A DNA stretch of 64,000 bases, taken from a virus. Taxonomy: Duplodnaviria; Caudoviricetes. Position 1 is the first letter of the stretch, and every line of letters starts with the position of its first letter. The translations under genes and the position numbers were made by a program. The stretch is from positions 1 to 64,000 of the IMG/VR virus record IMGVR_UViG_3300023283_000263; one strand, given 5' to 3'. Shown here one piece after another: positions 1 to 64,000 of the stretch. The notes beneath the pieces are model-generated. The model did no database searches, was not told the origin of the DNA, and saw only the letters and a list, made by a program, of their open reading frames with translations.

Positions 1-157
1 CCCGCTTCGACCGCGCCGTCTCGGGGCGAGCGAGGACCTCTTCGGCGGTCTCCGGCGACCCCGGGGTCGCGCCGGCGGTGGGCGGGGCCCCGATCGTCCG
101 GCCGAAGCGGCCCGGGGAATAGCACCGACCCCGCGGGTCTCGCTACTCTAGAACGTC

Positions 158-490
158 ATGGCCGACCGCGAAATCGAAGTCGTCTTCATCGGCTCGGACA
201 ACCTCGTCGAAATCCGCAACTTGCGGGACGAGGTCGCCGGCGTGCTGCTGGAGGGGGCCGCCGTCACCGCCCGGGTCCTGGACGCGGCGAGCGGGGACCC
301 CGTCGCCGGGGTCCCCGACCCCGTCGCGTTCGTCGAGGTCTCCGGGTTCAAGGGGCTCTATCGAGGGGTCATCCCGGACGCGGCGACGCTGACGGTGGGC
401 CAGCGCCTCAAGATCGAGATCACGGCGGACGGCGGGGCCGGCAAGAAGCGCCGCTTCGTGGTCGAGGCCAGGGCCCGGGAGGAGGATTAG
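158..490 (+). CDS. Hypothetical protein, probable small beta-rich virion accessory protein
   Basis: ORF with typical GC3-rich codons; TACTCT -10-like box at 144-149 upstream. Confidence 0.55.
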   Translation: MADREIEVVFIGSDNLVEIRNLRDEVAGVLLEGAAVTARVLDAASGDPVAGVPDPVAFVEVSGFKGLYRGVIPDAATLTVGQRLKIEITADGGAGKKRRFVVEARAREED

Positions 491-492
491 GC

Positions 493-828
493 GTGCCCCT
501 GGAGCCTCAGGAGCGAGACCAGCTCAACCGGATCGAGGGCGCGCTCGGCGAGGTCTCGGGGAGGCTAGCCGCTTACCAGGAGACGCACGACCGCGACGTC
601 CGGGCCGTCCACAGGCGCGTCGACGAGGTGAAGGCCGATCTGCGGCGCGACCTCGCGGACGTCGAGAAGAGGACGTGTAGAAAGGTCAAGCGCGTCGCCG
701 AGGCGTCCGGCACCGGGCCGCGGAGTCGAGCCGTCCAAGGGGCCACCGGCGCGGCTGGCGGAGCCGTCGCGACGGCGTGCATCGTCCTGATCGAGTGGAT
801 CCGGTCGCGGGTCTTGAGCGGAGGGTAG
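493..828 (+). CDS. Holin-like/XhlA-like protein with C-terminal hydrophobic segment
   Basis: Coiled N-terminus, C-terminal AVATACIVLIEWI segment, immediately upstream of endolysin. Confidence 0.45.
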   Translation: MPLEPQERDQLNRIEGALGEVSGRLAAYQETHDRDVRAVHRRVDEVKADLRRDLADVEKRTCRKVKRVAEASGTGPRSRAVQGATGAAGGAVATACIVLIEWIRSRVLSGG

Positions 829-830
829 TC

Positions 831-1376
831 GTGGCGCGAGACGTGGATCTCCTGGTGCCGGGTTTTCGCTGCGCTTACGCGGACCTGCTCGACGGTTTGC
901 AAGCGGCGGGGCACGAGCTGCGCCCGTTCTTTACGCTCCGGACGCCCAGCGAGCAAGCGAAGCTCTGGCGGCAGTCGCGGTCGACCGCGGAGATCGAGGC
1001 CGCGGCAAAGAGGCTCCGTCTCGCCGGGGCTCCTCGGCTCGCCGGCGTGTTGATCGAGGTCGGTCCGCAGTTCGGCCGCTGGGCGACGAACGCGCTCCCG
1101 GGCTACTCGTGGCACAATTGGGGGGAGGCGGCGGACGCCTTCGTCGTCGGCCCCGCCGGCGAAGCCGTCTGGGACGCGGACGACGCCGGGTACCGGGCCT
1201 ACGCCGAGGCCGCGGAGGAAGTCCTGCTCACGAGCGGGGCGTCTTGGGGCGATCCGGTCCACGTTCAGCTACGATCCGACGAGGTGCCGGACTTGATGAC
1301 TGCGGAGCAAATCGAGCGCGCCATGCTGGTGCGCTTCCCCGAGGAGATGGAGGACGCCATGACAGACCGACCGTAA
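831..1376 (+). CDS. Endolysin, peptidase M15 (L-Ala-D-Glu peptidase-like)
   Basis: RTPSEQAKLW (RxxxxQ) and SWHNWGEAAD (SxHxxGxAxD) zinc motifs; GTG at 831 behind GGAGGG RBS. Confidence 0.8.
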   Translation: MARDVDLLVPGFRCAYADLLDGLQAAGHELRPFFTLRTPSEQAKLWRQSRSTAEIEAAAKRLRLAGAPRLAGVLIEVGPQFGRWATNALPGYSWHNWGEAADAFVVGPAGEAVWDADDAGYRAYAEAAEEVLLTSGASWGDPVHVQLRSDEVPDLMTAEQIERAMLVRFPEEMEDAMTDRP

Positions 1377-1388
1377 AAGGAGGTCGTC

Positions 1389-1553
1389 GTGGCGAAGAAA
1401 ATCGAGGCGCGCCGGCGGGCGCGTCGCTGGGCCGCGAGCGCGAGTGCTCTGAGAGGACCGCTCAAGAAGCCCGCCGGGTTCGAGAAGTGGTTCTACGATG
1501 GGCCGTCGCTCCACTTCGGGCACTCCCCGCCCAAAAAGAAGGGCGGCCGGTAG
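1389..1553 (+). CDS. Small basic hypothetical protein (54 aa, not in ORF track)
   Basis: AAAGGAGG RBS then GTG; MAKKIEARRRARRW...KKKGGR stop. Confidence 0.5.
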   Translation: MAKKIEARRRARRWAASASALRGPLKKPAGFEKWFYDGPSLHFGHSPPKKKGGR

Positions 1554-1698
1554 CTGTAGCAGCAAGGGCGGCGTGCAATACAGCAGGATCGCACGCGATC
1601 GTGCAATAAAAGCGGAGATCAGCAGGTATAGCGGCCCCGCGGGCGGGGCTTACATTTCAGATTCGACGCGACCCCGGGGTCGCGGGAGGAGGAAAGCC

Positions 1699-1926
1699 AT
1701 GCTCAAGCGCGTTCTGAATTCCAAGAAGACGGTCCTGACCCTCGTTGGGCTGGCCGCCGCGGCGGTGTCCGAGGTCACGGGTCTGGGCCCCGAGGTCGGC
1801 GAGCACGCGACCGAGGTCGTCGTCGCCGCCTTCGGGCTCCTGACGACCATCCAGGCGGCCCTAGACTTCAAGTGGGGGTCCGCCTCGGACGAGACCGGGA
1901 GCTTCGGGCCCGTCGACAAGGAGTAG
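1699..1926 (+). CDS. Holin-like membrane protein
   Basis: GGAGGAGG RBS, ATG 1699, two hydrophobic segments, lysis-gene context. Confidence 0.6.
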   Translation: MLKRVLNSKKTVLTLVGLAAAAVSEVTGLGPEVGEHATEVVVAAFGLLTTIQAALDFKWGSASDETGSFGPVDKE

Positions 1927-2000
1927 CGTAGCCGCGCGGGGCTCTCGACCGCGGGGGCCCCGCGTTCTACCCTTCCAATCGAACCGATGGGGAGACGACA

Positions 2001-2648
2001 GTGATCAAGAGAAGCCTGACCCCCGTACTGCTCGTCGCCGCGTTCGCCGCGTCGAGCGCTCTCGGATGCGCCGCCGTGCGCGACGCCGAGACCCCCGCCC
2101 AGAAGTTCTTCGCCGCGCAGGGTACCTACAACATCGCCCTGCAGGTGGCCGTCAACTACGCCGAATCGCCCGGGGCCGACCCCGAGGTCGTGCGGAGCAT
2201 CGCCGAGATCGACCAGCGCGCCCAGCAGGCCATCGTCGCCGGTCAGACCGCGGTGCGGACCGAAGACGGAGATACCCGGGATCGAATCCTCCTCGCTTCC
2301 GCCTCCGCTCTGCAGAGGCTCACGGCGGAACTCAGAACGCGCATCTCCGAAGGAACCGAGGCGTCGGCCGCCCTGTTCGTGCTCGCCGGTCCCGGCGCGA
2401 TCCTGGTACTGCTCAAGCTACTCGACGTCCTGGCCGTGCTCCTGGCTTCATACCCGGGTGCGAAGGACAGGTTCGACCGGCTCTCTGCGAAAGTCAGAAC
2501 GATGGTCGAGGAAGGGCGGGACCCGACGGACGAGGAGTGGGACGAGCTGAACGCGGAGACCCGAGAGCTTTCGGATCGGCTGCAGGCCGCCGCGCCCTTC
2601 AACTCGCGGTCGTCGACAGCGAGCGCGCCGCCCGAGGAGGGGACCTAG
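2001..2648 (+). CDS. Lipoprotein with second hydrophobic segment; spanin candidate
   Basis: Signal peptide with lipobox ALGC; internal hydrophobic stretch ALFVLAGPGAILVLLKLLDVLAVLLA. Confidence 0.55.
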   Translation: MIKRSLTPVLLVAAFAASSALGCAAVRDAETPAQKFFAAQGTYNIALQVAVNYAESPGADPEVVRSIAEIDQRAQQAIVAGQTAVRTEDGDTRDRILLASASALQRLTAELRTRISEGTEASAALFVLAGPGAILVLLKLLDVLAVLLASYPGAKDRFDRLSAKVRTMVEEGRDPTDEEWDELNAETRELSDRLQAAAPFNSRSSTASAPPEEGT

Positions 2649-3290
2649 ATGTCCGGGCTCGGCCGCATACCGTCGTCCCCGTTCCTCCCGGCGATCCCGC
2701 TGTCCGCGAAGATCAACGCCTTCGTCGGTCAGGCGATCACCGAGGCCCGGCGACCCGACGGGGCGTCCTTCCTGTTCGTCGCTCCGACCGGGACGGGGAG
2801 CACGTTCCTGCGCGTCGGTCCCCAAGCACAGCGCACCTTCGCGGACGGCGACGTGGACGTCGGCGCGGACGCGATCACCATCGCGAACCACGGCTACCAG
2901 GACGGGGACGGCCCGGTCCGGCTCTCGAACGCCGGCGGGGCGCTCCCAGGCGGCCTCTCCGCCGGAGTCGACTTCTGGATCCACGTCGTCGACGCGAACA
3001 CGATCCAGCTCGCCGTCAGCCAGAGCAATGCCATGCGCCGGTCGGCCGAGAACGAGGACGGCGACTCCACTCCGCTCCCGATCGTCGTGGACATCACGAG
3101 CGCGGCCGGAGGCGGGACGCACTCGATCGGCGTGACCGATCTGGCGCAGTCCTCCGCGTCGAGCGAGGACGGACAGGAGGCCCTGGAGCTGGATCCGACG
3201 GTCGACGACCGGATCCACGTCTTCCAGGCCCCCGAGGTCGTGACGTTCGACGGGGAGACCGGGGCCGTCGCCAACTACTGGTGGCTCTGA
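2649..3290 (+). CDS. Virion accessory protein with repeated beta-module
   Basis: ITIANHGYQDGDGPVRL...LPGGL...DFW module shared with 3386..4816 and the tail tube protein. Confidence 0.6.
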   Translation: MSGLGRIPSSPFLPAIPLSAKINAFVGQAITEARRPDGASFLFVAPTGTGSTFLRVGPQAQRTFADGDVDVGADAITIANHGYQDGDGPVRLSNAGGALPGGLSAGVDFWIHVVDANTIQLAVSQSNAMRRSAENEDGDSTPLPIVVDITSAAGGGTHSIGVTDLAQSSASSEDGQEALELDPTVDDRIHVFQAPEVVTFDGETGAVANYWWL

Positions 3291-3385
3291 CGTTTGCGCG
3301 CCCCGAGGGGGCGGGCTAAGTTGTACCAGACGCCGCCGGCTGGGTGTATTCGACCCGACCGGCGTCCCGACGGAGGGACGGCGAC

Positions 3386-4816
3386 ATGAGCCTCGACCTG
3401 ACGAAGCAAATCACCGAGCGCGCGTTCTCGTCGGCCGCGAATGTCCACGAGAAGGGCGACGGGACTCTGGAGTCCGCGATCCGCGGGACACTTCAAGAGG
3501 ACGCGCGCGAGAAGGTCCGCGCGCTGAACGCGGTCGACCTGGTGGACAACTCCGCCGGGGCGGGCGGCGTCGTGTTCACGGCGGACGACTCGACCGACGA
3601 GATCACCCTGGAGGTCGCCTCCGGCCTCCAGACCGGAGACGGTCCGTTCCGGCTGGCGAACACCGGGGGCGCGCTCCCCGGGGGTCTGGCCGCCGGCGCG
3701 GACTTCTGGGTGGTGCGCGAGAGCGCGACTGTGTTCCAGCTCGCGACGTCGCGGGCCAACGCTCTCGGGCGGACCGTCGTCGACGTGACGAGCGCCGGCA
3801 GCGGGACCCACTTCCTGCTCGCACTCAAGGACGGACCGGAGCTGTCCTCGAACGACCTGACCGGGCTCACTACGGGCGTCACGGCGGCTTCGGTGAACGC
3901 CGCGGCCGACACGGTGATGGACGCCTACGCCACGCTGGTCGAGCGGGCGAATCTCGTGCTCGCGGAGCTGGACGCCGGCGCCGCCGCCGAGGGGCCCGGG
4001 ACCGCGGGGGACGGCACGATCGCCGCGATCGACGACACCGCTACCGCGAACACCGACGACACCGACGCCGCGTCCTTCGACTCGGTCCGCGCCGTGCGCG
4101 AGGACCTGGAGGACGCTCAGCGGACCGTGGTCGACCTGGTGAACGTGTGCCGGGGCGCGGTCGGGCTGGACCCGGTCCCGGAGGCCGGGGTACTCGGCGA
4201 GACGTCGAGCGCGTCCGCCAGCGCCCCCGTCCCGGCCGGCGCCGAGGGTGCCGGGCGCAGCACGAAAGGCAACCTCCTCGCCGGCCGCGACCTAGTCGCG
4301 ATCTCCGACGCCGCGAACGTGGAACCGCCGTCGGCGGCCGTCCTCCTCGCGGAGTGGGACGCCTTCGTGGACCACCTGGCGGACAACGTCGCCTTCCTGG
4401 CGGACCAGCTCGACGAGGTGACGGAAGCCGGCGGCAAGGTGGCCGTGCAGGTACCGTTCTTCATCCCGCAGACCGAGTATGCGGCCGGGACCGCCGTCAA
4501 CGTGATCTCGCCGGTCGCCGGCCGCATCCGCAGCGCGCGGACCGTGGTGATGGACGAGGTCACCTCCGGCGCCGCGGCCGTGACCCTCGCGGTCAACGGG
4601 GTCGCCGTCACGGGCGCGTCGATGACGATCGCCGACGCCTCGGCGATCGGTGCCTTCAACGAGGGCGCGGTCGCCGACACGGCGACGAACGTCGTCCGGC
4701 GCGGCGACGTGATCGCCGTCTCGACCGACGGGACGCCGACCGCCGGAGCCGCGTTCGGGTTCGTGGAGATCGAGCTGGAGTCCGAGGGCAAGAAGCCCGC
4801 GGCCTTCGCCGGGTAG
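3386..4816 (+). CDS. Virion decoration/fibre-like protein
   Basis: Ala/Thr/Gly/Asp-rich; same beta-module; C-terminal cement-like beta domain; ATG 3386 with GGAGGG RBS. Confidence 0.6.
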   Translation: MSLDLTKQITERAFSSAANVHEKGDGTLESAIRGTLQEDAREKVRALNAVDLVDNSAGAGGVVFTADDSTDEITLEVASGLQTGDGPFRLANTGGALPGGLAAGADFWVVRESATVFQLATSRANALGRTVVDVTSAGSGTHFLLALKDGPELSSNDLTGLTTGVTAASVNAAADTVMDAYATLVERANLVLAELDAGAAAEGPGTAGDGTIAAIDDTATANTDDTDAASFDSVRAVREDLEDAQRTVVDLVNVCRGAVGLDPVPEAGVLGETSSASASAPVPAGAEGAGRSTKGNLLAGRDLVAISDAANVEPPSAAVLLAEWDAFVDHLADNVAFLADQLDEVTEAGGKVAVQVPFFIPQTEYAAGTAVNVISPVAGRIRSARTVVMDEVTSGAAAVTLAVNGVAVTGASMTIADASAIGAFNEGAVADTATNVVRRGDVIAVSTDGTPTAGAAFGFVEIELESEGKKPAAFAG

Positions 4817-5018
4817 AGGAAGCGCCGGAGAAGCGGGACCGGTCCACCACCGCCCGCTGGGGTCGCCCGAGGGGGGCGGGCGGCCCCGCTCCGGGGCCTT
4901 CGCCGATCGGAGGACGCGAGACGCGGACGCGCGCCGAGGGGTCGGCGACGTCCGCGCCCTGCTGCCCGTCACCCGATCGGCCCTTCTCGGCACTCTGACT
5001 CAGGAGGATCGACCCCCC

Positions 5019-6251
5019 GTGATAGAGACCACCCTCCGCGCCAAGCTCCCCCTCGTCGCGGTCCGCACTTCCGACCCAGTCCACGCGCCGCACGTCGTCG
5101 GCTACCTCGCCGGTCGAGACCGTTCGCCGGCGCCCCTGTTCGACGGACGCAACGTCGACCAGGACGTCGTCTACTGCTGCCTCGGGAACCCCCCGGCGCC
5201 GCGCTCCCCGGCGAAAGCCTCCCGGCGCGACGCGGACCCCGCCGAGCTGCACGAGCGCTTCGCGGGCGCGGGGTCGACGCTCGTCATGGTCAACCCCAAC
5301 GGCGCCGGAGAGTACGCCTTCGACGCCGGCGAGCTGCCGACGCCTCCGGGCGCCGTCGCCGCGTGGCTCGGGCGCCTCGGGATGCGGAGAACCCAAATAG
5401 ACGCGGCTCTGCCGGCGCTCGGCGGTCTGACGCTGCGCGAGGTCGACTGGGTGGTCCGCATCGCGACGGCCGACGGGAGCTGGTCGCCGGCGGACCTCGC
5501 TCGCGCCAGACGGCGAGTCGTCCGCCCCCGCGGCGGGCTGGTCCAGGTCCCGGCGGAGCCGCCGCCAGGTTACAGCGCGCCGAATGCGCTGAAGACCCTG
5601 CTCGTCGACTGGCGGCCCCTCCTCCTGCGGAAGGATGTCGATCGACGGCTCGTCCCGCGCGGGCTGCTCCTGGACGGCGAGCCGGGGACCGGGAAGACCA
5701 CGGCCGCGAAGGCCGTCGCCCGCGACCTGGGGGTCCCCCTCTACCGCTTCGACGCCGCGGCCGTCCGCAATAAGTTCGTCGGCGAGAGCGAGAAAGCTCT
5801 CCAAGCGGCGCTGTCGGCCGCGGACCGAGCCGCGCCCTGCGTCCTGTTGATCGACGAGATCGAGAAGCTCTTCTCGGAGCGCGACGACGAGGGCGCGACG
5901 GCCGGGATTCTGGCCGAGCTGCTCTGGTGGCTCTCCGAACATGAGACGCGGGTCCTCGCGGTCGCCACGACGAACGACCGGACGGTCATACCGCCCGAGC
6001 TGATTCGACCGGGCAGGTTCGACGAGGTCGCGACGCTGGAGAGGCTGACGGAGCCGCAGGCCCGCGACCTAGCTCTCGGACTGGCGCGGACCTACCCGGA
6101 CGTCGAAGTCTCGCGAGAGGCGATTCTCCGGCGTCTGATTCAAGCCGGCTCCGCGGTCCTCCCCGGCTTGACCCCGGCCGAAGTCGAGGCCGTCGTGGTG
6201 GCGGAGGTCCGGAAGGCGATCCTCGCCCGCGACCCCGGGGTCGCGAAGTGA
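5019..6251 (+). CDS. AAA+ ATPase (SpoVK/Ycf46-like)
   Basis: Walker A GEPGTGKT, Walker B LLIDEIEK, ATTN sensor and RPGRFD arginine finger. Confidence 0.85.
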   Translation: MIETTLRAKLPLVAVRTSDPVHAPHVVGYLAGRDRSPAPLFDGRNVDQDVVYCCLGNPPAPRSPAKASRRDADPAELHERFAGAGSTLVMVNPNGAGEYAFDAGELPTPPGAVAAWLGRLGMRRTQIDAALPALGGLTLREVDWVVRIATADGSWSPADLARARRRVVRPRGGLVQVPAEPPPGYSAPNALKTLLVDWRPLLLRKDVDRRLVPRGLLLDGEPGTGKTTAAKAVARDLGVPLYRFDAAAVRNKFVGESEKALQAALSAADRAAPCVLLIDEIEKLFSERDDEGATAGILAELLWWLSEHETRVLAVATTNDRTVIPPELIRPGRFDEVATLERLTEPQARDLALGLARTYPDVEVSREAILRRLIQAGSAVLPGLTPAEVEAVVVAEVRKAILARDPGVAK

Positions 6252-7297
6252 GCGAGAGCAAGAAGCGAGAGCGCCTGGCCCCGCGGGGCGTGTTCGCGGA
6301 ATTAGCCGGGACCCAGGCCGCCGGGGCCGCTCTCCTCCACCGGATCGCCCACTGGCAGCGGTACGCCGAGCTGCGGCGAGGCCCCGGTGCTTCGTGGATC
6401 GCGAAGAGCTACGCGGAGTGGGCGGAAGAGACGGGCCTCAGCCAACGGCAGGTGAGGAGGTGGTTTCCTCGACTTCGGGCCGCCGGTCTCGTGGAGTACG
6501 AGCAGCACTTCTTCGGCTCCAGATGCCTTACCTGGGCGCGCTTGACCCGGTCCGCGCGGGGCTTCCTTCTCTACACTAGCGAGGGACGAAAAGGGCACCC
6601 CGGGGTGCCCGAAAAGGGGCAGACCGGGGTGCCCGAAAAGGGGCACCCCTCCTATCTAGAAGCACAGGAGACTTCACTGGAGACGTGCAGGGACGACTTT
6701 TCAAGTCGTCCGCACACACCGAGCCTTCGGCTCGTCCAGGGGGGAGACCAGGAGGAAAAGAACGTGAAGCGAAAATCCTTCCTGACGTCGGACGTGCTCG
6801 CGAAGCTCGAAGAGTCGAAGGACGAGTCGGTCCGCGAAGACGACCTCCGCGCCGCGATCGAGGAGTGCGCCGCGCGCCCCGGCGAGAAGCGGCTTGTCGC
6901 GGTCTGGCGCCTCGCGTGGCTCCTGGCGTGGCCCGGGGAGACGGCCTTCGTTCCGCGGGGGGAGCACGCCGCGAAGCTCCGGCTGCTGGCCCGGCGGCTC
7001 GGGGGCTACGACGTGGCCGCGCCGATCGTGGCCGAGGTGCTCTCGCGGTGGGGGGAGCTGGCGCGCTTCCTGGACGAACGCCACGGCCTGCCGGCCTCGC
7101 GGATGGGCCGGCCGACGCCGGGGCTGCTGCTCTACTACGTCTCGGTCGTGGTCGATTGGGCCCGAGGAGACGCGGCGAAGAAGAAGCGCCCGAGCGGGAC
7201 GTTCACCCCGGGGAGCGAGAACCGGCGCAGGTACCTGGAGAGGATCAAGGCGAAGAAGGAGCGCTCGGGGGGCGAGGTCGATGACGAAGGCGGCTGA
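6248..7297 (+). CDS. Replication initiator-like protein (N-terminal winged HTH)
   Basis: KSYAEWAEETGLSQRQVRRWFPRLRAAGLVE HTH; internal tandem repeats; upstream of loader-like and helicase genes. Confidence 0.65.
   Translation: MSESKKRERLAPRGVFAELAGTQAAGAALLHRIAHWQRYAELRRGPGASWIAKSYAEWAEETGLSQRQVRRWFPRLRAAGLVEYEQHFFGSRCLTWARLTRSARGFLLYTSEGRKGHPGVPEKGQTGVPEKGHPSYLEAQETSLETCRDDFSSRPHTPSLRLVQGGDQEEKNVKRKSFLTSDVLAKLEESKDESVREDDLRAAIEECAARPGEKRLVAVWRLAWLLAWPGETAFVPRGEHAAKLRLLARRLGGYDVAAPIVAEVLSRWGELARFLDERHGLPASRMGRPTPGLLLYYVSVVVDWARGDAAKKKRPSGTFTPGSENRRRYLERIKAKKERSGGEVDDEGG
6587..6649 (+). repeat. Iteron-like tandem repeats (~2.6 x 23-24 bp CGAAAAGGG(G)CA..CGGGGTGCC); putative origin
   Basis: Direct repeats inside the initiator gene; first unit contains palindrome GGGCACCCCGGGGTGCCC (6593-6610). 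Confidence 0.65.
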
Positions 7298-7429
7298 GGC
7301 TGCGCGCTTTGGCGCCTCCCGGGACTTCGCGCTCCGGGTGGGCGCCGGGGAGGGCCCGATCGACGGAGACGATCCTAGGCCGTCCTTGCCGGTTCGCTGC
7401 CGGCGACGGGCGACCCCGGGGTCGCGGCG

Positions 7430-7963
7430 GTGATCTCGCTCGCGGAGGCGCGGGACCAGCGCCTCGTGACCGAGCGCCACGAGCGGCTCCTCGGGGACGC
7501 CGACTACTACGCGGCGCTGGCCGGGATCGAGCCCGAGTGGCTCTGGCAGCCGTTGAGCCCCCACGTCGGGGTCCGCGAGTACGAGTGGGTCCGGCGCGCG
7601 AAGGCGAGCCCGACGGCCGGGCTGGTCCTCGCCGGCGATCCGGCGGACGGGGCCCCGCCCCCCGAAAGACTCGCGGCGATGGCGGGGGCTCTGGTCCGGG
7701 CGTTCGTGGATGCGCGGGTGAGGACGCTGAAGACGGCGCTGGACGACCCGGGCGCCCGGGACTGCACGGTTCTACTGGTGCCAGACTTCTTCCCGGCGGC
7801 GCGGAAGCTCCCCGGCTGGGTGAAGCAGGAGGCCGCGAGTTTACTCATGGCGCGCGCCGGGAAGAAGACCGTCGTGTACGTCGCCGACCTGGACGCGGCG
7901 CTCGCGGAGTTCGGCGAAGGAGCGGCGAGCGTGCTCTCCCGCTACGACGCGGTGGACCTGTGA
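7430..7963 (+). CDS. DnaC/IstB-like helicase loader, degenerate (no intact Walker A)
   Basis: Between initiator and DnaB; GLVLAG..., VLLVPDF Walker-B-like segment. Confidence 0.4.
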   Translation: MISLAEARDQRLVTERHERLLGDADYYAALAGIEPEWLWQPLSPHVGVREYEWVRRAKASPTAGLVLAGDPADGAPPPERLAAMAGALVRAFVDARVRTLKTALDDPGARDCTVLLVPDFFPAARKLPGWVKQEAASLLMARAGKKTVVYVADLDAALAEFGEGAASVLSRYDAVDL

Positions 7964-9294
7964 CGACGACGCGCAAGCTGCCGGGGCTCAAGCTCGTCGC
8001 CGCGATGGCGCGCAGCGGGGAGCTGGACTTCTACGTGCGCAACGCCTCGGCTCTACCGCTGCTCGCGGTCGGAGAGACCGAGCGCCGGGCGTTCGAGTAC
8101 GTGGCCGCGTTCGTCTCGCGGCACGGCAAGATCCCGTCCGCCGCGACCGTCGAGCGCGACCTGCGGCAGCGGCTCCCGGCGACGGAGGAGCCGCCGTCGT
8201 ACTACCTCGACGGGCTGCAGAAGCGGCGGCTCCACGGGGAGCTGCGCGACGCCGCCGAGGAGGCGAACCGCTACTTGACGGCCGAAGAGTACGACCCGCG
8301 GCGCGCGCTCTCGGTCCTGAGCGACGCCGTCGGGCGTCTCTCCCGCGAGCAGCAGGCCGGCCGGATCGTCGACTACCGCGAGGCGGGCGACGCGATCCTC
8401 GGGGCCTACGCCGCGGCGGCGACGGGCGAGCGCGTCGGCGTGGACTTGGGCTGGCCTACGCTGGACGGCCAGCAGGGCGGCGCCGGGCCGGGCGACCTCG
8501 TGTCGATCGCCGGACGCCCCGCCGTAGGCAAGACCTGGCTCGTCGTCTCGGCGGCGATGCACCTGTGGAGGACCGGCGGATCGCCGCTCCTCGTGTCGAT
8601 GGAGATGCGCCCGTCGCTGATCCTCCGGAGGATCGCGGCGCTCGACGCCGGCGTCCCGGCTCGGGAGCTTCGACTCGGGAAGCTCAGCCAGGCCGGGTCG
8701 AGCGACATCGCGGGCGACCGCGAACGGCTGGAGGAGAGCCTCCGCCGCGCGGCCGACGTCGAGCAGCCGTTCTGGGTCGTCGACGGGAACCTCGCGATTC
8801 AGGTCCAGGACCTGGTACTCCTCGCGCGGCAGCTCAAGCCGAGCGCGGTGTACGTCGACGGGGCGTACATGATGCGCCACCCGGACCCGCGCCTGTCGCG
8901 GTTCCGGCGCGTCGACGAGGTCTGCGAGCAGCTCAAGCGCGACCTGGCGGAGGGGTGCGATCTCCCCGTGATCGCGTCCTGGCAGTTCAACCGCGAGGCG
9001 GACCGGAAGATGCATCGGGCTCGCCCCGGATCGGACGCGACGGCGTCGGTCGGACTCGACGACATCGCGCACTCCGACGAGATCGGGAAGCTCTCGTCGG
9101 TGGTCCTCGCGCTCTTCCAGGAGGACACGCCGGAAACGATCGAGGAGAAGACGGTCGCCATCCGGAAGGGCCGGGAGGGGGAGCAGGGCCGGTTCCGGAT
9201 CCGGTGGAACTTCAAGCGGATGCGGTTCGACGAAATCGACGACCTGGAGGCCCCCGAGGGGGACGAGGAGATCGACCCGGAGGTTCTGGGATGA
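7960..9294 (+). CDS. dnaB: DnaB-like replicative helicase
   Basis: GRPAVGKT Walker A, VSMEM, VYVDGAY, SWQFNR motifs; GTG 7960 overlaps upstream stop. Confidence 0.88.
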   Translation: MTTTRKLPGLKLVAAMARSGELDFYVRNASALPLLAVGETERRAFEYVAAFVSRHGKIPSAATVERDLRQRLPATEEPPSYYLDGLQKRRLHGELRDAAEEANRYLTAEEYDPRRALSVLSDAVGRLSREQQAGRIVDYREAGDAILGAYAAAATGERVGVDLGWPTLDGQQGGAGPGDLVSIAGRPAVGKTWLVVSAAMHLWRTGGSPLLVSMEMRPSLILRRIAALDAGVPARELRLGKLSQAGSSDIAGDRERLEESLRRAADVEQPFWVVDGNLAIQVQDLVLLARQLKPSAVYVDGAYMMRHPDPRLSRFRRVDEVCEQLKRDLAEGCDLPVIASWQFNREADRKMHRARPGSDATASVGLDDIAHSDEIGKLSSVVLALFQEDTPETIEEKTVAIRKGREGEQGRFRIRWNFKRMRFDEIDDLEAPEGDEEIDPEVLG

Positions 9295-9386
9295 CCCCCT
9301 CGGGTCGGGCCGCGTGAGTTGCGTACTAAAGTTGCTATAAGTAGCGTAGTTGCGCGCGGTTTTTCTGCTCAAGCCCCTCAAGCCCC

Positions 9387-9414
9387 TCAAGTCCTCGGGC
9401 CGATCGGCCGATAA
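9387..9414 (+). promoter_or_regulatory. Sigma-28-like promoter P1 TCAAG-N15-GCCGATAA
   Basis: Exact match to FliA-type -10 box; preceded by CTCAAGCCC x3 tandem. Confidence 0.7.
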
Positions 9415-9457
9415 GAAGGACATGAACGGCGGAAGGAACGAAGGAGGACGGAAGACG

Positions 9458-9703
9458 ATGACCCGAGAGATCCGGCGCGATGGCCGAACGACTGGACGCT
9501 GGCCGCGCTACCGCCTGATTGTCGACGGCGTGGATGTTGGCGAGATCCGCCGCACAGTGTCGATGGGGCGCGACGGGCTCGCCGGTCGCCGCCAGCCCCG
9601 GGCGGATGCGTGGGCGATCAGCGGGACCGAGTGCGCGAGCCGCGACGAGGCGGAGAGCCGGCTCATCGAGCGGGCGGTGGGGTTCGGGTACCTGAGGAGA
9701 TAG
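9458..9703 (+). CDS. Small hypothetical protein
   Basis: GGAGGACG RBS, ATG 9458, downstream of P1. Confidence 0.6.
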   Translation: MTREIRRDGRTTGRWPRYRLIVDGVDVGEIRRTVSMGRDGLAGRRQPRADAWAISGTECASRDEAESRLIERAVGFGYLRR

Positions 9704-9764
9704 CCGAAACGCCCTTCGGGGTGTCTCCCGGGGCTGCCCTCCCCGGGACTGACGAGGCAGGGTA
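9703..9764 (+). ncRNA. Hammerhead ribozyme, type II, with loop I/3-prime pseudoknot
   Basis: GCC-GAAA, stem III with UUCG loop, GUC cleavage triplet (9723-9725), 7-bp stem I, CUGACGA core (9748-9754), GGC stem II, CUGCCCU/AGGGUAG pseudoknot. Confidence 0.88.
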
Positions 9765-9793
9765 GCCGTTTAGCTAGCAAGAAAGGAGACACC

Positions 9794-10093
9794 ATGGATC
9801 GGTATATCGTAATGAATAGCCGAACACGTATGCCCCCGTCGTGTTGGGGTTGCTATCGCAGGGTGGCGGTGGTAGAGCTGGACGACGACGCGCTGCGCGC
9901 TGGCGAAACGCCTCGGATGATCTCGACCCGCGCGCGCGGGGTGCGCCGTATCATCCAGACGTGGGAGAAGCTCCACGTGGGATCGACCGAGCGGTCCGCA
10001 TTCCGGCGAGCGCTCCGCGAGGCCCGCGCGATGGCCCAGGCACTGAACGATCGAGACGAGCGGATCTCGGCATCGCAAGCGATCGCGGGGTAG
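9794..10093 (+). CDS. Small hypothetical protein (lower GC 5-prime end)
   Basis: AAAGGAG RBS, ATG 9794. Confidence 0.65.
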   Translation: MDRYIVMNSRTRMPPSCWGCYRRVAVVELDDDALRAGETPRMISTRARGVRRIIQTWEKLHVGSTERSAFRRALREARAMAQALNDRDERISASQAIAG

Positions 10094-10122
10094 CCGAAAT
10101 GTGCCTTCGGGGCGTCTCCCGG
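10091..10122 (+). repeat. Degenerate copy of the hammerhead 5-prime half (TAGCCGAAA-hairpin-GTCTCCCGG), no CUGANGA core
   Basis: Sequence similarity to 9701-9731. Confidence 0.6.
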
Positions 10123-10172
10123 AAGGGCACCGCCGCGACGACCTGGAGGTCCCCGCGAAGGAGGACGGAAGC

Positions 10173-10475
10173 ATGGAAGGACGCACCGAAGAGATGACCG
10201 GCTGCTTCCCGGCCGGGCGCGTCACACGCATCCACGTCAACCAGCATGTCGTTCGCCGGTGGTCGAAGGGCGAGCGGGGGCCGGCGATTTCGCTCCAGAG
10301 GAGCGACGGGGTGCGCAGCGCCAGCGCGGTCGAGATCCTGGTGGACGGCAAGGTGGCGGCCAGAGTGGTATCGCGGCCGGACAAGCCGCTTTCCTGCGGG
10401 GCGCGAATCTGGATCGAAACCACCGAGGAGGTGCGGTTCGATCCAGATTCGCGCCAGAAAGACCTCAAGTTCTGA
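10173..10475 (+). CDS. Conserved phage hypothetical protein
   Basis: IHVNQH...PDKPLSCGARIWIET motif recalled from many phage proteins; GGAGGACG RBS. Confidence 0.65.
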   Translation: MEGRTEEMTGCFPAGRVTRIHVNQHVVRRWSKGERGPAISLQRSDGVRSASAVEILVDGKVAARVVSRPDKPLSCGARIWIETTEEVRFDPDSRQKDLKF

Positions 10476-10561
10476 GGGCGGGTTTCCGAAGACGTCACCA
10501 TCGGTGCCGGAGGAGGCACCCACGAAGCGCGACCCCGGGGTCGCGGGAGGAGGACGAGACG

Positions 10562-11056
10562 ATGGCGAAGCGACGACTGGCGACGCGGCGGCGGGAGGCG
10601 CCCGAGGCGGCGGCCCAGGCCAAGACGACGGCGTTCGACCCGGAGGCCCGGGTCGACGAGATCGGGGCCCTCCAGGACGAGGCGGCGGCCCTGGAGGAGA
10701 AGCTCGCGAAGACCCAGACCGCCCAGCGGTTGGTGCAGCTCCGGGCCGAGATGGTCGAGAAGATGACCCATATCCGCGAGGAGCTGAGCTACGGCCTGGA
10801 GCCGGACGAGAAGACCGAGCTGCGCGGCGAGTCCTACCGGGCGCGGCTCGGCGTGTGCCGCAAGGAGACGACGGTGCCCGACGTGCGGGCCGTGGCCGAG
10901 CTTCTCGGCGACGAGTTCTGGGAGATTGCCCAGGTCCGGATCGGCGACCTCAACCGCTACCTGACGGAGAAGCAGCTCAAGCAGGTGGTCACGGAGCGGC
11001 GCAAGGGCGACGAGTCGCGGTCGCTCAAAGTCGAGCGCATCCCGACGGAGACGTGA
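10562..11056 (+). CDS. Hypothetical coiled-coil protein
   Basis: GGAGGAGG RBS, ATG 10562. Confidence 0.6.
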   Translation: MAKRRLATRRREAPEAAAQAKTTAFDPEARVDEIGALQDEAAALEEKLAKTQTAQRLVQLRAEMVEKMTHIREELSYGLEPDEKTELRGESYRARLGVCRKETTVPDVRAVAELLGDEFWEIAQVRIGDLNRYLTEKQLKQVVTERRKGDESRSLKVERIPTET

Positions 11057-12012
11057 GAGCGGCCGAGATCAAGCGCTGGCTGCGGCTGGTCGGGTCGCGC
11101 GCGGCGGAGGCCGGGAGCGAGTGGGTGCAGGCTCCGTGCCCGCTCGCTCCCTGGCGCCACGGCGCGGGGGTAGACCGGAACCCGTCGTTCGGGGTGCGCG
11201 TCGAGCCGGGGGACTCGCGGACCCACTGTTTCTCGTGCGGGTGGTCCGGGTCTCAGATGGACCTCGTGTTCGACTTGCGCGGTCGCGGAGCGAAGGGCGT
11301 CGACCTGCGCCGCGCGATGGAGATGGTCGAGGACGCGGCTTCCGGGGTCGAAGAAGGCGGCGCCGAGCTGCGCGGGTTCCCGTCGGAGGAGCCGGAGCCG
11401 GTCGAGCCGTTCCCGGAGTACATGGTCGACGCTTTCGAGCCGGCGTACCACCGCGACCCCGGGGTCGCGCGGAGCGGCGCGGTCCACCCGTACCTCCGCG
11501 CGCGCGGCGTGTCGTTCCACTCGGCGCGGCGGTTCGACGCGCGGTGGGACCCGTACCGGCGGCGAATCGTGTTTCCGGTGCGCGACTTCGAGGGCCGGCT
11601 CTGCGGCCTGCACGGGCGGGCGGTCGACCCCGACGCGAAGCCTCCGTACCTGGTATACAGGCACGAGGGCCGAGCGAACCCGGACGTCTGGCTGGGCGAG
11701 CACTGGCTCGACCCGGAGAGGACGCTCGTCGTCGCGGAGTCGGTCTTCGACCTCGTCGGCTGCGCGCAGGTGTGGCCGAACGCGGCGAGCCCGCTCTCGG
11801 CGACCGTCAGGGCCGCCAAGGCGCGGAGACTGGACGGCTTTCGCCGGATCGTCACCGTGTTCGACGGCGACGAGGCCGGTAGGCGCGGGCGAGCCCGGCT
11901 GGCGCAGATGCTGCCGGACGCCAGCGTCCGGCACGTCGACCTCCCGGACGGGGCGGACGCCGGCGACGTGGGCGTCGCGGAGCTGAGGGAGATTCTGGAG
12001 CCGTTCTTGTGA
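11053..12012 (+). CDS. DNA primase (Zn finger + TOPRIM)
   Basis: CPLAPWRH...HCFSC zinc finger; VVAESVFD, FDGDEAG, DAGD TOPRIM motifs. Confidence 0.85.
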   Translation: MRAAEIKRWLRLVGSRAAEAGSEWVQAPCPLAPWRHGAGVDRNPSFGVRVEPGDSRTHCFSCGWSGSQMDLVFDLRGRGAKGVDLRRAMEMVEDAASGVEEGGAELRGFPSEEPEPVEPFPEYMVDAFEPAYHRDPGVARSGAVHPYLRARGVSFHSARRFDARWDPYRRRIVFPVRDFEGRLCGLHGRAVDPDAKPPYLVYRHEGRANPDVWLGEHWLDPERTLVVAESVFDLVGCAQVWPNAASPLSATVRAAKARRLDGFRRIVTVFDGDEAGRRGRARLAQMLPDASVRHVDLPDGADAGDVGVAELREILEPFL

Positions 12013-12132
12013 GGGCGGCCCGGTTTCCGCGTCACCTTCTTCGCGGCTGGGGTACTCACGCTGAGGAGAGGCGCTACTCTGCGTCGCGACCGTAGGGGTC
12101 CGAAAGCTCCAAAAGAGGAGAAGGAGAACGAC

Positions 12133-13065
12133 ATGGCGTCGAGGCGACTGCGAGGACCGCGTCGGACGAGCTCGGCGAACGGGACCGGCGATTCGGGCCA
12201 GGACGGGGCGAGCCTCCCGAGCTGGATGAGGCGCGGCAAGAGCGCTGAGAAGCTGTACGAGAAGGAGGAGCAGCGCATCCAGGCGGATCGCGCGCAGTTC
12301 TTCCGGTTCCGGATGGACGACGGCGACACCACGAGGATCACGTTCCTCACGGGCGAGCTGGACGAGGACGGGATCCTCGACTGCCCGGTGTTCCCGGAGC
12401 ACAGGCTCTTCAACGGCCGCCGGCCGCGCTTCGTGGTCTGCCTCGACCACGGCGACGAGCCGCAGCGGTGCCCGCTTTGCGAGGCCGGGAACCGGCCGTC
12501 GAACGTGGCACTGTTTCTGATCGTCGACCACACGAAGGGCAAGAGCCGCGCCGGGAAGACGTTCCAGCACCAGCTCCGGATCCTCGCGGCGAAGCCGCAG
12601 ACGAAGAAGAAGCTCCAGCTCAAGGCCAAGAAGCTCGGCGGGCTCGCGGGGTACACCTTCGAGGTCAGTCGGACCGGGGACCGCTCGCCCTCCGTCGGGG
12701 ACGACTTCGAGGTCGTCGGGGACCGCAAGAGCCTAGAGACCATCGCCAAGGCGGTCGCGAAGGCGAAGGCCGACGACGTCGAGGGCCGAAAGAAGGTCTA
12801 CAAGTCGATCACGGAGTCGGTGCCGCCGGATTGGCCGAAGCAGTCCGAGTTTCTGACCGAGAAGCAGATGATCGCGGCCGGTCTGGGCGAGGCGCCGTCG
12901 GGGCCAGGCTTCGAGGAAGACGGCGACGAGGACCCGTTCGGGGGCGGGGACGCGCCCGTCGAGGACCCGTTCGACGACGAGGGCGGCCTCGCCGACGAGC
13001 CTGGCGGCGAGGAGCCGGGGCCGGGCGACGAGGGCGACGGCCTGGACGATGATCTTCCCTTCTGA
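12133..13065 (+). CDS. ssb: Single-stranded DNA-binding protein (gp32-like)
   Basis: EH...C...CPLC metal site; acidic tail ending DDDLPF. Confidence 0.75.
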   Translation: MASRRLRGPRRTSSANGTGDSGQDGASLPSWMRRGKSAEKLYEKEEQRIQADRAQFFRFRMDDGDTTRITFLTGELDEDGILDCPVFPEHRLFNGRRPRFVVCLDHGDEPQRCPLCEAGNRPSNVALFLIVDHTKGKSRAGKTFQHQLRILAAKPQTKKKLQLKAKKLGGLAGYTFEVSRTGDRSPSVGDDFEVVGDRKSLETIAKAVAKAKADDVEGRKKVYKSITESVPPDWPKQSEFLTEKQMIAAGLGEAPSGPGFEEDGDEDPFGGGDAPVEDPFDDEGGLADEPGGEEPGPGDEGDGLDDDLPF

Positions 13066-13080
13066 GGGAGGCGGAGGCGG

Positions 13081-14406
13081 GTGCTCCCCAAGATCCGCAA
13101 GGCCCCGCTTCGGACCGCCGAGGCGGCGTTCTACGAGCCGGACGCCGCTCTAGCGCGCCGACTGCGCGTCCAGCTCCCCGGCGGCGAGGAGCTAGACCTC
13201 GGGCAGCGTCGCGGCAGTCTGCTTCTCGCTCCGAGGGCGATCTGCCCGCTCGGAAGCGACGCTCGGACGCGCGGCCGGCCGTTCACGGCGAAGAGCCTCG
13301 TCAAGCCTCGCAGCGACGACCAGGAGCGGGTACTTCGAGAAGCCGGAGAACTCGTCGACGCCGGGCGATCGTTCGTGCTCCGCGCCGGGACCGGGTTCGG
13401 GAAGACCGCGGTCGCGCTCGACCTGATCGCGCGGGCGGGGAGGCAGGCGCTCGTCGTCGTCCCGAAGGAAGACCTGCTGGAGCAGTGGATCGAGGAGGCG
13501 CGGAAGTTCCTCGGACTGCGGCGCTCGGACGTCGGGATCATTAGGCAGAACACGTTTCAGCCCGACAGGCCGGTCGTCGTAGCGATGATCCACTCGCTGA
13601 GTAGGGACGGTCGATATCCGCCAGCTTTTCGCAGCAACTTCGGGGTCGTAGTGTGGGACGAATGCCATCGAGTCCCCGCCCCGACGTTCGCCGGGACCGC
13701 GACGATGTTCCCCGCGCTGGTCAGGATCGGGATGACGGCGACGCCCGAGCGCTTCGACGGACGCGAAGTGTTGACCAAGGCGCACGTCGGTCCGGTCGAG
13801 GTCGAGTCGACGACGGTGAAGGTCCCGCCGCGCGTCGCTTTGTACGAGACGCCGTGGAAGCTGCCGCGCAGGAAGGACGGGCAGCCGTGGTACCACGAGG
13901 CCGGGAAGTGCGGGCACGTCCTGACCCACCTCTCGCAGCACGGCGGACGGAACCGCTTGATCGCGCGCGTTCTGGAGCGCGCGTACAGATCCGGGCGGAG
14001 GACCGTGGTGTTCTCGGACCGCGTCGACCACCTCGACCTGCTGCGGAGCATGGTTCGGCGGGCTGGCGCGCCCGAGGAGGACACCGCTCTCTACGTGCAC
14101 GGGATCTCGAAGGCGCAGCGGCGGGATTACCTCCGGCGTCCGTTGATCTTCGCTACCTACGCGATGATGGACACCGGCACGAACGCCCCGTGGCTCGACT
14201 GCTGCGTGCTCGCGACTCCTCGGTCGAACGTCGAGCAGGCCGTCGGCCGCGTTCAGCGGGAGTTGGAGGGCAAGCCCCAGCCCGTGGTCGTGGACTTCTT
14301 GGACGACGCGAGCCCCGTGTTCGCGGGCTACGCGAGAAAGAGGATCCGGACGTACAGGCGACTGCGCGCGACCGAGGTGAAGCGTTATCGTCTGAGCGCA
14401 GAGTGA
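13081..14406 (+). CDS. Superfamily 2 DNA helicase (UvsW/Rad25-like)
   Basis: GTGFGKT, DECHR, MTATPER, QAVGRVQR motifs. Confidence 0.88.
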   Translation: MLPKIRKAPLRTAEAAFYEPDAALARRLRVQLPGGEELDLGQRRGSLLLAPRAICPLGSDARTRGRPFTAKSLVKPRSDDQERVLREAGELVDAGRSFVLRAGTGFGKTAVALDLIARAGRQALVVVPKEDLLEQWIEEARKFLGLRRSDVGIIRQNTFQPDRPVVVAMIHSLSRDGRYPPAFRSNFGVVVWDECHRVPAPTFAGTATMFPALVRIGMTATPERFDGREVLTKAHVGPVEVESTTVKVPPRVALYETPWKLPRRKDGQPWYHEAGKCGHVLTHLSQHGGRNRLIARVLERAYRSGRRTVVFSDRVDHLDLLRSMVRRAGAPEEDTALYVHGISKAQRRDYLRRPLIFATYAMMDTGTNAPWLDCCVLATPRSNVEQAVGRVQRELEGKPQPVVVDFLDDASPVFAGYARKRIRTYRRLRATEVKRYRLSAE

Positions 14407-14419
14407 AGGAGGCCCTCCG

Positions 14420-14761
14420 ATGATAGATTCTGCTTCAAAGCGGCGACGCATTCGAGTCCAGCGCGGTCGCGGCGTCGCGCGGCTCAAGCGCACCGGAGGC
14501 CCCGGCGGCGCCGGCGGCGGGTCCGAGCGAGAGAAGGAGTACCTGCTCGACCCCGATTTCTTCGACGCGCCGACGGCGAACGTGAGCCTCTCGATCAAGA
14601 GGCGCGTCGGCCTCCCCGACTACTGCGCCGTGGAGTTCTCGGCGTCGCTCACGCTGCCGGCGGAGCCGACGCCGGAGAAGATCGACGAGGCCGCGGAGCG
14701 GATCACGGAGTGGCTGGACGACCGGCTCTCGAAGATGGCAAAGTTCGCGGGGGTGGACTGA
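14420..14761 (+). CDS. Hypothetical protein
   Basis: ORF with RBS within replication operon. Confidence 0.55.
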   Translation: MIDSASKRRRIRVQRGRGVARLKRTGGPGGAGGGSEREKEYLLDPDFFDAPTANVSLSIKRRVGLPDYCAVEFSASLTLPAEPTPEKIDEAAERITEWLDDRLSKMAKFAGVD

Positions 14762-15874
14762 GTGCCGCGGGGAGACGGGGCGCGCGAGTCGGCGGACGAC
14801 GTCCTCGCCGGCTTCCGCAAGCAGCACGGCGACGACCTGGCCGGGAGGGGCATGGTCCTCCACGACTGCCCTCGTTTGCCTACGGGCATCTTCGCGCTGG
14901 ACCTCGCGATCGGCGGCGGGATCCCTCTCACGCGGGCGACGCTCGTCCACGGGGCCGAGTCTTCCGGGAAGTCGAACCTCGTGCTCCAGATCCTTCGTTC
15001 GGCGCAGCTTCGGTACCCCGACAAGACGGCGGTCCTCGTCGAGCCCGAGGGCACGCTCGTCCGGTCGTGGGCCGAGGCGAACGGCGTCGATTGGGACCGG
15101 CTGATCGTCGTCCGCCCGGAGTACGGGGAGCAGGCGGTCGACGCGGTGTCCGGCTTCCTCGGCGCGGAGGACGTCTCGGTCGTCGCGCTCGACTCGGTGG
15201 CGGCGCTGATCGCGAGCCGGCAGATCGAGAAGTCGGCGGATCAGGAAGCGCCCGGGGTCGCCGCGAGGCTCACCTCCGAGCTGGTGAGGAAGGCGATCCA
15301 CGCCCTGGTCTCCGCCCGCAACGCCGGGCGAGCGCCGGGGCTCGTGCTCGTCAACCAGCACCGCTTCAAGATCGGCGTCATGTTCGGGAACCCGGAGACG
15401 ATCCCGGGCGGGGAGGCGCAGAAGTTCCTCGCCTCTCTTCGCCTCCGACTCTACGGGAAGAACGTGATCGACAAGAGGTACTCGGCGGTCATGCCGATCG
15501 CCAAGAAGACGACCGCCACGCTCAAGAAGTGGAAGCAGCCGGCCGCGTTCGAGAGCTGCGGCTACACGATGGCGACGTCCCCAGCCGGCGGCTTCCGCCC
15601 CGGCGAGGCGATGGACCAGTGGAAGGCCGCGCGGCGCTACCTGGCCGAGTACGACCTGATGAAGAAGACGAAGGACGGCTACGAGGTCGCCGGGGAGACG
15701 TTCCGCACGCAGGACCACGTCGACGCGAAGATGCGGAGCGACCCGGCGTTCTACGACGCCGTGCTCGGGCTCGTGCTCGGCGAGGTCCTGGGCGCCGAAA
15801 ATGGAGCAGGAGAGGCCGAGGAGGGATCGACGGCGGATCGAGACGATGCGAGAGACGGAGGGGGGACTCGGTGA
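14762..15874 (+). CDS. recA: RecA-like recombinase
   Basis: TGIFALDLAIGGG, GAESSGKS, VALDSVAAL, VNQ..KIGVMFGNPETIPGG motifs. Confidence 0.92.
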   Translation: MPRGDGARESADDVLAGFRKQHGDDLAGRGMVLHDCPRLPTGIFALDLAIGGGIPLTRATLVHGAESSGKSNLVLQILRSAQLRYPDKTAVLVEPEGTLVRSWAEANGVDWDRLIVVRPEYGEQAVDAVSGFLGAEDVSVVALDSVAALIASRQIEKSADQEAPGVAARLTSELVRKAIHALVSARNAGRAPGLVLVNQHRFKIGVMFGNPETIPGGEAQKFLASLRLRLYGKNVIDKRYSAVMPIAKKTTATLKKWKQPAAFESCGYTMATSPAGGFRPGEAMDQWKAARRYLAEYDLMKKTKDGYEVAGETFRTQDHVDAKMRSDPAFYDAVLGLVLGEVLGAENGAGEAEEGSTADRDDARDGGGTR

Positions 15875-16200
15875 GGCGCGACCGCATCGGCGAAGCCGGT
15901 CGACGGGCCGAGCGGCGCAGCAGCAGGCGCGCCGGCGGGCGCCCGCGCCCGGCGAGCGGGGCGATGCCCGGGGCTAAGGGCGACGACGAGCGCGGCGATT
16001 TCCTCGTCGAGCACAAGGCCACGGAGCGCGAGTCGATGTCCCTGCGATTCGAGGTGCTGGCGAAGATCGGCGGGGAGGCCGTCGCCGAGGGCAAGACGCC
16101 GGCTCTGCAGATCGTCTTCTGCACAGGCAGCGGGCGCCCCAGGAGAGGCGGGAGCTGGATCATGGTCCCGGAGCACGTCTTCGAGGAGATGCGGCGGTGA
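15871..16200 (+). CDS. PD-(D/E)XK nuclease/resolvase-like protein
   Basis: SGA..GAKGD...FLVEHKAT motif. Confidence 0.55.
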   Translation: MRRDRIGEAGRRAERRSSRRAGGRPRPASGAMPGAKGDDERGDFLVEHKATERESMSLRFEVLAKIGGEAVAEGKTPALQIVFCTGSGRPRRGGSWIMVPEHVFEEMRR

Positions 16201-16631
16201 CGCCTTGCGTCTACGTCATCGGTTCGATGCGGAATCATCGGATCCCGGAGGTGGCCGAGCGCCTCGCTGCGATAACCGGGTACGAGCTGTTCGCCGACTG
16301 GTACTCGCCGGGACCGGACGCCGACGACCGCTGGAAGGAATACGAGCTGGCGCGCGGGAGGTCGAGGATCGAGTCGCTGCGCGGGTACCACGCGCGCCAC
16401 GTCTTCGCGTTCGACAAGCACCACCTCGATCGGTCGAGCGCTTGCGTGCTCGTACTCCCGGCCGGGAAGTCCGGGCACCTGGAACTCGGCTACATGATCG
16501 GGCGAGGCAAGCCGGGGTACATACTGCTCGACGAGGAGGATTCTCGCTACGACGTGATGTACCAGTTCGCGACCGGCGTCTTCGAGGACATCGAAGAGCT
16601 GGCGGCTGAATTAAGGGAGAGATTTCGATGA
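16197..16631 (+). CDS. Nucleoside 2-deoxyribosyltransferase-like protein
   Basis: VYVIGS, DKHHLDRS, GKSGHLELGYMIGRGKP motifs. Confidence 0.7.
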   Translation: MTPCVYVIGSMRNHRIPEVAERLAAITGYELFADWYSPGPDADDRWKEYELARGRSRIESLRGYHARHVFAFDKHHLDRSSACVLVLPAGKSGHLELGYMIGRGKPGYILLDEEDSRYDVMYQFATGVFEDIEELAAELRERFR

Positions 16632-17299
16632 AGGACATCGTCCTCGACCACGGGAGCGTCGAGCTTCTTCGCTCGGTCGGGGACGACCTCGCGGTCGTCA
16701 ACGCTGCTCGCGTGTCCTTCGGGCGCGAGTCCTCGGCGATCGGGGACCCCGAACGCGGCTTGATCCGGTACTTGATGCGCGAGCGGCACGGGACGCCGTT
16801 CGAGGTGGTGGACCTGACGTTCCGGGTCTCGTGCCCCCTCGCCGTAGCGCGCGAGTGGATGCGCCACAGGATCAGCAGCTTCAACGAGGTCTCGGGCAGG
16901 TACGTGAAGCTGGAGCCGCTGTTTTACGTGCCCGCCGAGTTTCGTCGTCGGGTCGGGAAGCCGGGGAGGTACCAGTACGAGCCCGTCGACCCGTCGTCTT
17001 CCTCGGCGGCGCAGAAGATGCTCCGGGGCTTCTACGATTATGCTGATCGAGTTTATGAAGAGCTTTGGTCGCTGGGGGTCGCGCCGGAGCAGGCGCGACT
17101 CGTGAACCCTCTCGGTATATACACGGAGTTCATCTACAAGGCGAATCTCCGCTCGTTCCTCAACTTCACGGAGCTGCGGGCGGCGCCGAACGCGATGGAA
17201 GAGATCCGTTGCTACGCGGTCTCGATGGAGAGGATGGCTCGCGAGGTCGCGCCGGAGTGCCTCGCCGCGTTCGACGCTGCCGGGAGGCGGGCTCCGTGA
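16628..17299 (+). CDS. thyX: FAD-dependent thymidylate synthase
   Basis: AARVSF, HGTPFE, RHRISSFNEVSGRY signature. Confidence 0.95.
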   Translation: MKDIVLDHGSVELLRSVGDDLAVVNAARVSFGRESSAIGDPERGLIRYLMRERHGTPFEVVDLTFRVSCPLAVAREWMRHRISSFNEVSGRYVKLEPLFYVPAEFRRRVGKPGRYQYEPVDPSSSSAAQKMLRGFYDYADRVYEELWSLGVAPEQARLVNPLGIYTEFIYKANLRSFLNFTELRAAPNAMEEIRCYAVSMERMAREVAPECLAAFDAAGRRAP

Positions 17300-18216
17300 G
17301 CAGGCTCGCCGAGTCTCTCGCGAAGCGCCGCGACGGGCCCGAGGACCGGGTCGCGTTTCACCTTCATCGGTACCTGGCGGGCCGCGACCGGGCGCGGTCG
17401 CCGAAGGTGATCCATGCTTCGGACGCGACGAGAGAGGACTTCTGCCCGCGCCGGCAGGCGCTCCTCGTGCTGACGAAGACGCCGGAGCGTACGCAGTTCG
17501 TCCACACGGCCCAGCGACTCGTGTGGGCGCAAGGCAACGCGATCGCGTCTCAGGTCGTACGATGGGCCGTGAACGCCGGGATCTGCGTCGGGGCGTGGCA
17601 TTGCCCTGACTGCGGGTTCGAGGTCGAGTTCGGGCGGCGCCCCCCGCGCTGCTCGAAGTGCGGCGGGTCTCGATTCTCCTACCGCGAGGTGCGCTTCCAG
17701 TCCGAGGACTGCGGGGTATCGGGCGGTATGGATCTCCTCGTCGACCTACCGACGCGCAAGCGTTATCTGGTGGTCGAGCTGAAGACGATCGACAAGTTGG
17801 AGTTCCAGAGGCTCAAGATGCCGCTGGCGGAGCACCGGCAGAGGACGCAGCTCTACTTACGGTGCATCGCGGAGAGCGACAGCCCTCACAAGCACCTGGT
17901 CGATCAGGACCGCGCGCGCGTGCTCTACGTCTCCAAGGGCGGGTACGGCGAGCGGTCTTCGCTTCCGCGGGAGTGGGGTATCCGCGACGGCGGGTGGACG
18001 CCGTTCAAGGAGTACGAGGTGCGGCGCGACGACGAGGCCGTGGACGACATCGCCGACGCGGCTCGTCCGCTCCACCGCTGGCTCCGGGGCGATGGAGGGC
18101 TACCGTCCGGCGTGTGCCCGAGCGCGGTGTGCGACCGCGCGCAGCGGTGCGAGGTGGTGGGGCCCTGCTTCTCAGGAGACTACCCCGCGGGGGAGCACAG
18201 GAGGTTCGCTGGATGA
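17296..18216 (+). CDS. PD-(D/E)XK exonuclease (Cas4-like Cys pattern)
   Basis: CPR, GGMD...VELKT, QLY motifs, C-terminal Cys cluster; GTG 17296. Confidence 0.7.
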   Translation: MSRLAESLAKRRDGPEDRVAFHLHRYLAGRDRARSPKVIHASDATREDFCPRRQALLVLTKTPERTQFVHTAQRLVWAQGNAIASQVVRWAVNAGICVGAWHCPDCGFEVEFGRRPPRCSKCGGSRFSYREVRFQSEDCGVSGGMDLLVDLPTRKRYLVVELKTIDKLEFQRLKMPLAEHRQRTQLYLRCIAESDSPHKHLVDQDRARVLYVSKGGYGERSSLPREWGIRDGGWTPFKEYEVRRDDEAVDDIADAARPLHRWLRGDGGLPSGVCPSAVCDRAQRCEVVGPCFSGDYPAGEHRRFAG

Positions 18217-18770
18217 TCGTCGCGGGCGTGGACCCCTCCCTACGGGGAACCGGAGTCGTCGTCCTCCGCGCCGGGGAGGTGCTAGAAGCAGAAACGGTGC
18301 AGGCCGCGACCCCGGGGTCGCGCTGTCCGCGAGCCCGGCTCGCGCGGGGCGCCGATTTGGCGCGGCGGGTGATCGACGTAGCGGCGGCTGTTCGCCGGCC
18401 GTCCCCGGGCCTCGTGGCCGTCGAGGACTACGCCTTCGCCGGGTCCCGGCGCCTCGTGGACCTCGTGGAGCTAGGGACGTTGATTCGCGCGGATTTCGAC
18501 CGACTCGGCGTTACCTGGGCGGCCGTCGGGGCCACTCAACTCAAGAAGTTCGCGACCGGCCGAGGCCGGGGCGGGAAGGACGAGGTGAGGGTAGGCGCCT
18601 ACAAGCGCTGGGGATTCGAGCACCCGAGCAACGACGTCGTCGACGCCTACGTCCTAGCGCGCGTGGCCCAGGCCGTATATTCGTTGCTCCTGCGGCGCTC
18701 TTCCCACCTGCTCAAGCACGAACACGAGGTGGCGGAAGCCGTCGCCGTTGCGAACAAGCTATCGATCTGA
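18213..18770 (+). CDS. ruvC: RuvC-like Holliday junction resolvase
   Basis: GVDPSLRGTG, VEDY, KKFATG.G..K, NDVVDA motifs. Confidence 0.85.
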   Translation: MIVAGVDPSLRGTGVVVLRAGEVLEAETVQAATPGSRCPRARLARGADLARRVIDVAAAVRRPSPGLVAVEDYAFAGSRRLVDLVELGTLIRADFDRLGVTWAAVGATQLKKFATGRGRGGKDEVRVGAYKRWGFEHPSNDVVDAYVLARVAQAVYSLLLRRSSHLLKHEHEVAEAVAVANKLSI

Positions 18771-18798
18771 CATCTTACCCGGCAACAGGAGGTACCCC

Positions 18799-19863
18799 AT
18801 GCCGACGCAACACGAGAGGCCCGAAACCCCGTTCGACGAGAGCGAGGAGGAGTTCGAGGAGTTCGAGGAAGTCGAGGTCCCGGACTTCGACTCTCTCAAG
18901 AAGCCCGAGCTGGTCCAGTTCTTCGAGGAGTTCGGCGACCAGGCGGAGGGCGAGGCCCCGAGCGCCGAGGAGTTCAAGAAGCTCCCGGTCGGGAAGATGC
19001 GGCCTCTCCTGAAGGCGCTGTTTCCCACCGGCGAGAGCCTGGAGGACCCCGACGTCACGGGGCTCGACGCCTCCGATTCGCTCCACAAGATCATCGTCGA
19101 GGTGTCCAACCTGAAGGACGAGACGGCCGTCGTCGCTTTCATCGCGTCGCGGGCGGACGAGGCGGAGTGCCGGTCGATCCAGATCGGCGGGGCCCTCTCG
19201 CACGCTCGTCAGAACGGCTGGGCCGGGGACTACCCGGATTTCTGGGAGTTCGTCGAGCAGGAGATCGGTCTCCGCAAGCGCAAGGCTCAGACCCTGATGC
19301 AGTGCTACGACGCCCTGGTCGAGTGCGGCGTGAAGTGGGCCGAGGCGGAGAAGGTCGGCTGGACGAAGCTCCGCGTCGTGGCTCGGGTGATCAAGCCGGA
19401 CAACTACCGCGAGTGGCTCAAGACCGCGGCCGAGATGTCTCGCCACGATCTGGAGCAGATCGTCCGGGAGGCGCTCGACCCCGGGGAGCAGGGCAGCGGC
19501 CGGGCGTCCGGCGACAGCACGCCGATCAAGAAGCTCTCGTTCTCGGTCCACGAGGATCAGGTCGAGACGATCGAGGAGGCGATCAAGCAGGCGAAGGCGC
19601 GGGCCGAGACGGAGTTCGACGGCCAGGCGCTGGAGCTGATCTGCCTGGAGTTCCTCGGCCAGTCGCCCGCGTCGAGTCGGGTCGCGGCGAACGCCGACCC
19701 CTTCGAGCTGCTCCGGTCCGCGATGACCGCGATCAAGGAGAAGTACGAGAAGGAGGACCCGGCCGACGGGCATCGAGCCGCCGGCGCCGCCGTTTCGGAC
19801 GATTTCCGGGAAATCTTCGACGAGTACGACGACGGGCCGGTCGAGGAGCCGCTCGACGGGTAG
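18799..19863 (+). CDS. Acidic hypothetical protein, possible DNA-binding
   Basis: AGGAGG RBS; helical central region (FWEFVEQEIGLRKRKAQTLM). Confidence 0.6.
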   Translation: MPTQHERPETPFDESEEEFEEFEEVEVPDFDSLKKPELVQFFEEFGDQAEGEAPSAEEFKKLPVGKMRPLLKALFPTGESLEDPDVTGLDASDSLHKIIVEVSNLKDETAVVAFIASRADEAECRSIQIGGALSHARQNGWAGDYPDFWEFVEQEIGLRKRKAQTLMQCYDALVECGVKWAEAEKVGWTKLRVVARVIKPDNYREWLKTAAEMSRHDLEQIVREALDPGEQGSGRASGDSTPIKKLSFSVHEDQVETIEEAIKQAKARAETEFDGQALELICLEFLGQSPASSRVAANADPFELLRSAMTAIKEKYEKEDPADGHRAAGAAVSDDFREIFDEYDDGPVEEPLDG

Positions 19864-19882
19864 AGGCGCTACGCTCTCGGGT

Positions 19883-20170
19883 ATGGCTCTGGTCGTCACC
19901 GTGCCCGAGGGAGGGGTGCTCATCGTCGGCGACGAGGATTTCGTCGTCGAGCGCGCGTGGTCGCAGGATCGGTTCGTATTGCGAGGGTCGGACGGGACGC
20001 TCTGGGACGTAGTCGACGATCGCATGAGCGAGGTGTCTTCTGGGGTGTTCATCGGGGCTGGTATGCCGCGCGCTTCTTCACCGCCCGGGCACGCGCGTCT
20101 GTTGATCGAAGCACCCCGCAGCGTCCCGATCAGGAGGCAGCGACGTGGAAAGGACCGCGATTTACGTTAG
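19883..20170 (+). CDS. CsrA-like protein with internal insertion (tentative)
   Basis: LVVTVPEGGVLIVGDE and ARLLIEAPRSVPIRR resemble the CsrA N- and C-terminal motifs. Confidence 0.4.
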   Translation: MALVVTVPEGGVLIVGDEDFVVERAWSQDRFVLRGSDGTLWDVVDDRMSEVSSGVFIGAGMPRASSPPGHARLLIEAPRSVPIRRQRRGKDRDLR

Positions 20171-20528
20171 CCAGACGGCGCGTCAGCAGGGCACGCATCT
20201 CGGGCTATCGATCGCGGACATGATCGACATGGCGCGCGAGAGCGCTCCGTGCCGCGGCCGAGGCGTCTATAACCGGCGCTTCGAGCGGTACTTGCTCCAC
20301 GTCGACGAGGAGCGCGGCGTTCTCCTCGGCGTCTATCGCGGTCCGGCGCCGCACGAAGCGAAGGCTGCTCCAGCGGAGACGGGGCCCGTCCGCGCCGCCC
20401 TCATCGCTTCGCGCGACTCGATCGAGGTGCTTTTGTCGATCACCGAGGAGTGCCAGGGCGACCCCGGGATCGACGCAGCGCAGGCGGACGCGCGCGAGAC
20501 CCTCCGCATGATCCGCGAGCTGCTGTAG
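20145..20528 (+). CDS. Hypothetical protein
   Basis: ORF with GGA RBS, contiguous with polA. Confidence 0.5.
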   Translation: MERTAIYVSQTARQQGTHLGLSIADMIDMARESAPCRGRGVYNRRFERYLLHVDEERGVLLGVYRGPAPHEAKAAPAETGPVRAALIASRDSIEVLLSITEECQGDPGIDAAQADARETLRMIRELL

Positions 20529-22949
20529 GTGTTGTACGTCTGGACGAACGCCGAGCGCGACCTCGTGCACCGCGCGGTCGGCCGGTACTTCGGCGGGCAG
20601 AGGTACAGGACTCGGCACCTCGACGCCGGGCCCCCGCGAGCGACGAAGGGCGACGTCGTCCTCGCGATGGGGGGAGCTGCTCTATCGCAGCTCCGGAGCG
20701 CGGGCATGGTGCCGAAGCAGGGGTCGCTCGACGCCCTGCGAGGACGGCGCGTCGAGGCCGGAGGGCCCGCGTTTCTGCTGTCCTTCGATCCGAAGCTCAC
20801 TTGGAGGGAAGCTGACAAGGCGACGGAGCTGATCAAGGACGCGCGGCGAGCGGAGAGGCTCCACCGAACCGGATCGCTGCGCCCGCGCGTCGGAAAGTAT
20901 GCTTGGGTCAGCTCGCTCGGCGACCTCATCTCGCGCGTCGATAAGAAGCGGGCGGAGACGGGTCGATCGGTGCCGCTGATGCACGACTTGGAAACGCACG
21001 GTCTGTTTCCCTGGTACGACGATCGCGAGATCGTCACGAGCGCGTGGACGGACGGCCCGGGGAGGGCGTGGATCGTCGACCACCGCGCCGACCCGAGGCT
21101 CTCAGATTCGTCTCTCCGCGAGCAGATCGAGTTCTTACTCTTCTCCGACGCCGTGCGGTTGTGGGGGGCGAACCTGAAGTTCGACGTCCTCTGGGAGTGG
21201 GTGAAGTGGGGCCTCCGGACGACTCGGTTCACGTTCGACCTGCTGCTCGGGGCGAGCCTGGAGGACGAGAACCGGAGTAACAGCCTGACCACGCTCTCCT
21301 GGATCAAGACGCCGATGGGCGGCTACGACTCGGACTTCAACGAGCGGTTTGACAAGAGCGACATGCCGTCCGCGCTCGCGAAAGACGCGGAGAGTTTCAA
21401 GGTCTACGCGGGGGGAGACGTAGACGCCGGGTACAGGGCGTGCGTTCCGACGATTCGCTCGATCGCTCGGGACCGCAAGCTCGAACGGTTTTATCGAGAG
21501 CTGCTTCACCCGGGGGCTCGGGTGTTCGAGAAGGTCGAGCGGACGGGCTGGCTCGTCGACGTCGATCGGATGGAGGCGCTGGCGGGAGAGGTGCGCGCCG
21601 ACGTGCGGGCCACGACGGCGGAGGCTATGGGCATGATCCCCGTCCCCGTGAAGGCCAAGCACGCGGACAAGCTGACGCTCGGACGGGCCGCGCTGAAAGT
21701 GGACTTCCTCTTCGACCACCCGGCCGGGCTCCGGCTGGAGCCGAAAGTGTTCGCTCAGAAGAAGACGTACCCCGACGGCGCCCCCTACCCGAGCGTGTCG
21801 ATCAAGGACCACCTCGGCGAATGGCGGCACGACGAGCGCGCCGGTCCGTTCGTGAGGGCGCTGGAACGGCTCGGCGTGTCGGAGAAGACGCTGAGTACGT
21901 TTATCGGCGTCAAGGACAAGAACGGCGAGTACGCGAAGGGGTTCCTGTCCCATCTCCGTCCTGACGGACGCTTTCACCCGACCTACGCGCTCTACCACGG
22001 CGGTCTTTGGGACGACTCGGACGACGACACCGGGACCGTCACCGGCCGGCTCGCTGCCAAGGACCCCGCCGCGCAGGTCCTTCCGAAGCACACGCGCTGG
22101 GCTAAGAAGCTCCGGCAGTGTTACCCGGCTCCGCCCGGGATGGTCTGCTGGCAGCTCGATTTCTCGCAGGGCGAGTTGCGGATCATGGCGTGTCTCGCGA
22201 ACGACGCGCGGATGCTTAGGCTGTACCAGCGAGGCGTCGATCTTCATCTCGTCACGGGGGCGCGGGCAGCGAAGCAGGACTGGCGGAAGGTCGCTGCGTG
22301 GAAGAAGTACGCCGAGGATTCTCCGGAGTTTGCTCGGTACAAGCAGATCCGCCAGGGCGGGAAGGCCGGCAACTTTGGTCTCATCTTTCGGATCTCGGTC
22401 GACGGGTTCATGGAGTACGCTTGGAAGACCTACGGCGTGCGCTTCACGAGGGCGGAGGCGGAAGAGTTCCACGATGGCTTTTTCGAGCTGTACCCGGGCG
22501 TGCGCCGCTACCACGAGCGCCAGGTCGAGCTGGCTCGCAAGGTCGGCTACGTGCGAAACCCGTTCGGCCGCGTCCGGCACCTCCCGCTGATCCTGTCCCC
22601 GGACCGGGAGATGCGGTCGCGGTCGGAGCGCCAGGCGATCAATTCGCCCGTCCAGGGCGGGCTCTCGGATCTCCAGGTCTACGCGCTGGTCGTCGTCGAC
22701 CGCGAGATCGGCGTGGACAGACCAGAGTTCCAGGTCGCCGGGTCGACGCACGACTCCGCTTACGGGTACGCGGCCGAGCGAAACGCGGAGCAGCTCGTGG
22801 CGGACGCCGCCGGGGCCGTGAATCGGATCTCCGAGCCCGGAGGTGCGCTCCAGACGGTGTTCGGCTGGGACCGCCAGATCCCGTTCCCGGTGGACGCCGA
22901 GATCGGCGATACCCTCGGGGACCTGGAGGAAGTGGGCCTGGCGTCCTAA
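20529..22949 (+). CDS. polA: Family A DNA polymerase with 3-5 exonuclease and degenerate UDG-like N-terminal domain
   Basis: Exo HDLET and ANLKFD; TVTGRL; motif A DFSQGELR; motif B KAGNFGLIF; motif C THDS. Confidence 0.92.
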   Translation: MLYVWTNAERDLVHRAVGRYFGGQRYRTRHLDAGPPRATKGDVVLAMGGAALSQLRSAGMVPKQGSLDALRGRRVEAGGPAFLLSFDPKLTWREADKATELIKDARRAERLHRTGSLRPRVGKYAWVSSLGDLISRVDKKRAETGRSVPLMHDLETHGLFPWYDDREIVTSAWTDGPGRAWIVDHRADPRLSDSSLREQIEFLLFSDAVRLWGANLKFDVLWEWVKWGLRTTRFTFDLLLGASLEDENRSNSLTTLSWIKTPMGGYDSDFNERFDKSDMPSALAKDAESFKVYAGGDVDAGYRACVPTIRSIARDRKLERFYRELLHPGARVFEKVERTGWLVDVDRMEALAGEVRADVRATTAEAMGMIPVPVKAKHADKLTLGRAALKVDFLFDHPAGLRLEPKVFAQKKTYPDGAPYPSVSIKDHLGEWRHDERAGPFVRALERLGVSEKTLSTFIGVKDKNGEYAKGFLSHLRPDGRFHPTYALYHGGLWDDSDDDTGTVTGRLAAKDPAAQVLPKHTRWAKKLRQCYPAPPGMVCWQLDFSQGELRIMACLANDARMLRLYQRGVDLHLVTGARAAKQDWRKVAAWKKYAEDSPEFARYKQIRQGGKAGNFGLIFRISVDGFMEYAWKTYGVRFTRAEAEEFHDGFFELYPGVRRYHERQVELARKVGYVRNPFGRVRHLPLILSPDREMRSRSERQAINSPVQGGLSDLQVYALVVVDREIGVDRPEFQVAGSTHDSAYGYAAERNAEQLVADAAGAVNRISEPGGALQTVFGWDRQIPFPVDAEIGDTLGDLEEVGLAS

Positions 22950-22978
22950 CTTCCCGGGGGCCGGAAGGAGGCGTTTTC

Positions 22979-25081
22979 GTGGGCGAGCAGACCAGCGATC
23001 GACTCGACGAGGCCGGGGTCCCGCGCCGGCGCGGTCGAGCGCAGAAGGAGGCGGAAGACTCCGGTCCGCGCGTCGTTTTCTTGCGGCCTCATGCTCGCGC
23101 TCTCCGCGAGGCGGCGGAGGCCGGTCAGGTGTTCGGCGTCGAGGCGGTCGAGTCCCTGAGGCCCGGTCGCGCCGGCGGCGAGACCATCATCGCGAGGAAC
23201 CCGGAGACCGGCGAGACCGTAGAGCGCCGCAAGATCGACCCCGGCTCCCCGATCCAGGGGAGCGACGCCCGGGCCGAGGAAGACGAGTTCGTCCGCACCT
23301 CGACCGGCCAGACCGTCGGTCAGCAGGTCACGGCGCTGGAGCCGCCGTTCTCGTTCCGCGAGCTGGAGACGCTCGTTCAGCGCAACAGCATCCTCCCGCT
23401 TCTGATCGACGCGATGGAGGTGAACGCAGACGGGACGGGGTGGGACATCGAGCCGGCCGACCTCATGCACCCGACGCTCGGAGGCGAGGGGGGCGGTCTC
23501 CAGAGGCGCGGGCCCGGCGACGCGGACTTCGACCCCGACGACGCGGAACTGAACGAAGAGATCGAGCCGGAGGAGCTGGAGAAGAGGAAGCGCGCGGTCG
23601 AGGCGTTCTTCGACGAGCCGTGGCCGCAGACGTCGTTCCTCCCGATCCGCAGGCGCCTCCGGAGAGACCTGGAGACGGTCGGCAACGCCTACATGGAGTG
23701 CCTCTTCAACGCCGCCGACGAGTTGGTTTTCTGTCGCCGCCTCGACCCGAAGTCGATGCGGTTGATCAAGCTGCAGGACGAGGACAAGGTCGAACGCGCG
23801 CTGGAGGTCGACCGGGACGGCGAGCGCGTGGAGATCACGGCGTCCGTTCGCGAGCGCCGGTTCGTCCAGATCGTCGGCGGCAAGCACATCTACTTCGCCG
23901 AGCTGGGCGCGGCCCGCGACCTGGACAAGGAAAGCGGCGAGTGGTCGGAAGGCGGTCCCGCGAAGGACGGCGACCGCCTGGACTTCGACAAGCGCGCGAC
24001 CCAGGTCGTCCACTTCAAGCTCAAGGACGACGTCGCGACCCCCTACGGGTTGCCTCGGTGGATCAGCAACGCGCCTTCCATCGTCGGGTCCCGCCTGGCG
24101 GAAGAGTTCAACCTGGAGTTCTTCGACGCCGGGGGCGTGCCTCCTCTCCTCATCATCGTCTCCGGCGGGCGCATGGCGGCGAAGGCCGAGCAGTCGCTTC
24201 GCCAGCACTTCATGGCGAGCGGGCCCGACCGGCACCAGGCGGCCGTGATGGAGGCGTTCGCCACGGAGGGGGACGTCGACACGGCGTCGAAAGTGGAGGT
24301 CCAGGTCGAGCGGTTCGGCTCCGAGCAGCAACGGGACAGCATGTTCGAGGGCTACATCGAGAAGTCGGAGAGGCGCGTCCAGCGCGCGTTCAGGCTCCCC
24401 GACCTCTTCACCGGCCAGGGCGAGCGCACGAACTTCGCGACCGCGTTCGCGAGTATGCTCGTCGCTGAAGCGCAGGTGTTTCAGACCGAGCGCGCGGAGT
24501 TCGACGAGGTCGTCAATCTCAAGATCCTGCCGCGTCTCAGGTGGGGCGAGCAGTTCGTCTTTAAGTCCCGGCCTCTCTCGGTGCGGGACGTGACGCAGCA
24601 GCTCGCGGCGTTGAGTATCGTGCTCGGGGCCGGCATCGCGGACGCGGAGAGCGTGCTGGAGAACGTCAACACCGTCACCGGGCTCGCGCTGCGGCCGGCC
24701 GGGGAGGAGGACGACCAGGCCGGCGCCGGCGGCGGGGGGAGCAGGATCGACGGCGGCAGGCCCGGCGACGCGCGCGGGCGCGGCCCGAGGACGCGGGCTC
24801 GGTCCGACGGCGCACCTGCTCTGAAGCTGGGGGCCGAGGTGGAGCTGGCCGCGCTCGCGCGATCCGTCGCCGAGTACCTGGAGGCCGGCGCCGTAGGCGG
24901 CGACGAGTGGCTGGAAGTCAGGGCGAAGCTCGACGCGCTCCGCGGGGAGGAGGTCCGGGTGTTTCGGCAGAAGCTCGCGACCGTGCTGTACCCGGCTCTG
25001 AAGTACGATCCGATGGGGGCGGAGGAGCTGGCGACGGGCGTGCTCGCGATCCTGGGGCTCGGACGTGACCGCCCCGCTTAG
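22979..25081 (+). CDS. Portal protein (PBSX-like)
   Basis: GTG 22979 with GGAGG RBS; DLETVGNAYME, YGLPRW, NLEFFDAGGVP motifs. Confidence 0.8.
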   Translation: MGEQTSDRLDEAGVPRRRGRAQKEAEDSGPRVVFLRPHARALREAAEAGQVFGVEAVESLRPGRAGGETIIARNPETGETVERRKIDPGSPIQGSDARAEEDEFVRTSTGQTVGQQVTALEPPFSFRELETLVQRNSILPLLIDAMEVNADGTGWDIEPADLMHPTLGGEGGGLQRRGPGDADFDPDDAELNEEIEPEELEKRKRAVEAFFDEPWPQTSFLPIRRRLRRDLETVGNAYMECLFNAADELVFCRRLDPKSMRLIKLQDEDKVERALEVDRDGERVEITASVRERRFVQIVGGKHIYFAELGAARDLDKESGEWSEGGPAKDGDRLDFDKRATQVVHFKLKDDVATPYGLPRWISNAPSIVGSRLAEEFNLEFFDAGGVPPLLIIVSGGRMAAKAEQSLRQHFMASGPDRHQAAVMEAFATEGDVDTASKVEVQVERFGSEQQRDSMFEGYIEKSERRVQRAFRLPDLFTGQGERTNFATAFASMLVAEAQVFQTERAEFDEVVNLKILPRLRWGEQFVFKSRPLSVRDVTQQLAALSIVLGAGIADAESVLENVNTVTGLALRPAGEEDDQAGAGGGGSRIDGGRPGDARGRGPRTRARSDGAPALKLGAEVELAALARSVAEYLEAGAVGGDEWLEVRAKLDALRGEEVRVFRQKLATVLYPALKYDPMGAEELATGVLAILGLGRDRPA

Positions 25082-26927
25082 CGTCGGCGAGCGCTTTGAC
25101 CCGGGGGCTCGCAGCGTTCGGCCGTCGGCGCGATCGTTCCTGACGCTGGAGATCACGATCCGCAAGCGCCTGGAGCGACGCTGGTTGGAGCAGGTAGCGA
25201 GGCCGGCGCAGCGGAGGATCCGGCGCGCGGTCGCGCGCCGCGACTTCGACGCTGCCAGGGACGCGGCCCGCGCGATCTCTTTCGACCCGGTGATCGAGGG
25301 CCAGGAGGGGTTCCTCCGCACGATGGCGCTGTCGGCGGTCGTGCTCGGGGCTTCTTTCTTCTCCGGCGACGCGAGCGATACCGTGTTCGTCGACGGAGGG
25401 GTCCCCGAGGAGGCGGAGATCGCGGCGAGCGCGCTCCTCGGCTTCCTGCAGGACGGCGCGGCCGAAAGCGTCCGGGAGGAGGCCCTGCGCCTGATCGACG
25501 CCGTCGAGGCCGCGGTCGCGGCGGATAGGTTCAAGCAGGACGAGATCGACGTCGCCCCGGAGACGCCTGCGGGCCTGCGCCGAGCGCTGCAATCCATCGC
25601 CGAGCCGAGTCCAGAGAGTCGCCCCCCGATAGTGGCGAGTCCTCGGGATTTCGCGACTCGGCTCAACCGGGCCGTCGCGCGCGGCGGGATCCAGGGTACC
25701 GGCATCGGCGCGAACCTGTCGACGAGTCGGCTGATCCAGTTCGGGGCCCTCGCCCAGGCCGAGGCGCAGGGCGAGCAGAGCTATCAGATCACGGAGATTC
25801 TCGACGATCGGACTTGTCCTTTTTGCCGGGGGATGCACGGTAAGGTGTTCGAGGTCGCCCCGGCGCAGGACAGGCTCTTCCGCCAGCTCAGGGAGACGGA
25901 CCCTCTGGCGCTGAAGTCGGCGTTCCCATTCCCGTCGACGAATCAGGCAGCCATCGCCGCGTTCTCGCGTCTCTCGAACGACCAGCTGCGAGAACTCGGC
26001 CATGACACGCCCCCGTATCATCCCTGGTGTCTACCTGGGGACGCTCGTATAGCGTCCTGTGGTCCGATCGCGGGCGAGAGTCGTCGCTGGTTCGATGGTC
26101 AGCTCGTCGTCGTCGACACGGCCCGAGGCAACCACCTCCGCCTGACCCCGAACCACCCGGTACTCACGGATCGCGGATGGGTCGCGGCGGGCTCGCTCGA
26201 TGAACGCGACCGCGTAGTCGAATGTCGCGGCGTCCAGGGGCCGGAACGCCGTCTGGTGCCAGAGCATCAGGACGTCCCACCCACCGCGGAGCAGGTGTTC
26301 GAGGCGTTTCGGCGTTCTAGCGGCGTGACGACCCGAGAAGTGCCAGGAACCCCTGAATACTTCCACGGCGACGGGCGCCGCGGCGAGGTCGACGTTGTAC
26401 GGGCCGATCGCCTTCTGGGGCACGACGTCGGACACGCCGCGGTTTTCGAGTGCGCGCATTACGGCTCTCTCCAGATCGCTGCTGCGCGGGCGCTGTTCGC
26501 GCGTTTGCGCGCGTTTGCAGAGGGAATCTACGGAGTGGCGCGAGCCGCGCGAGGCGCGATGGGCGGCTTCGACCTGGCGCCGGCGTTCGCGGTTGCTCAT
26601 GCGCTTCCATCGTGCCCTCACGGCGTTGCTCCGGCTTCGCACGACGCCGGCGGCGCGGAGGAATCGGAGCACCGTGGTCTTCGAGACGCCGAGATTCTGC
26701 CCGATCTTGCTCGCCGGTTCCCCGGACGAGTAGCGTTCGACCACGTCGTCGGGGTCCGGCGGGAGCCATTTTCGGGCCAGGTATACAACCTCGAAACCGA
26801 GGACGGCTATTATGTAGCGGACTCGATAGTGGTGAGTAACTGCCGCGGAACCGTCGTCTCCGTCGGGACCGTCCCCGACGAGCAGATCACCGGCTTCCAG
26901 CCCGTCAGGGGCGCGATTCCGGTCTGA
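25065..26927 (+). CDS. Mu gpF/SPP1 gp7-like minor head protein, intein-containing precursor
   Basis: LDDRTCPFC and PPYHPW/CRGTVV motifs split by a Hint domain. Confidence 0.85.
   Translation: MTAPLSVGERFDPGARSVRPSARSFLTLEITIRKRLERRWLEQVARPAQRRIRRAVARRDFDAARDAARAISFDPVIEGQEGFLRTMALSAVVLGASFFSGDASDTVFVDGGVPEEAEIAASALLGFLQDGAAESVREEALRLIDAVEAAVAADRFKQDEIDVAPETPAGLRRALQSIAEPSPESRPPIVASPRDFATRLNRAVARGGIQGTGIGANLSTSRLIQFGALAQAEAQGEQSYQITEILDDRTCPFCRGMHGKVFEVAPAQDRLFRQLRETDPLALKSAFPFPSTNQAAIAAFSRLSNDQLRELGHDTPPYHPWCLPGDARIASCGPIAGESRRWFDGQLVVVDTARGNHLRLTPNHPVLTDRGWVAAGSLDERDRVVECRGVQGPERRLVPEHQDVPPTAEQVFEAFRRSSGVTTREVPGTPEYFHGDGRRGEVDVVRADRLLGHDVGHAAVFECAHYGSLQIAAARALFARLRAFAEGIYGVARAARGAMGGFDLAPAFAVAHALPSCPHGVAPASHDAGGAEESEHRGLRDAEILPDLARRFPGRVAFDHVVGVRREPFSGQVYNLETEDGYYVADSIVVSNCRGTVVSVGTVPDEQITGFQPVRGAIPV
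26028..26840 (+). mobile_element. Intein (271 aa) inserted in gpF PPYHPW^CR motif
   Basis: Block A CLPGD, block B LTPNHPVLT, block F VYNLETE, terminal VVSN followed by Cys+1 (26841). Confidence 0.9.
26031..26744 (-). CDS. Antisense homing-endonuclease-like protein: HTH + NUMOD3-like + DUF559/Vsr-like nuclease
   Basis: YSSGEPASKIGQNLGVSKTTVLRFL (HTH); GSRHSVDSLCKRA; SDLERAV..QKAIGPYNVDL..VEV..SWH..GWDVLMLW. Confidence 0.75.
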   Translation of the reverse strand: MVERYSSGEPASKIGQNLGVSKTTVLRFLRAAGVVRSRSNAVRARWKRMSNRERRRQVEAAHRASRGSRHSVDSLCKRAQTREQRPRSSDLERAVMRALENRGVSDVVPQKAIGPYNVDLAAAPVAVEVFRGSWHFSGRHAARTPKRLEHLLRGGWDVLMLWHQTAFRPLDAATFDYAVAFIERARRDPSAIREYRVVRGQAEVVASGRVDDDELTIEPATTLARDRTTGRYTSVPR

Positions 26928-27065
26928 GGGGCGGGGGCGAGCTGTAGATCGGCGATTTTCTCGGGCCCCTTAGGGAAGACGAGGACGAGCGTCACCTTCT
27001 GAGGTGATGGAGGCACGCTCTAGGAGCGCAGGATCAGCGCCGCGACGGGTAGAGAGGATCGGGCG

Positions 27066-27356
27066 GTGGCCGAAGACGCCCCGCGACCCCGGGGTCGCGG
27101 AAAGTGGACGGAGATTCGACGAGAGACCGGGCTCGTCGAGTACGTGTGCGAGCACGGAGTCGGGCACCCTGCCGTCGGGTCCGCGCTCTGGCAGGCCGAG
27201 ACTCGCCGCGAGGACGAGGAAGCGTGGATGATCCACGGCTGCGACGGATGCTGCGCGCGGGACGACTTTCCCGGGACGGCGATCGAGTCGCTCAAGCGCG
27301 CCCACCAGATCATCCGCGTCCTGAAAAGGAGGCTCCGAGAGTGCAGGTCATCCTGA
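27066..27356 (+). CDS. Hypothetical Cys/His protein
   Basis: CEHGVGHP...IHGCDGCC metal-binding pattern. Confidence 0.6.
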   Translation: MAEDAPRPRGRGKWTEIRRETGLVEYVCEHGVGHPAVGSALWQAETRREDEEAWMIHGCDGCCARDDFPGTAIESLKRAHQIIRVLKRRLRECRSS

Positions 27357-27565
27357 CGTTCGACACCGTCCGCGATGAGGCAGAGTACCAGGCCGCTCTC
27401 CACGCGCTGCGTCTCGTCCACGCTCTCGCTGAGGTCGACGAGGCGCTTCGGGCCAAGCTGAAGTACGAGGACCCGAGTGAAGAAACGAGGACGGCCCTCG
27501 AAGGGGTTCGATCGGTTCTCCGCGACGGCGTCGCCGGCCTGCCCGAGAGCGTGGTCTGGCTCTAG
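27341..27565 (+). CDS. Hypothetical protein
   Basis: AAAGGAGG RBS, GTG 27341. Confidence 0.55.
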   Translation: MQVILTFDTVRDEAEYQAALHALRLVHALAEVDEALRAKLKYEDPSEETRTALEGVRSVLRDGVAGLPESVVWL

Positions 27566-27567
27566 CC

Positions 27568-27984
27568 GTGCGGGTGTGCGTGTGCGGGGGGCGGGACGTG
27601 GCCGGCGCGAGTCTCGCGCGGTCGCTCGGAGTCGAAGGGCGAGCCGACGGCGTGCTGGCCGTGCGTCTGGCCGCTCGGTTGAGGGGGTACGAGCCCGAGC
27701 AGATCGTCCTCGTCTCGGGCGGGGCGCGCGGCGCCGACGAGATCGGCGAGCGCTGGGCCGAGGCGAACGGGGTTCGGATCGAACGCTTCGAGGCGGAGTG
27801 GTCGAGGCTCGGGCGCGCGGCCGGCGTGCACCGGAATAAGCGCATGATCCGGAGCAGGCCCGACTTCGTGGCGGCGTTCTGGGACGGGAACAGCAGGGGC
27901 ACGAAGAACATGATCGAGGCGGCGACGCGGGCGGGGATCCCGGTGGAGATCATCCCCGTCTCCGCGAGGGTGGTTAGCGCGTGA
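27568..27984 (+). CDS. SLOG/DUF2493 (YspA-like) protein
   Basis: VCGGRD, SGGARGAD, AG..RN..M, SRGTKNMI motifs. Confidence 0.85.
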   Translation: MRVCVCGGRDVAGASLARSLGVEGRADGVLAVRLAARLRGYEPEQIVLVSGGARGADEIGERWAEANGVRIERFEAEWSRLGRAAGVHRNKRMIRSRPDFVAAFWDGNSRGTKNMIEAATRAGIPVEIIPVSARVVSA

Positions 27985-28071
27985 AGAAGCTCAAGCGAAG
28001 GAAGACGCCGGTCGCCCGGGGGCGCGCGACCCGGGAAGGCGCGGCTCCGAGGGGGGGCACGGTCGTCGGGT

Positions 28072-28314
28072 GTGATCGGTCCCGGCCCGCGCCGCTTCGC
28101 GTCTTCTGCGGAGAGGCTGGCCCGCGCTCGCGACCTGCTCCGCGAGCTGATGCAGACGACGCGGGACGCGGCCGAGGCGCGCGACGACGAGGTCCTCTCG
28201 TACCTGGAGTCGGCGCTGGAATCTCTAGCCGACTACGCGGTGAACCCCTCGAATCTGCGGATGCGGGCGGAGGCCGACGCGGCTCCGTTCCGCCGCCGAA
28301 AGGAGAAGACGTGA
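28072..28314 (+). CDS. Hypothetical helical protein
   Basis: ORF with typical codon usage. Confidence 0.45.
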   Translation: MIGPGPRRFASSAERLARARDLLRELMQTTRDAAEARDDEVLSYLESALESLADYAVNPSNLRMRAEADAAPFRRRKEKT

Positions 28315-36861: not shown

Positions 36862-36936
36862 CCGAGATGCTGGGTTACATCACCTAGAATCCCGTCGGGT
36901 CACCTTCGAGCCCCTGAGGGCCACCCACGAGGAGCG

Positions 36937-37287
36937 ATGCCGAATCGACGACGACCGACGCCCGCCGAGGTGCGGGCGGCTTGCGATGATCATGCGTGGG
37001 TAGCGACCGTGGTTCACGGCTGGACGGAGCCGTTCGAGGCTGAGCCGTTCTTCGCGGGGCGCCTCGTGAACGGCTTGCTCTACGCGAACCTGGCGGTGCA
37101 GGACCTGATCCGAGCGCTGGTCGACGCGACCGACCGGATCGCCGATCTGAAGGACCGAGAGGATGCTACGCCCGAGATGAGAGCGGCGTTGGACGGGGCG
37201 CTGCGAGTGGTCGCCGAGGCGGTCATCGGGGCCGAGTACCCGGACGTCCCGGTTCCGGAGCTGCCGCCGAGCGAGGAGATGAATTGA
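36937..37287 (+). CDS. Hypothetical protein
   Basis: GAGGAG RBS. Confidence 0.55.
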   Translation: MPNRRRPTPAEVRAACDDHAWVATVVHGWTEPFEAEPFFAGRLVNGLLYANLAVQDLIRALVDATDRIADLKDREDATPEMRAALDGALRVVAEAVIGAEYPDVPVPELPPSEEMN

Positions 37288-37571
37288 CGGGGAAGATGCA
37301 CGCGCGCGTCGTGCTGGGACTGGTGATCGACGTCGACGACGGGGCGAGCGACGGGGTCGGAGGGACCGAGCGCGGAGAGGAAGCGCGGGCCGCCGTCTCC
37401 GGCGTGCTCGCGAACGAAGTCCCGCGGATCGCGGAGACGTTGGGCGAGGAGCTGCGCGCCCGAGGCGCCGCGTGCGATCAGGTGTCCGTCGGGCTGCAGT
37501 GGCTCGCGGAGCCGCCGAGCGTCGCGGAGGCCCCCGTCGCTCTTCGCCTGCCCGGGAGCGCGAAGACGTGA
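37284..37571 (+). CDS. Hypothetical protein
   Basis: Overlapping start/stop chain. Confidence 0.5.
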   Translation: MTGKMHARVVLGLVIDVDDGASDGVGGTERGEEARAAVSGVLANEVPRIAETLGEELRARGAACDQVSVGLQWLAEPPSVAEAPVALRLPGSAKT

Positions 37572-37858
37572 ACATCAACTTCGGCGGCGGAGCGCGGAAG
37601 AAGCCGGCCGGGGACTCCGGACCGAAGGAGCGGGCGTGCCGCCGGTGCGGGCAGTCGTTTCGGTCGCGGGCGCTTCAAGACTCGACACCCGGCAAAGAGG
37701 GGTTCTTCGTCGCGGTCATGGCGCGCCCCGAAGCCGCGCCGGATTCCGTGCTCCGGTCGGTCGAGGCCGTCGCTCTTTGCCGCCCTTGCAAGGCGCGGAT
37801 CCTGGATAACGCGGCGAGGGCGCTGCGGCGACGATTCGTCAAGAAGGGCGAGGCGTGA
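37568..37858 (+). CDS. Zinc-finger (CxxC/CxxC) protein
   Basis: CRRC...CRPC; GTGA overlap. Confidence 0.55.
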   Translation: MNINFGGGARKKPAGDSGPKERACRRCGQSFRSRALQDSTPGKEGFFVAVMARPEAAPDSVLRSVEAVALCRPCKARILDNAARALRRRFVKKGEA

Positions 37859-37892
37859 CCGAGGAGCGGGATCAGACGGGGAGGAGGAAAGC

Positions 37893-38378
37893 GTGAGCGA
37901 GACGATGGTCGATTGGACGAGCTTCGCGACCGGCTTCCTGCTCGGGGTGGTCGCGTGGTCATTCGTTTTCGCCGCGGCGAGTCTGCGCGGTGGTGCTCTG
38001 TGGCGCGCGGTCCGCGGCGATTGGATCAGAGACGAGCAGGACGGCGTGGTCGCGGCTGGGGCTACCGTCGGAGACGAGGCGGAAACACCCGGGCGGCGTT
38101 GGGGGGGCCCCGACGATTATGCGCGTCTCCGCGCCGCCGAAGCGCGACGAGCCGTCCGCGACCTGGAGAAGCGCGTCCGCGACCTGGAGCTGCGCGCCGG
38201 GTACCCCGACAGCGAGTCGGTTCAGGAGAGGGCGCAGAATCTCGTGGTCCGCCTCGCGGTCAGGGCCGAAGAGGGCGGAGAGCCCCGCGCAGCAGCCGAC
38301 GAACTCCACGAGCTGATGGTCTACGCGGCGAAGCGCGGGTGGACTGCGACGGTCGCCGAGTCGACCGAGGAGGAGTGA
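37893..38378 (+). CDS. Membrane-anchored hypothetical protein
   Basis: N-terminal hydrophobic helix; GGAGGAGG RBS. Confidence 0.55.
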   Translation: MSETMVDWTSFATGFLLGVVAWSFVFAAASLRGGALWRAVRGDWIRDEQDGVVAAGATVGDEAETPGRRWGGPDDYARLRAAEARRAVRDLEKRVRDLELRAGYPDSESVQERAQNLVVRLAVRAEEGGEPRAAADELHELMVYAAKRGWTATVAESTEEE

Positions 38379-38542
38379 TGGGAGCGAAGATCCTGCGAGG
38401 CATGGTGATCGCCGGGGCGTTCGGTTTCCCCCTGGCCGCTTACATCGCGGACCCGTCCGCGGTCGGCGTCTGGTGGCTCTCCGCCGTCTACCTCGGTGCC
38501 TGCTTCGTGGCGCTAGTCGCCGGGCTCCACAAGGACGCCTAA
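38378..38542 (+). CDS. Small two-helix membrane protein
   Basis: GAGGAG RBS; MGAKILRGMVIAGAFGFPLAAY... Confidence 0.5.
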   Translation: MGAKILRGMVIAGAFGFPLAAYIADPSAVGVWWLSAVYLGACFVALVAGLHKDA

Positions 38543-38545
38543 TAG

Positions 38546-39073
38546 GTGCCCGCGCGCCGCGTCCTGCTCGTCGGGGAGTCGCCGGCCAGGAACGGGGAGG
38601 CCGGAGACGCTTTCGTTGAGCGGCTCTGGCGGGCCGTCACGAATCGACCCCCGATCGGGTGCGCGCGCACGCCGCGCGACGATCGTCTGCGGCGAGGACT
38701 CGCGAAGCAGGTGCGCGCGAGGAACCTGCTCGACTACTGGCCCGGGCGCGACCGCTGGAAGAGCGAGCGCGGGACGCGCTTCCCGGCGGCCGAGGCTAGG
38801 GAAGCCGCGGCGCGGCTGATGAAGAGACCGGGGCCGTGCGACGTTCTGCTTCTGGCGGGCCGTCGAGTGGCGCTCGCGTTCGGCGCGGACCCGGTCTACT
38901 TCCGCGAGGTCCGCCCTCCCGCGATCGGGCGCCAGACGTTCGTGGTACCCCACCCGAGCGGCTTGAACCGCTGGTGGAACGACCCGTTGAATCGGGACCG
39001 GGCTCGGGCGTTCCTGGAGCACGTACTGCTGGAGGACGCCGAGCGGCGGAGGCGGCGATCGTGGACGACCTGA
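38546..39073 (+). CDS. Uracil-DNA glycosylase-like superfamily protein
   Basis: VLLVGESP, NLL, LAGRRV, PHPSGLNRWWN motifs. Confidence 0.7.
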   Translation: MPARRVLLVGESPARNGEAGDAFVERLWRAVTNRPPIGCARTPRDDRLRRGLAKQVRARNLLDYWPGRDRWKSERGTRFPAAEAREAAARLMKRPGPCDVLLLAGRRVALAFGADPVYFREVRPPAIGRQTFVVPHPSGLNRWWNDPLNRDRARAFLEHVLLEDAERRRRRSWTT

Positions 39074-39271
39074 CCTCGTGCGAGGTGTGCGGCAGGACGA
39101 CTCCGGTCACGCCCTGCACGGAGTGCGTCGTCTGGGCTCTGGGGGAGGGGCTCAGGCCCCCCGACGTCCGTCTCCGGGGCTCGGGGCCGGGGGCGAGGCT
39201 CCGACATCTGGAGCGACGTTCGCCCGGGTGGGCGAAGCCGCTGGCGCCGAGAGCCGAATGGAGGAGAGACG

Positions 39272-39961
39272 ATGGGTGATTCTTCGAGCAGCTTTCCCGA
39301 CGCCGGGTACTTCCCGAAGTACCCGAAGATCGACACTCTGTTCGCGAGGGACCCGGACACGTTCAAGGTCCGCGAGGGGGATTTCCGCAGGGAGGATTTC
39401 CTGGTGCCGAGCGCCTGGCGCGTGACCGAGAAGATCGACGGCACGAACATCCGAGTCGGGTGGGACGGCGAGCGCGTCTACTTCGGGGGGAGGACCGACC
39501 GGGCCCACGTCCCGCAGGGTGTCCTGGCGTTCGTCCGAGAGGTCTTCACTCAGGGAAACCTGGAGGCGGTGTTCGGCGAGCAGGATAGCCGGCTCCCCGC
39601 GCCGGGGTTCGTCTTCTACGGGGAGGGGTACGGGCCCGGCATCCAGAAGGGCGGCTGTTACCGGAGCGAGGGGCAGGCGTTCCGCCTCTTCGACGTCCTC
39701 GCGCCAGGCGGCTTCTGGCTCGCGTGGAGCGACGTGGTCGACGTCGCCTGGAAGATCGGGGTCAAGACGGCTCCGGATCTCGGCCTGCTGCCGCTCGGCG
39801 CGGCGATCGACGCGGCGACCGCTCCCTGGTCCTACGCGGCGAGCGAGGACTCGGGGAACGCGGGGAGCTGCCGGGAGGGGGTCGTGGCCCGCTCCGAGCC
39901 GCTGCTCCTGGACCGGCGCGGACGTCGACTGATCTGGAAGCTCAAGCGAAAGGACTTCTGA
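39272..39961 (+). CDS. RNA ligase (Rnl2-like nucleotidyltransferase domain)
   Basis: YPKI, EKIDGTN (KxDG), YGEGYG, FDV, EGVV, KLK motifs. Confidence 0.82.
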   Translation: MGDSSSSFPDAGYFPKYPKIDTLFARDPDTFKVREGDFRREDFLVPSAWRVTEKIDGTNIRVGWDGERVYFGGRTDRAHVPQGVLAFVREVFTQGNLEAVFGEQDSRLPAPGFVFYGEGYGPGIQKGGCYRSEGQAFRLFDVLAPGGFWLAWSDVVDVAWKIGVKTAPDLGLLPLGAAIDAATAPWSYAASEDSGNAGSCREGVVARSEPLLLDRRGRRLIWKLKRKDF

Positions 39962-40092
39962 GTCCCTCGGGGGAGGGTGACGCAAAACGCGGTCCGAGGC
40001 GACGTAAATCGTCGTTTTGCGATGAATGGGGGGTTCTCGCGCGGCGTCGGCTCGGCACGCGGCTTGCATCCTAGAAAGGCGAAGGAGGACGG

Positions 40093-40509
40093 ATGCGACG
40101 CAAGCTACGACGAAGGAAGCGAGGCGCGACCCCGGGGTCGCGTCCGCCGGCGCCGGAAGAGACCGCGCCGGACGCGCCGCCCGACGAGGTCTCGGACGAG
40201 ACCGGGCACCCGATCAAGGTCGGGTTCGCGATCCGCGCGACCCCGCGGCGGCTGCAGAGCTGGACGGGCGAGGTGGCCGCCATCAGGCGCCACCCGCGCA
40301 AGGGCCGCGTCTACCTGGAGGTGCTCCGGGACGGGACGGGCTTCCCGGCGACCGAGCGCGAGAACCGCGCCAGGCCGGGCGCCGCGCCCGAAACGCGCAC
40401 GGTCCACTACGCGCTCCCGGCCGAGTGCAAGGTGATCCCCAAGTCGGCGCGCTCGGAGAGGGCGAGACGGATCGTGGTCCGCGACGTGGGCGAGGAGAAC
40501 GAGGCGTGA
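40093..40509 (+). CDS. Hypothetical protein
   Basis: GGAGGACG RBS. Confidence 0.55.
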   Translation: MRRKLRRRKRGATPGSRPPAPEETAPDAPPDEVSDETGHPIKVGFAIRATPRRLQSWTGEVAAIRRHPRKGRVYLEVLRDGTGFPATERENRARPGAAPETRTVHYALPAECKVIPKSARSERARRIVVRDVGEENEA

Positions 40510-40754
40510 CGAACGACGAGCTGCTGCAGGAAGCGGAGGTGATGAAAGGCCAGGCGGACATCCTGCGCCGCGATCCGGAGTCGTGCGACCGGCTCTTGGA
40601 CATCGCAGAGCACATGGCGCGGCGGGCCGACGCGATGCGGCGGATCGTCAGGTTGCGGGAGGACGCCGGGTTCGTGCGCGCGCGGCGAATGCCGTTGTGC
40701 GCGTCGCTGATGGAGGGCCTGGCCGACGATCTGGAGGCGGGGATCCAAGAGTAG
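40506..40754 (+). CDS. Hypothetical helical protein
   Basis: GTGA overlap. Confidence 0.5.
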   Translation: MTNDELLQEAEVMKGQADILRRDPESCDRLLDIAEHMARRADAMRRIVRLREDAGFVRARRMPLCASLMEGLADDLEAGIQE

Positions 40755-40762
40755 GACGGACA

Positions 40763-41068
40763 GTGAGACCGAAACCCACGAGCGGTCGCTCACTTTTGCA
40801 GGTGAGCGCGGATCGCTTGCTGCTGATGATCGCGAAGGCGGAGGACGAAGGCCGACACCTGCGCGACTTCTTCACGACCTCCGAGGCCGACGGCGGGGTG
40901 CCCGACGAGGCGCTTTCGTTCGCGGTCGAGGGGCTGGAGGAGCGCGGGCTCGTGAGCGGCAGGTTGACCCTTCTCTGGCCCGAGCTGACTGTGCTCGGGG
41001 CCGCCGACGGGTCGAGCAACTCCGGGCCGGGACCGCGCGCAAACGCCGGCGCCGGTAAGCGTTTCTAG
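40763..41068 (+). CDS. Possible small winged-helix protein
   Basis: ALSFAVEGLEERGLVSG segment. Confidence 0.35.
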   Translation: MRPKPTSGRSLLQVSADRLLLMIAKAEDEGRHLRDFFTTSEADGGVPDEALSFAVEGLEERGLVSGRLTLLWPELTVLGAADGSSNSGPGPRANAGAGKRF

Positions 41069-41119
41069 CGCGAGACCCCGTCGAGACCCGCCGATCGGCG
41101 TGTTATATTCAAGGGCGAC

Positions 41120-42619
41120 GTGCCGCGCAGGACGCTCAAACGCAGGTCCCGACTCCCCGATCGACCCGACGTCGACGAGTCGGCGTCCGACCGCCCCGCG
41201 ACCCCGGGGTCGCGGGGGCGCGTCGCCGGCAAAGGGTCCGGGTGGAAGGTGATCCAGGGGGACTGCGTCGAGGTCCTCCGGCGAGCCCCGGCCGCATCGG
41301 TCGACGCCGTCGTCTGTGACCCTCCCTACGGGCTGAGCAAGGAGCCGCACGCCGCGGAGGTGCTGCGTCGATGGCTCGCGGGGGACGACTACCACCACCG
41401 CGGGTCGGGATTCATGGGCAAGTCCTGGGACTCGTTCGTCCCGGGCCCCGCGACCTGGCGCGAGGTTTTTCGCGTCCTCAAGCCCGGGGGGCACGCGCTG
41501 GTGTTCGCCGGGACCCGGACTCAAGACCTGATGGGGATAGCACTGCGGCTCGCCGGGTTCGAGATCAGGGACTGCTTGGACTGGGTATACGCGACGGGGT
41601 TCCCCAAATCGCTCGACGTCGGCAAGGCGATCGACAACGCGGCAGGGGTAAAGCGGGAAGTGATAGGTGTTGAGGAAAGATACAACATGCCGAGTGGTAT
41701 TGTGAATGCTGGGCGAGGAGCAGAAGCGCGGACTAAAATCCAGCGCAAAATCACGAAAGCCGCGACCGACACCGCTAAGCGCTGGGACGGTTGGGGCACG
41801 GCTCTCAAGCCTGCCCATGAGCCGATCATCCTCGCCCGAAAGCCCCTCGCCGGCACCGTCGCGGCGAACGTCCTGGAGCACGGGACGGGGGCGTTGAACA
41901 TAGGCGGCTGCAGGGTCCCGGCAGAGAAGGCCACCGGCTGGGGCGGCGGTGGTAGCAAGTTATACGAGGGCGGATTGTCTCGGGAGGGCGGTGAAGCCAG
42001 GCCGCAGGAAAAGGGCCGGTGGCCTCCGAACCTTCTGCTCGGTCACGCGGCGTGTTGCGGGGACGACGAGTGCGGGCCTTGTTGCCCGGTGGTGGAGGTG
42101 AACCGGCAGAGCGGGTTTAGTAAAACACCAAAGACGGTAAGTAGAGGCCCGTCGCGTGGTACGCCGGCTGATTACACGCCGAACCCGTCCGGCGAAGTGC
42201 AGCGCGGGGTTCCCTGTCACGTTGATTCCGGCGGTGGTTCTCGCTTCTTCCAAGTCTTCAGGTACCAGGCGAAACCTGAGAGGAAGGAGCGCGACGCCGG
42301 GTTGGCGGAGGCCGGGTTCGACGCGCATGAGGTGCAGAAACGGAACCCGAGTGGTCTAGCGAAACGGCGATCCGAGGCCGGAACCGTGCGTCCGTTGCGA
42401 AATCCGCACCCGACCGTCAAGCCCGTCGAGCTGATGCGGTGGCTCGTGCGGCTCGTGACGCCGCTCGGCGGCGTGGTGTTGGATCCTTTCGCGGGGTCCG
42501 GGTCCACGGGGATCGCGGCCGTGAAGGAGGGCGCGAGGTTCATCGGGATCGAGATGAACGAGGAGTACGCGCAGATCGCGCGGGCGCGGATCGCCGCGGC
42601 CGTCGAGGAGGAAACATGA
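41120..42619 (+). CDS. DNA amino-methyltransferase (N6-A/N4-C family, beta-type order)
   Basis: DPPY catalytic motif, HPTVKP, DPFAGSGST SAM-binding motif. Confidence 0.9.
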   Translation: MPRRTLKRRSRLPDRPDVDESASDRPATPGSRGRVAGKGSGWKVIQGDCVEVLRRAPAASVDAVVCDPPYGLSKEPHAAEVLRRWLAGDDYHHRGSGFMGKSWDSFVPGPATWREVFRVLKPGGHALVFAGTRTQDLMGIALRLAGFEIRDCLDWVYATGFPKSLDVGKAIDNAAGVKREVIGVEERYNMPSGIVNAGRGAEARTKIQRKITKAATDTAKRWDGWGTALKPAHEPIILARKPLAGTVAANVLEHGTGALNIGGCRVPAEKATGWGGGGSKLYEGGLSREGGEARPQEKGRWPPNLLLGHAACCGDDECGPCCPVVEVNRQSGFSKTPKTVSRGPSRGTPADYTPNPSGEVQRGVPCHVDSGGGSRFFQVFRYQAKPERKERDAGLAEAGFDAHEVQKRNPSGLAKRRSEAGTVRPLRNPHPTVKPVELMRWLVRLVTPLGGVVLDPFAGSGSTGIAAVKEGARFIGIEMNEEYAQIARARIAAAVEEET

Positions 42620-43332
42620 GCGAGCGCACGAGGATCGAGGCGAACGAAGCCAGGCGCCGGGTCCCCGGAGAGGCGATGGAGTCGCATCTGTGCGACGACC
42701 GGAGGGCGTCGGTCTCGCCCTGGTGCGTCGGCAACTCGAAGCTCGGGCTGAACGTCTTCACGTACTCGAAGGCTCCCGGGCGCGATCGGACGTGCCCCGG
42801 GGCGACCGAGTTCTGCGAGTCCGTGTGCTACGCGATGCGGATCATGGACAACCCGCACCTTCGGATCATCTACGAGGCGAACGAGAAGAGGGGCGCCGAC
42901 CTGCCCGACCTCCCCGCCGAGGCTCGGCTGGTTCGGGGCCACGTCTCCGGGGACTTCGACTCGGCCGAGTACGTCCGCGCCTGGATCGACCTGGTTCGTC
43001 GGCGCCCGGACGCGACGTTCTGGTTTTACACGCGGAGCTGGAGGATCGCCGAGATCCGTCCGGCGCTGGAGGAGCTTCGGGCCCTGCCGAACGTCGAGGT
43101 GTGGGCCAGCATGGACCCGAGGTGCGAGGATCCCCCCGAGGGGTGGCGGGTCGCGTGGATCGACTCGGACGCGCGACTGTGGCGCGACCCCGGGGTCGCG
43201 GGGAAGTCCTACTACTACCACGGTCGCCGCGTCCCGGTCTGCCCGGAGCAGACCGGAGAGCGTGAGAACTGCGAGGCGTGCGGCTACTGCTTCCGCGGGA
43301 AGGCTGGTGACCTGGTGTTTCTGGAGCACTGA
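42616..43332 (+). CDS. GP88-like/radical-SAM-like Fe-S protein
   Basis: GNSKLG, TCPGATEFCESVCYA, HVSGDF, FYTRSW, CEACGYC. Confidence 0.7.
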   Translation: MSERTRIEANEARRRVPGEAMESHLCDDRRASVSPWCVGNSKLGLNVFTYSKAPGRDRTCPGATEFCESVCYAMRIMDNPHLRIIYEANEKRGADLPDLPAEARLVRGHVSGDFDSAEYVRAWIDLVRRRPDATFWFYTRSWRIAEIRPALEELRALPNVEVWASMDPRCEDPPEGWRVAWIDSDARLWRDPGVAGKSYYYHGRRVPVCPEQTGERENCEACGYCFRGKAGDLVFLEH

Positions 43333-43377
43333 CGCGGGGCGGGCTCCGGCGCTATCCTGGAGGCGCAGGAGGGGGTC

Positions 43378-43734
43378 ATGGAGAGAGAGGTTAGCCCGGA
43401 CCGCGTCGATCGGTACGTCGTCCGCGCTGCGTCGAACCTGCGCGACCTGATCACGACGCAGGGGGTGGCCGGTAGCGCGATCGATCGCACGCTCCGCGCC
43501 GCCGTCCGGCACGGCGTATTCCTCGCCGGCGGGTCGATCGACGACTCCCCCGGGACGCGCTTGGCGTCGGATCTCGGGCCGAACGAGGTCGCGAAGATTC
43601 GATCGGCCCTGGCGCGGCCGAGCGCGGATCGCGACGAGATCGCTCGCGAGCACGGGTTGACGAGAGCCCAGCTCGACAAGATCGCTCCGGAGGACGCCTT
43701 TCTCCGGAAGATGCGAGACGACGCGGGGTGGTAG
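43378..43734 (+). CDS. Hypothetical protein
   Basis: GGAGGGG RBS, TATCCT box upstream. Confidence 0.5.
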   Translation: MEREVSPDRVDRYVVRAASNLRDLITTQGVAGSAIDRTLRAAVRHGVFLAGGSIDDSPGTRLASDLGPNEVAKIRSALARPSADRDEIAREHGLTRAQLDKIAPEDAFLRKMRDDAGW

Positions 43735-43960
43735 CCGCGTTCGTTCTGAGGAGGGGAGCATCGTGATGAACGACGAGAGGCGACGCGCGAGACGCGCCGA
43801 GAGCAAGCGAATCCGCGAGGGCGCGGCGACCCAGAAACCCGAGGTCGCTCGGGAGAGTCCGACGTCCGAGGGGACGAAGGAGAATGTCGCTCCCGGGTAC
43901 GCGGACGCGCTGCGAACGTGGTTCGGCCGCCTGGGCGATGAGGACGAGCCCGAGGATTGA

Positions 43961-44050
43961 GTGGAAGACCCGGAAGACGAGCTGCTGTTCTCCGCGCTCT
44001 TGCTCGGGCTCTTCGCGGCGTCCGTCTACGCGATAGCCGCGACGTTCTAG
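43961..44050 (+). CDS. 29-aa single-TM peptide
   Basis: MEDPEDELLFSALLLGLFAASVYAIAATF, abuts upstream stop. Confidence 0.4.
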   Translation: MEDPEDELLFSALLLGLFAASVYAIAATF

Positions 44051-44071
44051 CAGCGAAGGAGGCGAGGCCCC

Positions 44072-44452
44072 GTGGACAAGAAGGACCCGGAAGCGCCTGA
44101 GGGGGTCGTCGAACGCGCGAAGGCGGCGGCCCTGCGGCGGGCTGGCGTGCTGCAGTGGAAGATGCGGCGAATGGCCGAGAAGATGCAGGTCCGCCGGGCT
44201 GAAGACCAGACGCGGCGCGGGGGACGGCGCTCGGTCGGCGACCGGAGGCGCTCCGAGCGCAGGCGCGCTAGATTCGAGGCTCGACAGCGGCGCGGAATCA
44301 GGAAGAGTCGGCCGCGGCGGACGATCAGGAAGCTCAGGCCGGGCGCGACCCCGGGGTCGCGCCGGTGGTCCGCGGAGAAGTGCAAGAGGCGCAGGAGGAG
44401 CAAGGCGGCGCGAGCCGCTCGCCGGGTCAACCGGCTGAGGGCCGCTCGCTGA
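44072..44452 (+). CDS. Arg-rich hypothetical protein
   Basis: AAGGAGG RBS, GTG start. Confidence 0.5.
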   Translation: MDKKDPEAPEGVVERAKAAALRRAGVLQWKMRRMAEKMQVRRAEDQTRRGGRRSVGDRRRSERRRARFEARQRRGIRKSRPRRTIRKLRPGATPGSRRWSAEKCKRRRRSKAARAARRVNRLRAAR

Positions 44453-44459
44453 ATACGGC

Positions 44460-45059
44460 ATGGGTCCCGGAGGAATCAGGAAGGACGGGAAGGCGCACAA
44501 GCCGCCCGGTAGCATCAACTGGCCGGCGGCGAAGGAGCGCTTTCTCGCGAAGGCGCTGGTCGCGCGCCTGACGGGGGCTCCGGACTACACGCTGGAGCAC
44601 CTCGCCAAGGACATCGGGTCTACGCACGGGACCGTCCGGAACCGCGCGTCCGGCGAGAAGTGGTACGCTGAGCTGAAGCGACGCGAAGCAGAAGCGCGGC
44701 GGCGGGCCACCGACGAGCTGCAGGAAGAGCTGGCCGAGGCCGAGTCGAAGGTCCGCCAGCGCCACGCCGCGCTCGCGCGCCGGCTCGTGGAACTCGGCGA
44801 GCACCGCCTGGACCAGCTTCTCGACCTCGCGAGGCGAGGGGCTGCTACCGGAGTCGACGTCGACCAGATGATCCGCATGGTCGACCGCGGCATGAAAGCG
44901 GAGCGCGAGGCTCTCGGCATCGGCGAGAGCGACGTTCAGCAGCCGCCCGCGTCGGACTCTCGGTGGGCGTCGATCGAGGCCCAGACGGAGCGCTTCGCGC
45001 GGGCGAAGACGCTGCTCCTGCGGCTCGAAGAGGCCGTCGAGGAAGAGGCCGAGGAATGA
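44460..45059 (+). CDS. terS: Terminase small subunit (putative)
   Basis: HTH (TLEHLAKDIGSTHGTVRNRASGEKW) plus helical region, directly upstream of TerL. Confidence 0.65.
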   Translation: MGPGGIRKDGKAHKPPGSINWPAAKERFLAKALVARLTGAPDYTLEHLAKDIGSTHGTVRNRASGEKWYAELKRREAEARRRATDELQEELAEAESKVRQRHAALARRLVELGEHRLDQLLDLARRGAATGVDVDQMIRMVDRGMKAEREALGIGESDVQQPPASDSRWASIEAQTERFARAKTLLLRLEEAVEEEAEE

Positions 45060-46933
45060 CGGCCTCTGCGCTCTCCGAGGTCGAGGAGCGCGCGCTGCGG
45101 AGAATCAGAGCCGAGGGGTTCTCGGACGAGGACCTAGAGGCCGCCCGCGAGCTGGTTCGGCAGCCGGAAGCGTTGGCCCTGCGCCGGCCGATCCCGTCGA
45201 TCCGGGAGTTCGTCGAGTCTCCCCACTACCTCGGCGCGGAGGGGCGGCTCTACCCCGAGGTCCTGGAGGCGCTCGAAGCAATCAACGACGGCGAGCACGT
45301 CGAGTGCGTTCTGACGGGCGGGACGTCGACCGGCAAAACGACGATCGCCGTGTATTCGATCGCCTACCAGACGTGGGTCGTCGGGTGTTACGAAGACCCG
45401 CACGCGCTGTTCGGGCTCGACCCGGCGTCCGAGATCGAGTTCGTCTTCCAGTCGATCAACCTGAAGTTGGCCGACGAGGTAGGGTACGAGCGGTTCCGGA
45501 ATCTGGTTCGTGCGGCGCCGTGTTTCCGCGACTACTTCCGGCCCGACTCGAAGATCCAGTCGAAGCTCAAGTTCCCGCGCAACGTCGTCGTGAAGCCCGT
45601 CGTTGGAGAAGTCACCGGAGCGATGGGCCAGAACGTGATCGGCGGCGTCGTCGACGAGATGAACTTCATGGAGGTCGTTGAGCGCTCCGCCAAGACGCAG
45701 GGCGAGAGGTACGACCAGGCGACGGCTCTCTACTCGACCATCGCGCGCCGGCGGGAGGGGAGGTTTCTTCAGCGCGGCGGGATGTTGCCGGGGATGCTCT
45801 GTCTCGTGTCGTCGGCGAACTATCGCGGCGCGTTCATTGACCGCAAGGTCCAGGAAGCGCGAGAGAACTCACGCATCTACGTCTGGGACAAGCCGCAGTG
45901 GGGGGTCACGCGGCCGACAGAGCGCTACTCCGGCGAGACGTTCCGCGTGTTTCGCGGGGACGACGCGCGGAGGCCGCGGATCTTGACGGACGACGAGGCC
46001 GTCGGAGAAGGGGATGAAGTGCTCGTCCTGGACGCTCCCGTCGAGCACCGCGCGTCGTTCGAGTCGGATCTTCTCGGAGCACTGCGAGACGTCGCCGGGG
46101 TGCCGACCGACGCCGTTCACCCGTTCATCGCGAGGCCGGACGCGGTCGCGGGGGTGTTCGGGGCGAGGCCGTCGATCTTCTCGCGCGAGTCCGTGGACTT
46201 CGAGGCCGAAGCGCTCAAGCTCTACCCGGGCCGGATCGAAGACCCGGACGAACCTCGCGCGATCCACGTTGATCTCGGGGCCGTGAGCGACTCGGCTGGG
46301 GTGGCGATCGGGTACTGCCCCGGGTTCGCGAGAATCGAGCGGGGGCCAGGCGAGTTCGAGGTGCTGCCGCGCGCGCGGTTCGACGCGCTCTTGGAGGTGC
46401 GCGTCCCGCGCGGCGGGGAGATCGACTTCGAGCGGATCCGCTCGGTGATCTACCGGCTCGCTGACAAGGGCGTCCGGATCGGGTGGGTCACGTTCGACTC
46501 GTGGCAGAGCCGGGACTCGATCCAGCAGCTTCGGCGCCGCGGATTTCGCGCCGGCGTCCTGTCGATGGACCGAGCCCCGCAGGGGAAGAAACCCGGGGGG
46601 ATCGACCACTGGATGCTGGCGCGCGGCGCGCTCTACGACGAGCGCGTCGAGGCCCCGGACCACGAGAAGTGCCGCAGAGAGCTGCTGCGCTTGGAGTTGG
46701 ACGCGGTCCACCGGAAGATCGACCATCCTCCCGGGGGGTCGAGCGACGTGGCCCAGGCGTTCGGCGCGGTGATCGCTAAACTGCACCGGGCCCGGGAGAC
46801 GTGGTCGCGGTGGCGGATCCCCGTCACCTCGGGCTCCCCGGTCGGCACTCACGAGGACGAGGTCAGGGAAGGCGCTCCGGAGCGTCCGCGGCCCGGGGGG
46901 TCGACGCGCCCGGGGAGGAGGCGAACGCGATGA
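45056..46933 (+). CDS. terL: Terminase large subunit
   Basis: Walker A GGTSTGKT, Walker B VVDEMNF, nuclease IHVDLG and FDSWQS, DHPPGGSSDV. Confidence 0.85.
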   Translation: MTASALSEVEERALRRIRAEGFSDEDLEAARELVRQPEALALRRPIPSIREFVESPHYLGAEGRLYPEVLEALEAINDGEHVECVLTGGTSTGKTTIAVYSIAYQTWVVGCYEDPHALFGLDPASEIEFVFQSINLKLADEVGYERFRNLVRAAPCFRDYFRPDSKIQSKLKFPRNVVVKPVVGEVTGAMGQNVIGGVVDEMNFMEVVERSAKTQGERYDQATALYSTIARRREGRFLQRGGMLPGMLCLVSSANYRGAFIDRKVQEARENSRIYVWDKPQWGVTRPTERYSGETFRVFRGDDARRPRILTDDEAVGEGDEVLVLDAPVEHRASFESDLLGALRDVAGVPTDAVHPFIARPDAVAGVFGARPSIFSRESVDFEAEALKLYPGRIEDPDEPRAIHVDLGAVSDSAGVAIGYCPGFARIERGPGEFEVLPRARFDALLEVRVPRGGEIDFERIRSVIYRLADKGVRIGWVTFDSWQSRDSIQQLRRRGFRAGVLSMDRAPQGKKPGGIDHWMLARGALYDERVEAPDHEKCRRELLRLELDAVHRKIDHPPGGSSDVAQAFGAVIAKLHRARETWSRWRIPVTSGSPVGTHEDEVREGAPERPRPGGSTRPGRRRTR

Positions 46934-47241
46934 GGGCTCTGGTAGTATTCATGTTCGTCGCGGTGCTCGCGATCGCGGCGACGCGGAGCGAGGAGGCGCC
47001 CGGGTTGCCGTTCTCCGGCGAGGACGCGCCGCCGTCGATCTGCGTCGACGGGAGCCCGCCCGGGTGGTGCGTCTTCGGGTTCGACGTCCACGGGCTGCGG
47101 TGCGTCGTGGCCCAGAAGCTCGACCCCCCGCGCTTTACCGCCGGCGTGTTCGAGATGGAGTGTGTCCCGCGCGGATTCGTCGTCCCGCCCGGTCAATGCC
47201 GCGCGCCGCCGAGCGGCGATTCCAATGATCCGGAGGTATGA
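46930..47241 (+). CDS. Secreted Cys-containing hypothetical protein
   Basis: N-terminal signal-like helix; five Cys. Confidence 0.5.
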   Translation: MRALVVFMFVAVLAIAATRSEEAPGLPFSGEDAPPSICVDGSPPGWCVFGFDVHGLRCVVAQKLDPPRFTAGVFEMECVPRGFVVPPGQCRAPPSGDSNDPEV

Positions 47242-47244
47242 ATC

Positions 47245-47637
47245 ATGCCGAACTTGAACGACTTGGCTAAGTCCTCGGGGCTCGCGGGCCAGCGACTGAA
47301 GCGGCTGCGCGACCACCTCGCGAAGATCCAGGCCGACGTCGCCGAGCATCCCCCTCAGGAGCAGGCGGCCGTCGTGCTCTTCCAGGCCCTCGGGCGGATC
47401 GCCGCGCTGGAGGTTCAGATGGAGGACGTTCTGCTCGGCGTCGACGCGCTCCGCGGCGACGAGACCGCCTCGATCGGGCTGGACGACGCCAAGCGAACGC
47501 TCGACTACTGGATCCAGACGCGCCGGGCTCGCGCGGACAACGAGAGCCTCGGCGATGAACTGCGAGGGCAGGAAGCGTCCGCCGCCGCGGCGCTGGAGGC
47601 GTTCCGGCGCTACCTCTTCGGAGATCCGGAGTCCTAA
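47245..47637 (+). CDS. Hypothetical protein
   Basis: GGAGG RBS. Confidence 0.5.
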   Translation: MPNLNDLAKSSGLAGQRLKRLRDHLAKIQADVAEHPPQEQAAVVLFQALGRIAALEVQMEDVLLGVDALRGDETASIGLDDAKRTLDYWIQTRRARADNESLGDELRGQEASAAAALEAFRRYLFGDPES

Positions 47638-48029
47638 TGGGCTGGGTGTTCGAGGTCTCGCCGAATCCTCGCGTCGACGCCGACGGGGAGCCGTTCTCGA
47701 CCACCGCCGGGGACGGCGATCGCCTGCGCCTGATGGCGACGATCGAGGAGGCGATGGACTGGCTCCTGTGGAGGGAGTGCGAAGGAGGGGCCGTCACGAT
47801 CAAGCTGCGCCGCGACCCCGGGGTCGCGGAGGACGACCCGCCCGTTCCTCCTCCGCTCGCGGCCGACGGAATCGAGCCGTCGCTCGGCTGGCTCGCGTGG
47901 CACGAAGCGCACGAAGACTGCCCGTACTTTCTAGGAGGGCCGTGCGAGTACCCCGGAGACGACGCGGCGGGCGACGCCCTCGACTACGCCGTGCCCCTGG
48001 AGGACATCGACGATGCCGGAGACGAGTAG
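47637..48029 (+). CDS. Hypothetical acidic protein
   Basis: Overlapping chain of ORFs. Confidence 0.45.
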   Translation: MGWVFEVSPNPRVDADGEPFSTTAGDGDRLRLMATIEEAMDWLLWRECEGGAVTIKLRRDPGVAEDDPPVPPPLAADGIEPSLGWLAWHEAHEDCPYFLGGPCEYPGDDAAGDALDYAVPLEDIDDAGDE

Positions 48030-48321
48030 GATGCTCGCGCTGTCGCTGCTCAGCGCGGACGAGATCCGCAACCTCGCCGTCGACGTGATCGAGGCGCGCG
48101 TTCCGGAGCCGCAGAGCGACATGCTCGTCGAGATCGTCCAGGAGCTGACCGAGCGTACCAGAGACGGTCGCGTCGAGGTCCGGAAGCCGGAGCAACGCGA
48201 CCCATCTTCGCGAGGCGCGCGGCTGTACCGCGACGTCGCGGTTTATCGAGACGAGCAGTACCTCCGCGACGCGCGTCCGGCGACGGATTCAGCCGAGGCC
48301 GCGGTCCGCCGGCCGCGCTAG
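48013..48321 (+). CDS. Hypothetical protein
   Basis: GGAGGAC RBS. Confidence 0.45.
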   Translation: MPETSRMLALSLLSADEIRNLAVDVIEARVPEPQSDMLVEIVQELTERTRDGRVEVRKPEQRDPSSRGARLYRDVAVYRDEQYLRDARPATDSAEAAVRRPR

Positions 48322-48497
48322 GCTCCTGTCGTGGCGAAGTACCGCGACGGCGGAGACGCGAGCGAGAAGCGCCGGAGGCGACGGAAGAAGCGAGCCCGAC
48401 CGGAGAGGCCCCGGGGTCGCGACGATGCTCGACCTCGACGCGGACGGTCGAAGCTAAGCGTCGGGCCCGGCGGCGGGCTCTGGTCGAGGGAAGGATC

Positions 48498-48755
48498 GTG
48501 ATTCGGTGCGTGTGCGGGCGCGTCTTGGAGCCCGGGGGCGCGGAGACGTCGACCAGTACGCCGTGTCGCTGCGATCCGCGCGGACGAGGGACGCGGCACG
48601 CGAGATTCGTCGCGAGCGAGCGACTCAAGAACGTGGTCGCGGAGCTGATCCACGCGGCGGCGACCGAGGCGAAGATGCAGGGCAAGCACGCGGCGGCGCG
48701 AGAACTACTCGACTTCGAGATCGAGGTATCGGAAGGAGGGGTGCTTCTCCCGTGA
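48498..48755 (+). CDS. Small Cys-containing hypothetical protein
   Basis: CVCG...CRCD; AAGGA RBS. Confidence 0.45.
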   Translation: MIRCVCGRVLEPGGAETSTSTPCRCDPRGRGTRHARFVASERLKNVVAELIHAAATEAKMQGKHAAARELLDFEIEVSEGGVLLP

Positions 48756-49246
48756 CCAGGCGATCCGACCCCCAAGACGAGCTGTACCGGCGGCTGACGC
48801 AGAAGCAGATCCGCGACCTGCTCCTCCCGGCCGGGATGCTCTGGCAGGGTCTCGTCCAGCTCGTCAAGAAGGAGCGCAAAGACGTCCGCGAGGACGTAGT
48901 GATCGGCCTCCAGCGGTCCGTCGAGGCCGTCGTCAGGACGCGCGTCCCGACCCAGGAGATGCGCCGGGATCTCGCCGTTCGCGTCCCGCGCGACGCGAAG
49001 GCCGTGCTCGACGCCATGAACCCGGAGGACGAGGTCGAGGCCGTGCTCGCGGCGAGCCTGTTGACGATGAAGGCCGCGGAGGACGGGAAAATCGTCGACC
49101 CCGCGTCGCAGGCCGTGCTCACGGCGTCCGTCATAGCGACCGAGGCTCAAGAAGACCCCGGCGCCGGGTGGGGCTACCGAGCCCGTCGATCGCGCGAGGT
49201 CGCGGAGCGCGGCTACCGAGCAGCTCAGTTGCTCGGCTACTTCTAG
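48752..49246 (+). CDS. Hypothetical helical protein
   Basis: GGAGGGG RBS, GTG 48752. Confidence 0.5.
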   Translation: MTRRSDPQDELYRRLTQKQIRDLLLPAGMLWQGLVQLVKKERKDVREDVVIGLQRSVEAVVRTRVPTQEMRRDLAVRVPRDAKAVLDAMNPEDEVEAVLAASLLTMKAAEDGKIVDPASQAVLTASVIATEAQEDPGAGWGYRARRSREVAERGYRAAQLLGYF

Positions 49247-49254
49247 GAGGCGTC

Positions 49255-49941
49255 GTGAAAGCCAGGATTACGCTCTGCGGGGCCGGCGGGACCGGCAAGA
49301 CGACGATGATGCGGCGGATCGCGGAGCGGTACGACCTGCCGGTCCTTCCTTCTATCGCCAGGCGCGTGCAGCGAGAGATGGGCGCTGAACGCGAGGACGA
49401 TCAACGGCGGTGGGCGCCGTTCCGGCAGTGGAAGTTCGAGCAGCGTCTGACCGACGAGTGGTCTCGTCTTCTCATGGAGACCAATAGCTACGTCGCTGAT
49501 CGGTCGATGATCGATAGGTATGCCTACGCGCTCTACAAGCTGCGCGACCCGGACCTTCTGACTCTCGACGAGCTGGAGCGGTACGAGGACCTGATCGACC
49601 GGACCGTGCAGCACGCGGACCTCGTGATCTATTGCCCGCTCGGCGTCTTCGATCCTCCTCCGGACGGGTTCCGCACCGCGCGCGAGAACGAGCGCAGAGC
49701 CGTGGACGCGATCATCGCCGGCGTCTGGCAGCGGATGCAGCTCTTCGGCAAGCGGAGGAACATGCTGCCGCTCACCGTCGGGCGCCCGAAGAGCGACGAC
49801 CCCGAGGACGTCGAGCGCGCGCTCAGGTTGCGCGACGAGCACGTCGACCGTGCTCTCCAGTCCGTCGGGCTCGTCGACGGGAAGGCGAATCCGCTTCGAC
49901 GGGAAGGACGAGGCGTCCGGTCCCCGAGCCGGGTGAACTAG
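49255..49941 (+). CDS. P-loop NTPase, dNMP kinase/AAA_28-like
   Basis: GAGGTGKTT, ADRSMID motifs. Confidence 0.7.
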   Translation: MKARITLCGAGGTGKTTMMRRIAERYDLPVLPSIARRVQREMGAEREDDQRRWAPFRQWKFEQRLTDEWSRLLMETNSYVADRSMIDRYAYALYKLRDPDLLTLDELERYEDLIDRTVQHADLVIYCPLGVFDPPPDGFRTARENERRAVDAIIAGVWQRMQLFGKRRNMLPLTVGRPKSDDPEDVERALRLRDEHVDRALQSVGLVDGKANPLRREGRGVRSPSRVN

Positions 49942-49986
49942 ATCGCGAGCCCTTCGCTACACTGAGAGCCCGCCGACGGAGGATCA

Positions 49987-51537
49987 ATGAATCCCTGCTG
50001 CCCTCGATGCCGCAGCGCTTCCACGAACGCGCACCAGCGCAGAGGACCGCGGACGCGGTACATGTGCGGCGCTTGCGGCAAGACCTTCACGGACGACGCG
50101 ACTTCGTACTACGCCGAGCCCGAGTTTCTGAGAGACGAGCAGGAAGTCGAGCGCTTGGCGTCCCGCGACGTGTACCTCGTCACGTCGGCGCAGAACAACA
50201 CGCCGCTGGATCGCGCTGCTTGGGGGGCTCTCCTGGAGTACCGGGAGTGGCTCGACGCCGAGCTGGTGGTCGTCCCGTCGCGGTACCGCAACCCGACGTC
50301 CCCCGCCGAGTCGAAGGCCGAGGACGACGAGGTGTGGTGGCCGGCGGAGGTGCAGCCCTACCTGGTCGATAACCTCGTCCCGATCCACGAGCACCTTTGG
50401 ATCATGGGGCACGTCCGCATCCGCCCGACGGCGTTCCACCCGCTCTCTGGGCTGGAGCCGCTTAGTCGCGGCGCCTCGGCGATCTTCGGACACCCCCAGA
50501 TCGCGATGCAGACCGTCGCGACGCCGCAGCACCGGCTCCCGAAGATGCTCCACACCACCGGGTCGGTGAGCCGCAAGAACTACAGCATCTCGAAAGAGGG
50601 GGTGAAGGGCGACTTCCACCATTCGCCCGGCTTCCTGGTGGTCGAGAAGGACGGGCCGCGCTTCCACCTCCGGAGCTGCGTCGGCACCGAGAGGGGCGTG
50701 TTCTACGACCTGGACCGCAAGATCACCCGCCGCGGCGTGACGACCGGCCACCGAGCAGAGGGCCTCGTTCTCGGGGACGCGCACGCCTGGTTCATGGACC
50801 CGGGCGTCCGGGCCGCGACGTTCGAAGGACCCGAGAGCCTCGTCGGCCTCACGCGGCCGAAGCGACTGGTCTGGCACGACGTCTTCGACGGGTTCTCGTG
50901 TTCGCCGCATCACCGGCGCGACCATGTCGCGAGGTTCGCGAAACACCACGCGAGCATGAACGTCGTCGAGCAGGAGCTGCGCGACACGCTGGCGCTCCTC
51001 GTGGATTGCACGCCGAGCGGAACTGAGAGCGTCGTCGTGCCGTCGAACCACCACGACTTCCTTCGCCGGTGGCTCCTGAACGCGGACCCGAAAGACGAGC
51101 CTTGGAACGCGCTCCTCTACCACGAGCTGATGCACGCCGTCTTGAAGCGCGCGCAGGTCACGGGCCGCGGCGTCGAGTACCCCGACCCGTTCGGGCTCTG
51201 GGCGAGCGCTCGCGCTCCCGAGAACCTTCGCTTCTTGGAGTACGACGAGAGCCTCCAGATCGAGGGCATCGAAGTGAGCTTCCACGGGCACGTCGGCCCG
51301 GGCGGGGCGCGGGGATCGATCCGCTCGATGTCGAAGATCGGCGTCCGCGTCGTCATCGGCCACCGGCACGTTCCGGGGATCGACCACGGAGCATACCAGG
51401 TCGGGACGATGGGGCCTCTCAGACCCGACTACACGGCGGGGAGTCCGACGGGGACCCTGCATACCCATTGCTTGATCAGTCCGACCGGCAAGCGCCAGCT
51501 CGTGAGCTTCATCGACGCTAGGTTCAGGAGAACTTGA
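49987..51537 (+). CDS. Metallophosphoesterase with N-terminal zinc ribbon (T5 A1-like, tentative)
   Basis: GDAH, HDVFDG, SNHHD, HGH, GHRH motifs; CPRC/CGAC ribbon. Confidence 0.7.
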   Translation: MNPCCPRCRSASTNAHQRRGPRTRYMCGACGKTFTDDATSYYAEPEFLRDEQEVERLASRDVYLVTSAQNNTPLDRAAWGALLEYREWLDAELVVVPSRYRNPTSPAESKAEDDEVWWPAEVQPYLVDNLVPIHEHLWIMGHVRIRPTAFHPLSGLEPLSRGASAIFGHPQIAMQTVATPQHRLPKMLHTTGSVSRKNYSISKEGVKGDFHHSPGFLVVEKDGPRFHLRSCVGTERGVFYDLDRKITRRGVTTGHRAEGLVLGDAHAWFMDPGVRAATFEGPESLVGLTRPKRLVWHDVFDGFSCSPHHRRDHVARFAKHHASMNVVEQELRDTLALLVDCTPSGTESVVVPSNHHDFLRRWLLNADPKDEPWNALLYHELMHAVLKRAQVTGRGVEYPDPFGLWASARAPENLRFLEYDESLQIEGIEVSFHGHVGPGGARGSIRSMSKIGVRVVIGHRHVPGIDHGAYQVGTMGPLRPDYTAGSPTGTLHTHCLISPTGKRQLVSFIDARFRRT

Positions 51538-51541
51538 CCGC

Positions 51542-52141
51542 GTGGCGCACTACTCCGCCGACCTCCTCGACGTCCTCTTCGCCTACGGTCTCGACGTCCG
51601 GGCGCGGCGCGTCTATTTGCACGGGCCGCTCGACGTAGCGGGCGAGGAGAGGTCGGACGAGAACGGCAGAAGGCGCGCCGACTGCGTCGTCCGCGGTCTC
51701 CAGTACCTCGACAAGACGAGCGGAGAGATCGACCTATGGATCTGCACGCCTGGCGGGGACGTGTCGGATTCGTTCGCCATCTACGACGCGATCAGGTTGT
51801 GCCGCAACCGCGTCCGGGTGGTCGCCTTCGGCGAGGTCTGCTCCGCCGGTATCCTCGTCCTCGTGGCGGGCGACCACCGCGCGGCGGCGGAGAACTCGTG
51901 GGCCATGACCCACGCCCCTACCTCGTCGATCGGGGACGCCGACCACTGGACGGCGGAGCAGCGTCTGGCGATCGAGCGCCGGCAGGTCCGGCGCTGGGCG
52001 GACTTGATGGGCAAGCGGACGAAGCGGAAGGCCGACTGGTGGTTGTCTCTTCACCGGGGCGAGGTCCGCGAGCTGTGGCTCTCCGCTCGTCAGATGCGCC
52101 AGTACGGCGTCGTCGACGAGGTCCTAGTCGGCGAGGAGTGA
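51542..52141 (+). CDS. ClpP-like protease
   Basis: ICTPGGDV, AIYDAI, CSAG (Ser), MTHAP (His), YGVVDEV. Confidence 0.82.
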   Translation: MAHYSADLLDVLFAYGLDVRARRVYLHGPLDVAGEERSDENGRRRADCVVRGLQYLDKTSGEIDLWICTPGGDVSDSFAIYDAIRLCRNRVRVVAFGEVCSAGILVLVAGDHRAAAENSWAMTHAPTSSIGDADHWTAEQRLAIERRQVRRWADLMGKRTKRKADWWLSLHRGEVRELWLSARQMRQYGVVDEVLVGEE

Positions 52142-52295
52142 GGCGGGCGCGACCCCGGGGTCGCGGATCCGAGGTGGCCGCCCCGAGGGGCCCGGTCTAT
52201 CCTCCATCAACGTGGCGGAGAAGCAAGACGGACCGCTGTCCGGGGAGGACCTGCGCGAGGACGGCGGGGTCCTGCAACCCGAGCAAGGAGGGGGC

Positions 52296-53714
52296 GTGGC
52301 GGTAGAGCGATGCCGGAAAGACGGCGAGGCCGGCTACCGGGCGATGCCAGGCGGCCGGTGCATCACTGGGCCGAACGCGAAGCGGCGGGCGGAAGCCGTC
52401 GCGGCGGCCATGCGCGCCAAGGCGGATCTGGCGCTCGCGGACGTCGAGGACGCGGTCCTCGGGCTGACCGACGAGCAGATCGAGCTGCTCTGGCCCGCCG
52501 CGAAGCAGGACCTGACCCCCCGGAGCGGCGAGAGCACCGACGACTTCGTCTCGCGCTGCATCGAGGCTGAGGTCGAAGCCGGTCGGCCGCAGGATCAGGC
52601 CGCGGCCATCTGCTTCGATAAGGCGCGCCGCGCGGGTCGAGACGCGCCGGAAAAGTCCGCCGCAGAGAGGCGAGACGCCGACAACTTCTTCGTCATCGAG
52701 GACGGGGTCGCGAAGGACCTCGGGAACGATCGCCCCGAGGGGGCCAAGCCTCTGGGTGACCGAGAGGTCATCTTCGCGCTGATCTCGGAGAAGGGCGGCT
52801 CGAACACCGCGCGGAGCCTGGGCGACGTCAGCAGGTCCGAGGCGCTGGAGACGGCGGCGAACGCCGCGGACCGAGACCCGAACGCGAAGGTATTCGTCGG
52901 CAAGGCCGTCGGCCGCTTCGAGGGTCAGACGCTCTTCCAGGACATCGCGCAGTTCCGCGGGGAGAAGAAGGACGAGCCGAGCGACGATCGACTCCACCCG
53001 CGCTGGATCGAGAAGTCGGACTGGATCAAGAAGGCCGACGAGGAGCTGCAGATCGTCTGGGGGGAGGTCTACGTCCCGGATTTCCCCGACTCGCAGGGCG
53101 ACATGATGTCGGCCCAGGAGGTGCGCAAGATCGCTCACAAGTTCCTGGCGGACGGCAGGACTCGGCAGATCGACGTCAACCACGACAACCAGGTCCGCAA
53201 GGGGTGCGCCGTGGTCGAGTCGTTCGTCGCCAGGCCTGGGGACCCCGATTTCATCGCCGGAGCCTGGGTCGCCGGCGTCCACGTCGGGGACCGCGGTCTC
53301 TGGGAAGCCATCAAGGCCGGCGACTTCAACGGGTTCTCGATGCAGGCGCGGGTGATGGTCACGGAGAAGATCGTCGAGCTGGACCTGCCGGTCGACATCG
53401 AGGGCGAGACCGAGGAGGCGCTGGACGACGGCGGGGGCGGGCTGCACGCGCACCGCTTCACCGTGCGGATCGACGAGGACGGGCAGATCGCCGGCGGCCG
53501 GACGAGCGTCGAGCTGGGGCACTGGCACTCGATTCTCCGCGGCAGCGTGACCAGCACGAGCATCGCCGAGGGTCAGGTCGCGCCGCGCGACGGGACCCAC
53601 CGCCACCGCTACTCGTTCCTCGACCGGCTCTTCCCCGACCTGGCGCCGCGGGTCTCGGACGCGGATCTGGACCCCCCGATCGAGTCGACGGAGGGCGAGG
53701 AGGTGGCGGGCTAG
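52296..53714 (+). CDS. XkdF-like prohead protease with N- and C-terminal extensions
   Basis: IVWGEVYVPD..DSQGD, IDVNHD, VESF, AIKAGDFNGFS; GTG 52296 behind GGAGGGG. Confidence 0.75.
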   Translation: MAVERCRKDGEAGYRAMPGGRCITGPNAKRRAEAVAAAMRAKADLALADVEDAVLGLTDEQIELLWPAAKQDLTPRSGESTDDFVSRCIEAEVEAGRPQDQAAAICFDKARRAGRDAPEKSAAERRDADNFFVIEDGVAKDLGNDRPEGAKPLGDREVIFALISEKGGSNTARSLGDVSRSEALETAANAADRDPNAKVFVGKAVGRFEGQTLFQDIAQFRGEKKDEPSDDRLHPRWIEKSDWIKKADEELQIVWGEVYVPDFPDSQGDMMSAQEVRKIAHKFLADGRTRQIDVNHDNQVRKGCAVVESFVARPGDPDFIAGAWVAGVHVGDRGLWEAIKAGDFNGFSMQARVMVTEKIVELDLPVDIEGETEEALDDGGGGLHAHRFTVRIDEDGQIAGGRTSVELGHWHSILRGSVTSTSIAEGQVAPRDGTHRHRYSFLDRLFPDLAPRVSDADLDPPIESTEGEEVAG

Positions 53715-53750
53715 CAGCTCGTCGCGTATTCTGCGTATTCGGGGGGTCGA

Positions 53751-61901: not shown

Positions 61902-64000
61902 GTGAACCGCCGAGACCTGACGTTCTTCCTCAGATTCCGCAGCGACGCGCAGCGGGCGCTTCGCGGCGTCCAGCAGGGTCTGCGCGGCGTCGGGAGAGCG
62001 GCTAGTCGCGGCGGTCGGTCTCTTCAGGGGTTCGCGCGCAGGCTCCAAGCAGCCGGCGCGTCGGCTGCCCGGCTCGGGGCCCGCCTCCGCACCGTCGGGA
62101 CGTCGATCCAGGAAGCGGGGCGGACGCTGGCGGTCTTCAGCGCCGCGGCGGTCGCGGCCTTCGGGGCCGCGGCCAGAGAGTCGATCCGCTTCGAGCAAGC
62201 GTTCGTCGGCGTCCAGAAGACCACGAATCTAACCGACAAAGAAATCCGGGCTTTTTCGGAGCGGATTTCAGAACTGTCGGACACGCTTCCCGTGTCGGCG
62301 GACGAGTTGCTGAGACTGGCGCAGCTTGCCGGCCAGCTCGGAATTGAAGGCGGCGACAATCTGGCGCGGTTCGCTGTAACCGTTGCGAAGACCGCGGAGT
62401 CGACGGATCTTGCTTCGGAGGCGGCTACTTTTGCGTTGGCTCGTCTACTTGCTCTCACCGAGGAACCGACTAGCGAGGTCAAACGCCTAGCCTCGCAGTT
62501 CGTTGCTCTCGGTAACAACGTCAAGGCGACGGAATCGCAGATCGCATCCGTTGCGCGCGAGCTTGGGGTCGCCTTAGGTCCTATCGGCCGATCGTCGACG
62601 GAAATCACTGTGCTAGCGGCATCGCTTGCCGAGATCGGCTTGCCGCCTCGCCGGACACGAACCGCGCTGCGCCAGTTTTTCACGACGATCGAAGTTGGTG
62701 CTCAGCAAGGCGGCGCCGAGCTGCAGGTCCTTTCAAGATTGGCGGATCGTACTCCCGCCGCGTTCCAGGAACTGGTACGTTTGCGCGGTCCGTTCCAAGC
62801 GTCGATAGAGGTGTTGAGGGGGTTCCGTGATGAGCTTCAGCAGTCGACGTCGCGCGCCTCGAAAGCAGAGCAGATACTTGAAGCGCTGGGTCTTAGTTCA
62901 GAGGGTGTAGCGTCGGTTCTGCCTGCTCTGGCTGATCGAGTCGGTGATCTTGAGAAGAACCTCGCGCTGGCGAACGCTGAGCTTGAGAATGCAACGGCTC
63001 TAGACACGGAGTTTGGTCGATTCGCCTCCATTTTGCTCAGCAGACTCAAGACGGTCGGCGGTCAGTTCCAGAACACGCTGCGAATCATCGGCGACGCCTT
63101 CCGGCCCGAACTGGAGCGGCTGATCGGGCTGCTGCGCAACGCCTCCGGGGCGTTCCGGCGATTCGGTCGGGAACTCGAACGCAACGAGGGGCTCCGCGAG
63201 ACGGTCGTCCAGATCGGCTTCTTCGTCGGGGTCATCGGACCCGCGGTTCTGGCGCTCGGGTCATTCGTGCGCGTCCTCGGGTTTGCTCTGCAGCCTTTCG
63301 GCTTGCTCGTCGGGCTCGCGGCGCAAGCCGCTCTCGTCATCGGGGGCCCGCTCGTCAACGGCATTCTTCGCCTAACCGCGGCTATCCGCGCCGTCGGCAT
63401 CACCGCGCTGCTCACGAACCCGATCGGCTTGGCGCTGGCGGCCGTCGTCGGCTTGACGGCCGGCATCCTCGCCTTGTCGGGCGAGTCGGTGTCGCTCGGC
63501 AACGTCCTCCGCGAGACGGGGAACGGCGTCGTCCGCGTGTTCCAGTTCCTCGGGACGACGATCGGCTTCGTGTTTTCCGTGGCGTTCACGATCGTTCGAA
63601 ACTTCGCGGCGCGCGTCGTGGCGGAGTTCTCTCGGGTCGGGAGCTTCTTGGATCGGATCTTCGCGCGCGACGTGCGCGGAGCGTTCGCGGCGCTGACAGA
63701 GCCCGTCGAGGCGCCCGGGATCTTCGACGGCGTGCTGGCGCAGGCGGAGGGGTTCGGGCGCGACCTGTCTCGGATCTTCGGGGCGCAGAGCGATCCGCTC
63801 GGAGACGCGGCGACCGCCGTCGGGAACGCGGTCGGGGTCGACCTCGGCGACGGCGTTCTCGGCGGCCTCCAGGAGAAGATCGCCGCGATCAAGGCCGCGC
63901 TCCGCCCGCTGGAGACGGAGATTCCGGAGGCGTCGTCGCCCGACGAAGCGGCCGTCGAGGAGTTCGTCGTCAAGCCGTTCCAGCGCGCCGGCGGCGAGGC
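61902..64000 (+). CDS. Tape measure protein (TP901-like), truncated by window end
   Basis: FEQAFVGVQKTTNL...LAQLAGQLGI motif; long Ala/Gly-rich helical ORF from GTG 61902. Confidence 0.85.
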   Translation, partial: MNRRDLTFFLRFRSDAQRALRGVQQGLRGVGRAASRGGRSLQGFARRLQAAGASAARLGARLRTVGTSIQEAGRTLAVFSAAAVAAFGAAARESIRFEQAFVGVQKTTNLTDKEIRAFSERISELSDTLPVSADELLRLAQLAGQLGIEGGDNLARFAVTVAKTAESTDLASEAATFALARLLALTEEPTSEVKRLASQFVALGNNVKATESQIASVARELGVALGPIGRSSTEITVLAASLAEIGLPPRRTRTALRQFFTTIEVGAQQGGAELQVLSRLADRTPAAFQELVRLRGPFQASIEVLRGFRDELQQSTSRASKAEQILEALGLSSEGVASVLPALADRVGDLEKNLALANAELENATALDTEFGRFASILLSRLKTVGGQFQNTLRIIGDAFRPELERLIGLLRNASGAFRRFGRELERNEGLRETVVQIGFFVGVIGPAVLALGSFVRVLGFALQPFGLLVGLAAQAALVIGGPLVNGILRLTAAIRAVGITALLTNPIGLALAAVVGLTAGILALSGESVSLGNVLRETGNGVVRVFQFLGTTIGFVFSVAFTIVRNFAARVVAEFSRVGSFLDRIFARDVRGAFAALTEPVEAPGIFDGVLAQAEGFGRDLSRIFGAQSDPLGDAATAVGNAVGVDLGDGVLGGLQEKIAAIKAALRPLETEIPEASSPDEAAVEEFVVKPFQRAGGE

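What the first reader, a model, noticed from the sequence alone, without database searches (positions are those of the whole stretch)
9703..9764. Complete type II hammerhead ribozyme between two early small genes
Seen: stem II GCC(9703-05)/GGC(9755-57); GAAA 9706-09; stem III closed by UUCG; GUC cleavage site after C9725; stem I UCCCGGG/CCCGGGA; CUGACGA core 9748-54; loop I CUGCCCU pairs with 3-prime AGGGUAG (9758-64). Known: this core and pseudoknot match bacterial/phage type II hammerheads. It starts at the stop codon of the 9458 ORF and lies ~30 nt before the start of the 9794 ORF. Inference: it processes the P1 transcript and gives the downstream mRNA a 5-prime OH end.
Basis: partly seen in the sequence, partly recalled or inferred. 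Interest (0 to 1): 0.72.

Follow-up and report, generated by a model that had tools for sequence, protein, structure and literature searches.

The report
Type II hammerhead ribozyme in phage
A 65-nt self-cutting RNA of a well-known class (type II hammerhead) fills the gap between two small genes of a phage; it is a real but ordinary member, with one unusual unproven feature: the strand it cuts could also mask the next gene's ribosome-binding site.

Summary
Rfam's Hammerhead_II model (RF02276) matches window 9702-9766 (+) over its full length at 43.7 bits (cut-off 37). It is the only ribozyme in this complete 77.8-kb phage genome. All core nucleotides, the three stems, the GUC site (cut after C9725) and a 7-bp pseudoknot between loop I and the 3' tail are present.

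The element lies in the replication module. Its 1.27-kb block (sigma-28-like promoter motif, small ORF, ribozyme, two small ORFs) is absent from distant syntenic relatives, and none of them has a ribozyme there. No close relatives exist, so conservation at this locus cannot be tested.

The layout is typical. In 143 other viral type II hammerheads, the upstream stop codon abuts stem II in 73%, and the next start codon lies a median of 29 nt downstream.

The most likely role is cutting a two-gene mRNA into separate messages, which is the standing hypothesis for this class. This is a new member of a known kind.

One extra feature is new here. Nine nucleotides spanning the cut site are perfectly complementary to the downstream Shine-Dalgarno region (chance about 0.5-2%). 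This suggests that cleavage permits translation of the next gene. It is unproven and is not a family-wide trait.

The parts
9385..9414 (+). Promoter-like motif (CTCAAGT, 16 nt, CGATAAG; sigma-28/FliA-like) about 10 nt before ATG 9422 and 45 nt before ATG 9458. It is a likely start of the transcript that carries the ribozyme.
   Evidence: the DNA search finds 7 exact copies at 29-36 kb, plus 1-mismatch copies here and at 10463. Total matches are 52 against 23 expected. Activity was not tested.
9422..9703 (+). Upstream small ORF: 93 aa from ATG 9422, or 81 aa from ATG 9458, which has the better Shine-Dalgarno. It belongs to a conserved family of unknown function. Its TAG stop (9701-9703) overlaps the ribozyme.
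   Evidence: GC3 frame plot. 36 homologues with E<=1e-3, and the best ones carry 6-11 extra N-terminal residues. The AlphaFold model has pLDDT 87 with no Foldseek match in the PDB.
9702..9766 (+). Type II hammerhead ribozyme, the full Rfam match.
   Evidence: RF02276 at 43.7 bits against a gathering score of 37, model positions 1-66 of 66.
9709..9724 (+). Stem III, 6 bp with a UUCG tetraloop. After cleavage it becomes the 3'-terminal hairpin of the upstream mRNA, ending at C9725 with a 2',3'-cyclic phosphate.
   Evidence: Pairs listed; sequence. The end chemistry follows from established knowledge of the class.
9725..9726 (+). Scissile bond, between C17 (C9725) and U1.1 (U9726).
   Evidence: Position in the Rfam alignment. 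Inferred from the class; not assayed.
9726..9748 (+). Stem I hairpin, 7-8 G+C-rich bp, with loop I at 9734-9740. After cleavage it is the 5'-terminal hairpin of the downstream mRNA, which carries a 5'-OH.
9749..9755 (+). Catalytic core C3-A9 (CUGACGA). The variable position 7 is C here.
9759..9765 (+). 3' tail that pairs with loop I to form the pseudoknot (7 bp, one G.U).
   Evidence: 7 bp, the longest class in 144 elements. One search shows it uses the same register as the family. The estimated duplex energy is -9.7 kcal/mol.
9720..9728 (+). Anti-Shine-Dalgarno-like 9-mer spanning the cleavage site. It is perfectly complementary to 9785-9793.
   Evidence: Whether it is functional is a hypothesis.
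9785..9793 (+). Shine-Dalgarno GGAG plus the 5-nt spacer directly before ATG 9794.
   Evidence: Predicted unpaired probability rises from 0.01 in uncleaved RNA to about 0.8 for the GGA after cleavage.
9794..10093 (+). Downstream small ORF (99 aa), a conserved family of unknown function.
   Evidence: 43 homologues at 40-61% identity. The model has pLDDT 93 with no PDB fold match.
10101..10475 (+). Third small ORF of the block (124 aa, phrog_8676, unknown function). A second copy of the promoter-like motif follows at 10463-10489.

Best explanation
Window 9702-9766 (+) encodes a genuine type II hammerhead ribozyme. It is transcribed as part of an mRNA that runs from the upstream small ORF into the 99-aa ORF, probably starting at the promoter-like motif at 9385-9411 and possibly also by read-through from the helicase gene. 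The RNA folds into stems I and III around the conserved core, and a pseudoknot between loop I and the 3' tail locks stems I and II side by side. It then cuts itself between C9725 and U9726 by internal transesterification. The upstream message then ends 22 nt past its stop codon, in the UUCG-capped stem III hairpin with a 2',3'-cyclic phosphate. The downstream message begins with a 5'-OH on the stem I hairpin, followed by an exposed Shine-Dalgarno sequence and the 99-aa ORF. The net effect is to turn one polycistronic transcript into two mRNAs whose stability and translation are no longer linked. Shown here: the identity and complete anatomy of the ribozyme, its placement, and that this placement is typical for phage type II hammerheads. 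Inferred: that it cleaves in vivo, and what cleavage does to expression.
For: The Rfam CM score is above the gathering threshold over the full model. All invariant core nucleotides, the A15.1-U16.1 pair and a non-G at position 17 are present. When the 3' tail is barred from pairing, the three-stem hammerhead fold is the minimum-energy structure (-28.2 kcal/mol). The 7-bp pseudoknot uses the same register as family members, where 57 of 75 elements with a loop I of at least 5 nt have a helix of 4 bp or more, made from 35 different helix sequences. The element is on the coding strand in a 90-nt gap between two ORFs that are real conserved genes. Its layout matches 143 other viral type II hammerheads: the stop codon lies within -1 to +4 nt of stem II in 73% against 4% at random positions, and the next SD-led start lies a median of 29 nt downstream. 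In the literature, type II hammerheads with this pseudoknot are common in bacteria and prophages, cleave in vitro and in vivo, and are proposed to process long phage transcripts (PMC3088659; PMC8782182; PMC6765202).
Against: The locus has no close relatives: the best helicase homologue is 42% identical, and protein scans of IMG/VR and the metagenome collection found nothing. Conservation and covariation at this site therefore cannot be tested. Distant syntenic phages lack any ribozyme between helicase and primase. Unconstrained nested folding prefers an alternative structure to the hammerhead: -30.4 against -28.2 kcal/mol for the element alone, and -44.2 against -33.6 kcal/mol with the downstream leader included, pseudoknot not counted. 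A fraction of transcripts may therefore misfold. The effect of a 5'-OH on mRNA life depends on the host's RNases, and the host is unknown.
Confidence: 0.85

Rival explanations
1. The ribozyme is one half of a translational licensing switch; this adds to the best explanation rather than excluding it. The 9 nt spanning the cut site (9720-9728) pair perfectly with the Shine-Dalgarno sequence plus spacer of the 99-aa ORF (9785-9793). Uncleaved or misfolded RNA adopts a two-helix alternative fold: the anti-SD/SD helix outside, and the loop I/tail helix inside as a plain hairpin. That fold hides the ribosome-binding site and is incompatible with stems I and III. Cleavage removes six of the nine anti-SD nucleotides with the 5' fragment, so only cut transcripts are translated.
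For: A perfect 9-bp Watson-Crick match has a duplex energy of -15.9 kcal/mol. The alternative fold is the nested MFE of 9700-9800 and of 9600-9850. Predicted SD accessibility goes from 0.01 to about 0.8 on cleavage. A match of 9 bp or more occurs with 0.5% of random 21-mers from the same genome, with 1 of 121 other SD regions of this phage, and in 1.7% of shuffles that keep GGAG in place.
Against: This is a single sequence with no relatives to show conservation. It is not a family trait: across 116 viral type II hammerheads, the longest helix between the ribozyme and the SD region has the same distribution as with permuted partners, and duplex energies do not differ (p = 0.42). This window ranks 4th of 77, and 2.7% of permuted pairs do as well or better. 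A G+C content of 70% inflates chance helices. The ribozyme is fully transcribed 19 nt before the SD begins and could cleave first.
Confidence: 0.2
2. Cleavage lowers, rather than protects, expression of the downstream genes. The 5'-OH end marks the 3' fragment for a 5'-exonuclease of the RNase J type, as in the glmS ribozyme of Bacillus, so the ribozyme sets a lower dose of the 99-aa and 124-aa proteins relative to the upstream ORF.
For: From established knowledge, not tested here: the downstream product of the glmS ribozyme is degraded by RNase J1 because of its 5'-OH, and some Alphaproteobacteria carry RNase J. The nearest cultured relatives of this phage infect Rhodobacter, Rhizobium and Stenotrophomonas.
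Against: The 3' fragment begins directly with a 7-8 bp G+C-rich hairpin, which generally hinders 5'-end-dependent decay. The host and its RNases are unknown. There are no data on transcript levels.
Confidence: 0.12
3. The element is an inactive relic or a chance look-alike with no function.
For: It is absent from all distant relatives examined. Homologues of the two flanking ORFs in other contigs are not next to hammerheads. A competing fold exists.
Against: E = 3.6e-9 for the genome. There is no deviation at any invariant position. The stems are intact, there is a 7-bp pseudoknot in the family's register, and the placement is textbook. Decay would be expected to hit the core or the stems first.
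Confidence: 0.04
4. The ribozyme serves to release or circularise a small RNA, in the manner of retrozymes or tandem hammerheads, rather than to process mRNA.
For: Tandem hammerheads flanking genes occur in other phages: up to 9 copies in one contig here, and also in the literature (PMC3088659).
Against: There is only one self-cleaving ribozyme of any Rfam class in the whole 77.8-kb genome. No second cut exists to release a unit.
Confidence: 0.02

Closest known systems
Hammerhead ribozyme type II (Rfam RF02276; Perreault et al. 2011, PMC3088659)
   Same: The core nucleotides, the permutation (stems I and III capped, stem II open), a short 3-bp stem II, a GUC cleavage triplet, a pseudoknot between loop I and the 3' tail in the family's register, and a location in a phage intergenic spacer on the coding strand.
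   Different: Nothing essential differs. The pseudoknot is at the long end of the range: 7 bp, seen in 2 of the 144 viral elements compared, this one included. Position 7 is C rather than the more common U. Host-genome G+C (70%) is near the top of the range seen. The element occurs singly rather than in tandem.
Type II hammerhead in IMG/VR contig IMGVR_UViG_3300017585_000084 (locus L008, 1350-1415)
   Same: The first 13 nt (the base before stem II, the stem II 5' strand, GAAA and the stem III 5' strand) are identical. The stem II 3' strand and the first bases of the tail are also the same. It is likewise placed about 25 nt before an SD and ATG. It scores 49.5 bits against RF02276.
   Different: It comes from an unrelated phage with lower G+C. 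Stem I, loop I and the pseudoknot have different sequences. A sigma-70-like promoter lies directly upstream instead of a gene.
HHphage variant of haloviruses HF1/HF2 (PMC3088659)
   Same: A hammerhead in the early/replication region of a virus, a short distance upstream of a start codon. A mapped 5' end at the cleavage site suggests activity in vivo.
   Different: It is an archaeal virus with a variant core. It precedes the helicase gene, whereas here the ribozyme follows the helicase and a small ORF.
Ribozyme-based expression platforms (glmS ribozyme; engineered hammerhead/SD 'aptazymes')
   Same: If the anti-SD reading is right, self-cleavage would decide whether a downstream ribosome-binding site is usable.
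   Different: No ligand-sensing domain is evident. In natural type II hammerheads this coupling is not a family feature. It is untested here.

Membership tests
Hammerhead ribozyme, type II (RF02276) | The covariance-model score reaches Rfam's curated gathering threshold over the full model | tested here: met
   43.7 bits against 37, model positions 1-66 of 66, best in clan CL00010.
Hammerhead ribozyme, type II (RF02276) | Invariant core: C3 U4 G5 A6 N7 G8 A9 and G12 A13 A14 | tested here: met
   9749-9755 and 9706-9708.
Hammerhead ribozyme, type II (RF02276) | A15.1-U16.1 pair closing stem III and a non-G nucleotide at position 17 | tested here: met
   A9709-U9724 and C9725.
Hammerhead ribozyme, type II (RF02276) | Three helices at the junction, with stems I and III closed by loops and stem II open (type II permutation) | tested here: met
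   Stem I is 7-8 bp, stem II 3 bp and stem III 6 bp, all standard pairs. This is the MFE when the tail is kept single-stranded.
Hammerhead ribozyme, type II (RF02276) | A tertiary contact between stems I and II, typically a pseudoknot of 4 bp or more between loop I and the 3' tail | tested here: met
   7 bp starting at the first tail nucleotide. The same register appears in 49 of the 57 family members that have a helix of 4 bp or more.
Hammerhead ribozyme, type II (RF02276) | Conservation or covariation of the element in related genomes at the same locus | tested here: inconclusive
   No close relatives are in any collection searched. Distant syntenic relatives lack the whole block and have no ribozyme there.
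Hammerhead ribozyme, type II (RF02276) | Site-specific, Mg2+-dependent self-cleavage yielding a 2',3'-cyclic phosphate and a 5'-OH | not testable with these tools
   This needs in vitro transcription or end mapping.
Ribozyme-coupled translational switch (anti-SD in the ribozyme) | Complementarity between the ribozyme and the SD region beyond chance | tested here: inconclusive
   A perfect 9-bp match. Composition-matched chance is 0.5-1.7% and 2.7% by duplex energy.
Ribozyme-coupled translational switch (anti-SD in the ribozyme) | The feature recurs in related elements | tested here: not met
   There is no enrichment over permuted partners in 116 or 77 viral type II hammerheads.

The most novel reading that the evidence does not exclude
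The hammerhead is built as a bistable switch. The strand it cuts doubles as an anti-Shine-Dalgarno sequence for the next gene, so self-cleavage irreversibly licenses translation of the 99-aa ORF. Ribosomes terminating on the stop codon that overlaps stem II could bias the choice between the two folds. That would give a concrete, testable function for one phage hammerhead, a class whose biological role is still described as unknown in reviews.
Probability: 0.2. Interest if true: 0.6.

Novelty: new member of a known kind. Interest (0 to 1): 0.3.

Why it matters
As a hammerhead, it adds one more example to a class already known to be abundant in phages: one pattern scan of IMG/VR hit its 120-locus limit. 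Its value is as a clean test case. It is a single ribozyme in a complete genome, sitting in a small accessory block with its own promoter-like motif, between two conserved genes of unknown function. It also has a defined alternative fold that would tie cleavage to translation. What hammerheads do for phages is an open question (PMC6765202), and a reporter experiment on this 150-nt region would address it directly.

Tried and rejected
1. Close relatives, to test conservation. A DNA search of GenBank phages and protein-seeded scans of IMG/VR and the metagenome collection with the helicase found nothing. The 5.8-billion-protein search gave at best 42% identity.

2. A ribozyme at the same position in distant syntenic phages (RcZahn, Summit, RHph_TM16 and three metagenomic contigs). 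None was found, only sub-threshold noise elsewhere in those genomes.

3. A link between the ribozyme and the flanking gene families. Contigs carrying homologues of the 99-aa ORF (L135, L137, L139, L140) and of the upstream ORF (L141) have no hammerhead.

4. A second ribozyme for a circular-RNA model. None was found in the window or in 63001-77759.

5. Function of the flanking proteins. Pfam and PHROGs gave nothing useful. The AlphaFold models are confident, but Foldseek found no PDB match.

6. Sigma-70 promoters and intrinsic terminators near the element. None was found on the + strand.

7. tRNA association. There are no tRNAs in the window.

8. The plain MFE fold does not show the hammerhead. 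I rejected this as counter-evidence because the competing helix is the pseudoknot itself, which nested folding cannot combine with stem I.

9. A family-wide anti-SD role was rejected.

Full report
**What is in the sequence**

The window is the first 64 kb of a complete 77,759-bp virus record with direct terminal repeats. It has 70% G+C, and almost all genes are on the + strand.

A scan of the whole window against all 4227 Rfam families gave one match above threshold. It is Hammerhead_II (RF02276) at 9702-9766 on the + strand, at 43.7 bits against a gathering score of 37, over the full model, with E = 1.2e-5. Against the genome alone, E is 3.6e-9. The remaining 14 kb of the genome holds no ribozyme of any class.

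Reading the bases directly and listing the pairs gives this anatomy:
- **Stem II:** 9703-05 with 9756-58.
- **G12-A13-A14:** 9706-08.
- **Stem III:** 9709-9724, 6 bp with a UUCG tetraloop.
- **Cleavage site:** C17 is C9725, and the cut falls between 9725 and 9726.
- **Stem I:** 9726-33 with 9741-48.
- **Core C3-A9:** 9749-55.
- **Pseudoknot:** tail 9759-65 pairs with all seven nucleotides of loop I (9734-40).

The exception is that the positions of the core, the 3' strand of stem II and the tail are each one base too low.

**Folding**

Unconstrained nested folding does not return the hammerhead. It trades stem I for the helix between loop I and the tail, which is the pseudoknot that nested algorithms cannot combine with stem I. 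With the tail kept single-stranded, the three-stem hammerhead is the minimum-energy structure at -28.2 kcal/mol. The pseudoknot duplex would add roughly -8 to -10 kcal/mol.

**Genes around it**

A third-position G+C frame plot with Pfam and PHROGs gives this order of genes:
- AAA ATPase (5019-6251)
- Replication-initiator-like protein (6248-7297)
- An unknown ORF
- DnaB-type helicase (7960-9294)
- A small ORF ending at 9703
- The ribozyme
- A 99-aa ORF (9794-10093)
- A 124-aa ORF (10101-10475, phrog_8676)
- A 164-aa ORF (10562-11056)
- DnaG-type primase (11053-12012)
- An SSB-like protein

Both ORFs flanking the ribozyme belong to conserved families of unknown function. One has 43 homologues and the other 36. 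Both fold confidently (pLDDT 93 and 87), and neither matches a solved structure by Foldseek.

These two copies bracket the block made of the small ORF, the ribozyme, the 99-aa ORF and the 124-aa ORF.

**Relatives**

The phage has no close relatives in GenBank phages, IMG/VR, the metagenome collection or the 5.8-billion-protein set. The best helicase identity is 42%.

Distant relatives keep the module order but go from helicase straight to a conserved hypothetical protein and then, via RNase H in some, to primase. These relatives are Rhodobacter phage RcZahn, Stenotrophomonas phages Summit and DLP_5, Rhizobium phage RHph_TM16 and three metagenomic contigs. The conserved hypothetical protein is the counterpart of window 10562-11056.

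The 1.27-kb block 9295-10561 is therefore an accessory insertion relative to these phages. None of them has a ribozyme there. Contigs that carry homologues of the flanking ORFs also lack hammerheads. The ribozyme is thus not tied to those genes, and its conservation at this locus cannot be assessed.

**Comparison with other viral type II hammerheads**

I parsed 144 elements that have both stems. Three things follow.

1. **The pseudoknot is real and in register.** Of 75 elements with a loop I of at least 5 nt, 57 have a helix of 4 bp or more to the tail. In 49 of those it starts at tail nucleotide 0-2, and the helices have 35 different sequences. The helix here is 7 bp and starts at nucleotide 0. 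Tails permuted among elements give 7 bp or more in about 0.6% of cases.

2. **The placement is typical.** In 105 of 143 other elements (73%), the stop codon of an upstream ORF of at least 50 codons ends -1 to +4 nt from stem II, against 4% at random positions. All three stop codons are used, at several offsets. The next SD-led start codon lies a median of 29 nt after stem II. Here the values are -1 and 35. The simplest reading is that these ribozymes fill the whole intergenic spacer.

3. **This is an ordinary member of an abundant class.** This agrees with Perreault et al. 2011 (PMC3088659). That paper described type II hammerheads, their pseudoknot and their prophage contexts, and proposed that they cut long phage transcripts into gene-length mRNAs. 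Activity in vivo was later shown for three type II hammerheads of Desulfovibrio vulgaris (PMC8782182). A 2019 review still calls the biological role unresolved (PMC6765202).

**Most likely mechanism**

The RNA is made as part of a transcript running from the upstream ORF into the 99-aa ORF. It folds and cuts itself after C9725.

The upstream mRNA keeps its stop codon and ends 22 nt later in the UUCG-capped stem III hairpin, with a cyclic phosphate. The downstream mRNA starts with a 5'-OH on the G+C-rich stem I hairpin. The two fragments are held together only by the 3-bp stem II, so they should separate at once.

Terminal hairpins at both new ends, and a 5' end without phosphate, would be expected to slow end-dependent decay in an RNase E-type host. 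In a host where an RNase J-type enzyme prefers 5'-OH ends, the opposite could hold. The host is unknown. These consequences are inferred, not shown.

**An extra feature**

The nine nucleotides 9720-9728 span the cut site: they are the 3' strand of stem III, C17 and the first three bases of stem I. They are perfectly complementary to 9785-9793, which is the GGAG of the Shine-Dalgarno sequence plus the five bases before ATG 9794.

In nested folding of 9700-9800 and of 9600-9850, this helix forms together with the loop I/tail helix folded as a plain hairpin. That fold has -44.2 kcal/mol, against -33.6 for the hammerhead stems without the pseudoknot. The predicted unpaired probability of the SD is 0.01, and it rises to about 0.8 once the RNA is cut.

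Composition-matched controls put the chance of a helix of 9 bp or more at three values:
- 0.5% for random 21-mers of this genome.
- 1 in 121 for the other SD regions of this phage.
- 1.7% for shuffles that keep GGAG in place.

By duplex energy, 2.7% of permuted pairs do as well. Across the family there is no enrichment at all.

I therefore treat cleavage licensing translation as a hypothesis with about 20% probability. It is worth a simple reporter test, but it is not a finding.

**Verdict**

The element is a new member of a known kind, and interest is modest.

Noticed in passing
IMG/VR loci L014-L133 (144 parsed elements): In viral type II hammerheads with a GCC/GGC stem II, the upstream ORF's stop codon ends -1 to +4 nt from stem II in 73% (4% at random positions), and the next SD-led start lies a median of 29 nt downstream. 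The phrase 'stop codon' does not occur in the two key papers checked. This probably means the ribozyme fills the whole intergenic spacer. It also places a terminating ribosome on top of stem II.
   Followed up: partly
window 9385-9414 and 10463-10489: Two more copies (1 mismatch each) of the CTCAAGT-N16-CGA promoter-like motif known from 29-36 kb. The 9385 copy carries a near-consensus sigma-28 -10 box (GCCGATAA). The two copies bracket the block that contains the ribozyme.
   Followed up: partly
window 9409-9425 and 35887-35903: Directly after the promoter-like motif, both sites share the same 11 nt containing an ATG (GGACATGAACG), which starts an ORF 8-11 nt after the motif. These could be leaderless or very short-leader mRNAs. 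For the upstream ORF, a start at 9422 (93 aa) fits the longer N-termini of its homologues.
   Followed up: no
window 9295-10561: A 1.27-kb block (promoter-like motif, three small ORFs and the ribozyme) is inserted between the helicase and the conserved post-helicase gene, relative to RcZahn-, DLP_5- and TM16-like phages. It has lower third-position G+C (0.68-0.82) than neighbouring genes (above 0.9).
   Followed up: partly
window 9794-10093 and 9422-9703: Two widespread small-protein families (43 and 36 homologues) have confident predicted folds (pLDDT 93 and 87) but no Pfam family above threshold, no PHROG family and no Foldseek match in the PDB.
   Followed up: partly
L037 (IMGVR_UViG_3300038412_000035): There are nine type II hammerheads within about 4 kb of one viral contig, an extreme case of the tandem arrangement.
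   Followed up: no
L009 1-1460: A distant relative (a 94-kb Logan contig) carries at least eight tRNA genes just upstream of its replication module. This window has none.
   Followed up: no

What the first reader, a model, noticed from the sequence alone, without database searches (positions are those of the whole stretch)
26028..26840. Intein whose endonuclease is encoded on the opposite strand
Seen: the gpF-like head protein is split at PPYHPW^CR by a 271-aa intein with blocks A (CLPGD), B (TPNHP), F and G (VVSN/C) and no LAGLIDADG motifs. The minus strand of the same DNA (26744-26031) reads as an HTH, then a NUMOD3-like segment, then SDLERAV..QKAIGPYNVDL..VEV..SWH..GWDVLMLW. Its TAG stop is exactly the complement of the intein Leu2 codon (CTA 26031-33), so the two genes are codon-in-register and the nuclease gene overlaps Hint blocks A and B. 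Known: DUF559/Vsr-like nucleases act as homing endonucleases, normally in-frame within inteins. Inference: this is a dual-coding mobile element (splicing domain sense, homing nuclease antisense). It is the only credible minus-strand gene in the window. A weak CATAAT -10-like box lies on the minus strand at 26814-26809.
Basis: partly seen in the sequence, partly recalled or inferred. Interest (0 to 1): 0.92.

Follow-up and report, generated by a model that had tools for sequence, protein, structure and literature searches.

The report
MuF intein with antisense homing endonuclease
A self-splicing protein insert (intein) in this phage's head-assembly gene carries its DNA-cutting "homing" enzyme as a separate gene on the opposite DNA strand, so about 700 bases encode two proteins; the feature is real and under selection, but a 2025 preprint already described this layout, so it is a new example rather than a new kind.

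Summary
The MuF-like head gene (25065-26927, +) carries a canonical 271-aa class-1 intein (26028-26840) in the motif PPYHPW|CR. The minus strand (26031-26744, or to 26780) encodes an HTH plus Vsr-like nuclease in exact codon register, and its TAG stop is the complement of intein Leu2.

It is not a high-GC shadow ORF.
- In all 83 related loci (G+C 0.39-0.71) both frames stay open, always in the same register.
- Sense-frame codons that would stop the nuclease frame occur 0 times against about 316 expected.
- Over the intein centre, the nuclease frame is the better conserved and its third codon position varies most.
- The antisense protein folds at pLDDT 91 and matches Vsr (Z 12.6) and I-Bth0305I (Z 10.7). 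The sense-frame centre folds poorly.
- Close relatives carry exact intein-less alleles.

Novelty is limited. Gosselin, Arsenault & Gogarten (bioRxiv 2025) reported anti-sense VSR-like endonucleases in actinobacteriophage minor-capsid inteins. This scan has also flagged the layout repeatedly on other DNA.

Not in that preprint: spread to Salmonella, E. coli, Pseudomonas and Vibrio phages, and promoter, Shine-Dalgarno, start and stop signals written into the complement of splicing blocks G, F and A.

The window copy lacks the usual ATG (CTG instead) and may be weakly expressed or starting to decay.

The parts
25065..26927 (+). MuF-like head morphogenesis / minor capsid gene (620-aa precursor including the intein); the start codon is approximate
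   Evidence: Pfam Phage_Mu_F (weak), phrog_15127 head protein E 7.5e-32. It lies directly after the portal gene (22298-25081, Phage_portal).
26028..26840 (+). Class-1 intein, 271 aa, Cys1 to terminal Asn, followed by Cys+1, inserted in the conserved MuF motif PPxHPx|CR
   Evidence: invariant C1, H43 (block B TPNHP) and N271 across 46 inteins. The exact empty site is seen in K1ind2 against Snoke.
26028..26225 (+). Hint N-terminal splicing part (blocks A and B); here the sense frame is the more constrained one, and it is also the complement of the nuclease C-terminal tail
   Evidence: pLDDT 86-97 for residues 1-66; codon-position variability follows the sense frame here.
26226..26687 (+). Intein central insert in the sense frame: a passenger polypeptide whose conserved residues mirror the nuclease's
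   Evidence: low pLDDT (36-69) over about residues 120-220. with the mapping m = 252 - n: sense P84, P106, H113, D115 and G116 are complements of nuclease W168, W146, V139, V137 and P136. G+C by codon position follows the minus strand.
26688..26840 (+). Hint C-terminal splicing part (blocks F and G, ...QVYNLETEDGYYVADSIVVSN)
   Evidence: pLDDT 84-98 for residues 221-271; alignment.
26031..26780 (-). Antisense gene for HTH + Vsr-like endonuclease. It is 237 aa from GTG 26744, or 249 aa if read from CTG 26780, the position where relatives have ATG or GTG. TAG stop at 26033-26031.
26652..26753 (-). N-terminal helix-turn-helix DNA-binding domain (residues about 10-43 of the 249-aa form)
   Evidence: HTH_7 E 5e-4; HTH_23/58/7 hits in many relatives; Hin/resolvase HTH Z about 6; PDB 2lvs E 7e-5.
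26121..26486 (-). Vsr/DUF559-like PD-(D/E)xK-superfamily nuclease domain (residues 99-220) with invariant E104, QKAIGPYNxD131, E140, W146-H147 and R159
   Evidence: invariant columns. Vsr 1cw0 Z 12.6 (rmsd 2.2 A, 113 aligned), I-Bth0305I 3r3p Z 10.7, DUF559 3hrl Z 9.5. PF18741 in 37 of 47.
26789..26792 (-). Shine-Dalgarno-like GAGG, 8 nt before CTG 26780; it is the complement of the Leu codon (CTC) of block F 'YNLE'
   Evidence: GGAGG or GAGG at the same place in most relatives.
26809..26814 (-). -10-like CATAAT, within 2 nt of where relatives carry TATAAT preceded by TTGACA; degenerate here (8 of 12)
26841..26927 (+). C-extein of MuF (CRGTVVS..., 28 aa plus stop)

Best explanation
This is a composite mobile element in the phage's MuF (head morphogenesis) gene.

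On the plus strand, a class-1 intein is translated as part of MuF and splices itself out using its Hint blocks A/B and F/G. The roughly 150 residues between them are a passenger peptide. On the minus strand, codon against codon, the same DNA encodes a separate protein of about 240 aa: an N-terminal helix-turn-helix domain, a helical linker and a Vsr/DUF559-like nuclease.

This protein most likely acts as the homing endonuclease. It would cut intein-less MuF alleles at or near the PPxHPxCR coding site during co-infection, and recombinational repair would then copy the whole intein with the antisense gene into the cut allele.

In relatives, the nuclease's expression signals are written into the complement of the splicing blocks. 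The promoter lies opposite block G, the SD and start codon opposite block F, and the stop codon opposite intein Leu2. The element therefore carries everything it needs.

Shown here: both frames are conserved and open, the nuclease frame is under the stronger purifying selection in the centre, the fold is Vsr-like, the signals are conserved, and the distribution is sporadic with exact empty sites. Inferred: transcription, translation, cleavage specificity, homing and splicing.

The window's own copy is intact in frame and keeps all invariant residues. It has CTG and CGA where relatives have ATG, and its promoter match is weak, so it may be poorly expressed or at an early stage of decay.
For: (1) In all 83 loci (68 unique, G+C 0.39-0.71), the nuclease frame and the opposite frame are both open across the whole match, always in the same register.

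(2) Sense-frame TTA, CTA and TCA codons, which would be antisense stops, occur 0 times inside the overlap against 316 expected from the same ORFs outside it. For example, 15 are expected in the 39% G+C locus L075.

(3) Nucleotide entropy at nuclease codon positions 1/2/3 is 1.30/1.02/1.54. Amino-acid identity is 0.39 in the nuclease frame against 0.28 in the sense frame on the same codons, and the nuclease frame is higher in 99.8% of pairs (97% when the alignment is built on the sense frame). The pattern reverses over Hint blocks A/B.

(4) In the window, G+C at codon positions in the intein centre is 0.70/0.54/0.83 on the minus frame, against a gene norm of 0.70/0.50/0.89.

(5) Pfam PF18741 hits 37 of 47 relatives (best 1.5e-10), with DUF559, Vsr and HTH families as well.

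(6) The AlphaFold model has pLDDT 91. It matches Vsr at Z 12.6, I-Bth0305I at Z 10.7 and DUF559 at Z 9.5. The control fold of the sense frame from the same loci is poor in the centre.

(7) ATG or GTG with GGAGG or GAGG sits at fixed positions opposite block F; the start is opposite intein codon 20 from the C-terminal Asn in 32 of 59 loci. The stop is opposite intein codon 2 or 3 in 30 of 59.

(8) TTGACA-N17-TATAAT is matched at 10 of 12 or better in 17 of 56 loci, against 0.23% of background windows. An extended -10 is present in 19 of 56.

(9) Kagunaviruses such as K1ind2 carry the exact intein-less allele, about 90% identical in the exteins.

(10) An independent report of the same layout exists for actinobacteriophages.
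Against: There is no expression or activity data. No RNA run holds this DNA, and no proteomics or cleavage assay is available.

The window copy has no ATG, GTG or TTG at either usual start site. Its only canonical start is GTG 26744, which has no SD and removes residues 1-12, clipping the start of the first predicted HTH helix (residues 10-18). It differs from the consensus at 3 of 30 columns that are at least 90% conserved (G143R, Y162H, one G to A), against a family mean of 0.9. No sigma-70-type promoter passes the scan in the window.

The last acidic residue of the Vsr/EDxHD catalytic set appears to be replaced by an invariant Arg. This rests on residue counting from my memory of the Vsr sequence, not on a tool result, so the chemistry may differ from Vsr.
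Confidence: 0.85

Rival explanations
1. High-GC shadow ORF. The minus frame is open only because the in-register antisense frame of a GC-rich gene rarely contains stops, and no protein is made.
For: The window is about 70% G+C and has many such ORFs, for example a 919-aa shadow opposite the portal gene. 69 minus-strand stop-free spans of at least 200 codons were found.
Against: The frame is equally open in relatives with 39-50% G+C, where 7-16 stops per locus are expected. The nuclease frame is the better conserved one. It gives Pfam nuclease and HTH hits and a confident Vsr-like fold.
Confidence: 0.01
2. The family is real, but the copy in this window is an inactive relic. The start codon and promoter have eroded, so this intein can still splice but no longer homes.
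For: The window has CTG and CGA where relatives have ATG. Its promoter match is 8 of 12, which is within background. It has three departures at near-invariant positions, the second highest count in the alignment.
Against: There is no stop or frameshift in 249 codons. All 13 invariant residues are kept. The SD GAGG keeps its correct 8-nt spacing. High-G+C relatives also tend to lack a sigma-70 consensus match, so its absence says little. From general knowledge, CTG and GTG starts are used in GC-rich bacteria.
Confidence: 0.25
3. The antisense protein is real but is not a homing enzyme. It might be a DNA-binding regulator or nickase that serves the phage (for example in superinfection exclusion, or against competing phages) and merely resides in the intein.
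For: Cleavage of the empty MuF site is untested. The HTH domain would suit a regulator. The preprint notes that several VSR-like groups look vertically inherited.
Against: In every phage locus examined it is embedded in this intein at the same MuF site; one distant archaeal homolog lies outside an open intein frame. The element is present or absent as a unit between phages about 90% identical in their exteins. The closest structural relatives include a proven homing endonuclease (PMC3239194). The nuclease residues are invariant.
Confidence: 0.08
4. The functional endonuclease is the sense-frame central domain, and the antisense conservation is a by-product of it.
For: A few sense-frame residues in the centre are nearly invariant (FHGDG, P84, P106). 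Residues 80-110 of the sense model reach pLDDT 79-89.
Against: Those residues are exact complements of invariant nuclease residues (AVE, W, W). Sense codon position 1 varies most in the centre. The sense centre gives no Pfam domain and folds with low confidence.
Confidence: 0.02

Closest known systems
Inteins with anti-sense VSR-like homing endonucleases in actinobacteriophage minor capsid and other genes (Gosselin, Arsenault & Gogarten, bioRxiv 2025, doi 10.1101/2025.01.02.630785)
   Same: A full (unsplit) intein with a VSR-like endonuclease ORF on the anti-sense strand. Minor capsid (MuF-type) is a host gene. The predicted structure matches Vsr 1CW0 and 3R3P. The ORFs are unannotated because they overlap another gene.
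   Different: That survey covers PhagesDB actinobacteriophages only. The family found here also occurs in Salmonella, Escherichia, Pseudomonas, Vibrio and Haemophilus/Aggregatibacter phages and in contigs of 39-71% G+C. [quoted passage not shown] It reports no meaningful PDB match for the N-terminal stretch of turns and helices, whereas residues 1-48 here match Hin/resolvase-type HTH domains. Term searches of its main text found no promoter, ribosome-binding, start-codon or selection analysis.
'Fractured genes': split inteins with a free-standing Vsr-like (EDxHD) homing endonuclease gene between the halves (Dassa et al. 2009, PMC2677866); I-Bth0305I (Taylor et al. 2011, PMC3239194)
   Same: A Vsr-fold nuclease with a separate N-terminal DNA-binding region, associated with inteins in phage-like DNA. 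I-Bth0305I is experimentally a homing endonuclease and is a top structural match (Z 10.7).
   Different: There the host gene is broken into two genes and the endonuclease gene lies between them, overlapping the downstream gene only briefly (6-69 bp). Here the intein stays contiguous, and the endonuclease is read from the opposite strand over about 700 bp of double coding. The DNA-binding part there carries NUMOD-type motifs; here it is an HTH.
Anti-sense LAGLIDADG endonuclease ORFs in inteins (Synechocystis DnaX, Chloroflexus SpoVR-like; Gorbalenya 1998 and Gogarten 2002, as cited in the 2025 preprint)
   Same: The endonuclease is encoded on the strand opposite a contiguous intein.
   Different: A different nuclease family (LAGLIDADG against Vsr-like) and different host genes. 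I did not read these papers directly; they are cited through.
Canonical bifunctional inteins (in-frame LAGLIDADG or HNH domain, such as PI-SceI)
   Same: The same insertion logic: a conserved host motif, Hint blocks flanking the endonuclease-coding region, and presumed homing by break repair.
   Different: There the endonuclease is a domain of the same polypeptide. Here it is a separate protein from the other strand, and the in-frame insert is a passenger.

Membership tests
Class-1 intein (Hint domain) | N-terminal Cys/Ser, block B TxxH, C-terminal Asn followed by Cys/Ser/Thr at +1 | tested here: met
   Cys1 (26028), TPNHP (T40, H43), Asn271 (26838-40), Cys+1. C1, H43 and N271 are invariant in 46 inteins.
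Class-1 intein (Hint domain) | Hint fold of the N- and C-terminal parts | tested here: inconclusive
   Residues 1-66 and 221-271 are confidently modelled as beta-strands, but that model was not searched against structures. Pfam Intein_splicing matches at E 0.0023, below the curated cut-off.
Class-1 intein (Hint domain) | Precise insertion in a conserved host motif, with an intein-less allele existing | tested here: met
   PPAHPN|CRSTT is contiguous in K1ind2 and interrupted by 272 codons in Snoke. The same HPx|C site is used in nearly all loci.
Class-1 intein (Hint domain) | Protein splicing activity | not testable with these tools
   Inferred from the conserved catalytic residues and from the role of MuF in head assembly.
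Vsr / DUF559 / MTES_1575 branch of the PD-(D/E)xK nuclease superfamily | Sequence match to the family profiles | tested here: met
   The window protein hits PF18741 at E 2.4e-5, below the gathering score. 37 of 47 relatives hit it (best 1.5e-10), 8 hit DUF559 and 3 hit Vsr.
Vsr / DUF559 / MTES_1575 branch of the PD-(D/E)xK nuclease superfamily | Vsr-type fold | tested here: met
   1cw0 Z 12.6 (rmsd 2.2 A, 113 residues), 1vsr Z 11.9, 3hrl Z 9.5.
Vsr / DUF559 / MTES_1575 branch of the PD-(D/E)xK nuclease superfamily | Conserved catalytic Asp, and the W-H pair after the central strand | tested here: met
   D131 is invariant. E140, W146 and H147 are conserved in at least 90% of sequences and are present in the window.
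EDxHD homing endonucleases (I-Bth0305I type) | Composite E, D, H, D catalytic motif | tested here: inconclusive
   E104, D131 and H147 are present. At the place where Vsr has its last Asp, counting back from the GW motif gives an invariant Arg (R159), as in DUF559. That mapping rests on my own counting from memory of the Vsr sequence, not on a structure-based residue alignment.
EDxHD homing endonucleases (I-Bth0305I type) | Structural similarity of the catalytic domain | tested here: met
   3r3p is the top Foldseek hit (TM 0.61 on the target) and scores Z 10.7.
EDxHD homing endonucleases (I-Bth0305I type) | Site-specific cleavage of the element-free allele | not testable with these tools
Anti-sense VSR-like HEN inteins (2025 preprint) | Contiguous intein, with a VSR-like ORF on the opposite strand inside it | tested here: met
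   definition taken.
   No NUMOD3 hit for the window protein at E<=1. None appears among the 25 families most often hit in relatives.

The most novel reading that the evidence does not exclude
The whole expression cassette of the antisense endonuclease is written into the complement of the intein's conserved splicing blocks. The -35 and -10 boxes lie opposite block G (LSSN / YI), the SD opposite the Leu codon of 'YNLE' and the start opposite the His codon of 'GHVY' in block F, and the stop opposite Leu2 of block A. If so, selection for splicing and selection for nuclease expression would act on the same bases and lock the two selfish functions together. This one element family would also span phages of Actinobacteria and Proteobacteria, and may reach archaeal proviruses. 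None of this is in the 2025 preprint.
Probability: 0.55. Interest if true: 0.55.

Novelty: new member of a known kind. Interest (0 to 1): 0.4.

Why it matters
The MuF intein was described in 2004 as lacking a recognisable endonuclease, with doubt cast on its mobility (PMC517821). The antisense gene explains how it can be mobile.

The case is also one of the longest and best-supported examples of two proteins encoded codon against codon on opposite strands in phage DNA. It is a useful test case for dual-coding constraints. The gene is unannotated or labelled only 'hypothetical protein' in the public phage records examined, including well-studied Jerseyvirus and Kagunavirus phages that are considered for biocontrol.

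For this particular window the value is confirmatory, because the layout is already in the literature and has been found repeatedly by this scan.

Tried and rejected
- **Literature:** searches with 'antisense', 'opposite strand', 'complementary strand', 'very short patch', 'head morphogenesis' and 'MuF' did not find a report of the layout. Only the hyphenated 'anti-sense' found the preprint, after a lead from earlier scan notes.
- **PDB by sequence:** phmmer of the single protein against PDB gave nothing useful. The profile gave only weak hits: 2lvs HTH at 7e-5 and 3hrl at 0.065.
- **Foldseek:** E-values were all above 0.001. The VIA-align second look was needed to get clear Z-scores.
- **Promoter and terminator scan of 25800-27300:** nothing found.
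- **Sequencing runs:** no RNA holder is listed. Three DNA metagenome runs from one study hold the stretch, and one of them may be the source sample.
- **Other minus-strand candidates in the window** (56588-57856, 54599-55462, 579-1268) and their plus-strand counterparts gave no Pfam hits. The claim that this is the only minus-strand gene stays undecided.
- **Not run:** The search of protein representatives, complex prediction and the ESM Atlas, because the question was settled without them.
- **Considered and rejected:** a split-intein 'fractured gene' reading. The sense frame is open through the whole nuclease gene in all 83 loci, including AT-rich ones.
Full report
**What is in the sequence**

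The window is 64 kb of a complete 77.8-kb phage genome with terminal repeats and about 70% G+C. A portal gene (22298-25081, Pfam Phage_portal) is followed by a 620-aa ORF (25065-26927). This ORF matches MuF/head-morphogenesis families: Pfam Phage_Mu_F weakly, and phrog_15127 at E 7.5e-32.

The ORF is interrupted after PPYHPW by a 271-aa class-1 intein at 26028-26840. The intein has Cys1, block A CLPGD, block B TPNHP and blocks F/G ...QVYNLETEDGYYVADSIVVSN, followed by Cys+1.

The minus strand carries an ORF at 26031-26744 (237 aa). Its TAG stop is the complement of the intein's Leu2 codon, CTA at 26031-33.

**Is the minus ORF more than a shadow?**

Openness alone proves nothing at 70% G+C. The in-register antisense frame has stops only opposite TTA, CTA and TCA, which are rare in GC-rich genes, and a 919-aa shadow lies opposite the portal gene. 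The evidence comes from elsewhere.

- *Family hits.* The minus protein hits Pfam PF18741 (REase_MTES_1575, a Vsr/DUF559-like family; E 2.4e-5) and HTH_7 (E 5e-4).
- *Phage relatives.* tblastn finds it in 113 phage records: Salmonella 62, Gordonia 15, Pseudomonas 15, Escherichia 6, Vibrio 4 and others. In the three records inspected it lies antisense to the MuF/head-morphogenesis gene.
- *Both frames open.* Across 80 IMG/VR loci, 3 GenBank loci and the window (68 unique sequences, G+C 0.39-0.71), both the nuclease frame and the opposite frame are open across the whole match, always in the same codon register.
- *Forbidden codons.* Sense-frame codons that would stop the nuclease frame occur 0 times against 316 expected from the same ORFs outside the overlap. 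Between 7 and 16 are expected per locus in the AT-rich phages.
- *Selection.* On a codon alignment, nuclease codon position 3 varies most (entropy 1.30/1.02/1.54). The nuclease-frame translation is more conserved than the sense-frame translation of the same codons (identity 0.39 against 0.28, higher in 99.8% of pairs). This holds in 97% of pairs when the alignment is built on the sense frame. The pattern flips over the last 50 or so nuclease codons, which lie opposite Hint blocks A/B.
- *Composition in the window.* The intein centre has the genome's gene-like G+C profile on the minus frame (0.70/0.54/0.83 against a norm of 0.70/0.50/0.89). The N-extein has it on the plus frame.

**What the antisense protein is**

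An alignment of 47 members (A1) shows invariant E104, QKAIGPYNxD131 and R159. E140, GGxWH (W146, H147) and GW (167-168) are nearly invariant.

Pfam on the members gives PF18741 in 37 of 47 (best 1.5e-10), DUF559 in 8, Vsr in 3, and HTH families in many.

AlphaFold gives mean pLDDT 91 and pTM 0.69. Residues 99-220 match Vsr (1cw0 Z 12.6, rmsd 2.2 A over 113 residues; 1vsr Z 11.9), the catalytic domain of the homing endonuclease I-Bth0305I (3r3p Z 10.7, also the top Foldseek hit) and the DUF559 protein 3hrl (Z 9.5). Residues 1-48 match Hin/resolvase-type HTH domains (Z about 6).

As a control, I aligned and folded the sense-frame inteins from the same loci (A2). The Hint parts (residues 1-66 and 221-271) are confident, while about residues 120-220 fall to pLDDT 36-69.

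The few near-invariant sense residues in the centre (P84, P106, H113, D115, G116) are exact complements of invariant nuclease residues. Intein residue m lies opposite nuclease residue 252 - m, so for example Trp TGG lies opposite Pro CCA.

It is modelled as helical linker.

**The intein and its mobility**

Nearly all loci have Cys1 ... Asn|Cys+1, a length of 267-348 aa and the same insertion site HPx|C(R).

Snoke and K1ind2 are E. coli Kagunavirus phages whose MuF exteins are about 90% identical. They differ by the exact presence or absence of 272 codons (PPAHPN|CRSTT), and many other Kagunaviruses carry the empty allele. That sporadic, precise distribution is what a homing element produces.

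**Expression signals**

In most relatives the nuclease ORF starts with ATG or GTG opposite block F. In 32 of 59 loci the start lies opposite intein codon 20 counted from the terminal Asn, often the His codon of 'GHVY'. It is preceded by GGAGG or GAGG, which is the complement of the Leu codon of 'YNLE'. The stop lies opposite intein codon 2 or 3 in 30 of 59.

Starting at the complement of the terminal Asn codon, 17 of 56 unique loci match TTGACA-N16-18-TATAAT at 10 of 12 or better. Seven are perfect, against 0.23% of background windows. Another 19 loci carry an extended -10. About half the loci have a longer form with a second N-terminal HTH.

These signals point to a self-contained gene. They are consensus matches, not evidence of transcription.

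**The window's copy**

It keeps the SD (GAGG, 26792-26789, 8 nt from the codon at 26780). However, it has CTG at the usual start and CGA at the alternative start used by some relatives. The only canonical start is GTG 26744, which has no SD.

Its promoter match is 8 of 12, with CATAAT at 26814-26809 within 2 nt of the relatives' -10 box. That score is within background.

It departs from the consensus at 3 of 30 near-invariant columns, against a family mean of 0.9. It keeps all invariant residues and has no stop or frameshift. I put about a quarter probability on this copy being poorly expressed or already inactive.

**Comparison with what is known**

Earlier notes from this scan showed the same layout flagged on many other genomes, and several cited a 2025 preprint. 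I checked the preprint directly: Gosselin, Arsenault & Gogarten (bioRxiv, doi 10.1101/2025.01.02.630785).

- It matches the predicted structure to Vsr 1CW0 (Z 10.6) and to 3R3P by HHpred.
- It notes that anti-sense LAGLIDADG ORFs in inteins go back to Gorbalenya 1998.

So the kind is known. The nearest older relatives are the 'fractured genes' of Dassa et al. 2009 (PMC2677866), where a Vsr-like endonuclease gene lies between the halves of a split intein, and the characterised enzyme I-Bth0305I (PMC3239194). The M. capsulatus genome paper of 2004 described a MuF intein that 'lacks a recognizable endonuclease' (PMC517821).

Several things here are not in the preprint's main text:
- the spread beyond actinobacteriophages;
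- the codon-position and forbidden-codon tests;
- the HTH assignment;
- the overlap with blocks A, B and F;
- the promoter, SD, start and stop signals embedded in the splicing blocks.

**Verdict**

The novelty class is a new member of a known kind. Interest is moderate (0.4): it is a striking and well-supported case of long antisense double coding, but it is already published as a preprint and has been found repeatedly by this scan.

Noticed in passing
L086:4001-4708 (+), archaeal MAG contig (Candidatus Nitrosocosmicus sp., GCA_031316275.1): The most distant homolog of the nuclease (P0046, 31% identity, all motifs intact) is not inside an open opposite-strand frame. It lies convergent to a minus-strand gene (4741-5688) that ends ...DDKVCKRYCRPLEG...IPQP, which looks like a MuF gene truncated at the intein site, and it is next to a DDE transposase. 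It may be a decayed or free-standing state of the element in an archaeal provirus.
   Followed up: partly
L005, L006, L012, L014, L015, L023, L026, L028, L035, L040, L043, L048, L058, L065, L070, L071, L074, L078, L082 (nuclease strand): About half of the related loci encode a longer nuclease (about 280-310 aa) with a second HTH repeat at the N-terminus. The matching inteins are 315-348 aa instead of about 272. PDB 2lvs, a tandem-HTH protein, matches both repeats.
   Followed up: partly
Related loci, first about 40 nt on the nuclease strand from the complement of the intein's terminal Asn codon (for example L034, L047, L065, L075, L077, L082): A perfect TTGACA-N17-TATAAT promoter is encoded opposite the block G residues ...LSSN. 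The 'HN' subfamily instead carries TGTGTTATAAT (an extended -10) opposite ...ITHN.
   Followed up: yes
window 22946-25705 (-): A 919-aa minus-strand ORF lies opposite the portal and MuF genes. It is an in-register shadow ORF typical of 70% G+C DNA and shows that an open antisense frame alone is not evidence of a gene here.
   Followed up: partly
GenBank records PV360690.1 (Salmonella phage PK1) and LC507823.1 (vB_StyS-sam): In PK1 the antisense ORF is annotated as a 'hypothetical protein' overlapping the head morphogenesis gene. The vB_StyS-sam record lists two hypothetical proteins under the same gene (strand not checked). In most other records nothing is annotated there. In a few records the MuF gene is labelled 'NAD+--asparagine ADP-ribosyltransferase'.
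   Followed up: no
L039:2905-3849 (-): This intein carries an extra insertion of about 45 aa between block A and the following strand, and its host ORF is 1771 aa (a portal-MuF fusion or a longer polyprotein).
   Followed up: no
window 56588-57856 (-): A 422-aa minus-strand ORF with an ATG start has no Pfam hit, and neither do the overlapping plus-strand ORFs. The coding strand in this part of the window is unresolved.
   Followed up: partly
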